This document shows, one piece after another, positions 1 through 64,000 of a DNA stretch of 64,000 bases (position 1 is its first letter; each line of letters begins with the position of its first letter). The notes under the pieces are model-generated. The model had not been told where the DNA came from. It did no database searches and was given only the letters and a program-made list of their open reading frames with translations. The stretch comes from Okamejei kenojei (lineage: Eukaryota): NCBI GenBank assembly GCA_035221665.1, contig CM069148.1, positions 26,102,001 to 26,166,000 of the forward strand. The letters run 5' to 3'. The position numbers and the translations under genes were made by a program.

Positions 1-544
1 CGGGCATCTGGAGAGGATCCTTGGGTGGATGATGGTGAATGGAAATAGAGTTCATATAGTGGAGAAGAGTTGGAAACATATTGGGTTAGAAGATGATTGG
101 ATAAGTATGAGAGACAATTGGTACACTTGGTACGTGCATTAGATGATTGGAGAGGGTTGTGTACTGGAGGGTAGATGATGATATAGATCAGCTGAGAGGG
201 GACACAGGAAAGAAAGGAACCATCTTGAAGGGAGCTACATGCCTCAGATATTCTGACTGTGACCCAGGCTTGGCCAGGGCCTTTAATTAAAGCTGGTGAA
301 GGTCTCAACCCATTAGTTAATACTAGATACACAGTATCTATGTTGCTTATGAGCTTCATATTGGAAGAGAAGCTTGTTCCAATGATATCGTTCATCATCA
401 CCTGTATTTTAAACATGTCACCAAAACAGTTTGTTCATTCAAATAATTCTGAGATCTTAATCATACAATTCAATGTCCTTGATAATTAAAAGATTAAAAT
501 AATGTGTCCTGAGGAAGATGTTTATCAATTTTTTTTTTGAACAG

Positions 545-685
545 ATTCTGGATGAAGTGGAGAGGAGGCGTGGAATTTCTACTGCTCTGGTCTATCCATT
601 CATGAGGAGTCTGATGGAGTCGCCTTTTCCTGCTCCTGGAAGGACCATAAAAGTCAAGACATTTCTGCCAGGAGCTGGAAATGAG
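545..685 (+). CDS. DENND2B: DENND2B/ST5 internal coding exon (first in window; gene starts upstream)
   Basis: acag|ATT...GAG|gtgag, 141 nt, phase 0/0; ILDEVERRRGISTALVYPFMRSLMESPFPAPGRTIKVKTFLPGAGNE matches the ST5 DENN region. Confidence 0.95.
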
Positions 686-1155
686 GTGAGTGGCTTTATA
701 TTAACGGGATATTCGTGCGTACTCCAAGAGAGATTACATAGATTCGCCCAAAGGTTTATGAACAGTCAGCAAGGGGCCACTAAGTGTGCAACATCGTTGC
801 ATGCCAGCAAATATATTGAATATTCCACTGAGTTGAGACACAAACATCTCAAAGCACTCACTATTGTCTAAAGGTGGTGTCTGAAATGGCACATTTTTAT
901 TTCAAAGTTTTGTGGTAAAACTGAGGTCTGGCTATGGATAATAAGACAGTAATTCAAACAAGATGTCCATTAATCGCAAATCATAAACAGAAAGCTGCAA
1001 TGTTTTTTGCTGAAGTAAAACTAGGAGTGTAAAAGGTGTGCTATTCCTTATATAACCATATTAAAAAATTATATTTGATATTAAATATTGGTTGTGATAG
1101 TTATTTAGAACCAGAAAGGATACAGTATCACATCATATGCATTATGATCCTCTGT

Positions 1156-1975
1156 AATTCAATTCAATTCAACTTTAATTTCATTGCACAGATACAAGTA
1201 TGGGTACAACAAAATGCAGTTTAGTGACAGTACGAAGTGATAGCAATATATAGGTAAATACAGATAAATAAATACAGGTGTGGAAATCTATCGGTGGGAC
1301 TCTGAATTCAGCAGTGTGATGGTGTTATTATAGAAGCTATTCCTCATCCTGCTGGGGCGGGACCTGAGGCTCCTGTACCGCCTCCCCGATGGTAGGAGGG
1401 CAAACAGTCCATGGTTAGGGTGGGAGGGGTCCTTGATGATCTTCCCAGCCCGTGTCAGACACCGTTTTCAGTGGAGGGCATCCATGGCAGGGAGCGGGGC
1501 ACCGATGATGCACTGGGCGGTTTTCACCACCCGTTGTAGTGCCTTCCTGTCTGCTACGGTGCAACTCTGTACCATACCGTAAAGCAGGTGGTCAGGATGC
1601 TTTCAATGGTGCATCGGTAGAAGTTGGTCAGGGTCAGGGGGGACAGGTGGGCTTTTTTGAGCCTCAGGAAGTAAAGGCGCTGCTGCGCCTTTTTGATCAG
1701 CTTGGAGGTGTTGAGGGACCAGGACAGATCCTCCGAGATGTGTACTCCGAGGAATTTGTAGTTGGAGACCCGCTCCACCTCAGTCCCATTTATATGGATG
1801 GGGGTGTGTCTGCCCCCTCTGTTCTTCCTGAAGTCAACAATGATTTCCTTCGTCTTCTGGGAGTTGAGGATGAGGTTATTATCGGCACACCAGGTTGTCA
1901 GGTGCTGGACCTCCTCCCTGTAGGCTGACTCGTCGTTGTCGCTGATCAGTCCTACCACCGTGGTGTCGTCGTGGT
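1156..1975 (-). mobile_element. Rex1/Babar-type LINE, 3' fragment
   Basis: ORF 1554-1958 GLISDNDESAYREEV..WCADNNL..KTKEIIVDFRK; (TTGAA)n tail near 1156. Confidence 0.8.
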
Positions 1976-2134
1976 GTAAGCCATTGATAACATTGTTCCT
2001 GTAGTATATGAGTACCAGAATACTTCCTAAATCTAAATGATGTGATCTATATCTAAATAAAAGTAATTGTCTGGTATATCAATTAATGTACCAGCAACTG
2101 GAAGAACTGTAAACTAGAAGATGATGGTGTTGAA

Positions 2135-3245
2135 CAGCTCGATATTCAACACCATCATCCCCTTTAAGCATCTTGTCAAACTGAAAGAACTGGAACGCTG
2201 GTCATCCCTACGCAATGGAATCCTCGACTTGCTCACTGCAGACCCTCAATCAGAATGAATTGGCAACACTTTCTCTTTGCAGGACATCAGCATAATGGCC
2301 CCACAATGCTCTGTGTTCATTCCTCTGCTCCATTCTGTCTATACCCATGCCTGTGAGCCCACACACAGCTCAAACGCCAGTTTAATTTGCCGATGATATC
2401 ATCAATTTTAACTGTTTAAGATGAGTGCAGGAGGGTGATCAATAATCGGATTGAAAGGTACTGGAACAACAATCTTGCTCTCAACATTAGCAAGTCCAAG
2501 GAGCTGATTGTTGACTTCAGCAAGGGCAAGCCAAGGTCCATGAAGCCCTCTTCATCGATGGAACAGTAGAGAAGAGAAACAAGGACTTCAAGTTCCCTGG
2601 GTGTGCATATCCCTGAAGATCTGCCCTGGACCCAGCACATTGATGCAACCCCAAAGAAGGCTCTTCAATGCTTCTATTTCTTCAAAAGGTTTACGAGATA
2701 TGGCATGACAATAAATACTTTATTGAACGTACTGATGTACTGTAGGGATCATACGAACTGGTTGCATCACAGCCTGGTCCAACAACTCGAATGCCCTAGT
2801 ACAAAGAGGCTGCAGAAAGCAGGAAGGAATCTACAGATCCCACCATTGAAGGAATCTACAAAAACCGCTGCTTCAAGAAGGCAGCTAATATCTTGGAGAC
2901 CCACACATCCTGGCCATGCCACTCACCTTGCTGCCACCATGCTGGAACCTTAGAACTGTTACCATCAGGATCAAGAACAGCATATTCTCAACAATCGCCA
3001 GGCTCTTGAACCACACTGCACGACACTAACTTCAACCCTACCTGAGTAAAAAACTATTATGGACTTGGTATTGGTTGTGCTATATACTTTGGATTGCACT
3101 ATTATAGTCTGGTAGCTGTGTAACAGATAATTATTGTTTATTGTATATTTATTTGTTGTTGCATTAATGTGCCTGTGGAGTTGCAGCAAATAAGAATGTC
3201 ATTGTTCTGTTTGTGATGCCTATGACAATTAAAATCTCTCTTGAC
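2135..3245 (+). mobile_element. degenerate Rex1/Babar-type LINE fragment
   Basis: RT C-terminal remnants (HIPEDLPWTQHIDA); approximate limits. Confidence 0.65.
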
Positions 3246-3289
3246 TCTGCTTGGATAACGGGCAAGCCAATGGCCTAAACATTGAATTT

Positions 3290-3606
3290 TAGTTTATTTT
3301 AGTTTAGTTCAGTTTGGAGATACAGCACGGAGACAGGCCCTTCGGCCCATCAGGCCCGCTCCAACCAGGCCCGATCCCCGCTATCCTACACACACTATGG
3401 CCAATTTATAATTATACCAAGCCATTTAACCTACAAACCTGTAAATCTTTGGAGGGTAGAAGAAAATTGGAGATGCCGAAGAAAACCCACGCAGGTCTCA
3501 GGGAGAACGGACAAACTCCGTACAGACAAGCACCCGTAGTTAGGATTGAACCAGGGTCTCTGGCACTGTAAGGTCGCAAGTCTACCGCTGCATCACCATG
3601 CTGCCC
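3290..3606 (-). mobile_element. tRNA-derived SINE (HE1/V-SINE-like); similar copies near 5190-5420(+), 44100-44270(-), 45075-45375(+), 60017-60310(+), 62150-62440(-)
   Basis: A/B-box-like head, conserved core gagtttgtacgttctccccgtgacctgcgtgggtttt, CR1-like tail. Confidence 0.75.
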
Positions 3607-3883
3607 TCTAATAGAACCCCCCCCCTCATGTAACCAGATCCTTCCCCCCCGTACAACTTTCTTTCCACTCTCCCTGCCACTGTCGCCCACTTCTGTTCCT
3701 CTCCTCCATCCGTGCACGCTTCATCCCGTCACAACGACATCAAGGCGGTAGATTAATTTGCCACTGCAGTGGGCCCAGTGTACAGGTGAAGAGGGGTTCT
3801 GTTGATGGGAATGTGAGGGGGTGGGGGGGAATAAAATAGGAATAGTAAATGTACTTTATGGTCAGTGCAGACTGAAAGCTTTT

Positions 3884-4022
3884 GTACTGTGCTGAATGAC
3901 TGCGTGACCAAGTCGCGTGATGATGCATGACTGCGCGACTGAATCATGTGACATTGCATGACTGTGTGACTCTCTGATGACTGCATGACTGTGAAACTGC
4001 GCTACTATGCATGACTCTGACT
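3884..4022 (+). repeat. degenerate 8-bp tandem repeat (TGACTGYR), an expanded retroposon tail
   Basis: repeated gactgcat/gactgtgt/gactgcgc units. Confidence 0.7.
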
Positions 4023-4095
4023 TTGAACGGCAGTGTCACATGTACCTGCGTGGCTCTGTTCTTCAGCAGTCTGACCACTAACGTTGTTGTTTTAG

Positions 4096-4244
4096 GTGAT
4101 TGAGCTTCGACGCCCCATGGACTCCCGGTTGGAACACGTGGACTTTGACTGTCTTTTCCGTTGCCTCAGCATACGTCAAGTTATCAGGGTGTTTGCTTCT
4201 TTGCTGCTTGAACGGCGGGTTATATTCATCGCAGATAAACTGAG
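4096..4244 (+). CDS. DENND2B: DENND2B coding exon
   Basis: tttag|GTG...CTG AG|gtaaaa, 149 nt; VIELRRPMDSRLEHVDFDCLFRCLSIRQVIRVFASLLLERRVIFIADKL(S); not present in the ORF track. Confidence 0.95.
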
Positions 4245-6876
4245 GTAAAATGGTGCATTTTATTTTGTTTTCTTCATTTGGGAGCACTAACACGGGCAGA
4301 ACCTACACGGTGCAGAGTTGGGCTCTGGGGATTTTTTCCCATATTTTGTAGCATTGAATTGATTTCTGTTGAATTCCTACCCAATGGGGAATTGGACAGG
4401 TGCTTCCTGTTGTGATTCACCCTACTTGAGTTCTTTAAAGTGATCTATCTGGATAAATTTCTATATTTCAGAACCTCCCCCCAATTCACGTTAATGTATT
4501 AACATTGGCATTCCCTGCACCATGAGCATTGATTGAAGGACTGTACACTGATATCTTTAGATCTTTAGTTCACGGAGGTCTACATCTGTGGCATCAATGT
4601 GGAGATGTTTCCACTAGTGGAAGAGTCTAGGACTAAAGGTCATAGCCTCAGAATTAAGGGACATTCTTTTAGGAAGCAGGTGAGGAGCAATTTCTTTAGT
4701 CAGAGGGTGGTGACTCTGTGGAATTATTTTCTGCAGAAGGCTGTGGAGGCCAAGTCCATGGATATTTTTAACGCAGAGATAGATAGATTCTTGATTGGTA
4801 CGGGTGTCAGGGGTTATGGGAAGAAGGCAGGAGCATGGGGTTAGGAGGGAAAGATAGATCAGTCATGATCGATTGGCGGAGTTGGCTTGATGGGCCGAAT
4901 GGGCTAATTCTGCTTCTATCACTTATGACCTGATGAATCATTCACCATTTGCAGGAGAGTTGCTAATCTTTCCCATCTGGTATTATGATGTTCGTGCTTT
5001 TAGTTGTTTTAAGTTACAAAAGCTAACAGGAAGTGGTGTAGTACATATTTATGGACCTTTCATTTTACTTTGCTGATAATTTATTTGATCCCGTACACAA
5101 ACAAATGAGTAGCCATTCCACTTAGAACCTAGTATGATGTGGACAATGAACAAATGATGCAGAGAGCAACAGGAACTGCTGGACCAGGGCTTAGGTGGCG
5201 CAGCGGTAGAGTTGCTGCCTTACAGCAAAATACAGCACTGGAGCCCCGGCTTCGATCCCGACCACGGGTCCTGTCTGTTGGGAGTTTGTACGTTCTCCCC
5301 GTGACCTGCGTGGGTTTTCTCTAAAATCTTCGGTTTCCTCCCTCATTCCAAAGACCTACAGGTTTGTAGGTTAATTGGCTTGATTAATTGGCATGATAAA
5401 TGTAAAAATTTAAAAAAATTATCCAGTATAAAATTGTCCGACTTCCAGTATATTCCCTGGTGGACTCTTCGGAAGCTACAATTTGCAAGACATCTGTTCT
5501 ATAAATAAGAAAAAAAAAGCAGGCTTTAAGTAGTGCAATTAGTAGACAGAAGAAGGGTCTCGACCCAAACGTCACCCTTTCCTTCTCTCCAGAGATGCTG
5601 CTTGTCCCACTGAGTTACTCCAGCATTTTGTGTCTATCTTCGGCATAAACCAACATCTGCAGTTCCTTCCTACGCTTCAGGTATTGCAGGCAAGGTTGAA
5701 ACATTGCTATTTATTGGCTCCTTGCTGATGTGTCCGGTAATGTTCAATGTTGGGACACATCGACCCATGAAAGGGGAGGATCAATATCTTGAACAGTTCT
5801 GACCAAAGGTCTCTCCACAGTTACTGTGAGTATTTACAACATCTTTTGCTTTAATACAGTGACTGACACGGTTATTTTGGATCTGCCATGGTTCAAATGG
5901 CCAGGCAGCTTCAGCTGACCAGCATCCTGCACTGCAACCAGAGGGCACCCATAGTCAGTGGCTTCTCAATAGGTTCAGGGCATTTTAATTTTACCCCCCA
6001 CATTTTGAGAAGCAGAATTTCTACTTGTAAGCACATGTGGAATTGGGTCTGAGAACAAGAAACGATTGAAGTTGTGACGTCTATTACTATTACACTATCC
6101 AAATGCATCGCCCTCCTCTGTTCTAATTGAAATCACTGATTGTTCCATCTACCCCATTTGCAAAGGGTTGTCGTTGGATTTTTCTTCTTAATAACCTGTC
6201 ATCATTGTAATAGAATATCAGGGCTTGAAGGCTCACCTGCCCATCCATTCTCCTTCCAGCACAACCTTTGTAAGCCTGCAATCTCGAGGAAATCTCGGCA
6301 TAGCCGTTCTGTGCCGTACACCTTGTGGTGGAGGTGAGGTGTCCCTGTTGCTTTAGTATCTGGACAATGGCAGCTGGAATCATGCAATGAACTGAGTGAG
6401 CAAGAGGGGATAAAGGCATGTGCTAGAGGTGAAAGGAGGCCATGGGTGGGTGGATAGATCAAGAGGAAGAAGACGGGTTTCTGAAGTTGAAAGAGAGACC
6501 AGTGAATATCCTGATCGAATTGACCACTGCAACTGGGGAATCTATGGAAAAGCATCCACCAAATTGCTGTATTATTTTTCTTCAGTCATGCTCAGGTTGT
6601 GTTTGGTACTAGAAAGGACTTCCTTTTATTGCCCATTACTTGCTGCCAGAGAGGCTGATGAAGCACCTTCCCCAACTTTATGACTTGCAAAGATACTTCA
6701 AAAGGCTATTAAATATAATCCACAACTATGTCAAAAGGCAAGAGTGTTTAATTGTCAAATGAGCCAACAATCGAACAATTAAATGTTGTACAAGAGCTAC
6801 CTATAAGCCAGTGTGAGAGTGAGAGGCTTTTTTCCTCTGGATATCAGTAAACCTGTGTATTTTTACATTAATCTAA

Positions 6877-7161
6877 AGGCTCTGTCCCACTTTCCCGAGT
6901 TACTCACGAATTCTCCCGAGTTTTCTACTTGATTCAAACTCGGAGAATTATGGTAATAGCCGGCGCAGGTACTCGGGGCTATTCCTTTTACTCGTGAACA
7001 TTTTTCAACGTCCCGATTTACCTGATGCTCCGAGTACCTACGGCTGGCATTACGAGCCGCTACGAAATATCTACGGACTCGCTACGGACATTCTCCGAGT
7101 TTGAATCAAGGGGAAAACACGGGAGAATTTGTGAGTAACTCGGGAAAGTGGAACAGGGGCT
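6877..7161. mobile_element. PIF/Harbinger-type MITE
   Basis: about 70-bp terminal inverted repeats (AGGCTCTGTCCCACTTTCCCGAGTTACTCAC...), flanked by TAA and TTA. Confidence 0.8.
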
Positions 7162-7384
7162 TTACACTTTTGCTGTCCATTTATTACTGGTAACAAATTT
7201 CTATTCCAGCATTTTTATAAACTGAATTCAAATTCTCAAACTCACATGGAGAGTATTTGAACTTGCATTCTTTGAATTATTAGGCCGGTCATCTGGATAC
7301 CTAGAGCAGGGATATATCCACTACCACCAATCTCCATATGCAAAAACATAAGAATTCACTAAACAAAAAGGATCCAATTGTCTT

Positions 7385-7940
7385 TGCAGGTGAGGCAGAG
7401 ATTCACTTGCACCTCCTCCAACCTATATCATACTGTATCTGCAGTTCCTAAGTGTCAACCACCACACCGGCGAGACAAAGCGCAGGCTCAGCGATCGTTT
7501 CGCTGAACACCTCCGCTCAGTCCGTCTTAACCTACCTGATCTCCCGGTGGCTCAGCACTTCAACTCCCCCTCCCATTCCCAATCTGACCTTTCTGTCCTG
7601 GGCCTCCTCCATTATCAGAGTGAGGCCCAGCGCAAATTGGAGGAACAGCACCTCATATTTTGCTCATACCCATCAGTATGAACATTGACTTCTCTAACTT
7701 CAGATAGCACTTGCTTTCTCTCTCCATTCCCTCCCCCTTCCCAGTTCTCCCACTAGTCTCACTGTTTCCGACTACATTCTATGTTTGTCCCACCCCCTCC
7801 CCTGACATCTGTCTGAAGAAGGGTTTCGACCCGAAACATCACCCATTTCTTCTCTCCAGAGATGCTGCCTGACCTGCTGAGTTACTCCAGCATTTTATGT
7901 CTACCGATTTAAACCTGCATCTGCAGTACTTTCCTACACA
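7385..7940 (+). mobile_element. Penelope-like element 3' fragment (GIY-YIG remnant plus pLTR)
   Basis: same sequence as the 22400-23125 copy in the opposite orientation; hammerhead-like motif at 7811-7843. Confidence 0.75.
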
Positions 7941-8596
7941 TGTAGAAATGTTGCCTTTTTAAATAACTGAGAACTCGGTCACAAGAAGTCTCCCAGAAAA
8001 TTTCTTAGCTGCAACAGTGTTTGATTGCTTGATGGAAAGTTTCTTATGAAGTAGATATCATCTCTATATTGTTTACAAAGCAGTCTAAACAAACACAAGC
8101 AAGAGGTCCTTCTGACAGCTAACTTACAGTTTGTTCCTTTACTCCCCATTTGTTTGTCAAACATGTTAGAAATTTGTCCTCGTAGAACATTCGTTAAATT
8201 AATGATTGAAATAGATAGCAGCATCTGGAACTCATCAAAGAAATATTTCGCCTTGGAGATGCAATGTAATGATTTAGTCATTTTTCCATGGTTTTCTTTC
8301 CACAAACTGTGTCGTTTGCTTAACTGTGATCAACTAATGGGGTTTTGGATGTTTATTAAAGTGATTTATGTTGATAATAAGTCCATTTCAAGGGTTGGAT
8401 GCAAAGTGCTGGAGTAACTCCCAACCCGAAATGTCACCTATCCATATTCTCCAGAGATGCTGACTGACCCGCTGAGTTATTCCAGCACATGAGTCCTTTT
8501 GTATGAACCAGCATCTGCAGTTCCTTAGTTCTACCTTTTCAAAAATGTCTTGGTAACTTGCTCAAATGTCCCTCAATGGAGACTACTGATAATAAA

Positions 8597-8774
8597 GGTA
8601 GATACAAAATGCTGGAGTAACTCAGCGGGACAGGCAGCTTCTCTGGAGAGAAGGAATGGGAGACCCGAAACGTCACCCATTCCTTTTCTCCAGAGATGCT
8701 GCCTGTCCCGCTGAGTTACTCCAGCATTTTGTGTCTACTTTCGATTTAAACCAGCACCTGCAGTTCTTACTAAC
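8597..8774. mobile_element. short Penelope-derived insertion with inverted pLTR arms
   Basis: 15-bp TSD actactgataataaa at 8582-8596 and 8775-8789; about 63-bp inverted arms. Confidence 0.75.
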
Positions 8775-9069
8775 ACTACTGATAATAAATGTCTTCAATG
8801 CGATTGCAACTCTGGAGTCTGTAAACTCTCTTGGGCATACTTTTATGTACTCGGCCCTGGATTAGTTTCCCTTTCCCAGTATTTACTCCTATTTATTATC
8901 AGCTCAGGAGGATCAATATGTTTACAGTTTCAAGATTTCAACATGCATCTACCAGTGACTACGCAAAATTTCCACAAGATGGCACAAGATGAATATAACA
9001 AACAGAACAACTAAGCAGTAAAATCCCCCGGAATCCTAATAATGTTTTAACTTAATGTTTCCAAATCCT

Positions 9070-9760
9070 CCATAACGATTTAGAGGGAATTAAATGTGAC
9101 ATCTCCAAGTTTGTGGATGACGCAAAGCTGGGTGGCAGTGTGAGCTGTGATGAGGATCCTATGAGGCTGCAGGGTTACTTGGATAGGTTGGGTGAGTGGG
9201 CAGATGCAGTATAATGTGGATAAATGTGAGGTTATCCAATTTGATGGCAAGAACAGGAAGGCAGATTATTATCTGAATGGTGTCAGATTATTAAAAGGGG
9301 AGGTGCAATGAGACCTGGGTGTACTTGTACATCAGTCACTGAAAGTAAGCATGCAGGTACAGCCGGCGGTGAAGAAAGCCAATGGCATGTTCGCCATCAT
9401 TGCGAGAGGATTTGAGTTTAGGAGCAAGGAGGACCTACTGCACTTGTACAGGGCCGGGTGAGACCGCACCTGGAGTATTGTGTGCAATTTTGTTTTCCTA
9501 ATTTGAGGAAGGACATTATTGCTATTGAGGGAGTGCAGCGTAGGTTCATCAGGTTAATTCCTGGGATGGCGGGACTGACATATGATGAAAGAATGGGTCG
9601 ACTGGGCTTGTATTCATTGGAATTTAGAAGGATGAGAGGGGATCTTATAGAAACATATAAAATTCTTAAAGGATTGGACAGGCTAGATGCAGGGAACGTG
9701 TCGGGGGAGTCCAAAACCAGGGGTTACAGTTTAAGAATATGGGGTAGGCCATTTAGGACT
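9070..9760 (+). mobile_element. CR1 LINE RT C-terminal fragment; further CR1 pieces near 4596-4930, 12750-13075, 15215-17390, 18090-19390, 34820-35420, 35640-35925, 42240-43690, 45790-46600
   Basis: RPHLEYCVQF...LGLYSLEFRRMRGDLIETYKILKG is a CR1 ORF2 signature. Confidence 0.85.
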
Positions 9761-10824
9761 CACTATAAGCTCACTATTTCAGATAGCTAGGTAATTGACA
9801 TTACAAAATCTGTATGTTCGCATTACTTTGTTGCTTTTACATTCATATCATTCCTTTATTGGGATTTGTATATAAATTAGCCCCCCCCACACACTTGTGT
9901 TGCACAAAAGAGTGGAGCAGTAGGTGTGACCACTAAAATGGACACAAAGCTGCCTGGGTTTTCTAATGACTACTTTGATCACTGACCTAGAACCACACAC
10001 TTCAGTGATGCATTAGATCGAACATTTTAGTTGCTGGAGAGCTGCTGCTACATATTTTCTTTGTGGCTGGCGCAAAGGAAATTGTGGCAGTGGTTGGGTC
10101 CCAACGGCGCTATGGGTGGGGACGCTGTAGATCACTGCCTTGTTGATCACTGGTGGGTGAAGATAAGAAAATAAGGCCTTATTTAGGAACTAACGGTCGC
10201 TGGAGACCCGGTCGCTGTGATCTAAGCAATTGGGGAGTTGGGACAATTAGAGGTCAACTTGATGGAGGAGTGTGGGGCATCGTCTGGGAGGATGAGAGAT
10301 TATTTGTTTGTGTGCTGTCTTAGCCTATGTGCTTGTGATGCTGCTCGCAACCCACATTTTCATTATACATGTAATTCAGGACCTGACAATTAACAATCCC
10401 ATCGCAATGAGTAATTATCACACCATGTCACCCTGAAATATAGTGATAACGGTCAGATGCTAGCACGAGCAAATTGGCATATGGGTGAGAAGATTAAAGA
10501 GTTAAATGAGTTGAACGTTCCAAGATAGGTATGGAAGAAGGAGGGAGCTTTAAGGTGGATAGGTCCCCAGGACCTGATGAGATCTATCCTGGGTTATTGA
10601 GTGAGTCAAGGGAAAAGATTGCAAGGACCTTGTTTTTTCTCTAGCCACAGGGATGTCCTGGAGGACTGGAGAGTGCCCATTGTTGTTCCTTTGTTTAAGA
10701 GGAGTAGAGACAATTGAGGGAACTATAGGCTGGTGAGACAATAGGTGCAGAAGTAGGCCAATTCGGCCCTTTGTGCCAGCACCGCCATTCACAGTGATCA
10801 TGGCTGATCCTTCACAATCTGTAC

Positions 10825-13800
10825 CAGGCCCGTACGAAGCTTTCCAAAAAGGGGGGTGGCATGACAGGATTACAAAAAATTTAATGTGAAATAATGTGCG
10901 CGCTGCGCACATCACGAGTGCGAAGCATGAAGTCCCTCGATGCCAGGGTCCAGGGCCCTGGAAGCTCTGGGGTTTTAGATGCTCTCTGATGCATTCTGAG
11001 CCTTATTTGCACCAAATTTATGACCAATATTTCCAAAGTTAACAGGAAACTGAGAGGTAGCTTTTTCACACTGGGTGCTGGGTGTATTAAACGAGCTGCC
11101 AGAGGAGGTAGTTAAGGCTGGGACTATCCTAATGTTTAAGAGACATTTGGACACGTACATGGATAGGACAGATTTAGATGGATATGGGCCAAACGTGTGT
11201 GAGTGGGACTAGTTTAGATGGGACATGTTGGTCGGTGTGGGCAAGTTGGGCTGAAGGGCCTGTTTCCACACTGCATCATTCTATGACTAAAAAGTTAAGA
11301 AGAAAAATGCACGTACATAAGTAGAGCACATTTGAAAGAGGAGTGAAATGTAAAGGCAGAGAGAGGTTTATGGGTGGAAAGGAACATAGGAAAGGAGGGG
11401 GGAGAGTGGGCTTGGGCAGATGGGTGAAGGGAAAATAGACACAAAGTGCTGGAGTAACTCAGTGGGTCAGGCAGCATCTGCGGAGAATATGAATAGGCGA
11501 CATTTCACAGAGTGCTGGAGTAACTCAGCGGGTCAGGCAGCATCTCTGGAGAACATGGATAGATGACATGTCACAGAGTGCTGGAGTAACTCAGTAAGTG
11601 AGGCAGCATCTCTGGAGAAAAGGTATAGATTATATTTCGGGTCAAGAGCGTTCTTCAGTAATATTCATGATGTGACATACATAGACATTCCTGAATGTTA
11701 CCCAAACCATCGTTGGCTACTTTGTTACGGTGCTTGCCCTCTCCTATAACGTCTCTGCTGCCTTGGGTGATGCAGGACAGGACACAAGCTTTGGGACACG
11801 GTGTGAAGCTGTTGCCATCTGTCCCAGCCTAGCGAAAAATCTGGATGGAGGGGATGTGGAGAGGATGTTTCCACTAGTGGGAGAGTCTAGGACCAGTGGC
11901 CACAGCCTCGGAATTAAAATACATTCCTCTAGGAAGGAGATGAGCAGGAATTTCTTATGTCAGAGAGTGGTGAACTGTGGAATTCATTGCAACAGACAGA
12001 TGTGGTGGTCAAATCAATGGACATTTTTCAGGAGGAGATTGATAGATTCTTGATTGATAGGGGTGTCAGAGGTAATGGGGAGAAGGCAGGAGAATGGGTT
12101 TGAGAGGGAAAGATAGATAGAGTCATAGAGTGATACAGTGTGGAAACAGGCCCTTCAGCCCAGCATGTCCCATCTGTACTAGCCCCACCTGCCCACGTTT
12201 GATCCATGTCTCTCCGAACGTGTCCTATCCATGTACCTGTCTAACTGTTTCTTAACTGTTGCGATAGTCCCCTCCTCAACTACCTCCTCTGGCAGCTTGT
12301 TCCATATATCTACCACCCTTTGTGTGAAAAACATATCCCTCAGATTCCTATTAAATCTTTTGCCCTTCACCTTAAATTTATGTCCTCTGCTCCTCGATTC
12401 ACCTACTCTGGGCAAAAGACTCAACCATATCTATTCAAATCATGATTTTATACACGTCTATTAGATCATCCCTCATCCTCCTGTGCTCCATGAAATAGAT
12501 TCCCAGCCTACTCAACCTCTCCCTATAGTTCTGGCCCTCTAGTCCTGGCAACATCCTAGTAAATCTTCACTGTACCCTTTCCAGTTTGATGGCATCTTTC
12601 CTATAACATGGTGCCCAGAACTGAACACAATACTCTGAATGTGGCCTCACCACCTTCTTATGCAACTGCAACATGACCTTCCAACCTCTATACTCAGCCT
12701 GACCCGCTGAGTTGCTCCAGCACTCTGTGAAACGTCACAGAACAGGGCAAGATTGGCAAGTTTGCTGATGATACAGAAGTGAGTGGTTTTGCATATAGTG
12801 AAGATGGTTGTGAAAGATTGCAGCAGGATCTGGATCGATTAGCCAGGTGAGCAGAGGAATGGTTGCATGGTTCCTTGAAGGTCTTGTCGCAGGTATATCA
12901 GGTGGTCAAAACGTATTTTGGCACTTTGGCCTTCATCAGTCAGAGTATTGAGTATAGAAGTTGGGAGGTCATGTTGCAGTTGTATAAGACGTTGGTGAGA
13001 CCGCATTTAGAATATTGTGTTCAGTTCTGGGCCCCATGTTATAGGAAAGATGTCAAACTGAAAAGAGTACAGAGATCCCCATCCTGGATCAGTCCAATCA
13101 CGGTTGTGTTGTCCGCAAACTTGAGAAGCTTGACAGAGGTGTCTGTGGAGGTGCAGTCATGGGTGTGGCGAGAATAGAGGAGAGGGGACAGTACGCATCT
13201 TGCGGTGCTCCTATGCTGAGCATTTGTGGGTCCGAAATATGCTTTCCCGTCTCACATGTTGCTTCCTGTCTGTCAGAAAGCTGGTGATCCACCGACGGAG
13301 GGGTTCAGGCTCAGTCAATTAAGAAGGTTTGGAGCGTAGTAGCTCTGGCACCTGGCGGTCTAGGTGCTGGAAGATGAAGTGTAGGCCCAGGTTGACTGCG
13401 TCATTCACAGATCTATTGGCCCAATATGCAAAATGCAGAGGGTCCAGCAGAGGGATCGTGATATTTTTCAGCTTGGCCAGCACAAGCCTTTCAACGGTCT
13501 TCATGACTACAGAGGTCAGTGCAACAAGCCTGTAGTCATTAAGACCAGTAATCCTTACCTTTTTGGGTACAGGGACAATGGTGGAGACTTTGAAGCAGGC
13601 AGGGACTGGTTAAAAATGAGTAATTGGGTGTGAAGTGTTGGTTGGGGTGGGAAAGGGTCCACTCTTTTCATACTGGAGTCTTGCCTTAAGTAGGTGTGAA
13701 GTGGTGAATGGGAAGGAGAGAGTGCAGGGTCCATTCTTTGCAGACTGGTGTCTGGCTGTGTTTGTTGGGGAGGGGGTACCAGGGTTACTTTCTGATTTTC

Positions 13801-15169
13801 AAACCTGCAGTAAAACTCATTCAGGTTGTTCGTCAGCTGACAATTGTCCAAAGAGCGGGAGGCTTTCCTCTTATAGCTGGTGATTTCTTGCATGCCCTTC
13901 CATGCTGAAGAAGAGTTACTAGCTGAGAACTTGCTCCTCAACTTCTCAGAGTACCTTTCCTTGGCAGCTCTGATTCCTCTTCTCAGCTCTTTATCGATTA
14001 GGCTATCGTTTAACTCTTTAACGATTAGGCTATCGGCTTGACACATAGTTGCCCCCCCCCCCCCCCCCCACGATCTCGAAATGGAAATGGAAATGTTACA
14101 ACTGAATATAATGATCCCATTAAAATGTATATTTATGTCACAAACTATGGAATTCATATTTTTTCAGTATTGTTATTGAGGAAAAGACAGCAGTTCCAAT
14201 TGTTTAAAATTATTCATATGGAGGGGAAAATATAATAATAGCCTACCTTAATTTTGCTACCTCACTAAAGATAATCCCCCTTTCCCTCTTCCCTCCCCCA
14301 TCTCTCTCTCCCCTCCCCCATCTCTCTCACTTCCCTTCCCCCCTCTCTCTCCCCCTCCCACATTCCCCCCCCCCTCTTTCTGGCGGGGGTGGACGCAAAG
14401 ATGAAGGCGGCGCAGGCTCAGCAGGCGGGGGGCGATGAAGGTGGCGTGGGCACAGTGGGGGGGGGGGGGGCGTGGGCCCACCCCACCTTCATCGCCACAG
14501 CGGCATCTGGTGTTGGGGTTACAGCCGCTGGGTTCAGATTCAGCCACTCCCGCCCGGCGACGGGAGAACGGTCTCCTGGTCGCCAGGCTGGCCGTTGGTG
14601 AGGCTCCGACACTGCGGATGGAGAACTTGGAACGGGCGGGCAGACACCCCCCCCCCCCCGACACCACCCCCCCCCCCCCCCCGACACCACCCCCCCACCC
14701 CCCGGGCCTGGAGAAATGAGCACTCTCTTATCTCGCGGGCCAGATTAGACCCCTTCATGGGTAGTTTGAACCGAGGATAAAAAACAGACTCCCCCTCCTC
14801 CAATGCAATATTCCACTACTGACCTAGAGTAGACGACACGAGGCATCGAGCTCAATGTGTGGAGTGCAAATGGCAGTTGGATCCCGCCCGGGCCCACTGC
14901 GCACGTGCAGAGAGACGGCGCCATTTTGCGTCGCTTCCCCAACTGCGCAGGGAAAAATGATCCCAAATCATCCGGCGGCCGGAACTAGAATTTTAGGCGC
15001 TTTTCCGACAAAGTGGAAACGCTGAATTTTTTTTTTTCCGATATTTTTTTTTCCGAATTTTTTTTTTTTTCAGATTTTTCTTCTTTTTTTTTCCGGGATA
15101 TTTTCTTACACTGGGGAAAAAAAGGGTGGTGCAGCCGCACCCAACGCACCCCCCCTTCGGACGGCCATG
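10825..15169. mobile_element. putative hAT-like DNA element (about 4.3 kb) filled with nested CR1/Rex/SINE fragments
   Basis: TIRs CAGGCCCGTACGAAG / CATGGCCGTCCGAAG (12/15); splits a SINE that resumes after 15169; flanks tgtac / cgtac. Confidence 0.55.
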
Positions 15170-15325
15170 CGTACCCGGTTCTTGCCTTCTCCCCATATCC
15201 CCTGACTCCGCTATCTCCTGGCAGTGGTAGGAAAATTATTGCGGAGAATTCTTTGAGATAGNCTATTTACTCCCATTTGGAAGAAAATGGACTAACTAGG
15301 GATAGCCATCACACTTTGTTCACGG

Positions 15326-15469
15326 GTACACAAAAAGCTGGAGAAACTCAGCGGGTGCAGCAGCATCTAAGGAGCGAAGGAGATAGGTGACGTTTCGGGT
15401 CGAGACCCTTCTTCAGACCCTCTGCTGTGTACCCTCGATTCTCCAGCATCTGCAGTTCCTTCTTTAAAT
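15326..15469. mobile_element. short Penelope-derived insertion containing a hammerhead motif
   Basis: 20-bp TSD ccatcacactttgttcacgg at 15306-15325 and 15470-15489. Confidence 0.8.
15385..15420 (-). ncRNA. minimal type I hammerhead ribozyme motif (Penelope type)
   Basis: GGGU-CUGAAGA-A-GGGU(CUCG)ACCC-GAAA-C-GUC-ACCU: core boxes, stem II, 4-bp stem I and palindromic ACGU stem III. Confidence 0.65.
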
Positions 15470-15949
15470 CCATCACACTTTGTTCACGGATGGTCATGTC
15501 CTACTAACTTCATTGAGTTTTTTCAGGCGATGACAAAGGAGATTGATGAATGTAGGGTGGTGGATTTTAGTGAGGCTTTGGTAAGGTCCCTCATGGTAGG
15601 CTGATCCGGAAGATTAAGGTGCACAAGATTCACGGTGACTTGGTCACATGGATTCAGAACTGGCTTATTGATAGAAAACATAGGGTTGTGGTGGAGGTAA
15701 GATATTCGGGCTGGAGGTCTGCGACCAGTGGAGTTCCACAAGGATCTGTACTGGCTTCTCTGCTGTTAGTAATATATATATAAATGACTTGGACATAAAT
15801 GTAGATGGGTGAGTACGTTCGCATACATCACCAAAATTAGAGGAGTTGCAGATAGTGAGGAAGGCTGTTAGAATAAACAATGGGATAAAGATCAGTTGCA
15901 GAAATGGGCGGAGAAACAGCAGATGGACTATAACCTGAGCGAGTGTGAG

Positions 15950-16363
15950 CAGGGCCGAAAATCCTGGGGGGGACAGGGGGGCACATCCCCCTCCCCCTGC
16001 TTTGAGAGGTGGGGGACGATCCCCCCCCCACCCCCCGTGTTTTGTAATCTGGACTTTATCAGCCGCTTTCTAAGGGCTGAATCGGTCCATTCGCGGGGCC
16101 TTTCAGCGCCCGGCGGGGCTTAAAATCAAACTGCTGCATCGAGGCGAGCGAGGCACCCGATGTTGAAACACCCGCCAGCCGATGAAAGACCCCGTGAACG
16201 GGCCTATTCAAGCCCCATGATTCGGGGTGGATGAAGCTGCTGTTGCTGGAGTCACCAACCAGGTCAGCTCCCAATGTTACCGTCCACAGGGCCCGTGGTC
16301 GAAGCCTCGCGGCCGCCAAGATATAATGTCTCCCGCATGTTTTGATAGCGATTTCCTTGCCTG
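15950..16363. mobile_element. non-autonomous hAT element with 8-bp TSD
   Basis: termini CAGGGCCGAAAATC / CAGGCAAGGAAATC; TSD agtgtgag / agtatgag; interrupts a CR1. Confidence 0.7.
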
Positions 16364-16513
16364 AGTATGAGGTGATGCACTGTGGGAGGTTGAATGTAAG
16401 GGGAAAGTATATAGTTTAAAAAAAGACTCTTAACAGCATTGATGTGCAGATGGATCTTGGATCCAAGTTCATAGCTCACTGAAGGTTAGCTATGAACAAG
16501 CAGATTAACGTGG

Positions 16514-17269
16514 TGTAAATAGCTCGTTCTAAGCTTTCCCACAGTCTAGTTTCTGTCAAAAATCACTGAGACAAGCGCTTGCGCATTTAAACTTTATTTT
16601 GACAAAACACAATTACAGTTCCACTACTATACCTAACAACCCAGGTTCGATCCTCGTATCTGCCTGATCAAGCCCTCTTAGCCTCGTCCCAGCAGAGACA
16701 CTCCAGAAGGTCACGCAATCCTAAGCGTTCTCAAAGAAGATCGAAACAGACCTCGTGGGAGCGGTCTTTTATAGGTCCCCGAACCTTGAGGGGCCGAACC
16801 ACATAGGGGTGGTCTCTTTACAGTCCAATAACAGATATTGATTTACACAGTGTATGATAGACATTTCCCTAACCCAATAATACAGTGACTAATACAATGT
16901 ATTCAAATGGTGCTTCTCAAAGGAAACGAACATCACAACATGTGCCTTGATATGCAAGAAAACCAGACAAGGCTCAATACTTAATCCAATCAACATCTAG
17001 CAAAGTAAAGCTTTGCAACATTATATACAATGTGTATGTCTGGTTTGCATTCATCCAATCCATTCCATTCAATTTGCACCTAATTGTCAGGATCTGCAGA
17101 TGTTTCCAATCCCTGCAGCTCTTATCTAGGCTCTAGACAAATTAGCACCATTCTGCACCTTGTCCTATTTCTGCAGAAGGCACATTTAAATTGACCAAAT
17201 GGCCTAGCAGCCCAGTACCCTTTACTCAATTTTAGTATCCTGGCCTCTCCAATTTGGCCAGAATTAAAA
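16514..17269 (-). mobile_element. solo LTR (ERV-like)
   Basis: 4-bp TSD gtgg inside a CR1; TG at the left end (the other end reads AA, not CA); minus-strand TATAAAA 16773-16767 and AATAAA 16598-16593; CCAAT boxes upstream. Confidence 0.65.
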
Positions 17270-17604
17270 GTGGTAAAGAAAGCACATGGTATGCTTGCTT
17301 TCATTACCAGGGGCATTGAGTATGAGAGACTGGAAGTCATGTTAAGACTTTGGTTAGGCCGCAATTGGAGTATTGTGTGCAGTTCTAAATGTAAAATTAT
17401 TGTACTTAAGTATTAAGGATAATCTATGGGGGGGGTGGAAGGTTGATTTTATGGAGTAGAGACCTGAGACTTGTGTTATGCCTCAGGGATCAGTGCCTGG
17501 CCTATTGCTATTTGTCATCTATATTTATTTCAGATGATATTTTAGGAAGCAATTAATAGCACTGAGCAGCATAATCAACTGTTGGTTATGATTTGTTTTG
17601 ACAG

Positions 17605-17782
17605 TACTTTGTCCAACTGTGCCCATGCAGTGGTAGCATTGTTGTACCCATTCTCCTGGCAACACACCTTCATACCAGTGCTTCCATCCTCCATGATCGA
17701 CATAGTCTGCTGTCCAACACCCTTCCTGGTGGGCCTGCTCTCAAGTTCTCTCCCCAAACTAAAGGAACTTCCAGTGGAAGAG
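17605..17782 (+). CDS. DENND2B: DENND2B coding exon
   Basis: acag|T ACT...GAG|gtaag, 178 nt, phase fits the previous exon; TLSNCAHAVVALLYPFSWQHTFIPVLPSSMIDIVCCPTPFLVGLLSSSLPKLKELPVEE. Confidence 0.95.
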
Positions 17783-19513
17783 GTAAGAATGCACAAACGT
17801 TGCCCTATTTTAACAAGATGGTTTGCCAATATGGTATATAAGGTTCAATGTTAATAGATGTCTCACTATCTCAAATTCTCAATCAGAAAGAAATTAAACA
17901 TTAAATGTTACAATGAAACATTACTTTTCTGATGCTGCAGCAATGAGTACATTTTAGATGTATTCTCGGGAGCTAGTGACATGTTGAGATGACAAGATGC
18001 TTCATGTACACGTCATCCTTTAAGGCTCCTTTAAGTGAAAGCTAAAATGTACTTTATGCACACAGGTGTATTTGATTGCTGAGATGACATGAAAGTCAGC
18101 ATGGTTTTGTGCGTGGGAGATTGTTTCAGATGAATTGGATTGAGTTTTTTAAAGAAATATCAAGAAGGTTGATTAGCGCAGGGCTGTGGACGTAGTCTAT
18201 ATGGTCTTTTTTATTCTGCAAGGTCTTTTTATTCTGCATGGTAGCCTGCTCTGGAAGGTTAGTTGGCATGGGATCCAGTGAGAGGATAACTGGATACAGA
18301 ATTGGTTTAATGGAAGGAAGCAGACTGTGGGGGTGGAAGGTTGCTATCTACCATCTATATCATCAAGCTGGATGAGAATATATACAGCATGATCAGTTTG
18401 ATCTTTTAGAGGTGTACTGGTCTTATAGAGGTGTATAAAATCACGAGAGGAATAGACCGGGTGGTTGCACAGAGTCTCTTGCCCAGAGTGGGGGAATCGA
18501 GAACCAGATGGCATAGGTTTAAGGTGAAGGGGGAAAGATTTGATAGGAATCTGAGGGGTAGCTTTTTCACACAAATGGGCAGTGGGATAATGGAACGAGC
18601 TGCTGAAGGAGAGAGTTGAGACAGGGACTATGGCAACATTTATGAAACAATTAGACAGGTACATGGATAGTACAGGTTTAGAGGGATATGGGCCAAATGT
18701 AGGCAAGTGCGACTAGTGTAGATGGGACACGTTGGTTGGTGTGGGCAGGTTGGGGTGAAGGGCCTGTTTCCACACTGTATGACTCTGAGTAAGCTTACAG
18801 AAAACACTAAAATAGTTGGTGCAATAGAATGTCAAGATGGTAATCATTACATTACAACAGGATTTTGATCAGCTGGGCAAATGGGCTAAAGAATTGATAA
18901 TGAAGTTTAATTCAGATAAATGTGAGTTGTTACATTTTGGGAAGTGCAGGACCTTCACAGTGAACAGTAGAACCCTGAGAAGAGTTGTAAAGCAGTGGGA
19001 TCTGGGAGTAAAAGTACATGTTTCCTTGAAAGTAGATATCACAGGTAGATAGAGTGGTAATGCTTTTGGCACATTGGCCTGCATTAGTCAGGGAATTGAA
19101 TCGAGAATTTGGGACGTTATGTTACAGTATAAGACCATTGGGGAAGCTGCACATGGAGTATTGTTTAGTTTTGGTCACCCTGGAATGGGAAAGATGCTGT
19201 TAAGCTGGGTGCAGGGTGCTGGGAAAAGAGTGCACAGACGATTAGTAAGGATGTTGCCAGGATGCAAGGGCCTGAGGTATTGGGAGATATTGAGCAGACC
19301 AGGACTTAATTCCTTAGAGCACCGGAGGCTGAGGGGTGATCTTATGGAGGTGTATAAAACAACAATGAAAAATGGATAAGGTAAATGCAGAGTCCTTTTT
19401 TAGAGTCATAGCGTCATACAGCATAGAAACTGGTCCTTCTGCCCAACATGCCCCATCTACACTAGTCCACACTGTCAGCATTTGGCCGATATCCCTCTAA
19501 ATGTTTCCTATCC

Positions 19514-20735
19514 CAGAGATGCCAACTGGTACGGATTTCCCGTAATTTCTACGGAAAATTGGCCAATTACGGGCGGTACGATTTTCATACCATAAATCCC
19601 GGATTTTGCCGATTTTAAGTTAGCACATAACTCTACACTCACCGGTAGGAGGCGGCCGCCTGTGAACTGAGCGGCTCCGTCAGCGGCTCCAGCGGCTTCA
19701 GACCATCAGGGGAAAGAGGAACAATAGATATAGATGGCACTAAGGACAAACGAATGGAAGATATGCCTCCCGTTTCCCTTTCCCTTTGATTGTCAGTCTG
19801 AAGAAGGGTCTCTGCCCAAAATGTCACCTATTGCGCTCTACGATGGTTGCTTTCGTCCGTCTGTCCATGCATTCACTCACTCTTGGTGCCGGCGCTTCTC
19901 CGCTCAGACTCCGACACACACGCACACGCACACGCACACACGCAGATCGGCGCGGGCCGGGACCAGGAGCAGGGTGCAGGATGACATCAAATGGGTCATG
20001 GCAGCTATCGAAAAAGTACGGAAATTATAAGGGGTGGGGGGGCTGGGGTGGCTCAGTGGGACGGGCGCCGGCTCTGGGGAGTGGATGACTTTTCTGGTTG
20101 AGAGCCTTCTGCAGATAATCACAAGTACTCTCGCCGACGAGAGTTCAGTTCAGTCTGAAAAAGAGTCTTCTCTCCAGTCGCTGCCTGTCCCGTTGAGTTA
20201 CTCCAGCTGTATGTCTAACTTAAATTTCAAGAGTTAAATAAAAAAACACAGAGTGCTGGAGGAACTCAGCGGGCTTCGCGCATCTGTGGAGGGAATGGAT
20301 TACGAGTTGTTTCGGGCCAGGGTTCTTCTTCAATAGGAAGGAACTGCAGATCAAAGATACTAGAGCGGATACTAGTATCTTTGCTGCAGATCAGGCATGA
20401 TATTCTTCCAATTTAAATCGTAATTTCGATTTTATTGTTTTCCTATTTTATTTTTTCGCGCCCGATTATTTGGTGGCCAATCAACGACTGTCTCTAAGGG
20501 GGTTGCGTCCAATCACCGACCAGCTACCCTTAAAATTCCCGTCCAATCAATAAATCGGTCTCCTCCCGCCCAATCAGCCGCCGTCTCCAAGGGCATTGTG
20601 TCCAATCACATAATGCGCTGGTCACTTGGCAGCCAATCAGACAGTCTCCTAGGGGCCTTTTGATCAATCACCGACCTGCTTCCCTCACTAAAGCAGACGA
20701 TGGCTGCAGCCAACACACACACACAGACAGAGACA

Positions 20736-20785
<50 letters not shown>

Positions 20786-21108
20786 AGCTTCACGGACCCA
20801 GAGTACCCTTAGTTCCTAAACCCATTTCCATCACTGGAGTGTGTGTGAGTGTGTCTGTGTGTGTGAGTGTGTCTGTGTGTGCGCGTATATATGTGTGAGT
20901 GTGTGTGTCACGTTTATGTAATACCAACTAATGAACATACAGGTATGTTAATGTTAACATTATGCGCTATCGCTTGCCTGTGGGAGCCGCGCTTGCCATC
21001 ATGCAGAAAAAAAATTGCTTCGCGCAAAAAATTACTGATTTTGTCTCCAAATTACTGATTTTTAGCCTTATGATTACTGATTTGTGCTCTGGAAGGTTGG
21101 CATCTCTG
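19514..21108. mobile_element. non-autonomous hAT-like DNA transposon with 6-bp TSD
   Basis: perfect 13-bp TIR CAGAGATGCCAAC; TSD ctatcc at 19508-19513 and 21109-21114; subterminal repeats tacgga (left) and attactgattt x3 (right). Confidence 0.85.
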
Positions 21109-21173
21109 CTATCCATGTACTTGTCCAAATGTCTTTTAAAAGTTATTATAGTAGCAACTCGGATGTGGAGATG

Positions 21174-22192
21174 CAGGTATGTTACACTACATACCTTGAG
21201 CAGCGCTGCAGTTCTGCCGCTCCCCGTGTGCGTGACTTTGGCGCCTTTCAGAGGGGGGCGTGTTTAAAGTGCCGTTTTTCCACAGACAGGGCAAATCGAT
21301 CCATGTCAGGGGATTTCGTTGCTGAAGAAAAATTGCAATTCATGAAGGTATTTTTAAATTACGCTAGATTATTTATTAGCTAGAGTAATTTAAAAATCAT
21401 CTTCTAAAGTCGTGAGCGCCGACAACAGGAAGGATTTTATGTAGGGGAGAAAATAAAGTACACAGTTTATTTTTACATTAAAACTAGGTTTTTAGGAAGC
21501 CTTTAATCACATTTTCATGTTGCGAAATGGGGACAAAAAAATGTATGAACCGACAGTGTTTTTCATGCCGACCACCGCAAACCGCAATGTTCCAATCCAC
21601 CGCATTCCACTAAAACCCACTCGCAAGTTGATTTAAATGGTCATTAATTTACAGGAATTAAACACTAAATTCCTTCCATTTGGCCTATAAATTCATGAAA
21701 ATGAGATTTAAAAATCATGTTATATTGTGAATTATTGTGCGAATGTTATTTGGACACTTAGGCAATTTAAAAAAGTTTATCTTTTCTTAAGAAATGGATA
21801 GATGTTTAGATCTAGTAATTGAATTTTGTAATTAGCTACAATTAGGTAACTAACTAATTATATGCTTTAATTTCAGGTCATCCAAGTAATATTGTTTCAT
21901 ATTTGTTTCAGAATGCTTCAATCTATAATAACTGGAAATTTCATTGAGTTCTCTTAATTATTAAGAAAGTTATGGGCTTTTGACTGTCCTAGATCACAGC
22001 TTTTGTGTTAAGTCAATGGAAAGGCAATGGGGAACAAGATGCTAATTTCCGAGTATGAAAATGGCATAACTTTTTTAATACTGAAGATATGAAAGTGAAT
22101 TAGGTGTCAAATTAAACTTATTTTTATGCTTTATCTGATGGGATAAATTGCAGACTTTATTTTTTTAATCTCAAAATGTTGTAAAATTGCTA
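21174..22192 (+). mobile_element. DNA transposon family with 7-bp TSD, copy A
   Basis: termini CAGGTATGTTAC / TAGCAATTTTAC; TSD ggagatg at 21167-21173 and 22193-22199; homologous to copies B and C. Confidence 0.85.
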
Positions 22193-22399
22193 GGAGATGA
22201 GCGATGCAAACAAGGTTTAAGATTGAAGAACATGTTGATGGGAGTCTTTGTGACACAAATAAGAATTAGGTGCTCACAATCAGGGTTAAAATGGATGGTG
22301 AGATTGTGAACAATGTAATTTAGCTTGAAACAACACTTAGTAAGGATTTTGGGCCAGCAGTGAGTGCATGAATTCTTCTGACCAACATTAAAATCAGCA

Positions 22400-23125
22400 G
22401 GGTACACAAAAAGCTGGAGAAATTCAGCGGGTGCAGCAGCATCTAAGGAGCGAAGGAGATAGGCGACGTTTCGGGTCGAGACCCTTCTTCAGACTGGTCA
22501 GGGATCAGGGAAACGAGAGATATAGACGGTGATGTGGAGAGATAAGGAACAATGAGTGAAAGATATGCAAAAAAGTATCGGTGATAAAGGGAACAAGCCA
22601 TTGTAAGCTGTTTGTGGTGTGAAAATGAGAAGCTGGTGCGACTGGGGTGGGGGAGGGAGATAGAGATAGAGGGAATGCCAGGGCCCGAGCTGAGGGAGAG
22701 GTGGGAAGGGGAGGAGACAGCAAGGGTTAACAGAATTGAGAAAATTTAATATTCAAGCCCAAAGGATGCAGACTCCCCAAGCGGAATATGAGGTGCTGTT
22801 CCTCCAGCTTGCGGTGTTGCTCACTCTGGCCGTGGAGGAGGCCCAGGACCGAGAGGTCGGATGTGGAATGGGAGGGGGAGTTGAAGTGCTGAGCCACCGG
22901 GAGGTCGGGTTGGTTATTGCGGACCGAGCGGAGGTGTTCGGCGAAGCGATCGCCAAGCCTCCGCTTGGTCTCACCGATATAGATCATCTGGCATCTGGAG
23001 CAGCGGATGCAGTAGATGAGGTTGGAGGAGGTGCAGGTGAACCTCTGTCGGACCTGGAAGGACTGCTTGGGTCCCTGAAAGGAGTGGAGGGGAGAGGTGA
23101 AGGGACAAGTGTTGCATTTCTTGCG
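22400..23125 (-). mobile_element. Penelope-like element with GIY-YIG endonuclease remnant; other fragments near 26670-26985, 33390-33870, 43720-44060, 58368-58645
   Basis: NLIYCIRCSRC...IYIGETKRRLGDRFAEH...PVAQHFN...LEEQHLIFRLGSLHPLGLN; hammerhead core at 22461-22495. Confidence 0.85.
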
Positions 23126-23778
23126 GTTAAAATCAGCAGCTTTATTTTCACGATTGTAAAGCTTGCAAAAGGGGCTCTTTCTGATACTGGATCATTGACA
23201 ATGAATCTAAAACATAAGGAATACATGGATTACAAGAAGGGCTGTCTAAAGAGGATTGTGTGATGGCAAGCGAATAAGAGGATGATATGAAGGAATTAAT
23301 GTTAAAATCAATTTAAGCTGGAGCAAAATTTAAAATTTGTGATTAGCATAAAAAAGCGAAATATAACAACTGCACACCGTTGGCTGACTAGACGTGAACA
23401 TTGCAAACTCATGGGCAGAAAACACGTATTATTCTATGTATTTAATGGCTCAAAGAATGATATTTCCCTTTACATTAACATGGAAACCACATAGATTGGA
23501 TTTGTGATATTGTGTGATCATAGTTTTTAATATTCTTCTCTTTCGATGGGCTCTTGTGATAATTTGTGCAGCAAGCTGTGACATACATCAAACCCGTTGA
23601 GTGAGCTGGTCTTTTATTCTGAATTCTAAGGCCGGGATTGGGACCATATTAGCTTTTTCCTGAGGGGTTTGACCGGCAGAAGTCATATTTGCATTACCCT
23701 TGGTTAAGGTTACACGCATTTTCAATTAGAAACTTTCCTGACCATGAACTGATTATTTATTAAATTGTGTTTTTCAGG

Positions 23779-25114
23779 AGGATTGTCTACCTTTTGAAAT
23801 CGGTTCAATTATATTTGCACCGACAAAATTGCAAAATTGCAAAACCCTATAACATATAGTGGTACACGAATCTGGAAACAACTTAAAAAAAGCTTTAAAA
23901 TTGGATAATATACCACTCTGTCTCCCTATTGTAAACAATCCCTTATTCAAACCTTCCATGCTGGATAAAGGCTTTATACAATGGAAAAACTATGGAATCA
24001 AAAAGATGGAACACCTTTATAAGAAAGGCACTTATCTTTCATTTCAGCAACTGCAACAGATTTATGGATTGCACTCAAATATTTTTTTTCGATATCTACA
24101 ACTCAGAGATTATGTTAAATCAAATACACAAGATTATAGGAATAAGGAACCAGAAATCCTTGATGAATGTTTGAATAAGCGTCCTAATACAGAAAAATTA
24201 ACAACATATTTATAATACCCTTTTAGATAGCGAGATACCATCGGCAGAATCATATAGACATACATGGGAAAATGAAATAAACCAACCCATAACGAAAGAT
24301 ATATGGGACAAAAGTTTACAATATATACATCAATGCTTGTTAAATTCCAGACATGCTTTAATACATAGATTACATTACTCAAAAGTTAATTTGAATAGAA
24401 TCTTTCCACAGGTCTCCTCTATCTGTGATAAATGTCAGCATCCAGAGGCTAATTTAACACATACTTTTGCAAATTGTATAAAAATTAAGAATTTTTGGAT
24501 TGAGATTTTTAGAATAACTTCTGAAGTTATTAATACTAAACTGGATCCGGACTTGGAATATCAGAACAAAGTTTAACTCTTACAACAAGTCAAAGGCATT
24601 TCCTAGATTACAGTATAATAATTGGGAAGAAATTAATATTAAAATTTTGGAAAGGCCCTATATCTCCCACAATTAAAATGTGGATTACGGAAATGTCGGA
24701 GACCCTACACCTGGAAAGAATCAGATTTGCCCCAATGGACAAACAAGAAGTTTTCATTAGAATATGGTCTTGTTTCATTGATTACTTAAAAGGGTAGATC
24801 AGTTCGGCAGGGAACCCTAACTGAAACTTGGACTCAGGATTAGATGAAAAGTTATACTCTATATTCCTTGATCTTATCTTCAATGATGTATTAATGGTAA
24901 ATTATTCCATCCTTTATGATTTTTTTTGATTTTTATTTTATTTTTCTTTCTGTTTTTCTCTCTTTATAAAAAAAATAAAAAAATTATTAGAGACAAAATG
25001 ATTCACTTGATAATATTAATAATGTATGACTGTTGTACACGAAATATTGCTATCATAATATGTGTTTGCTAAGTCACTGCTTACATACTCTAATAAAAAA
25101 AAATATATTTTTTA
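23779..25114 (+). mobile_element. 5'-truncated L1/Tx1-clade LINE inserted at a DENND2B splice acceptor
   Basis: ORF2 C-terminal remnants (FFRYLQLRDY, CDKC..H zinc knuckle); AATAAA and A-tail near 25092; 17-bp TSD aaattgtgtttttcagg at 23762-23778 and 25115-25131. Confidence 0.9.
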
Positions 25115-25130
25115 AAATTGTGTTTTTCAG

Positions 25131-25172
25131 GCACTGATGGTGGATTTAGGAGCAGATCGCTTCCTTCGACAG
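25131..25172 (+). CDS. DENND2B: DENND2B 42-nt coding exon
   Basis: tttcag|GCA...CAG|gtaag; ALMVDLGADRFLRQ. Confidence 0.93.
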
Positions 25173-26003
25173 GTAAGAACTTTTTAACATAAATATCCCT
25201 CCGTGCAACACGCTGAGGAATATCTGTCTATTAAACGCTGGGTTCAACATTATCATCAAGGACCGTGTATGACTGCTGACAGGATAGCACGCAACTGCTG
25301 ACTGGATAGCACGCAACAAAAGCTGTTCACTGTGACACGTGACAATAAACTAAACTGAACTGATTCGTACAGATGTCCACAAAATATGCACATTATATGT
25401 GGCAGTGCGATTGACTTATGAACAAAGTACTAGTAAAAAAATGTTCATAGGGCAGTGAGAGGGAGAGTCTGGAAAGGGAATATACAAGCTATAAAATGAG
25501 AGAATAATGGCACAAACATGAGAGGAGCTATAGGACATACCATTAGATCAGATGATTCAGAGAGAGAATAGCTGAACCATTATCACATCACGTCAGTTCT
25601 AGGCAGAGTGCGATTTAACTGAGGTTCCACAAGTTGATAAAGTCTACAAAGTTTCAACATGCCCAAGTGGAAGGACTGCCGTTCCTCACACTTATGTTGT
25701 GCATCGTTATAAGAGTTCAGGAGGCCATAGAAAGGACAGAGTGAGAGTGGGAAGGAAAGTGTCAGGTGTAAGATGCTCACACTCATCCCTGTGGACTGAA
25801 TACAAAATGATCTGCAAAACAGTTACCTAATCTTTATTTGGTATCTCCAATATTGAGAAGACCACTTACCTTGCAAATTGCTATAAATCTGGGCCATAGG
25901 ATCCTTTAAATTCTCCAAATATAAATGAATTATTCAGCTATCATTTAGTGACAGGAGATAGCCAGATGGATGAATGTCTATAATTGGTTTTGTTATTATT
26001 TAG

Positions 26004-26115
26004 ATGGATGATGAAGACTCACTCCTACCACGGAAACTTCAGGCTGCTCTGGAGCAGGCTCTGGAGCAAAAGAATGAACTAGTCAATCAAGATTCAGACA
26101 GTGAATCAGATGATG
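26004..26115 (+). CDS. DENND2B: DENND2B coding exon
   Basis: ttag|ATG...GAT G|gtgag, 112 nt; MDDEDSLLPRKLQAALEQALEQKNELVNQDSDSESDD. Confidence 0.95.
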
Positions 26116-27197
26116 GTGAGAAAATAATGATTGCAAGTTTCTTACTGCAATTAAAAATATCACTATTCTAAATTCATTTTTTGTCATGCAGAAGCATAAA
26201 GATAATAATATCTAATTAAGCACTGTATTCAAGTGCAAAATAATCTTAAAGCAAACCATGTATTATTTGTATAGAATAAGCAAATGTCTCCCATCATTAT
26301 TATTAATAAAACATAAGTAATAATGTTGATTCTGACATAAATGACAATTAATATATAATTGCTTGCTTTCTCTTGCACCGTTGGTTCGTTGACACTCTAC
26401 AATGAAATAGAAAACAAACATGCTGATAAATAGATTATGTTTTCAGGATATTTAGTTCCTTTAAAATCTAAACAAGAACCTCTGACATTACACAAACCTG
26501 CAAGGCAGCACTTGGAATGACACCAAGAGGGGAGAATGTCCTGGATGTGTTTTAGCAGCCAGACATGGACAGTACAGGAATTTGAAGGGTGGAAGAGGGA
26601 GCAAGACTCAACAACAGCTGATGCATGAGTTGGAACGCCAAAGCACCAACGTTTGGCAGTGACACATTATAAGACACAAAATGCTGGAGCAGCTCTGCGG
26701 GACAGGCAGCATCTCTGGAGAGAAGGAATGGGTGCTGTTTTGTGTCGAGATCTTTCTTCAGATTGAGAGTCAGGGGAGAGGGAGTCTAGAGATATAGAAG
26801 GGTAAGGTGTGAAAACAATTGTTAGCTATGGGGAAGGCGACAACGCAGCATACAATCATTAATATTTTATCAGGAGGACAGTGAAACGTCGGAGAACTAG
26901 GATGGGTGAGGGAGGGAAAGCAATGGTTACGAAGTTAGATAAATCAATATTCATACTGCTGGGTTGTAAGCTGGCCAGGCAGGTCTTGATTAGTCTCTCC
27001 TAACGTGTCTTCTGTAGGTATTGTGAACGACAGGTGGCATGAACATAAAGATATGCCTCACAACCTTTAAAAATTGCTTTGCAGCTCTCACCTGTGCTGC
27101 AAAATCCAGCCACGGGGCAAGCAGAGAAAGGGAATAGAACTAGAGAAATTAGGTGACAAAACCAAAATAACCCTTTACGTTGTCCATCCTCCCTCAG

Positions 27198-27437
27198 AGT
27201 GCAACTCATTGAACAGTCTGGTGTCGGAAGCCTTCATTCGTTACTTTGTGGAAACTATAGGCCATTATTCATTGTTTTTGACCCAAAATGAGAGGAATGA
27301 ACGGATATTCCAGAGAGAAGCTTTCCGCAAGTCAGTGGCTTCCAAGAGTATCCGCCGTTTTCTTGAGGTCTTCATGGAGTCACAAATGTTTGCTGGATTC
27401 ATACAAGACCGAGAACTGCGAAAGTGCAGAGCTAAAG
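27198..27437 (+). CDS. DENND2B: DENND2B coding exon (dDENN region)
   Basis: ctcag|AG TGC...AAA G|gtaga, 240 nt; ECNSLNSLVSEAFIRYFVETIGHYSLF...SQMFAGFIQDRELRKCRAK. Confidence 0.95.
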
Positions 27438-27731
27438 GTAGAACTGAACTTTTGTGTTTTTGTGTTCTTATTACTGTTGGCAGATCAATTTCCCTTCTGG
27501 GATAAATAAAGTTCTATCATATCGTAAGCTCCAAGGGCACAATATCATCTCCGTGTACTTAAAGATCGCAGAGTTGCTTCTTTTAACCTATCAACAGCAA
27601 TGGTTTAATGCAAAATATGACAATATTGAAAATGTATCAGCTCAAATTGCAGCTCTGTTGAATGACCACTCTTTCACTGCAGTAATCAGAGCTCAAGGTG
27701 CTATTATTGAATAGAACCCAGGATTGGAAAC

Positions 27732-28745
27732 TGTGGCGGTCCCTGGGGGTTAGGCCACTCCTTGGGTCACCCCCCTCGGCTCTTGAGGGACAGGGACGAT
27801 TGTCTGGCCACGGGGTTTCCCGGGGGCTGCCCGCTGGCGTTCTGTGTGTTTGCCATGATTCATTACATGACTTCTGAACCTGCCTGGCATCTGGCCTTTT
27901 CCTGACCTCATCCAGGGCACTACAACTGGTGACCCCGACGTTCATCACTGTTGCGCTGAAGCTCCCGACTTTGTGGACCAAATAGCCTGATATCTGGTTC
28001 CAGTAGGCAGAGGCACAGTTTGCTCTGAGCGGGGAGTTCAACCCGCCGGCAGGGCCAGGTGGAGCAGCCTTCGGATGCTCTGCAACGTCTTAGGCAGACG
28101 GTGGGCAAACTGGCACCTGTGCCCACCTCTCATCGTGGGTCCTTCCGTCCGCACGTTCCCTCTGCTCTGGAGGACTGCCAGTTTGTCTTCCTGCGCAGGG
28201 ATGCTCACCGGACGCCCCTCCAGCGGCAGTACGAGGGTCCCTTCCGGGTCCTGGAACATGGCTCATCCACTTTCGTCCTGGACATGGGGGGTCAGTATGA
28301 GACTGTTTCAGTTGCGCGACTGAAGCCGGCGCATATTGACATTGATCGGCTGGTGCTGATAGCGCGGCCCCACAAGCCAGGGTGCCCTCTGTCTAGGGTA
28401 CCTCCTCCAGTGGCTACTCCATCCCCTGCATCTGTTGGTCCGTTGCCCGTTCCTGTGCCGGGCATGCGCGCACTCAGGCTGGTCACCGCGTGCGCCCTCC
28501 TGTCCGTTTTGTGCCTCTGGTTCTTGATACCAGGTGGGGGGGGGGGGGGTCCTGTGGCAGTCCCTGGGGGTTAGGCCACTCATTGGGTCACCCCCCTCGG
28601 CTCATGAGGGACAGGGACGATTGTCTGGCCACTGGGTTTCCCGGGGGCTGCTCGTGGGCGTTCTGTGTGTTTGCCATGATTCATTAAATAACTTCTGAAC
28701 CTGCTTGGCATCTGGCTTTTTCCTGACCTCATCCAGGCCACTACA
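27732..28745 (+). mobile_element. internally deleted Ty3/Gypsy LTR retrotransposon (1014 bp)
   Basis: 193-bp LTRs TG..CA at 27732-27924 and 28553-28745; TSD aaac; PBS TGGTGACCCCGACGT (tRNA-Trp) at 27927; gag remnant LKLPTLW..WF..AEAQF; integrase GPY/F tail YEGPFRV..VSVARLKPAH; G-rich PPT. Confidence 0.92.
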
Positions 28746-29422
28746 AAACCACAATTTATTGTATAAACTGGTAGTATTTAAGTCATCTGAAGTGCACCAA
28801 AATTTCTAATATAAATTGTCATTGCATTTCAAGTATTTAAAAAATCTCTCAAATCATTTGAGAATCTTTTTAAAAAAAAAGGTATCCTGCACTTATCTTT
28901 CTTGACACACGTGCACTCCGTAGCAGAGACTTGGGACAACTTCATTCTCTACCATTTCAAGTAGCAGGTACTTTCAATATTTGACCCAGTGAATAAAATA
29001 TAAATATTGGATGAATATTTCCTCAGCACACATTCTGGAACATCTGGATTTTTTCTGTAGCTTTGCACTGTTGCTAAGTTATAAACAATTGTTTATAAGA
29101 TATAAACAATTTACCGACAGAACTCACAGTGGATATGCATAATCCATGGCAATAAATATTGATTTGTAAGATCTTTTGAGACTCTAAATGTCTCAATGTT
29201 GATTCTTTTAGCAATAATTACAGCCTCCCAGGGATTGCAGACTTAAACATGGTAAACTAACTGGCAATTTAGTTTGACCAAACTCACAGTAGGAAATGTA
29301 CTTTATGTCACCAATTAAAATTTCAAATAGTGTTGATTTCTATTTTAGCAGTTGAAAGCGTGTAGACATTAAAGCCACATTTAAGGCCTCATTTAGTTGT
29401 TGTTTTATTCTCTCCTTTATAG

Positions 29423-29509
29423 GTCTATTTGAGCAGAGAGTTGAGCAATATTTGGAGGAGCTGCCTGACACAGAACAGAGTGGAGTGAACAAATTTCTGA
29501 AAGGCCTTG
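29423..29509 (+). CDS. DENND2B: DENND2B penultimate coding exon
   Basis: tatag|GT CTA...CTT G|gtgag, 87 nt; GLFEQRVEQYLEELPDTEQSGVNKFLKGL. Confidence 0.95.
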
Positions 29510-30713
29510 GTGAGTACCTTTGCATAGGATTTCTCAACTGCTAAGAGAACAGCAAATCTGATGGCTTAAATGACACCAGGACATGGCTACAAAATGGTTT
29601 AGGAGATCAATAAATGCAATAAAAACTGAGCAGCACCAAGAATAATTGATAATTCGAGTTGTACTGCCTGAAAAGATGATGGAAACATCTTTTATTGAAT
29701 AGAATCCAATTGTGCCTAATTTGACACATCCCAGACTTGCCAACACCCAACCCCAGAACTCTGTACTGGCCCAATTTTATTTTATATATATATATATATA
29801 TATATTGCCCAGTTGCTTTGATCTCATAATCAAGGCATCATTGTATACAGCTAAGGCACTGCTCTCAGAACACCCCATCTGAGATACAGCCTTGCCTCCT
29901 GTCAAAGTCTAATAGGTTTTTTAAATAGCTTAAAAAAAAACTATTACGCGTGTTTTAAATTATTAAATAATTTATTAAGACATCAATATGGAATTAAAGA
30001 CATTAAAAAAAAGTTTTAAAAAATAGCATTGACCTTTCTCCACTTTGGGGATCCCCATTCCAAATGATTGGGGATTCGGAACCTACACCAGATTTGGTTG
30101 TAGTAGGAAAGCAGAGCAGGATTTCCCATTCTAATACACAATCGGGAACGCAGCAATAGTGGAGTGAAATGTGCTGCTGTCTATCGTTCAGCTTGTCCCT
30201 ACTACTTACAACCAGTTGACCCCTGGTGGTTGCTTTCGGAATCATTAACCAGTCAGCTCAAATCTACCCAGTAATCATTTCTGGAGAGGATCTGGATAAA
30301 TACTTGAAGAAAAAAATATGTGCAAGGTTATGGCGATAAGAGAATGCAACTGATTGGCTGGCAGTTTTCAAGAGCCGGTACAGGTATGAAGTGAAGAATG
30401 GCCTCCTGTGTTGCATGATTCTATGAGGATATTCAGAATTTGAGCACCAGCTAGTAGTTAGACAGAGTGGGAAGGGATAGCAGAAAAGCATCCCAACCGC
30501 CTGTGCTCCCATGAAATGTTTACAAGGAAAACTAGGAACGGAAACAGACCAGTCACCCGCTCTTGACATCAGTTGAGAGAAGAACAAACAATGACATCAA
30601 CTTGTAAAATTTGCTGTACTCGGTAAAAGTCTGCAAATCATTTTTTTTTTCTTCAAAATTAATTGTTTTGTTTCCTGATTTACAATACTAATGAAACTTA
30701 ATGTGTCTTGCAG

Positions 30714-30748
30714 GAAATAAAATGAAATTCCTTCACAAGAAGAGTTAG
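30714..30748 (+). CDS. DENND2B: DENND2B last coding exon with stop
   Basis: tgcag|GA AAT...AGT TAG; GNKMKFLHKKS* matches the ST5 C-terminus; convergent arrangement with RPL27A is as in mammals. Confidence 0.93.
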
Positions 30749-30834
30749 TTGCATTTGTACTGAGTTCATGTCACAAGGACCACTGGCCATTGCACAACAG
30801 ACTCATTCGCCGACTCGTTTATGTTTTGGGGAAA

Positions 30835-30840
30835 AATAAA
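30835..30840 (+). terminator. candidate proximal poly(A) signal of DENND2B
   Basis: AATAAA about 87 nt after the stop; the 3'UTR may extend further (repeat-free sequence to about 31800). Confidence 0.4.
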
Positions 30841-33800
30841 TTCTGTCTTTACCATCTTCGTGAAATTTCAAAGACTGAACTAAGACAAGATCAGAGGATG
30901 ATCCGACGTGGAACAAGTACATTTAGCCATGCTCATCTTTCATGCGGATTGGATTATATATTGTAAATATATTTACTGTATTTTTATTGGTATTTTATTG
31001 TCTGGATGCAGCAGTCATTATCCTGAATATCTGTAACTAGTTGACTGCGACAGATTGTTGTGATGCCAGAGTGACTTATGACTTGAAGGATGAATGGTCT
31101 AACTGAGCATGTGCAAAAGATGCAGCGCGTGCTGGGAAACATTCTTCATATGATTTACAATTTGATTATTTTTCTGGTGTGAGTATGAAGAGAATGTACG
31201 ATTCTATCAACTTGGAAATATTTTGTCGCTGAACGCCATGAAAAACAATGAACTATCGTCTTTCCCCTTGCTGTAGCTGTGGAGTTGCGATTGTATCCAT
31301 TTTGGCTCTCTTTTCTGCATTTTGGAAACAAAATGTGATAAAATTACACTGAAAATACTTGGTACATGTTTTAATCTTGCTTGAAAATTCATAAGCTGCC
31401 ATAGAAAGAGGCGGGTGAATGAATCACCAACTGTTTTCCATTATGTTAAGCACTGCTAAAGCTGAGTGTAATGAGAAAGGTGCAGAGGCCTTCACTGTTC
31501 TGCCATTCTCAATGAGCATGACTGGGTAAGCCTTGCCATAGTTCTACGTATCGGTTTTCAAAAAAAAGAAACAATTATTACTTTTCTTAGCAATTGTTTG
31601 TCAGTTAGAAATATGACCTAAATTGCGGAATCTTTCTGAAGGCATTGTATATGTGGTGTTGGGATCAAGACATGTCAAAGATAAGCTAGCCCTCCCAGCA
31701 TTCCCAAATGAGGTAATAGTCTTCCTTTATGAGCTGTGGACATTAATGAGAATACCAGCATTTCTTGTTCAAATCTAATCTTTGACCAAATGGGTTGCTT
31801 TGGAGTGTCACAGAGTCATACAACACAGAAACAAGTATTTTGGTCCAACTCCTTCATGACAACTTAGATGCTCCATCTAAGCTACTTCCATTCCCCTGTG
31901 TTTGGTCCATATCCATCTAAACCTTTCCTATACCTGTACCTGTCCAAGTGTCTTTTAAACATTGTTACCACTACTCCCTGTGGCAGCTCATTCCAGAAAA
32001 CCACTACCCGAGTGAAAAAGTTGCTCCCCGGGTTCCTATTCCTTGCCCTTCTCACCTTAAACCTTTGTATTGTGTTTGTTGATTCCACTACCTTGGGTAC
32101 AAAATTTACCGTATCAAATCCCCTGATGCACCTCTATAAGATCACCCCTTTGCCTCCTACACACAAAGGAATAAAGTCCTAGCTTGCCCAATCGCTCCCT
32201 ACAGCTCTGGCCCTCAAGTCCTGGCAATATCATTTGGATGCAAGCTGTCAAACGCCTTAGGATGCAGCTCCTCGAGCATAATATGGACTCTCCTCAAGAC
32301 ATCTTAATTAACTATCCCCACATTTTATGCTTTCTTCACAGTAAACACAAAGGAGAAATACTCATCCCGTGTGGTACCTTACATAGATGACCGCATTAGT
32401 TTCTGAGGGGCTTATTTCCCTAATTACCCTTTTTCCCCCATAATGTACTTGTGAAATACAGAGTCATAGAGTCATACAGCATGGAAACAGTTCAGTTTTA
32501 GCTCAGAGCTTAGAGATGCAGCATGGAAGTAGGCCCTTCAGCCTACTGAGTCCACGTTGACCATCGCACACCTGTTCACACTAGTTATATGTTATCCCCT
32601 GTTCACAGCCACAACTTATTTATTAGGAGCAATTAGGACCTCTTCCTGCTAGTCATTCCTAGCTCAATACCTCCCAATGTATGCAAGGTTATGAAATACT
32701 TGGCCACCAAGCCCATGAAGCAAACTTAATCTACAAGAGATCTGACACCTTGCAGGTTAAAGAAACTCATTGGATTGGCACTGTGATAAATATTCACTTC
32801 CCTCCATCATTGGCTCATTATGTGTGCCACAGGTACCATCTACAAAATAGTCAGTCATACAGCATGGAAACAGGCCTTTTGGTCTGCAGCAGTCCCTGCC
32901 TCAACTACCACCTCTGGCAGTTCATTCCATACTCCCACCACTCTGTGTGAAAAGGTTACCCCTCAGATTCGCATTAAAATCTTTCCCCCTTCCCTTAAAC
33001 CTATGTCCTATGGTTGTCGATTCCCCTACTCTGGGCAAGTGACTCTGCCCAATATCCTCTCATGATTTTATACATCTCAATAAAATGCACTGCAGCAACT
33101 TCAATTCTTATCTCAAGCATGTAGGCACCACCATTTAGCAGGACAAAGGCAAAGCGTACAAGGGAACACTATCTCAACTTGCACACAATCCTGACTTGGA
33201 AATATTTCACAGTTCCTCAATTTCACTTGTTCTAAATTCTGGAACCCACTATCCCAATAACATTATGGAATTAACTTCACAACAGGCCTCAAAGATTCAG
33301 GAATGTAGCTCACCCAAAACTTATCAAAGGAATTTAGGGATTGACATAAATGTTGGTCTGGCCAATGATGATCCTATAAAATGAATGTATTGATAGGTGG
33401 AGAAACTCAGTGGTCAGGCAGCATCTGTGATGTGAAATGGACTGGCGATGTTTTGGAGAAAGGAGTGGGGGGCAATGAAGATCATGTTTGTTAGAGATAC
33501 AGGTGAGGAGGGGTTGATTGGCAGATGTCAGGTAAGGGAGAGAATTGAAGCCAAGATTGGAGATGATAAATGGAGACGACAAAATGGCGCAAAATGTGAG
33601 GAAAGAATATGGAGAATTAACTATAGAACCAGATGAAGGGATAATGGGTCGAAAGGAATGATGAGGGTTAAGTAAAATGGGAGACGTGGAGTGAGAGATG
33701 AGTGGTGGAGGAGGGGCAGGTAACTGGTTAACAGGGACAGGGAGCGGGGAAGGAAAGTGGGTGTTAGGACTGGATAGATGAGAAGGGAGTGGGTTGTGAA

Positions 33801-33934
33801 ATTGAAGAATTCAATGTACAGCCCCACTGGGTTGTAGCTTACCCAAGCAGAATATGAGGTGCTGTTCCAGTTTGTGAATCCTATGTCTAACATTTTTTAC
33901 GAAAGATGCCAGTATGTTGTGAGCCCAATGTATT

Positions 33935-34312
33935 GATAGCTCTACAACTTCAGTCAGAATGTTGTAGGGTGTAGTCCCACTCTCGAAACTGAAGCAGAAA
34001 AATCTAAGCCCTTGTTTAATGCACTATTGAGAGTCTCTTTGAGATGACACAATAAACTTAGACCTTTATTTGCTCTCTAAGGAAGAACCACAAGTTCCCA
34101 TAATACTATCTCCACGAGGAGGGACATTAGCTCCAATGTTCTGACAAATACTCGTTCCAACCAACAATATAGGATACAAGGTCATGCCACATTGCCAGGA
34201 GAACGTCATCTGCCAGCCTACAATAATGATTGCACTTCAGAAGTACTTTATTAGTTGAAATGAACTAACCAAGTCTGTAAAGGTCATATATAAAATGTAA
34301 GTGCTTCCTTTA
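33935..34312 (+). mobile_element. old Deu-domain SINE (SacSINE/AmnSINE-like) remnant
   Basis: tRNA-like head gtagtcccactc, Deu-like core, tail tgcacttcagaagtacttt...tataaaatgtaagt; recognised from memory, highly diverged. Confidence 0.5.
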
Positions 34313-36377
34313 TAAACTTTTATACAATTTTCTCTTCCTTGTTTCATTTTAGTTTCTGTGTTTTCTATTGAATAGATGTTTGTTCAAAACAGGAGAAAGG
34401 CAGAAGTCAGGGAACTTCACAGGTCAAATAACTTAGCAGTTATTGCAGGTCCACCATCAATATTGCGGCACACTTGGTTCCAGAGCCTTGCTGGATTATC
34501 CATTTTGCCAGACCAACAAGGGTCACAGCCTCGGGGGCTCGAAATACGAATTCAGTCATGGAAGTTGGAAATGGGAACAGATCTGCCAACTCTGGCCAGT
34601 CTGGAGTTCCAGAGCCCCAGTCACAGGGGGTAAATTCGACCCTGCCGATCTCCGCGGAAGTCCCGATGAGGTCAGGACCGGCAGCATCACCTGGCCTAGG
34701 CACCACATTTGGGGGTGGGGGGGACGGACGGGGACTTCAGGGGGAGATATCAAGAGTACTCTTGTTATTTTGTTCCTTTTTAAAGGTGCCAGACCTCCAG
34801 TTGCCAGAAAATCGGTAGTGGACCTGTATTACTGAGATATAAGAGTCAGTAATCAAAGAGGAAATCGTTAATCATTTAGGAAAGCTAATCATAATTAAAC
34901 ATAATTGACATTATTTTTTAAAAGGCAAATCATGCTTGATGAATTTACTTCACTTTTTTGAAGATATAAATGTGAGAATTGATAAAGGAAGCAGAGATGT
35001 CATGCATTTACATTTCCAAACGGCATGTGACATGGGTCTGAAAGGTAAATTAGAAGCCCATGGCATTGAAGGAAGAGTATTGGACTGGATTGATACTGCC
35101 TGACTCATAGAAATCAGAGTTTGAATAAGTAGGTCATTTTCATAATGGAAGGACTTAATTAGTGGAATACCACAGGAATAATTATTGGCCAAAGTAGTTC
35201 ACTATTTAATGCCCTAGAGGAAGGAACACTAACAAAGGTTTCCACATTTACCAATTACGTGAAAATGGGTGGAAGGTCAACATTGTGAAAAGTATACTGT
35301 GATTCTGCAATAGGATATAGATAGATTGAGTGAGAATGAAAACACAGGCAAATGGCATATAATGTTGGGAAGTATTACATCATGCATGCCAATAATCAAA
35401 GGTCGAATGGCATAATGAAGAGAGACTGGAATTCATAGAGTATCACAGCAGGGAAACAGGCCCTTTGGATCAACTTGTCGACCAACATGCCCCATCTAGG
35501 CTAGTCCCACCTGCTCATGTCCCCACATCCCTCTAAACTTTTCCCATCCAAGTACCTGTCCAAATGTATTTTAAATGTTGTTATTGTACCTGCCACAGTG
35601 ACCTCCTCTAGCAGATGAGTTTAATTTGGCATCCATATTTTGCAGTCCTTCATGACCAAAATTGACCCTTTGCTCCAACTATCCTATCTATCCGTGACAC
35701 CACTTTCAGGGAATCATGTACCTGCACTCCTAGATCCCTCTGCTCTACGACACTCCCGAGAGCCCTGACATTCACTGGGAAGGTCCTGCACAGGCTTGAC
35801 ATCCCAAAATGCAACAACTCACACTTCTCTGCATTAAACTTCATTAACCATTCTCAGCCCACGTGCCCAATTGACAGAATTTTTGTTAACCATCTTCACC
35901 ATCTACAATACCACCAACTTTAGTGCAGCAATGTTACAAAATTTTGAGATTTAAAAAATCAAGTCTGCAATTTATCCCATCAGATAAAGCATAAAAATAA
36001 GTTTAATTTGACACCTAATTCACTTTCATATCTTCAGTATTAAAAAGGCTATGGCCATTTTCATACTCGGAAATTAGCATCTTGTTCCCTATTGTTTTTC
36101 CATTGGCTTAACACAAAAGCTGTGATCGAGGACAGTCAAAAGCCCATAACTTTCTTAAAAATTAAGAGAACTGAATGAAACTACTATAGATTGAAGCATT
36201 CTGAAACAAATATAAAACCTATTACTTGGATGACCTGAAATTAAGACATATAATTAGTTAGTTACCTAATTGTAGCTAATGACAAAATTGACCGGAAATA
36301 GCAATAAACATCCAGACTGTCTTGAAAATTCACAAATGTGATATTCTCCAGATCAAAACTTTAACATTATAGTATTA

Positions 36378-38861
36378 ATAGACGAAGCGCAGACCCGTTG
36401 GGTCTGTTCCCCCATTGTGCGGTTGTGGAGGGGGGGGGGGGGGGCAGCACGTCGCTTCACACACACTAACTACCACCCCGCACACAAGCTAACTACCCCC
36501 TTGATATATTAATATTATTAATTTGCTCCTTTTACCCCATGACTGCCCTATCCACTGACGCATAGCCCCCAACTCGCAGGCGCGTCTGGGCGGGGGGGGG
36601 GGGGGGGGGGGGGGGGAGGGTTAGAGAATGAGGCAGAGAGAGAGAGTTGGGAGAGACAGAGAGGCAGAGACAAAAGGGCAAGAGACAGAGGGGTTGGGAG
36701 GGAGAGGGCAGATGGGGAGTGGGGAGGGGGGAGGGGAAGGGAGAGAGAGGGGGATGAGGATGGGGGGGGGGGAGGGTAAAGGAGGAGACAGGGGTAGGGG
36801 AAGGGGATGGTAGAGAGGGGTGGGGGGAGGGGAGGGGGAGGGAGTAGAGGAGAGGTGAGGGTGGGGGAGAAAAAGGGAGAGGGGGAGAGGGGGAGGGGAG
36901 AGAGGAGAGATGGAGAGAGAGTGGGAGGAGAGGAGGGGGGAGAGAGAGAGAGAAAGGGAGAGGGGTAGCAGGGAGAGGTGCAAGAGAGAGGGGAGGGGGC
37001 GATGGGGTGAAGAGGGGAAGAGGGGGTGGGAGAGGGGGAGGGGTGAGGAGAGAGGGAAATGGAGAGGGGGAAGGGGAGGAGAGGGAGGTGGGGGAGGGGG
37101 TGAGAGAGGGTCTGGGGAGGGGGTGAGGGAGAGGTGGGGGAAGGGGAAGAGAGGGAGGGAGGAGGGAGAGATGGGGAAGGGGAGAGGGGAAGAGTGGGGA
37201 GGGACAGGGAAAGGGGGGAGAGGAGAGGGGTGGGGGAGGGAGATTGGAGGGCTGGGGGATGGGGGAGAGATGAGTGGGGAGGGAGGGGTAGGGGGGGTGG
37301 TGGAAGAGAAGGGAGGGCGAGGGGGGTGGTGGGAGAGGGAGAGAGGGGTAGGGGAAAGGGGTGGGGGGATAGTGGAGGGGGAGAGAGGGTGGGGGGAGGG
37401 AGAGGGGTGGGGGAAGGGGGGGAGAGAAGTGGGAGCGTGGGGAGGGAGGGGTAGGGGGGTAGTGGTGGAAGAGGGAGAGAGGGGTAGGGAAAAAGGGATG
37501 GGGAGAGGGGAGGAAGGAAGGGAGAGAGGGGTGGGGGAGGGAGAGGGGTGGGGAGGGAGAAGGGGGGAGAGGTGAAAGAGTGGGAGGGAGGGGGAGGAGG
37601 GAGTTGGGGTAGGGAGGAAGGTGAGAGGAAGAGAGAGAGGGGGGGAGTGATGAGGATGGGGGAGTGGAGGAGAGCGAGTAAAGAGGGGGTTGACGGGTTG
37701 GGGATGGGGGTGGTAGAGGGGGAAGGGGGGAGGGTGGGTGAGGCGGGTAGCAGGGAGTGTGCAAGCTAGAGAGGGGAAGGGGTGGGTGGAGATGGGGGGG
37801 ATGGTGGGGGAGGGGAAGAGAGGGAGAGAGGGGGATAGTGTGGAGGGAGGGTGAGAGGGTAGGGTATGGGTAGGGAGAGACAGGGAAGAGTGTGTAGGGA
37901 GGGGGAGAGAGAGTGGAGAGCGAAGTGTAGGGGAGTGGGGAAGAGCGATGAGAGGTAGGGGGGAGTGGTGGAAGTGAGAGAGAGGTAGGGAGGGGGTAGA
38001 GGTGGAGGGGAGAGGGGAGGCGGGGGAGAGAGGGAGGGGGAGGAGGAGAGTGGGGAGGGAGAGGGTAAAGGAGAGAGATGGGGTGGGGAGGGAGATGGGG
38101 AGGGGGTGGGGATGTGAGGAGAGAGAAGTGGAAGAGTAGGGAGGGGGAGAAAGTAAGTGTAGGGGAGAGTGTGGGAGAAGGGGAGTGGTGGAAGAGGGGA
38201 TAAAGGTAGGGGAAAGGGGTTGGAGAGAGGCCCTGGAGGAAAGATGTGGCGGGAGAAGGGTGTGGGAAGGGGAGAGATGTGAAGAGTGGGAAGGGTAGGG
38301 GGAGAGGGGTGGGGGAGGGGAAGGGGGGGGGGGGGGAGGATGAAGGGTGGTGGGAGTGAGAGGGATGGGAGGTGGGAGGAGCAGGGTGCAAAGGCAGATG
38401 TAAATAAGATCCATTCCGATTGGACATCCGTGAGGGATGGCATTGTGACATCACACAATGGAACGTGCTGGAACATCAGGCGGGGAGGGGGGGCTGGGGC
38501 TGGTGCAAGGGCGGATGTAAATTAGATCCATTCCGATTGGACATCAGTGAGCATTGGGCATTGTGACATCACACGATGGAATGTTTACCAACATTCTATG
38601 GGTGAGAGCAGTTTGATTTTTTTAAGATTTTGAAATATGGGGGGGGGTGTGGATTTTATTAAAAATGTGTACGTAAAAATGTCTAAATGTAATGAGGAGT
38701 GCATTAGTGAATGTAAAAGCGTAATCTCTAGCAAAATGGAAAAAATGGCGGCGTTTGAGGGTCTGGTTTTGGCAGACCACGGAATCAAAGGGCGAAAATC
38801 TTATCCGAAGGAAAAAAATGGAATGTGACATACACCCACAAGACACACACCAGGTCGGCAG

Positions 38862-38892
<31 letters not shown>

Positions 38893-38908
38893 TTTAAAAG
38901 TATATAGA
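36378..38908 (-). mobile_element. non-autonomous Helitron
   Basis: minus strand 5' TC, 3' hairpin CAGACCC-aac-GGGTCTG (36390-36406) about 12 nt from a CTAT end (CTAG variant); inserted between A and T without TSD; host sequence rejoins as in copy C. Confidence 0.8.
36590..38390. repeat. 1.8-kb G/A-rich low-complexity tract inside the Helitron
   Basis: almost exclusively purines, with very many G3+ runs. Confidence 0.95.
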
Positions 38909-40449
38909 TATGCTCTGTCCATAACGGATGGGTAAATAAATAGCCTAAGTATCCAAATAACAAACTAATCCCATTCACACAAGAATTCACAATATAACAT
39001 GATTTTTAAATCTCACTGTCATGAATTTATATGCCAGATAGAAAGAATTTAACGTTTAATTCCCATCAATTAATCTAGAAACATCCACTTTCAATATAAT
39101 CAAAATTTTTATTTTTTTGCACAATATCCTTGTAGTGGATATTTAGTATAAAAATATTGACTATGGATTGGCATTACACAAATATAGACGATTTAGATGC
39201 TCTCATGACATGATTGTCCAAAAAAAGAGGATTTAAATCATCTTGTGAGTGGGTGTTTCTATAATGTGATCAATTGGAACGTTGCATTTGCCATGAATTT
39301 AAACCACATATCGACAGACACTGCCGGTTTATATGGGGCCCAAATAACATTTTTGCACCTTAAAATTAGATTAAAGCCACCACAAGAAGCAAGATTATAT
39401 GTAAAATAAACGACTTACCCTTTGTTTTGACCTGTTTTTGCGATCCGTCACGTTGTAGGCGTTGAGGCCGTTCGAAGTCGCTTTTTACTTTAATCCAACT
39501 ATTAAATTGTCCAGCGATTTCTTTAATTAAAAAAACAGGGAACGGAAGTCCGATTGATTTTTCTTCATCGACTTGCAGCCCGAGGAAATCCCTCTCCGAC
39601 AAGCGAGACAAACCTGCATTTTAATCCCACCCACCCCCCCCCCCCCCAAAGTCGCACACATGGCCAGTGGCAGAACTGCAGCGCCGCTGAAGGTGGGTTT
39701 TGTAACATCACTATTTAGTGTCATCTGCAAGTTTACTAATCATTGTTTGTACATTCTCATCCAAATCATTGATCTAAACTACAAACAGCATCAATCCCTA
39801 AGGCTCTAGCTTCCCATTAATCTTTGCAGTATTAAATCCCTTCCCATTTAGTTTTATGCTGTCTTTGACTTTCCTTGTCAACCATTGCTGCTCCACCATC
39901 ATTCGTGCTAGGGTCCCTTTCCAATCAACTTTAGCCAACTCCTCCCTCATGCCTCTGTAGTCACCTTTACTCAACAGTAATACCAACACATCTGATTTCA
40001 TCTTCTCCGTTATGTTATATATTATGGTCACTGCCTCCTAAGGGTTCCTTTACCTTAAACTCCCATGTATTCATGTATAGTCTTTTCTTTGACTGGATAG
40101 CACACAAACGAAAGCTTTTCACTCAGTACACATGACAATAAACTAAACTCTGCAAACCACTGTACTCCTGCACGGATAATTTTGATCCCATCTGCTTATA
40201 CCTGACACATACCTCCGCCTTCTTCTCAAGAGCCTTGGTTTCTCCTGTTGTCCAGTGTTCCTTACTCCTACCTGCCTTGCCATTCACTTTACCCACGCAT
40301 CCTTTTCTAAATGTCCCTTTGCCCACAACCTACTCTAATAAACTTTTGCACGTTCCTGTCCAATACCATCAAAGTTGGCCTTGCCCCAATTTAGCTTAGA
40401 TCATCCCTGTCCTGATCCATAACTATCTTAAAGCTAATAAAACTCGTAG

Positions 40450-41320
40450 CTTGTATGTCGGCGTAGCATCACTCCCTGACTTGCTCAACGCGTTTTACGC
40501 ACGCTTTCATAGGGAGAACACTGATGTGCCTACTCGAGCCCCCATTCACTGTGATGGTATTTCAGTCACTGTCACAGAGGCCGGCATCAGAAAATCCTTC
40601 AAAAGGGTGAACCCTCGAAAAGCGCCTGACCTGATGGTATACCCGGTCATGTTCTAAAAACCTGTGAGGACCAACTGGCTGGAGTTTTTATGGACATTTT
40701 CAACCTCTCACTTCTGAGATCTGAGGTTCCCACCTGCTTTAAAAGGGCATCAATTATACCAAGAAGAGCAAGGTGACAAGCCTCAATGACTATCGACCAG
40801 TGGCACTAACGTTGGTGGTGATGGAAGTGCTTCGAGAGGTTGATGATGGCGCAAATCAACTCCTACCTCGACAAAACCCTGGACCCACTGCAGTTCGCTT
40901 ACCGCCACAACTGATCAACGGTGGATGCAATCTCGCTGGCTCTCCACTCCGCTCTGGACCACTTGGACAACAAAAACTCATATGTCAGGCTGTTATTCAT
41001 TGATTACAGCTCGGCATTTAATACAATCATCCCCTCCAAGCTGGTTACCAAACTCGCAGAACTGGGTCTCGGCGCATCTCTCTGCAATTGGATCCTCGAC
41101 TTCCTCATTCACAGGCCAGACTGTTTGAATTTGTGGAAAGGTGTCAGCCTCGATAACAATCAGCATGGGAGCACGTCAAAGCTGCGTGCTCAGCCCCCTG
41201 CTGTTCGCACTCTATACTCATGACTGCGTATAGAGTATAGAGTGACCTCTAACTTCAACAGGTGCACGGTAGAGAGCATGCTGACCGGTTGTATCGTGGC
41301 TTGGTTAGGCAACCTGAGCA
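40450..41320 (+). mobile_element. Rex1/Babar-type LINE RT fragment; also 13090-13990(-) and 50905-51560(-)
   Basis: [43 protein letters not shown]. Confidence 0.85.
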
Positions 41321-42001
41321 CCATGGACAGTGAAACCAAAATGTATAAAAATGGCCGTTATTAAAATCTGGCGATGTGCACTTTAACCATATGTAACTAG
41401 ACAGAGGCAAATAAATAAATGATTTCACTTAGACAATATTGATCTCTGCATATTCAAATCATTCCCTGATTTACAATCAAACCCAGAGGCCAGCCATACA
41501 CCATCATCAATGAATTGGTCAGAATATAGTGCAGCACAGGAGCAGGCCCGTTGGCTCATGACATCTGAGCCATGTCTCAGTTTGTCCAATAAAAAAAACT
41601 TGCCATCTACATAACTTCCCTTCCTGTTCTTGACAGTTAATTTTCCTTAAGTATAATTTTCATTTCTTTCTAAAATTAGTTTCACTTTGACCCATGTATT
41701 AAAACATATATCTATGCACGAAAACAATAAAGTGGTCAGCCGAGATCAAGGGACCAAACTAATCGTCTGCTAATCTCCATTTAAACCTGCAAATGTAATA
41801 ATCTTCAACATCAGGTAAACTGTTCCACTTTAGTGATTTAATGTCTCTGGCCCAAAATATTTGATCAATACATTTTTCATAAGTAGTCATTTTTTTAGAA
41901 AAATAAATGTGGTGACTAAGGGAAGGAACAATTTCTTCCACCATCTATCACAATTAAAAAAAAATGAAAACATTAGAGACCACAGTTAAAAGCGAGTTAT
42001 C

Positions 42002-42007
42002 TTTAAT
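42002..42007 (-). terminator. RPL27A poly(A) signal ATTAAA
   Basis: ATTAAA about 20 nt after the stop, followed by T-rich sequence on the minus strand; short 3'UTR typical of ribosomal protein genes. Confidence 0.7.
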
Positions 42008-42026
42008 TCTTACACAGAGTTAAACT

Positions 42027-42167
<141 letters not shown>

Positions 42168-45100
42168 TTAAAATGTGTTATTGACAGTCCAAGGATGCAT
42201 TTTAAAGAGAAATCAAGACCCAGCAGGCATAGAGGAGAAAACTATAATAGGAATCCGAGAGGCAACTTCTTCCAGAGGATGGGTATTTGAAACAAGCTGC
42301 CATGGTAAGTAAATGAGGCAGGTATAACATTTAAAAGACACTTTAACAGGCAAATGTATAGCAAAAAAGGGATATGGGCCAACTGCAGTCAAATGGTACA
42401 AGTGTGAATGGAGCATCTTGGTTGGTGTGGGCAAGTTGGACAAGAGCCTGTATTCATGCAGCAAGACTATGACAAGTAGATAAAGGATATAGAAGTCTTG
42501 GAGAGAATGCAGTGGATATCAGGATGCTGCCTTGATTAGAGTATACTAAGAGATTGCACAAACTTGAAATGTGCACTGTGGGGCATAGAAGGGATCTGAA
42601 AAAAGTGTATAAAATGATGGGTATAGATAGGGCAGACAGTTAAGAGACACACAGCAGAACAGTGGAACCAGATGCAAAAGTGGCATCTGAGACTTTTAGA
42701 TAGGCAGACAAATATGCAGAGAATGGTTCATAAGTAGACTGCAGAGGATAGTTTAATTTGGCATCCATATCTGGCACATGGTCAACATGACCAAAACAGA
42801 CCCTTTTGGTCCACCTTACTCATGCTGACCATGATGCCCCGTCAACGCTAGTTCACATTCACCCATGTCCCTCTAAACTGTTACCATCCATGTGCCTGTC
42901 TAAATGTATTTTAAAAATTGTTTGTACATGCTACTTCCTCTGACAGCTCATTCCATACAGCCACCACTTCAAAAAAAAAAAAAACACCCCCAGGTTCCAA
43001 TTATATTTTCTCCCTCTCCCCTTAATCTTATGCTCTCTAGTTTTGATTCCGCTGCGCTGGGGGAAAAAATGCATTCACCCTATCTATTCCCCTCATGATT
43101 TTATACACCTCTACAAGATCACATTTCAACCACCTGCATCTGGAATAAAGCCAGACTGCCCAAACTCAACCCATAGCTCAAGCCCTCAACTGTAACACGC
43201 CAAAAGCTTTCTTCACTATCCCATCTACCAGTGACGCCACTTTCCAGAAACTAGGTACTTATATTTTAGATTCCTCTGTTCTACAATACTATCTAGGCCC
43301 CAATAGTTTTAACTGTGAAGGTTCTGCCCTACTGAGACTTCCCAAAATGTAATGCCAACTTACCCAAATAACCTCCATTAGCCATTCCTGCTTGCTCCAC
43401 AGTCTTCTTGATAATGACACATCTATACCACCCATTTTGTGACATCTGTGAACTTGCTATTTTTGCCCTGCTCATTTTAATCTAAACCATTGATATTGAT
43501 GAAAAACAGCAATAGGCAGCACAAATCCCAAACATATCAATGCCTATAGGCCTCCAATGAGGAAAAACAACCTTCCACCACCACCCTTTGCTTCCTACCA
43601 TGAAGCAAATTCTGTATCCAGTTAGTTAGCTCTCACTGGATCCCATGCAACCTAACCTTCCAGAGCAGCATACAACGAGGAACCATAAAGTTTGGAGAAG
43701 TCTATGAATCTTCCCTGATCAACCTTCCCTATTGCTCAGCACTAACTACCCCTCCCATTCCCAATCTGTCCTTTCGGTCCTGGGCCTCCGCCATTATCAG
43801 AGTGAGGCCGAGCGCAAATTGGAGGAACAGCGCCTCATATTTCGCTTGGACAGCTTACACCCCAAAAGGTATAAACATTGACTTCTCTAACTTCAAATAG
43901 CACTTGCTTTCCCTCTCTCTCCATCCCCTCCTGCTTCCTAGTTGTCCCACCAGTCTTATCGTCTCTAACTACATTCTATCTCTATCGACTCGAAACATTC
44001 CTTCTCTCCAGAGATGCTGATTGTCCCGCTGAGTTACTTCAGCATTTTGTCAACCTTCTTGGCTACTTAGCCTACCAAGTCCACACCGATCTGTACAATA
44101 ACACACAAACCTGTACATCTTTGGAGTGCAGGAGGAAAACAAATCTCAGAGAAAACCTACATGATCACAGGATGAATGTACAAACTTCGTAAGTCAGCAC
44201 CTGTAGTCAGGATCAAACCCATGTCTCTGGCACTGTGAACACTGTAAGGCAGCAACCGTACCGCTGCGCTACTTCTTAAAAAAAAAAATCACCAGTCTTC
44301 CATGCACATAACCATGCTGACTATCCCAAACCAACCAGTATTTCCAAAGGCATGTATATCTTATCTCTCAGGATCCTCTCCAATAACCCTCCCAACACAA
44401 AGGTTGGGCTTGTGCAACTTCGCTAGCCACATAGCATCACTGGAGGACATGGATAGGTGACATTGTAGGAAGTACCAAGTTACTACAGGACTGTGTCAAT
44501 GCATGTTTCCAGCATCACCAGTTCCTTGTGTCTACAGATGCCAGGCTGACTGACAGTTCCCGGTTTTTTCTTTGCAGTCTTCTTAGAGGGAAAACATTAG
44601 CCACCCTCCTGTCTTACCTGCATCTAACAAGAATTCATATATCCAGAATTTCATATAACCAGGACTTCTGCAATTTATCTTCTAGCTTTCCAGTGTTGAA
44701 TATCTGATCAGACCCAGGAGACGCATCTACTTCATGCGTCTCAATTTATTTACTTCATACATCCAGTCCCACCAACCATATTATATTCTCAGGTTCCCGA
44801 GACCATATTTTTCTCAACAGAAAAGAACAGAAATATTGAAAAGCTTGCCCTCTTTTTCCTGTCAATTTCTCTTGTCGTCCAGGTTTTTCTACTTCTTCCT
44901 ACTTCCAGAACACCCCCTTGCCTACAAACCACCTACTCAAATCAACGTTAGCAAGTTCCCATCTAATGCCATGAAAGTTGGCCACGCTCTACGTAGAAAT
45001 TTACCATGTGGATCAGCCCTTTCCTTATCCATGTTAAAGCTAATAGAATTGTTGCTTTCTGGTCCTAAAAGAACAACAGTGGCACAACAGTAGCTGCTGC

Positions 45101-46682
45101 CTTACTGCACTTGCAGCACCAGAGACCAGGATTCAATCCCAATTACGGGTGCTGTCTGTCCGGAGTTTGTACTTTCTCCCCATGATCACATGGGTCCAAG
45201 ATCTTTGGTTTCCTCCCACACTCTAAAGTTATACAGGTTTGTAGGTTAATTGGCTTAGTACAGGTGTAAAAATTGTCCCTAATGTGTGCGTAGAATAGTG
45301 TTAATGTGCAGGGATCATTGGCCGGCACAGACTCGGTGGGCCGAAGAGCCTGTTTCCGTGCTGTATCTAAACTGAACGGCTGGGCCACTGACACTACAGT
45401 CACTTGAAGAATTGGGGCCATGGGACAAAGGGCCCATTCCTGTGCTATTCTCTGCTAAGTACTAAGTAGTTACAACAATCAGCTCAACTATTCAGGATTG
45501 CAGCTTGTTGAAGCAACATTTTTGGACTCTGCAGGATAGATAACACTAACTTGGGATCATCGGTCTGTCCAAAACTATACATTCTGAACTTGTTCATATA
45601 CCACCAATCTTTTGTTACAACTGGTTAAAAGACAATTTCCCATTGACACCAGTAAGAATAGGATCACAGCATTTGAGATGGCCCAAACCATCTTTCAGAC
45701 AATGATTTGACAAATTCAGAACATGAAAAGTAGATTGCTGAATTTAAAATGACTCGGATGCATGCGGCTTACATCTTCAGATAGTGAACGAAAATCTGGT
45801 ACAAGACTTTGGTGAGGGCATATTGAGTATTGAGCTCAGTTTTGGTCACCCTGTTATAGGAAAGATGCTACGCTGGAAAGGGCGAAGAAAGGATTTACAA
45901 GGATGTTGCCAGGACAGAGGGCCTGAGCTACAGGTAGAGGTTGAGCAAGCTTGGACTTTATTTGTTGGAGCACAGGATGAAAAACACAAAACCTCCAGGG
46001 ATAGAACTATACAAACAGGTAACACAGGAATTGAATGGTTAGAACTGGACATGGGACTCAATCCAAAAAGACCTTGTTGTTGCGCAATTAGTATTGTGTG
46101 CAGTTCTGGTAGCCCCATACAGGAAGATTATGGAGGCTATGGTATGTAGAGGAGGTTCACCAGAATGACGACTGGATTAAAGGGTATTATCTACCACAGG
46201 AGGTTGGACAGGCTGCTTATTTTCTCTAAAGGCCAGAGGTTGAGGGGAGACCCGATAGAATCATATAAAATTATGAGGCACAGATATGGTAGTCAGAACC
46301 TTTTTCAAACTATGAATGTACCAAATACGAGGGGGCGCAGATTCAAGGTGAGAGGGCAAAGTTTAAAGACATGTGGGTCAGGTTTATAGTGTGCGGCAAG
46401 TGCCTCGATTGCGCTGCCGGGAGTGGTGGACGCAGATACAATAATGCCATTTAGAGACTTCTAGTTGGGCACAAGGATATGCATGGAATGAAAGGACACA
46501 GATTATGTGGATGCAGATAAGAGTTGGTCTTGGCATCATGTTCCACAGACATTGCAAGATATCTTTGTTGACGGGACCCTTCTTGTGCTGTACAGATTTA
46601 CGTTCTAAAACAGGAACCTAGATACAGTTCCATGCCATAGACTGATGGGAAAAGTGGTCCATTCACCATTTTGCAGTGATGA

Positions 46683-46812
46683 TCATGTCACTAATTTTGT
46701 GGCCGACTGGGCTACAAAAGTCACAGCCAGTGAATAATATCAGTGATTACTCTCCGAAAGCTCTAGCACACCAAAACAACGGAAAATGTAAGGGCGTGAC
46801 TCTAGCCTCGAA
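46683..46812 (-). ncRNA. SNORA3: H/ACA snoRNA of the SNORA3/SNORA45 (ACA3) family in RPL27A intron 4
   Basis: minus strand TTCGAGGCTAGAGTCACGC...GTGTGCTAGAG...H box AGAGTA...TTATTCACTGGCTGTG...ACA+3 nt; closely matches remembered human ACA3, whose host gene is RPL27A. Confidence 0.9.
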
Positions 46813-48047
46813 TCCCTGTGAATTGAGTACTAATTCTGTTATTTAACCAAAGCCTCATGCTCCACATTGAAAACTAGCTCTGCATGATCACTGTTTGGTC
46901 AGACAGCATTTAATTTCCGTGCATACAGTACGTACGCCCAGTCTGCCTTGGCCAATGTGATCTCCCGAAAAGGCATCTATTCGTTTTCTCCAGATATGCT
47001 GTCTGACCCGTGGAGTTACTCCAACAATTTGTGTCCATCTTTGGTATAAACCAGTATCATCAGCTCCTTCCTACACACACGCTTAATTTGTTGGTTAGTG
47101 CTATTTAAACCTTTCATTGCACAATCAAATGCCACCAAACAGAGGCAGCAAAATCTGTCTTGCTCGCTAACCAATTAATGTAAGCACATCTTTACAATGC
47201 AGGAAGAAACAAGAGCTTTAGGTAGAAACCCTCCCAGTCAAAGGGAGAATGTGCAAACTCTACAAGTATCCCTGGAGCTGAGGCAGACACAATAACTAGT
47301 GCAGCAGGAAGGCACTATATGTTTGTTTAAAGAATCAAGTTGTCAAGAAGCACATTAGGTTACGAATGAAGACAAATTATGAAAGGATAAATATGTGAAT
47401 GACAATCAAGTGCAACAGGGAACAGTTGCATCCTTTGGATGAAAAATATTTTCTTAATGGCAAGATTAAGAATAGTGGCAGAGAAATGGAAGGTGGATGG
47501 CACTCCGATCAAAGTTTTAGTCATAGTCAAACAGCACTGAAATAGGCCCTTCAACATACATTGCCCATACCAACCAAGTTGGCATATCAGCCAAGCCCAA
47601 TTTGCCTGCATTTGGTCCTTGCCCTCTAAAACCTTCTAATCCATTTACAAGTCACAGTATCCACTTCTACAGGTTCCTCTGGCAGCCCATTCCAGAGAAG
47701 GACTACTGTCAGAGTGAAATAGTTGCCCAATGCTCCTTTAAAATCTCTCGCCTCTCACCCTAGGCCTATGCCCTCTACACTAGGAAAATTTGACTGCTCA
47801 TTTACCCATTCCTCACAATGTCACCACACAGCCTTCTATGCTTTAAAAATGTCCCATCATAAGATCATGTGTTAGGAGCAGAATTGGGCCATTCGGCCTA
47901 TCAAGTCAATCATGGCTGATCTATCACTCCCTCTTAAACCCATTCGCCTGCCTTCTCATAACGTCTGACATCTGTACTAATCAAGAAACCCTCATCTGCA
48001 AATGATGACCGATGAAAATTTTGAAGCCGACATGTGGCACTACTTAC

Positions 48048-48222
48048 TGCATGTACAACATCAATAACGGGTGCTGGTCCTTCTGGCTTTTTAGCATAGT
48101 TTAATCTGGTTTGTTCACTAACCAGTGTCCACAATTTATCCAGATTTATGGTAGGACAGAATAACTGGCTCTTCTTTAAATGGAAATGTCTCATACCAAC
48201 TTTTCCGAAATAACCAGGGTGA
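48048..48222 (-). CDS. RPL27A: RPL27A exon 4
   Basis: tttcag|T CAC...GCA|gtaagt; [58 protein letters not shown]. Confidence 0.97.
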
Positions 48223-48929
48223 CTGAAAAATAATGGGTGGTAAAATCAAATCTTTTCAGCATTAATAAACCATACATTTACAAAATTCAACCAAATGAAA
48301 CACGCATTTAAAAAAAATTAACTCAAGGAGTTATTCTCCCATTTTTCAAACCTACCAACGTTTTAAAGTCAGGTGAAAATTAAGAATCTTCATCCCCGCT
48401 GCACAGAACAGTACACCACAATGTATGTGCCAAACATGATGCAGTAAAACTGATCTCACCTGCCTGTACACGATCCATATCCCTCTATATAAAGAAACAG
48501 CTGGAGTAACTCAGCAGGACAGGCAGCATCTCTGGATAGAAGGAATGGACTTGGACTATAGACTGAAGAGTCTCGACTCGAAACGTCGTCCACTCCTTCT
48601 ATCCCGAGATGCTGCCTGTCCCCGTAGCTACTCCAGCATTTTGTGTCTATCCTCAGTGTAAAGAAGCATCTGAAGTTTCTTCCTACACATCCATATTCCT
48701 CTATCCCCCGCATTCCCACGAGCCTATCTAAAACCTCTTAAACACTACAATCATAACAACTTCGCTAACGGGATCGCGTTTCGGCCGATACCAGGAGGCA
48801 GCGTTGGAACATCCATCCGTTATAAATGAAATCCATATAAAGGGGTCCGTTATAAAAAGGGTTTACTGTAGATACCCCACACTGTGATCACACTCAAGGA
48901 TTGAAACACTTATTTGTACAATAACATAC

Positions 48930-49030
<101 letters not shown>

Positions 49031-49097
49031 TCATCTAGTGTTTAAAGACACACACATACAACAACAAAAAAAAATCAATCTTGCATTTTTGACTCAC

Positions 49098-49161
49098 CAA
49101 TACGGCCATGACCATGGCTAACGTGCCCTCTCAACTTCCTGGTTTTTCTAAATCTGGTGGG
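49098..49161 (-). CDS. RPL27A: RPL27A exon 2
   Basis: ttttag|CCC...ATT G|gtgagt; PTRFRKTRKLRGHVSHGHGRI(G). Confidence 0.97.
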
Positions 49162-50425
49162 CTAAAATAAGTTTAAAAAGTCAGGTCATTTTGACAATCC
49201 AACAACATTGTTTGCAGTCCTGTGATGTACACTATTTTAGCTAATGCACAAATATTTTAAAAAAAAATCATGCCCAGAGTTCACTATATTTTATTGTAAA
49301 ATTTCTTGTTTTGAACCAGTGTCTTGTTTTTGCAGTCTTTTTTTTTTTTTTTAATTTGCAGTTGTATAAACTCTCACCAACTTCTAGATGCGCCATAGAA
49401 AACATTTTATCACAACATGGTTTGGGAGCAGCCCCTGTCTGACTGTAAGGAAGTGCAGACAGGTGTGGACGTAACCCAGACCATCATACAAACCAAACCC
49501 CCTTCCATTAACTCCATCTACACTTCACGCTGCCTTGGCAAGGATAATTAAGGATGAGCCACACTCCCTCTTCTCCCCTCTGGCAAAACACACCTCCAAA
49601 TTCAGGGACAGTTTCTTCCCAGCTGTTATCAGGAACTGAATCATCCTATCACCAACTAGAATGTGGTTAATGAACATTAACCAACATTAATGAATTCAAA
49701 CACTCGACTTATTGGCATTTTCTGGTTTTGCTTCCTTCTATTCTCACCTAGATTAAAATTCTCAATACACACATTTGAATGAGAGCTCGCCTAAGGCACA
49801 GGGTGAATTTGCACATAAGAGAATGCAGATGCTAGAATCATACTTAAAAAAAACCAAAATGCTGGTAAAACTCAGCAAAACAAACCTGAAACGCCGTCAG
49901 TCCACATCCCACCTCAGATGCCAAACCTGACGGGTTAATTTGTACACATCCCAACCCCAATGTTCTCCTCTAGCTGCTCAGGTACTCGAGTCCTGCACTT
50001 TTTTTTATACACCTCTAGTCTCCCTCTCCCCCGACTCCTAGTCTGGAGAGTCTCGACCTGAAACGTCACCTATTCCTTCTCGCCAGATATCCGGCATTTT
50101 GTGTCAACCTGCATCGCCCGGCTAACAGCGAATTCTGCATGAACCAGGGAGCGGGAAGCCGGCAGGCCGGCCGGCCGGCCAGCAGCGCATCGCATCGCAG
50201 CACCGCGCTCAGCTTCACCTCACTAGGCCGCAAATATAGGCCGGCGAAATCTAGGTGAATTTCGCCAAATCACATACAACCGCACAGCGAAATCGCCACC
50301 CGCTTTACGGGCAGGAGACGCCGCATCGATGCCTGTGCGTTTAGGCCCGGGATGGTGCCGCCGGGCGGCGGATGGCGGCGGATTGAGTGCGCAGAGGAGG
50401 GCGCAGCGCAGCCAGCACCACCTAC

Positions 50426-50428
50426 CAT
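50426..50428 (-). CDS. RPL27A: RPL27A exon 1 coding part (ATG only)
   Basis: minus strand ccaagATG|gtaggt; exons sum to 3+64+76+175+129=447 nt = 148 aa + stop. Confidence 0.9.
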
Positions 50429-50480
50429 CTTGGGCCGTGACGTAAGAGGGGCAACGGCCACGGCGCGCGCGCTTTTATTC
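50429..50480 (-). promoter_or_regulatory. RPL27A core promoter: polypyrimidine TCT/5'TOP start with TATA-like element
   Basis: minus strand gAATAAAAg (50479-50472) about 25 nt upstream of CCCCTCTT (50451-50444); CRE/ATF-like TGACGTAA in the 5'UTR; YY1-like AAGATGG over the ATG. Confidence 0.7.
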
Positions 50481-52707
50481 CTCACCCACCGCGCGTTACG
50501 CAGCGCGTGCCCCGTCACGCAACTCCACTATTCAGTCTCCGGGGCGGAGCACCTTCAGCCTTTGTGGGTCAGGGGGTTGGAGCTTCACCTCAGGTCAAAT
50601 AGACACCACATCCTGACATGCATCTTTGGAGAGAATGGATGGGTGAATATCAATGGATTTTTTTTTTAAAAGCAGAGGTAGATAGACTCTTGATTAGTAC
50701 AGGTCTCAGGGGTTCTGGGGAGAAGCCAGGATAATGGGGTCAAGAGTGTTTTATTGTCATATGTCCCGGAAGGGACAATTAAATTCTTGATTTTCTCGAC
50801 CCGAAACGTCGCCTATCTCCTTCGCTCCATAGATGCTGCTGCACCCGCTGAGTTTCTCCAGCCTTTTGTGTACCCTCGATTCTCCAGCATCTGCAGTTCC
50901 TTCTTTAACAATTACATTCTTACTTGCTGCAGCACAACAGAATATGTGAATATGTAAACATTGTATATAATGGGGGAAAAAAAGAAAAAGTTCAATAAAT
51001 AACAAATAATAATATAGTCTTTTGCAGTTCAAAGCTCATAGCTTATTCGTTGTGTTTAATAGCCTGATGGCTGTGGGGGAGAGCTGTTCCTGAACCTGGA
51101 CGTTACAGTCTTCAGGCTCCTGGACCTTCTTCCTGATGGCAGTAGTGAGATAAGGGTGTGGCCAGTATGGTGTGGGTCCGTGATGATTTTGGCTGCGTTT
51201 TTGAGGCAACGACTACGCTAAATCCCTTTGACTTTGGGGAAGTCAAAGTCGGTGATGGATTGGGCAGTGTTCACAACTTTTTGTGGCCTTTTTCACTCCT
51301 GAACGTTCAAGTTGCCGAACCAGGCCACGGTGGAATCAGTCAGAATGCTCTCTACTGTGCACCTGTAGAGGTTTAGGAGAATTCTCTTTGACATGCCGAA
51401 TCTCCGTAATCTTCTCAGGAAGTAGAGTTGCTGATGTGCCTTCTTTACAATTGCATCAGTATGCTGGGTCCAGGAAAGATCTTCTGATATGTGCATGCCC
51501 AGGAATTTGAAGTTATTGATCCTCTCCACCATCGTCCCATTGATATAAACAGGATTGTGGGAGGGAGAGATAGATCAGCCATGATTGATTAACAGAGTAG
51601 ACTTGATGGGCTGAATGGCCTAATTGTGCTCCTATTAATGACCTTATGACGTTTCGGGTTGAGACCCTTCCTTAGACTGAGTGTCGGGATATGGAGATAC
51701 AGAGATAAGGAAGGGTAAGGTGTGAAAACGATACATCAAAGTAGCGATGTTACAAAACCTACCATCAGCGGCGCTACAAATCTGCCACTGCTGGTGCGTG
51801 GGATTCTTTTGGGGGGGGGATTAAAATGCAGGTTTGTATTGGTTGTCGAAGAGGGATTTCCTCGGGCTGCTAGCTGAAAAAGAAAAATCATTCACGCTTC
51901 CGTTCGTGGGTTTAAAAAAAAAAATTGCTGTACCTTTGCATCACTGTATTGAACTTAAACGCGACTAAAAAAGCCTTCACCACCTTCAACATCACGGATC
52001 GCAAGTGCAGGACAAAACAAAAGGTATGTTATTTATTTAACATGTTATTTTGCTTTTTGGTGTGACTTTATTTTAATCTTATGATCTTGCCTGCCGATAT
52101 GGGCTTAAAATTTACGGCAACGTTCCAATCGATCACATTCCTGAAACATCCACTCTCAAGATGATCAAATTCTTTTTTTTTTTGGACAATCATGTCATAA
52201 GAGCATCTAAATCATCTATATTTTGTGTTATTGTCTATCCATGATCAATATTTTCACACTAAATATCCACAACAGTTTTAGTCAGATGTATTGTGCAAAA
52301 AATAATGATTTTATCTTGAGAGTGGATATTTCTGGATTAATTTATGGGAATTAAACATTAAATTCCTTGCATTTGACATATCAATTCATGACAAAGTGAG
52401 ATTTAAAAATCATGTTATATTGTGAATGCGTGTGAATGGGATCAGTTTGCTATTTGTTATTTGGATACTTAGGCTATTAAAAAAAAAGCTTTTTCTTAAG
52501 AAAAGGTTAGATGTTTAGATCTAGTAATTGAATTTAGATGAATTTAATTGATTTGATGAAACTGATGAATATGAATTTTTTGTAGGGTATTTACTATTTG
52601 TTCAAGTGTTTCACGTTACCATTTCTACCTTTTTTCTAAAACTCCAAATAATAACTTGTTTCTGTTAATGCTGTTCAGTGTGTTTTTTTCCTTTACATTT
52701 TAAACAG

Positions 52708-53051
52708 ATGTCTCCGAAGAAGAAATGCAAAATTGTAAATCCAAATGCCCAGCAAAAGATACTGATTTAGACAGCAATCGCAGCGATTATCAGAAATTGG
52801 ACTACTCCAAATGTGATGATCTACAGGACATTCTTAATGGGAATATAGTGGGCAGAAAGGCATGTCATGTGTGGTTTGAAGAGCAAAAACTTGTAGTTTA
52901 CAATGCCAAAATTGAAAAGTTGTGGAAAAACAAGTTGTACAGAGTTGCTTATTGGTTACAATCTGAGGAGTATGATGATGCTACTGATTATGATATGTCA
53001 TTGTACCAGCTAGTAACTGATCTTCTCCATAAATACTTGGTCTATTGCTAG
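52708..53051 (+). CDS. transposon-borne terminal exon encoding a Spin/Ssty (Spindlin)-like Tudor domain
   Basis: polypyrimidine tract then aaacag| acceptor, open frame to TAG, ATTAAA at 53107-53112; NIVGRKACHVW...YNAKI...YRVAY...YQLVTDLLHKYL; expression not shown. Confidence 0.6.
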
Positions 53052-54551
53052 GAATTGTAATTTATTTACCTATCTGTTACGGACTTACTGCATATAATAC
53101 AATAATATTAAAGTTCTGATCTTGAGAATATCACATTTTTGAATTTTCAAGGCAGTCTGGGTGTTTATTACTATTTCCGTCACAACGGTCAATTTTGTAA
53201 TTAACTACAATTAGGTAATTAACTAATTATATGCTTTAATTTCAGGTCATCCAAGTAAGATGTTTCATATTTGTTTCAGAATTGTTCAATCTATAATAAC
53301 TGAAATTTCCATTCAGTTCTCTTAATTTTTAAGAAATTTATGGGCTTTTGACTGTCCTCGATCACAGCTTTTGCATTAAGTCAAAGCAACAGGGAACAAG
53401 GTTTTCTGGTTAGTAGTTTTTCTGATAATAAACTAAATAAGAGTGAGCTCTTTCCATTAAACAATCTAGTTTCGAATTATGGTCAGTTTCCATTTAGATT
53501 GACTACCGAATGTTTTACTTATTTAGGCATTAAGATTACCAAGAAACACAAGGATTTATTTAAAGCCAATTTTACGCCTTTGATTGACCACATCAAACAA
53601 CAGTTCACTAAGTGGTCACCAATGTCCTTATCTCTAATAGGCCGATCAATGCTATTAAAATTTTTATCTTACCTAAATTTTTATACTTATTTCAGACGAT
53701 ACCAATTTTTATTCCTAAATTTTTCTTTGATATCATTGGCTCCAAAATTTCCTTATATATGGCAGAATAAAAATTCCAGACTAAGTAAAAAATACTTACA
53801 GAAATCAAAAAAAGATGGTGATTTGGCACTGCCGAACCTTAGATTTTACTATTGGGCAGTTAATGTTCGCTATTTAACGTTTTGGACAAAAGATTTAGAA
53901 GATACCCAATGTCCAGGATGGATAAATCTTGAACGTGATTATATGCAAGGGCTACCATTGGATTCTATTCCAGGGGCCTCATTACCTTTTACAATTACGA
54001 GACTGAATAAATACACGACTAACCCAATATTAAGACATACACTTCGAATATGGTTTCAATTTCGTACGTTTTTTGGATTTAATGATTTTATTTTATCGAG
54101 TCCTATCATATCTAATTTTTTCTTTCAACCTTCTAGCACTGATCAAGCCTTTCTGTTATGGAAGAGGAAGGGATTAGTAGCTTTTCGTGATTTGTTTTCG
54201 GATGGTTGTTTTATGTCTTTTGAACAACTCTGCAATAAATATAATTTACCTAACTCACATTTTTTAAGATATTTACGAATTAGACATTTTTTGAGGGCTA
54301 CTCTACCCTTTTTTCCGTTACTACATCAAACCGATATCTTGGATTTTTTTTTACATTTGAACCCTTATCAGAAGGGTTTAATAACGACTATTTATGAGTT
54401 GATTTTGAAATTAAAAAAAGATACATTTGATAAACTTAAGAATGACTGGAAAAGTGAACTACAAATTTCTTGATCTATAGAGAAATGGGAGAGGATTCTT
54501 CAATTAGTTAATACTTCCTCATTGTGTGCAAGACACGCTTTGATACAATTC

Positions 54552-57281
54552 TTGTAAAATATTTTTATTAGAAGTAAATACATATTAAGGAATAACATAA
54601 AATCAAAAAGAAGAAACATATTATTTGTCACATACATTCTTAATATTTTTAAAGTTTACAGTCGTTCTTATTTATACTTCTATACATTTTATTATTTTAT
54701 AACAGAAAGAAGATAGTAAAGAGAAATAATAAAAATAAATAAAATAGAAGTAGAAAATCGATAAAATGAGTGGAGTATTAAGCAAGATATTCTTCATTGG
54801 AGATATATGCGTGGTCTATTGTATATAGTTCTTCATCTATTCCTTCATTCAGGCTTCAGTCAGGCCCTCAAACCGGACCACCTTGACCCTTTAAGTATTC
54901 AATAAATGGAGACCATATTCCTCTGAATTGATCTAGCTTGTCCAAAAGGACAAGTCTTAATCTTTCCAGATGAAGTGTCTCCGCCATTTCTGTAATCCAC
55001 ATTTTGATTGTGGGGGATGTAGGACCTTTCCAAAATCTTAGTATTAGTTTTTTACCAATTATTAAACTATAACCAATAAAAATTCTTTGCTGTGTTGTTA
55101 GTAGTTGATCCGTTTCTAATATTCCTAATATGATTAATTTTGAGTCTGGAATCAGATGTGCATTAACTACCTTCGAGATTATCTTAAAAATTTCTATCCA
55201 AAAATTAGTAATTTTTATACATTTTGTGAATGAATGCGTTAGATTAGCTTCTAAATGCTGACATTTATCACATATAGCAGAAACATTTGAAAAAATTGTG
55301 TTTAATTTGGATTTTGAAAAGTGTAATCTATGTAAAACTTTAAATTGTATCAAGGAGTGTCTGGCATTTAATGAGCAGTGGTGTATATGTTGTAAACTTT
55401 CATTCCATACTTCTACACTAATTGTTTGACCTAATTCATTTTCCCATGCCTGCCTATATATTTCCGACTTTGGTAAATCATTTTCCAGTAAAATATTATA
55501 AATATATATTAATTTTTCTGTATTCGGATATTTATTTAGACATTCATCTAAAATTTCTGTCTTTCTATTTCTAAAATCCTGTGTGTTTGATTTAACATAG
55601 TCTCTAATTTGTAAATATCTAAAGTACTCTTTTGAGTGTAATCCGTAAATTTGTTGTAATTCCTGAAATGAAAGGAATAAACTTTCCTTGTACAGATCAC
55701 CCATCTTATTTATTCCATAGTTCTTCCATTTAAAAAAAACCTTTATCCATCATTGAAGGTTTAAAAGTAATGTTATTTACAATGGGAAGAGCCAGTGGTA
55801 TACTTTCTAATTTTAATGTTTTCTTTAATTGTTTCCAAATACGTATGCCACTTTATATTATTGGATTTCCTCTATAAATTTCCTTGTGTATTTTAGTATT
55901 AGCAAATAAAATCAAGCTAATTTCGAAAGGTGAACAATCTTCCTTTTCCATTTTTAACCAGTTTGGTTGTTTATCTACTTCTTCCAACCAAAAATTCATA
56001 TTTTTAATATTAACTGCCCAGTAATAAAACATAAAATTAGGCAATGCAAAACCTCCATTCATTTTTGATTTACATAGATATTTTTTATTTATTCTATGGC
56101 TCTTATAATCCCAAATAAAATTGGTAACTTTATATCAACTTTATACAAGCATATGGTGCAACATAACATAACCTTAGAAATAAAATGTTTAGAACTGGGT
56201 GACAGATGGGCAAAAATATGAGATAGGTGGATCTCTCCTAATCTCTCTTTTCTTTTTACTTTTTCCTTCTCTTTCAATCTTTAACTTCTCACCTCTGTCC
56301 TTTTTTTGTTTTTGTTTTCTGTTTCTACTCGCTTGTCTATCTATTCCGACACTCTTTATTTCTTTTTTCTCTCACTGTTCTTTTATTATTGAACTAAAAG
56401 TATGAAGTTGTACAAGAATGAGAATATGTATTTATGTATTAGGTACTTAAGTACCAGACTACTGTACTTACTTCTAACAAAAATAAACAAACAAAATAAA
56501 TAAATAAATAAATAAAATTGGTAACTATAGAGTCCACTTTCTTAAAAAAAAATTTAGGAAGATATATCGAGATCAGTTGAAACAGGTATAATAATTGCGG
56601 AAGAAAAATCATTTTTATCGCATTAATTCTACCTAGCATTGAAATAGGTAATGTTTTCCAATATAGGATATTCTTAAGTAGTTTATTCAATAGGGGTGGG
56701 AAATTAGATTTAAATAAAGAATCATATCTTTTTGTTACATAAATTCCAAGATATTTGATTTTTTCATTTGCTATCTTAAAAGGATATTGTTGATTTATTT
56801 GTGAGTTATTTCCCATTATTCACATAAGTTCACCTTTATTCCAATTAATTCTATATCCTGAAAACAATCCAAATATAGTTATTAAATCTAATAAATTAGG
56901 AATACTAATTTCCAGCTTTGTAATATAAAGTAATACATCATCTGCGTATAAAGAGATTTCATTTTCAGTTTCTTTGGTTTCATACCTGTATATTTCAGGA
57001 TGTAATCTCACGCATTGTGCTAATGGTTCAATTGCCAGTGCGAACAGTAGTGGAGATAGAGGACAACCTTGTCTACAGCCTCGGAATAAATTAAATTTAG
57101 TTGTTAACATTTGATTTATTAATATTCTAGCTGTTGGCTTGGTATATAGTAGCTTAACCCATGTTATAAACTTCTCTCCCAACTGAAAAGTTTCCATAAC
57201 CGAAAATAAATAAGACCATTCATTCTGATCAAAAGATTTCTCTGCGTCCAATGAAATAATTGATAAATCTTTATTAATGTT
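54552..57281 (-). mobile_element. L1/Tx1-clade LINE, same family as 23779-25114
   Basis: RT motifs SLDAEK, RQGCPLSPLLF, YADD; 13-bp TSD tttgatacaattc at 54539-54551 and 57282-57294. Confidence 0.9.
56130..56509 (+). mobile_element. short LINE 3' end nested in the minus-strand L1
   Basis: 17-bp TSD aaataaaattggtaact at 56113-56129 and 56510-56526; (TAAA)n tail. Confidence 0.8.
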
Positions 57282-59159
57282 TTTGATACAATTCAAGATG
57301 GTTCACAGAGCTCATATGTCAAAAGATAAGTTAACTCGTTTTTATGGTCAAATAAATCCTACCTGTGACAGATGTAATTCTGAAGTGGCCTTATTGACTC
57401 ATATGTTTTGGTCCTGCCCACTTTTGGAAATATATTGGAAATAAATTTTTGATACTATCTCTGTAGTTTTAGGTATTGATTTACAACCTCATCCTATACT
57501 AAAATTTTTGGGCTACCAATGTTAGATTCTATTCACCTGTCCCTTTCCGCCCATCGGCTGATTGCTTTGACCACATTAATTGCCAGAAGATTTATTTTAT
57601 TTAAATGGAAAGATTCCAATCCTCCGACCACACTCCATTGATACTCTGAAACGATATCATGTTAAAATTTAGAAAAAATTAGGAGCGACATTGTTGAACC
57701 CTTGGTTAAATTTGATAGGACTTGGGGAAGATTTATTCAACATTTTCATACGACATAAACTGTCCCCTCTCCAACTGTTATAATAATTTTTTTAACTGGT
57801 ATACGGTGGAACGGACTTGTCGACAAACAGGGACTTAAATTGTTGAAACTCTTTGCAGCCCAGATTCTGTTTTCCTTTTTTAATTTTAAAAAAAAAATCT
57901 CTTTAGTTTAGGGGGGTTTTGTTTTTTTGTTTTTTCCCTTTTCTCTTTTTTTTCTTTTTATCTTCTTGTTTTTATACATATAAGTTCTCTTTTAAACACT
58001 TAACTATATTTATATAGAGACCGGGAGGTCTATATTCAATGTGCATTTTGATACCGGACTCACATTTAGGTTATACCTGCCATTAATGTAACCCTGATCC
58101 CAATATATCAATATCACTGTTATGTTTATCATTACTTGTTTGTTGTTTTGTTTTTGCTTTTGAAAAAAAACAAATAAAAAGATTTTAAAAGAAAAAGAAA
58201 CAAAGATGCTGATTTCCGATTATGAAAATGGCCATAACTTTTTTAATACTGAATATATGAAAGTGAATTAGGTATCAAATTTAAGTTCTTTTTATGCTTT
58301 ATCTGATGGGATAAATTACAGGCTTGATTTTTTAAATCTCAAAATGTTATAACATTCCTAATCAAAGGGGATGAGTTTCAATAAAAATGTAGAATAGATA
58401 ATTGTTAGTGAGGGGAAGGTGACAATGAAGCATACAAATATAACATTTTTAATAATAGGAGGATAGTCAATGGTTGGAGAACTAGGATCGGAGATGGATG
58501 GAGAGAAAGGGAAAACAAGGATTCGAGAAGTCAATATACCGCTGGGTTGTAAGCTGCCCAAGCGAAATATGAGGCGCTGTTCCTCCAATTTACTTTGGAC
58601 CTCAGTCGGACAGTGGAAGAGGTCCACGACAGATAGGTCAGTATTGTTTCCATTATCATCGTTACATCAAACCCAGGTCTCTGGCGCTGTGAGGCAGCAA
58701 CTCTACTGCTGCGCTACCGTGCCGTCCTTACAAAATGCTAATTCTTCTTCTGCCCGAATGGTATCTCTGGCATAGTATTCTCAAGTGAAGACACTATTTA
58801 AAATGTATATCTATATGTCAAAATTGCAATTTTATCTTCTGCAGAAGCAACAGTAAAATGGCATGATTTATAGGTCTGTTGCTTGAAATTTCTTCCCCAT
58901 TTGAGAGAGACTCCACAGCAGAATTATATTTAGAGCAATTTGTTTTGGAAAGTTGGACAAGATCATGGGGTATCTTTGAGATTTACTTGAACGTTAAAGT
59001 GTTTCATGTGGAATATCTAACCCATAGCATATAATGAACCCGGAACATGGAACAGTACAGCACCGGAACAGGCCATTCGGCCCACAATGTCTGTCAAACA
59101 TGATGCTAAGACAAACTATCTCTTCTGCTTGCATGTTATCCATAAGTATCAAGTCATCT

Positions 59160-59305
59160 ACGACCTCTGTGATTTTTCTGTCTGCGATCCCTGTCTGTGA
59201 TCTCTGTGACTGCGACCTCTCTCTGTCTGTAATCTCTCTGTCTGCGACCCCAGTCTGTGATCTCTGTCTGCGATCCCTGTTCAACTACGATCTCTCTCTG
59301 TCTGG
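59160..59305. repeat. degenerate 14-16-bp tandem repeat (ctgtctgygatctct)
   Basis: about 9 visible units upstream of the B7-H6-like promoter. Confidence 0.7.
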
Positions 59306-59500
59306 GCCCCAGACAGAGAGATCAGACCTGAGAAGGAGAGGTTATATTTCCCCAGAGTCTGAGGAAATATAACCTTCCCCCTTTCAGGTCTGATCTCTCT
59401 ATTTCAGATGTCCCGCTATCCAAGGAAACACCCTTCCCCTCCCCGAGCAGGCTGCGCTGTGTCTCACAGAGGGCGACAGAGAGAGGCAAGTCGTCCCTCT

Positions 59501-59529
59501 CCCCGCCCAACACCGGCCAAAGTGAAACC
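59501..59529 (+). promoter_or_regulatory. GC box plus IRF-E/ISRE-like element of the B7-H6-like gene
   Basis: CCCCGCCC at 59501-59508 and CAAAGTGAAACC at 59518-59529, about 33 nt upstream of the ATG. Confidence 0.6.
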
Positions 59530-59561
59530 AAGGCGGCGAGAGGGGTGCGGCAGCTCGGACC

Positions 59562-59628
59562 ATGGGGCGGCTGGGGACCCCACTGCGACAACTCCTGCTC
59601 CTGTTGGTGATGTTGGCGCCACATTCAG
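59562..59628 (+). CDS. NCR3LG1: B7-H6-like gene, signal peptide exon
   Basis: accATGG Kozak; MGRLGTPLRQLLLLLVMLAPHS G|gtcaga; phase 1 matches the IgV exon; sits in a CpG-rich patch. Confidence 0.8.
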
Positions 59629-60769
59629 GTCAGAGCCGTGGCTGGGCCACGCTGGGCTAGGGAGCGCGGGCCGACAGGCCGCTCGGGTCGCAGAATGGGG
59701 AACCCGGTGCCGGGGTGCGCGGCCCACCTTTCCCGGGGTTTAGCCTGGCATCATGATCGGCACGGACATTGTGGGCCGAAGGGCCTGTTCCTCTGCTGTA
59801 CTGTTCTGTGTATAAAGATTAACGTGGTTCCGGTAGGCCGCAAGGCGCGTTCCTATGATATACTGTGCCATGTTCTGTGTATAAAGGCCAGCAAGGATAT
59901 TGTGGACCAAAGGGCCTGATCCTGGGCTATACTGTTCTATGTGTAGATGTGTAATAGCACAAACATTACGAGCTGACAGCTCTGTTCCTCCACTGTACTG
60001 TTCTATGAGTAGTCAGGGTGACACAGTGGCGCAATAGTAGAGTTGCTGCCTTACAGCGCCACACACCCTGGTTTGTTCCTGACTTCGGGTGCTGCATGTC
60101 TATAAGGAGGTTGTACGTTCTCCCTGTGACTGCGTGGGTTTTCTCCGGATATTCCGGTTTCCTCCCACACTCAAAGTACAAGTTTGTAGGTTAATTAACT
60201 TCGGCAAAATTGTTCCTAGTGAGTAGGATAGTGTTAAGAGTACGGGATTATAGCTGGTCTGCACTGACTCGGTTGGCCGAAGGGCCTATTTCCACATTGT
60301 TTCTCTAAAGTCTAAAGCTTCTAAACTCAGCATAGATATTGTGGGCTGAAGGGCCTACTTCTCTGCTATACTGTTTTATGTATAATGGGTGGCCAAATGG
60401 CCCAATCTTGTACTGTGCTATTTAAGATCCTTGGTGGGGTGTCTTTGACAAGATAGTACTTGAGATGTTTTCTCTGGTGGGAGAGGCATGATCAAGGGGA
60501 TATGGCTACAAAGTAAGGAGTCGGTCATAGAGCCGTACAGCATGGAATCAGGCCTGTTGACCCACCTTGTCCATGCCGACCAACGTGCCCCATCTCAGCT
60601 AGTCCCACCCATCCACGTTTAAATCATTTTTGTAGGGTGCATTCTAACATGCAAATATTTTTACATATTTTAATATGTATATTTGTAAAATAAAAAGATA
60701 TACATATTTTAATATGTATTTAAAATATTTTTAATATTCTAATATGTACTTTTTTTTTCCAATTTACAG

Positions 60770-61120
60770 GACAGTTGACGTTGAAAGCAAGCAAAAGTCC
60801 AGCGGAAGTCATCCGGTACGAAAATGGACTTCTCGAGTGTGAGATTGCTAATCTCAGTGCGATTACTTTGAACCCAAATAATTTAGGCGTTTTATGGGTT
60901 TTTACCAGTGGAACTGAAGATTTAAATATCTTTATGTATTCTAACGGACAGATAACAAATCTGTGGAAGGAAGCAGAGCTGTCTGAAAGCTCCATTTTAG
61001 ATGGAAACATGTCACTTTTCCTGAGACATGTTACGTTAAAACATTTTGGGGAATATCGCTGTGAGGTTGTTATTCCGCCAAATTCCAAAGCTTCTCTGAC
61101 GGTAAAGCTTGAAGTTTTAG
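60770..61120 (+). CDS. NCR3LG1: B7-H6-like gene, IgV exon
   Basis: tacag|GA CAG...TTA G|gtaag, 351 nt, phase 1/1; C...LGVLW...GNMSLFL...GEYRCEVVIPP parallels B7-H6 MGITW...GDASLRL...GEYRCEVVVTP. Confidence 0.85.
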
Positions 61121-61815
61121 GTAAGGAGATTTCTTGCATTTCACTGTAAATTATTTAATATTGTGATATAAAGCTGTATGTCCCATCTGCCCATATTTGG
61201 CCCATATCAGTCTTGACGTTTCCTATCCATGTACCTGTCCAAATGCTTTTCGATGTTTTTGTAGTACCTACCTCAACTATCTCCTCTGCACTCTTTCCAG
61301 CATAATGGTAGTTTCTTAGAGCATGGAGACCAAAAGAGTTTGGGTATAAATTTGTATTTCAGAGAAAATAGTTTTGCAAATTCCATGGTAGACACAAAAT
61401 GCTGAAGTAACTCAGCGGGACAGGCAGCATCTCTGAAGAGAAGGAATGGGTGACGTTTCAGGTCAAGACCCTTCTTCATGGGTGACCTTTCGGGTGGAGA
61501 CCCTTCTTCTAATGCAAATTCCATCATGCTAGTATAACGCCTTAGAATGAAAGCAAAATTCTACATTTATTTGATATCTGAAGGAAGAACAAATGTTATT
61601 GGAAACTCTCATATCGGGTAGAAACTGTGAACTGAAAGATATCAAATGTCATAGGTTGATTGCGTTGCATGGATGCATCCATGCTGTATCACTAAAGTAA
61701 ACTAAACTGGGCTCATGGAAGAGCTGTTCCAAAACCAAGTCTTTATGTGACCCAACAGTATGTTTTCTATGTTAAGTATAGCCGTTGAGACATTAATATA
61801 TCTTTTTTTTTACAG

Positions 61816-62142
61816 CACGACCCACAGTAACTATTGTTTCTGAGAAGCTTGTGGAGGTTGGCAATGGAGGAGAGATGGTCTTGGGTTGTCAGTTAAATGG
61901 ATATTATCCTTGCGAATGCAAAACGGATTGGTTTCAGTCAAACCCGTCACAAAAGAAAACAAAGCTGTTAACTGATATCTGCATCGCCCCTCCAATCAAA
62001 AATTCTGATGGGACATGCAACGTGACCACTGAAGTTCGACTGGAACCTCGTGTAGAAGATATTGGCAGCAGTTTTGAATGCCGGGTGACACACAAGGCAT
62101 TTCCAGAGCCATACACTGCGAAAGCTGCAGTGACTTTGAAAG
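61816..62142 (+). CDS. NCR3LG1: B7-H6-like gene, IgC1 exon
   Basis: tacag|CA CGA...AAA G|gtcagt, 327 nt, phase 1/1; GYYP...PIKNSDGTCNVT...EDIGSSFECRVTH parallels B7-H6 GFYP...TIKNMDGTFNVT...EDPGTVYQCVVRH. Confidence 0.85.
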
Positions 62143-63905
62143 GTCAGTTAGTTTTAGTTTTGGAGATACAGTGTGGAAACAGGCCCTTCAGCCCAATGAG
62201 TCTGCTGACCAACTATTTTCCATACACTAGTTCTATCCTACATATTAGGGGCAATTTACAGAGGCCAATTAACCTACAAACTTGCATGTCTGGAATGGGG
62301 GACAAAACCGGAGCACCCAGAGGAAACCCACGTTTGTACGGTCACGGGGAGAACGTACAAACTCTGTACAGACAGCACCCGTAGTCGGGATCGAACCTGG
62401 GACTCTGGTGGTGTAAGACAGCAACTCTACCGCTGTGCTGTAGTGTTCTTTCTATTTTTTAATGAAAAGTTGAAATTTCAAACTTTTGGTTACGTTCAAG
62501 TTGAGGGGTAGAGCCACGGAGTAATCCAGCACGAAAACAGGCCCTTCAGCCCAACTCATTCGTGCCGACTAAGACGCCCCATCTCAGCAAAGCCTTTTGC
62601 CCGCGTTTGCCCTCTAACCCTTTCCTCTCCACGTACATATCCAAATGTCTCTTAAATGTTGTGATAGTACCTGCCTCAACTACCTCCTCCTGCAACTCGT
62701 TCCATATACCCACCACTCTGTGTAAAAAAGGTAGTCAGGTTCTAATTAAATCTTTCCCCCCTCACCTTAAACTTGGGATCCGAAGTGACCTTTAGGATGT
62801 GTGGAAAGTTGTAACGTGGGGTAGTCATACAGTTGTTCAGCAAGGAAACAGGCCATTCAGCCCAACGTCTATACCATCAAAATCCCCATCAAGTTTGTCC
62901 CATTGGCCCACATTTGGTCCTTATCTCTCTGACCCTTTCCCATGCAAGTATTTGTCCAAAGATCTGCTAAATGTTATTATTATATCTGCATCAGCTACCT
63001 CCTTGTGCTGCTCATTCCATACCACCACCACCCTATGAATAAAAAAGTTGCCCCTCAGGTTCCTATTAAATCTTTCCATCTTACCTTAAACTATGTTCTC
63101 TGGTTCTTGATTTCCTACCCTGGGTAAAAGACATTCACCCTTTCAATTCCCCTCGGGATTTTATACACCGCTATAAGCTGAAGATAAAACAAGTATGATT
63201 TTTTAAAAATAGTTTGATAAAGGCTTTTTAAACTGAGTATTTTTATAGAACAATTATGCTAACCCAAACTCCTTTCTGCTAAATCTGTCCATGAACCTTT
63301 TTCTGCTAAATCTAAATACATCTGTAACTATAATTATCTTGTCAAAGTGTTGAGTATTTATAACTTCAATAACTTTTTTGATAAACAGTAAGTTTCACAT
63401 CCTAAGTAAAGAATTTTCTTCTTTTCTCTTTATTTCTTGTTACCTTTTATCAATGGTTTTTAAATTCTCCCGTGTGGAAGAAATTTCCTCTTGGTCACTT
63501 CCGAGTCTTTTCCCGAACATGTTCAGGCTTTTAAAAGTAGATGTGAGCGGTTAGTTCTGTACCATCTTCATCAGTTCATAAGTCATAGGAGCAGAATTAC
63601 GCCATTCTGCCCATTGAGTCTACTCTGCCATTCAATCAATCATGGCTGAGCTAGCGCTCAACCTCTCAACCCCATTCCATCTCAACCCAATTCAACTGCC
63701 TTCTCCCCATAACCTTTAATGTCTTTACTAATCAAGAACCTGTCAATCTCCACTTTAAAAATACCCAATGACTTGGCCTACACTGCCATCTGTGGCAATG
63801 AATTCCATAGATTTACCACCCTCTGGCTAAAGAAATTCCTCCTCATCTGTTTTCTAAAGGTACGTCTTGTAATCTTGTCATTTTTTTTGCACTTTTGTAT
63901 TACAG

Positions 63906-64000
63906 AAGCAGAAATTCATCTGTCCATAAGCTCAATAGTTGGAAGCATCATTGGAAGTGTAATTTTTTCTGTAATACTGTTAGCGGCTGGAATTTACCTG
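63906..64000 (+). CDS. NCR3LG1: B7-H6-like gene, transmembrane exon (runs off the window)
   Basis: tacag|AA GCA..., phase 1; EAEIHLSISSIVGSIIGSVIFSVILLAAGIYL hydrophobic stretch. Confidence 0.8.

Follow-up and report, generated by a model that had tools for sequence, protein, structure and literature searches.

Insertions of retrotransposons close to 3' splice sites have been described in several systems. The L1 endonuclease has the consensus TT/AAAA, and the length of target-site duplications (TSDs) in humans peaks at 14-16 bp (PMC2912911). In the human disease allele NF1 c.1642-1_1642insAluY, a sense insertion made by the L1 endonuclease was accompanied by a duplication of c.1642-11 to -1, which duplicates the acceptor AG (Wimmer et al. 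2011, PMC3219598). The inserted element is an Alu, the TSD measures 11 bp, the pyrimidine tract was left upstream, and the exon is skipped, with disease as the outcome (PMC3219598). A TSD-derived AG is also found in introners and other introns that stem from transposable elements (TEs), where the element is removed with the intron; introners are mostly DNA transposons and create new introns (PMC11282704). Tolerated sense LINEs less than 20 bp from an acceptor have been described as survivors of a 'hazardous zone', and two of seven full-length human L1 elements within 20 bp of exons sit near acceptors (Zhang et al. 2011, PMC3088655). For Alus near exons, 21.7% of those assayed were reported to alter splicing (PMC6326789).

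Two further lines of work concern the signals that such elements carry. In humans, the distance between branch point and 3' splice site is 19-37 nt in about 90% of cases, and TEs can supply branch points, as was described for MIR inserts in reporters of OGDH intron 4a (PMC7969005); the 3' end of an L1MD3 supplies part of the branch site of a GPR143 pseudoexon (PMC7951965). A-rich sense L1 copies are reported to be kept intronic by SAFB, in mammals as well as in flies, an effect that is weaker in testis (PMC10901741).

A related arrangement is found in the DENND2B gene of the window, that is, the whole 64-kb stretch of DNA that was analysed. The preferred reading, with a probability of roughly 0.75, is that a sense insertion of an L1, 16 bases ahead of a DENND2B exon, duplicated the acceptor of that exon, that the mRNA uses the downstream copy with a branch point likely placed in the L1 poly(A) signal, and that the upstream copy likely remains a decoy, silent for the most part. 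The features concerned are collected in Table 1.

Table 1. Positions in the window of the DENND2B exons, the L1 insertion and the associated splicing and polyadenylation signals
Feature	Position	Strand	Remarks
Preceding DENND2B exon (DENN domain)	17605-17782	+	Phase-0 donor GAG/GTAAGA; orthologue residues 902-961; PF02141, E 1.5e-22
Ancestral branch-point candidate TCCTGAC	23736-23742	+	A at 23741, -37 from the exon start of the upstream AG; candidate only
Ancestral branch-point candidate AACTGAT	23747-23753	+	A at 23752, -26; candidate only
Upstream TSD copy, decoy acceptor (likely)	23762-23778	+	AG at 23776-23777; preceded by TT
Predicted 24-codon read-through	23778-23852	+	18 codons in the ORF2 frame, then out of frame to TAA (23850-23852)
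5'-truncated, decayed L1	23779-25114	+ (sense)	C-terminal third of ORF2 to 24797, then 317-nt 3' UTR
Extra AATAAA within ORF2	24276-24281	+	No U/GU-rich element behind
Extra AATAAA in the L1 3' UTR	24974-24979	+	
CTAATAAA	25090-25097	+	L1 poly(A) signal overlapping branch-like adenines 25093 and 25096
Downstream TSD copy, acceptor in use	25115-25131	+	AG at 25129-25130; RNA contigs leave the window at 25128
42-nt DENND2B exon	25131-25172	+	ALMVDLGADRFLRQ, followed by GT; donor CAG/GTAAGA, near-consensus
Next DENND2B exon	26004-26115	+	Joined to 25172 in both RNA contigs

The host gene and its exons

Eight exons of the window map in order onto residues 792-1132 of DENND2B, a protein of 1,132 residues in which the DENN domain spans residues 787-969 and the dDENN domain residues 1050-1098. 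The Pfam DENN domain was recognized in the exon preceding the insertion and dDENN in a later exon. Among the best 120 of 711 matches, the best named homologues were DENND2B/ST5 of cartilaginous fishes. Over five exons, the identity amounted to 211-214 of 219 residues for named chondrichthyan proteins, 218/219 for an unnamed protein and 204/219 for the coelacanth. The host is therefore probably a cartilaginous fish.

The 42-nt exon is kept directly after the residues PVEE in 81 of the best 120 homologues (from 711 matches). The intron before it is ancestral, as shown by other vertebrates, whose homologues run on into intron sequence at the same place, and by the empty site described below, which keeps the acceptor. 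An introner, or a new intron derived from a TE, was ruled out, since no intron was created within exon sequence.

Several other features were observed in and around the gene. An element of about 1 kb with 195-bp direct repeats that are 94% identical (27731-28746) lies in a DENND2B intron, and its internal frame (28029-28574) is taken by us to resemble the end of an LTR-retrotransposon integrase. Downstream of DENND2B, about 2 kb of G/A-rich degenerate tandem repeat (36500-38500) has a GC skew of 0.73, and the long frames in it are low-complexity artefacts. Two open frames on the plus strand (60724-61149 and 61797-62384) resemble immunoglobulin-domain exons of a neighbouring gene.

The L1 element

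ORF1, the endonuclease domain and the 5' promoter were lost from the DENND2B copy through truncation, and its ORF2 contains several frameshifts and indels, the A content of the coding part being 38.6%. A second L1 in the window (55944-54720, minus strand), referred to below as the paralogue, is 71.5% identical to this copy over 1,246 columns, and the two are 60-74% identical at the protein level. The reverse transcriptase (RT) of the paralogue matches human L1 ORF2p at E 2.6e-29 as against R2 at 4e-8, and the sole match of its C-terminal part is L1 ORF2p (E 3e-4); the DENND2B copy itself has no RT. A PDB search with the C-terminal piece of the DENND2B copy returned no L1 and only chance kinase matches. 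Within 24202-24573, this copy encodes a CCHC knuckle (CDKC-x8-H-x4-C), for which Pfam zf-RVT gave E 5.8e-5 and 24.1 bits, under the cut-off of 27.5. In both DNA runs, the L1 was covered thousands of times more deeply than its flanks, which reflects an abundant family but gives no copy number.

Other repeats of the window were also noted. The paralogue (54552-57281, minus strand) is nested inside a third L1 in the opposite orientation (52.5k-58.2k, plus strand); its 13-bp TSD lies at 54539-54551 and 57282-57294, beyond which the ORF2 of the host element resumes. A young interspersed repeat at 21643-22192 is 90-92% identical to copies at 35927-36289, 53191-53384 and 58203-58360.

The target-site duplication

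The initial annotation had described a 17-bp TSD containing the AG and the first exon base, and its coordinates were found to be exact. The 17-mer is present exactly twice in the 64-kb window when both strands are searched (none on the minus strand); the repeat stops at 17 with no further extension on either side, and the two copies enclose 1,336 bases of foreign sequence. Each consists of the pyrimidine tract, the AG and the first exon base, spanning -16 to +1 of the acceptor. A chance repeat was ruled out, the probability of such a 17-mer at both ends of the element being about 5e-7 even with 50x50 offsets allowed. Its length is near the usual 14-16 bp, and the endonuclease site, TT/AAAT at 23760-23765, has one mismatch to the L1 consensus. 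A longer, decayed TSD of 25-27 bp (BLAST, 92% over 26) was rejected: the paralogue also ends AATAAA..TATTTT, and therefore the T run before the downstream TSD copy is L1 sequence. At the other end, the alignment with the paralogue starts at 23776, because of which the last three bases of the upstream TSD copy (AGG) are likely a 5' microhomology with the L1.

A GIY-YIG fragment on the minus strand (22730-23191; Pfam E 2.5e-4, just under the cut-off) is separated by 570 bases from the TSD downstream of it; this fragment, which has a relative near 7380-7659, is likely Penelope-like.

Empty and filled sites in relatives

Part of the stretch was contained in 20 of 24 listed sequencing runs. Contigs of four runs (X1, X9, X18 and X19) were compared over 23270-26600 at 90% likeness, with organisms B, D and E and rows of small share left out. 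Over 1,953 flank letters, run X9 from organism C shows 102 substitutions relative to the window, together with 54 gap letters. In its record 25, positions 23273-23766 (record 202-688) directly abut 25120-25324 (record 3-201). The skip of 1,353 letters equals the distance between the repeat copies (25115-23762) and leaves one copy, with more than 190 letters on each side. This contig is an empty site, and it settles the TSD. The presence or absence of the insertion in related species had been proposed as a check, and an orthologue lacking the L1 and having both 17-mers as evidence to the contrary; organism C has no L1 and a single copy of the repeat. In the 5' flank piece of organism C, 16 of 19 substitutions lie before 23597 and, among the rows shown, at most three in the 170 bases before the ancestral acceptor (23597-23766).

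The DNA run of organism A (X1) shows 15 differences in 2,006 letters, or 0.75%, from the window. Its record 1 is unbroken from before 23270 to 23805 at the full flank depth of 33.5. The end of this record, 30 letters (k-1) beyond 23775, is where an assembly graph would be interrupted by a repeat, and it also fits the 3-base microhomology. The insertion junction is crossed by 27 L1-specific letters, four short of the 31-letter bar for a bridge. The L1 is likely present in organism A, and the insertion likely took place after organism C had split off and before organism A did. At such an age an unchanged 17-mer is expected, and the identity of the two TSD copies is hence no sign of selection.

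The acceptor used in RNA

Two runs of organism A from one study (X18 and X19), made from samples other than the DNA sample, were taken to be RNA, although X18 had been classed as probably DNA. Each run yielded one contig, of 5,317 and 5,274 letters, respectively, with a joint 25170>26002 (GT..AG, cut +2). Since this joint is absent from both DNA runs, the contigs represent spliced RNA. The shorter side of the joint is exactly 42 letters long (25129-25170), and 3,047 (X18) and 3,006 (X19) letters lie 5' of it, compared with 2,883 coding bases expected. The match between contig and window stops immediately ahead of the AG, which fits an exon ending in AG that is spliced to 25131; hence, the downstream acceptor is used in two of two RNA runs, carriage of the L1 in these animals being assumed. 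The earlier statement that the downstream TSD copy serves the real exon agrees with these unbroken 5.3-kb contigs. Among the rows shown, no RNA contig lay over 23382-23717 and none entered at 23778, an absence to which we attach no weight, as contigs drop minor forms and the upstream exon falls outside the compared stretch. The RNA depth over the L1 derives from other L1 copies.

A probable branch point within the poly(A) signal

Because the TSD covers only -16 to +1 and positions -17 to -60 of the downstream acceptor are all L1, the branch point of the downstream copy almost has to be L1-derived. Within -18 to -40, the only adenines in a T-N-A context are 25093 (-38) and 25096 (-35), both of which lie inside AATAAA; more distant L1 candidates are found at -48 and -59, and the last AG before the acceptor, also L1-derived, is 55 nt off. 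Position 25093 is one base outside the usual 19-37 nt range. On a crude scale of match to the U2 consensus (maximum 6) it scored 3.5, as against 4.5 and 4.0 for the ancestral candidates. To judge from these motifs, the branch point and the poly(A) signal likely share bases in the candidate adenines. CCTGAC, CTGAT and CTAAT were found where the initial annotation had placed them, and the upstream copy does keep the ancestral branch candidates. As to its proposal that the downstream acceptor depends on a branch point in the L1 tail, the L1 origin is strongly supported, the branch zone being entirely L1; CTAAT overlaps the AATAAA at 25092-25097, and the exact adenine is a prediction.

The paralogue, which ends CTAATAAAAATATTTT, has the same CTAATAAA; therefore, the motif arrived with the element. 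The AATAAA at the 3' end of the DENND2B copy matches the family end seen in the paralogue, and only 1-4 A follow the T run. Behind the AATAAA at 25092, the U/GU-rich element is the TSD tract itself, so the poly(A) signal looks functional. This position had been given correctly, although two more AATAAA, at 24276 and 24974, had been left out. The donor of the 42-nt exon, with 9 of 11 matches to the U1 consensus, is located 76 nt after AATAAA. A literature search that covered few subscription papers returned no account of this locus or of a branch point inside an L1 AATAAA, and DENND2B is mentioned in none of the best 15 of 4,067 records from one query.

The upstream acceptor

Splicing to the upstream AG would read EDCLPFEIGSIIFAPTKLQNCKTL, with TAA at 23850-23852. 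This had been regarded as a phase-0 L1 ORF2 peptide; the frame and the stop are right, but the ORF2 frame holds for the first 18 residues only. Relative to the paralogue, a net gap of 10 bases then changes the frame, and it is in the shifted stretch that the stop, a product of the decay of this copy, occurs. The EDC-x-PF peptide was absent from the best 120 of 711 homologues (cluster representatives).

By a simple match count with no trained model, the best of the six GT sites within 300 nt of the upstream AG matches 4 of 9 donor positions, and the best donor in the whole L1, 1,119 nt off, matches 6 of 9. The real donor, with 8 of 9 matches, is 42 nt away from the downstream AG and 1,395 nt from the upstream one. 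A cassette exon from the L1 was rejected, there being no usable donor, and so was recursive splicing, as splicing to the upstream AG leaves GAG/GAG with no GT. On sequence grounds, the upstream AG would likely be a mostly silent decoy. Low-level leak to it is possible and would probably be without function, and the same features argue that a DENN-truncated isoform from two competing acceptors, as suggested in the initial annotation, would be minor.

Proposed mechanism and alternative explanations

In the proposed mechanism, target-primed reverse transcription would have started from the nick at TT/AAAT, with 5' truncation on the 3-base microhomology. Exon definition would pick the downstream AG, which has the strong donor close by, and branching would take place at 25093 or 25096. 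The AATAAA would be silenced, since U2 would occupy the same bases and U1 would sit at the donor just downstream. In HIV-1, suppression of the 5' poly(A) site by a donor that follows it at 195 nt has been described (PMC3694450). The effects of SAFB and U1 assumed here are transferred from other species. Tolerance would be explained by the pyrimidine tract inside the TSD and by the shortness of the A tail. What counts against this explanation is that the upstream AG retains a better branch-point candidate than the downstream AG, and that the AATAAA at 25092, with its U/GU-rich element, looks functional. The view that the gene survived through its own TSD was overstated: the TSD is real and its downstream copy is spliced, but the TSD alone is no rescue, because an insertion of the same geometry in NF1 causes exon skipping. 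By analogy with that case, survival likely required the pyrimidine tract inside the TSD, the L1 branch point and the very short A tail together.

An unlikely possibility is a real alternative last exon of about 1.33 kb, bounded by the upstream AG and one of the L1 poly(A) signals. It would give a protein that ends after residue 961 of 1,132 followed by 24 L1-derived residues, perhaps in the germ line. The acceptor at the upstream AG (23776-23777) is complete, has the stronger branch candidates and is preceded by 46 nt free of AG, it lies ahead of a sense L1 with three AATAAA downstream (24276, 24974 and 25092), and a stop in a last exon would escape junction-dependent decay. Yet the full-length form is a single unbroken contig in both RNA runs, and the peptide bears no sign of being kept, as its stop falls between indels specific to this copy, in a short stretch that is out of frame, and the remaining ORF2 is broken. 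The short product would also be without the end of DENN, all of dDENN and the last 17 residues, and is hence predicted to be likely GEF-inactive. The effect of DENND2B on cell shape requires these last 17 residues (PMC4347646). General support comes from reports that a strong acceptor ahead of a poly(A) signal makes an L1 a gene trap and that such events increase in testis (PMC10901741), and that LINEs near exons occur in chimeric ESTs at 4.6% versus 0.7% (PMC3088655). An extension of this idea, which we rate as decidedly unlikely, is that the CTAATAAA end with its T run and near-absent A tail might combine a branch point and a poly(A) signal in one movable unit, by which sense insertions just before a pyrimidine tract would heal themselves. 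DENND2B would then carry a switch in which U2 gives the full-length form through the downstream AG, and cleavage factors together with the upstream AG give a GEF-dead short form where L1 silencing is low, e.g. in testis.

Tolerance of the insertion might also be leaky, some transcripts skipping the 42-nt exon (in frame, with a loss of 14 residues) or retaining the L1 and the exon as one 1,395-nt exon that is subject to nonsense-mediated decay. Skipping was the outcome of all four Alu insertions into NF1 3' splice sites (PMC3219598), and insertions less than 20 bp from an acceptor are described as usually harmful and purged (PMC3088655); as skipping of this exon preserves the frame, it would ease fixation. 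We nevertheless judge such leakage very improbable, given that the depth over the next exon (26004-26115) is accounted for by a single contig with the 42-nt exon (predicted 20.8/14.0 against 20.8/14.1 seen in one RNA run, and 21.2/14.3 against 21.2/14.3 in the other), and given the conservation of the exon after PVEE and its near-consensus donor. The age of the insertion can be disputed as well: the L1 could predate the split from organism C, in which a precise deletion between the repeats would have removed it, or it could still be polymorphic in the lineage of the window. Only one outgroup run was compared, out of the 12 listed rows of organisms B-E that have a share above 0.2, and the depth of X1 directly 3' of the element is half (17). 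Precise loss of an L1 is rare, however, and gain is the simpler reading; in X1, the contig that runs unbroken into the L1 at full flank depth fits an L1 on both alleles. Either version of this explanation is held to be extremely unlikely.

Comparison with known systems

The preferred reading, in which the duplicated acceptor is served from the downstream copy, makes the DENND2B insertion a natural counterpart to the human disease allele, the NF1-type geometry being tolerated here. In both, a sense insertion by the L1 endonuclease duplicated the acceptor AG within the TSD. At DENND2B, in contrast to the NF1 case (PMC3219598), the 17-bp TSD includes the tract, the element has a tail of 1-4 A and brings a branch-like motif, and the exon is retained in the mRNA. 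These differences, namely the tract inside the TSD, the short tail and the branch motif at the element end, likely decide the outcome. As in introners, the TSD carries the AG and the element is removed with the intron; the L1, however, lengthens an existing intron and brings no donor (PMC11282704). The insertion likewise resembles the 'hazardous zone' survivors in being a tolerated sense LINE less than 20 bp from an acceptor, but it is a 1.3-kb copy in what is likely a cartilaginous fish, whereas those counted are full-length human L1 elements (PMC3088655).

With the OGDH and GPR143 cases, DENND2B would share a TE branch point at normal distance (PMC7969005, PMC7951965). Those cases are reporters or pseudoexons, whereas here a conserved coding exon would depend on the TE branch point, with candidate adenines that, unlike in OGDH and GPR143, are part of the L1 poly(A) signal. 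An A-rich intronic L1 in sense orientation, with internal poly(A) signals and an acceptor ahead of it, is also what makes up the L1 gene traps suppressed by SAFB (Ilik et al. 2024, PMC10901741); unlike in the traps described there, the acceptor at DENND2B is a copy of the host's own, and its use is hypothetical. The general picture would change only if the short isoform turned out to be real and regulated, or if the L1 family turned out to be enriched just upstream of acceptors. The kind of event is already known; the twist at DENND2B is the likely overlap of branch point and poly(A) signal, which makes a competition between U2 and the cleavage machinery testable with two identical acceptors.
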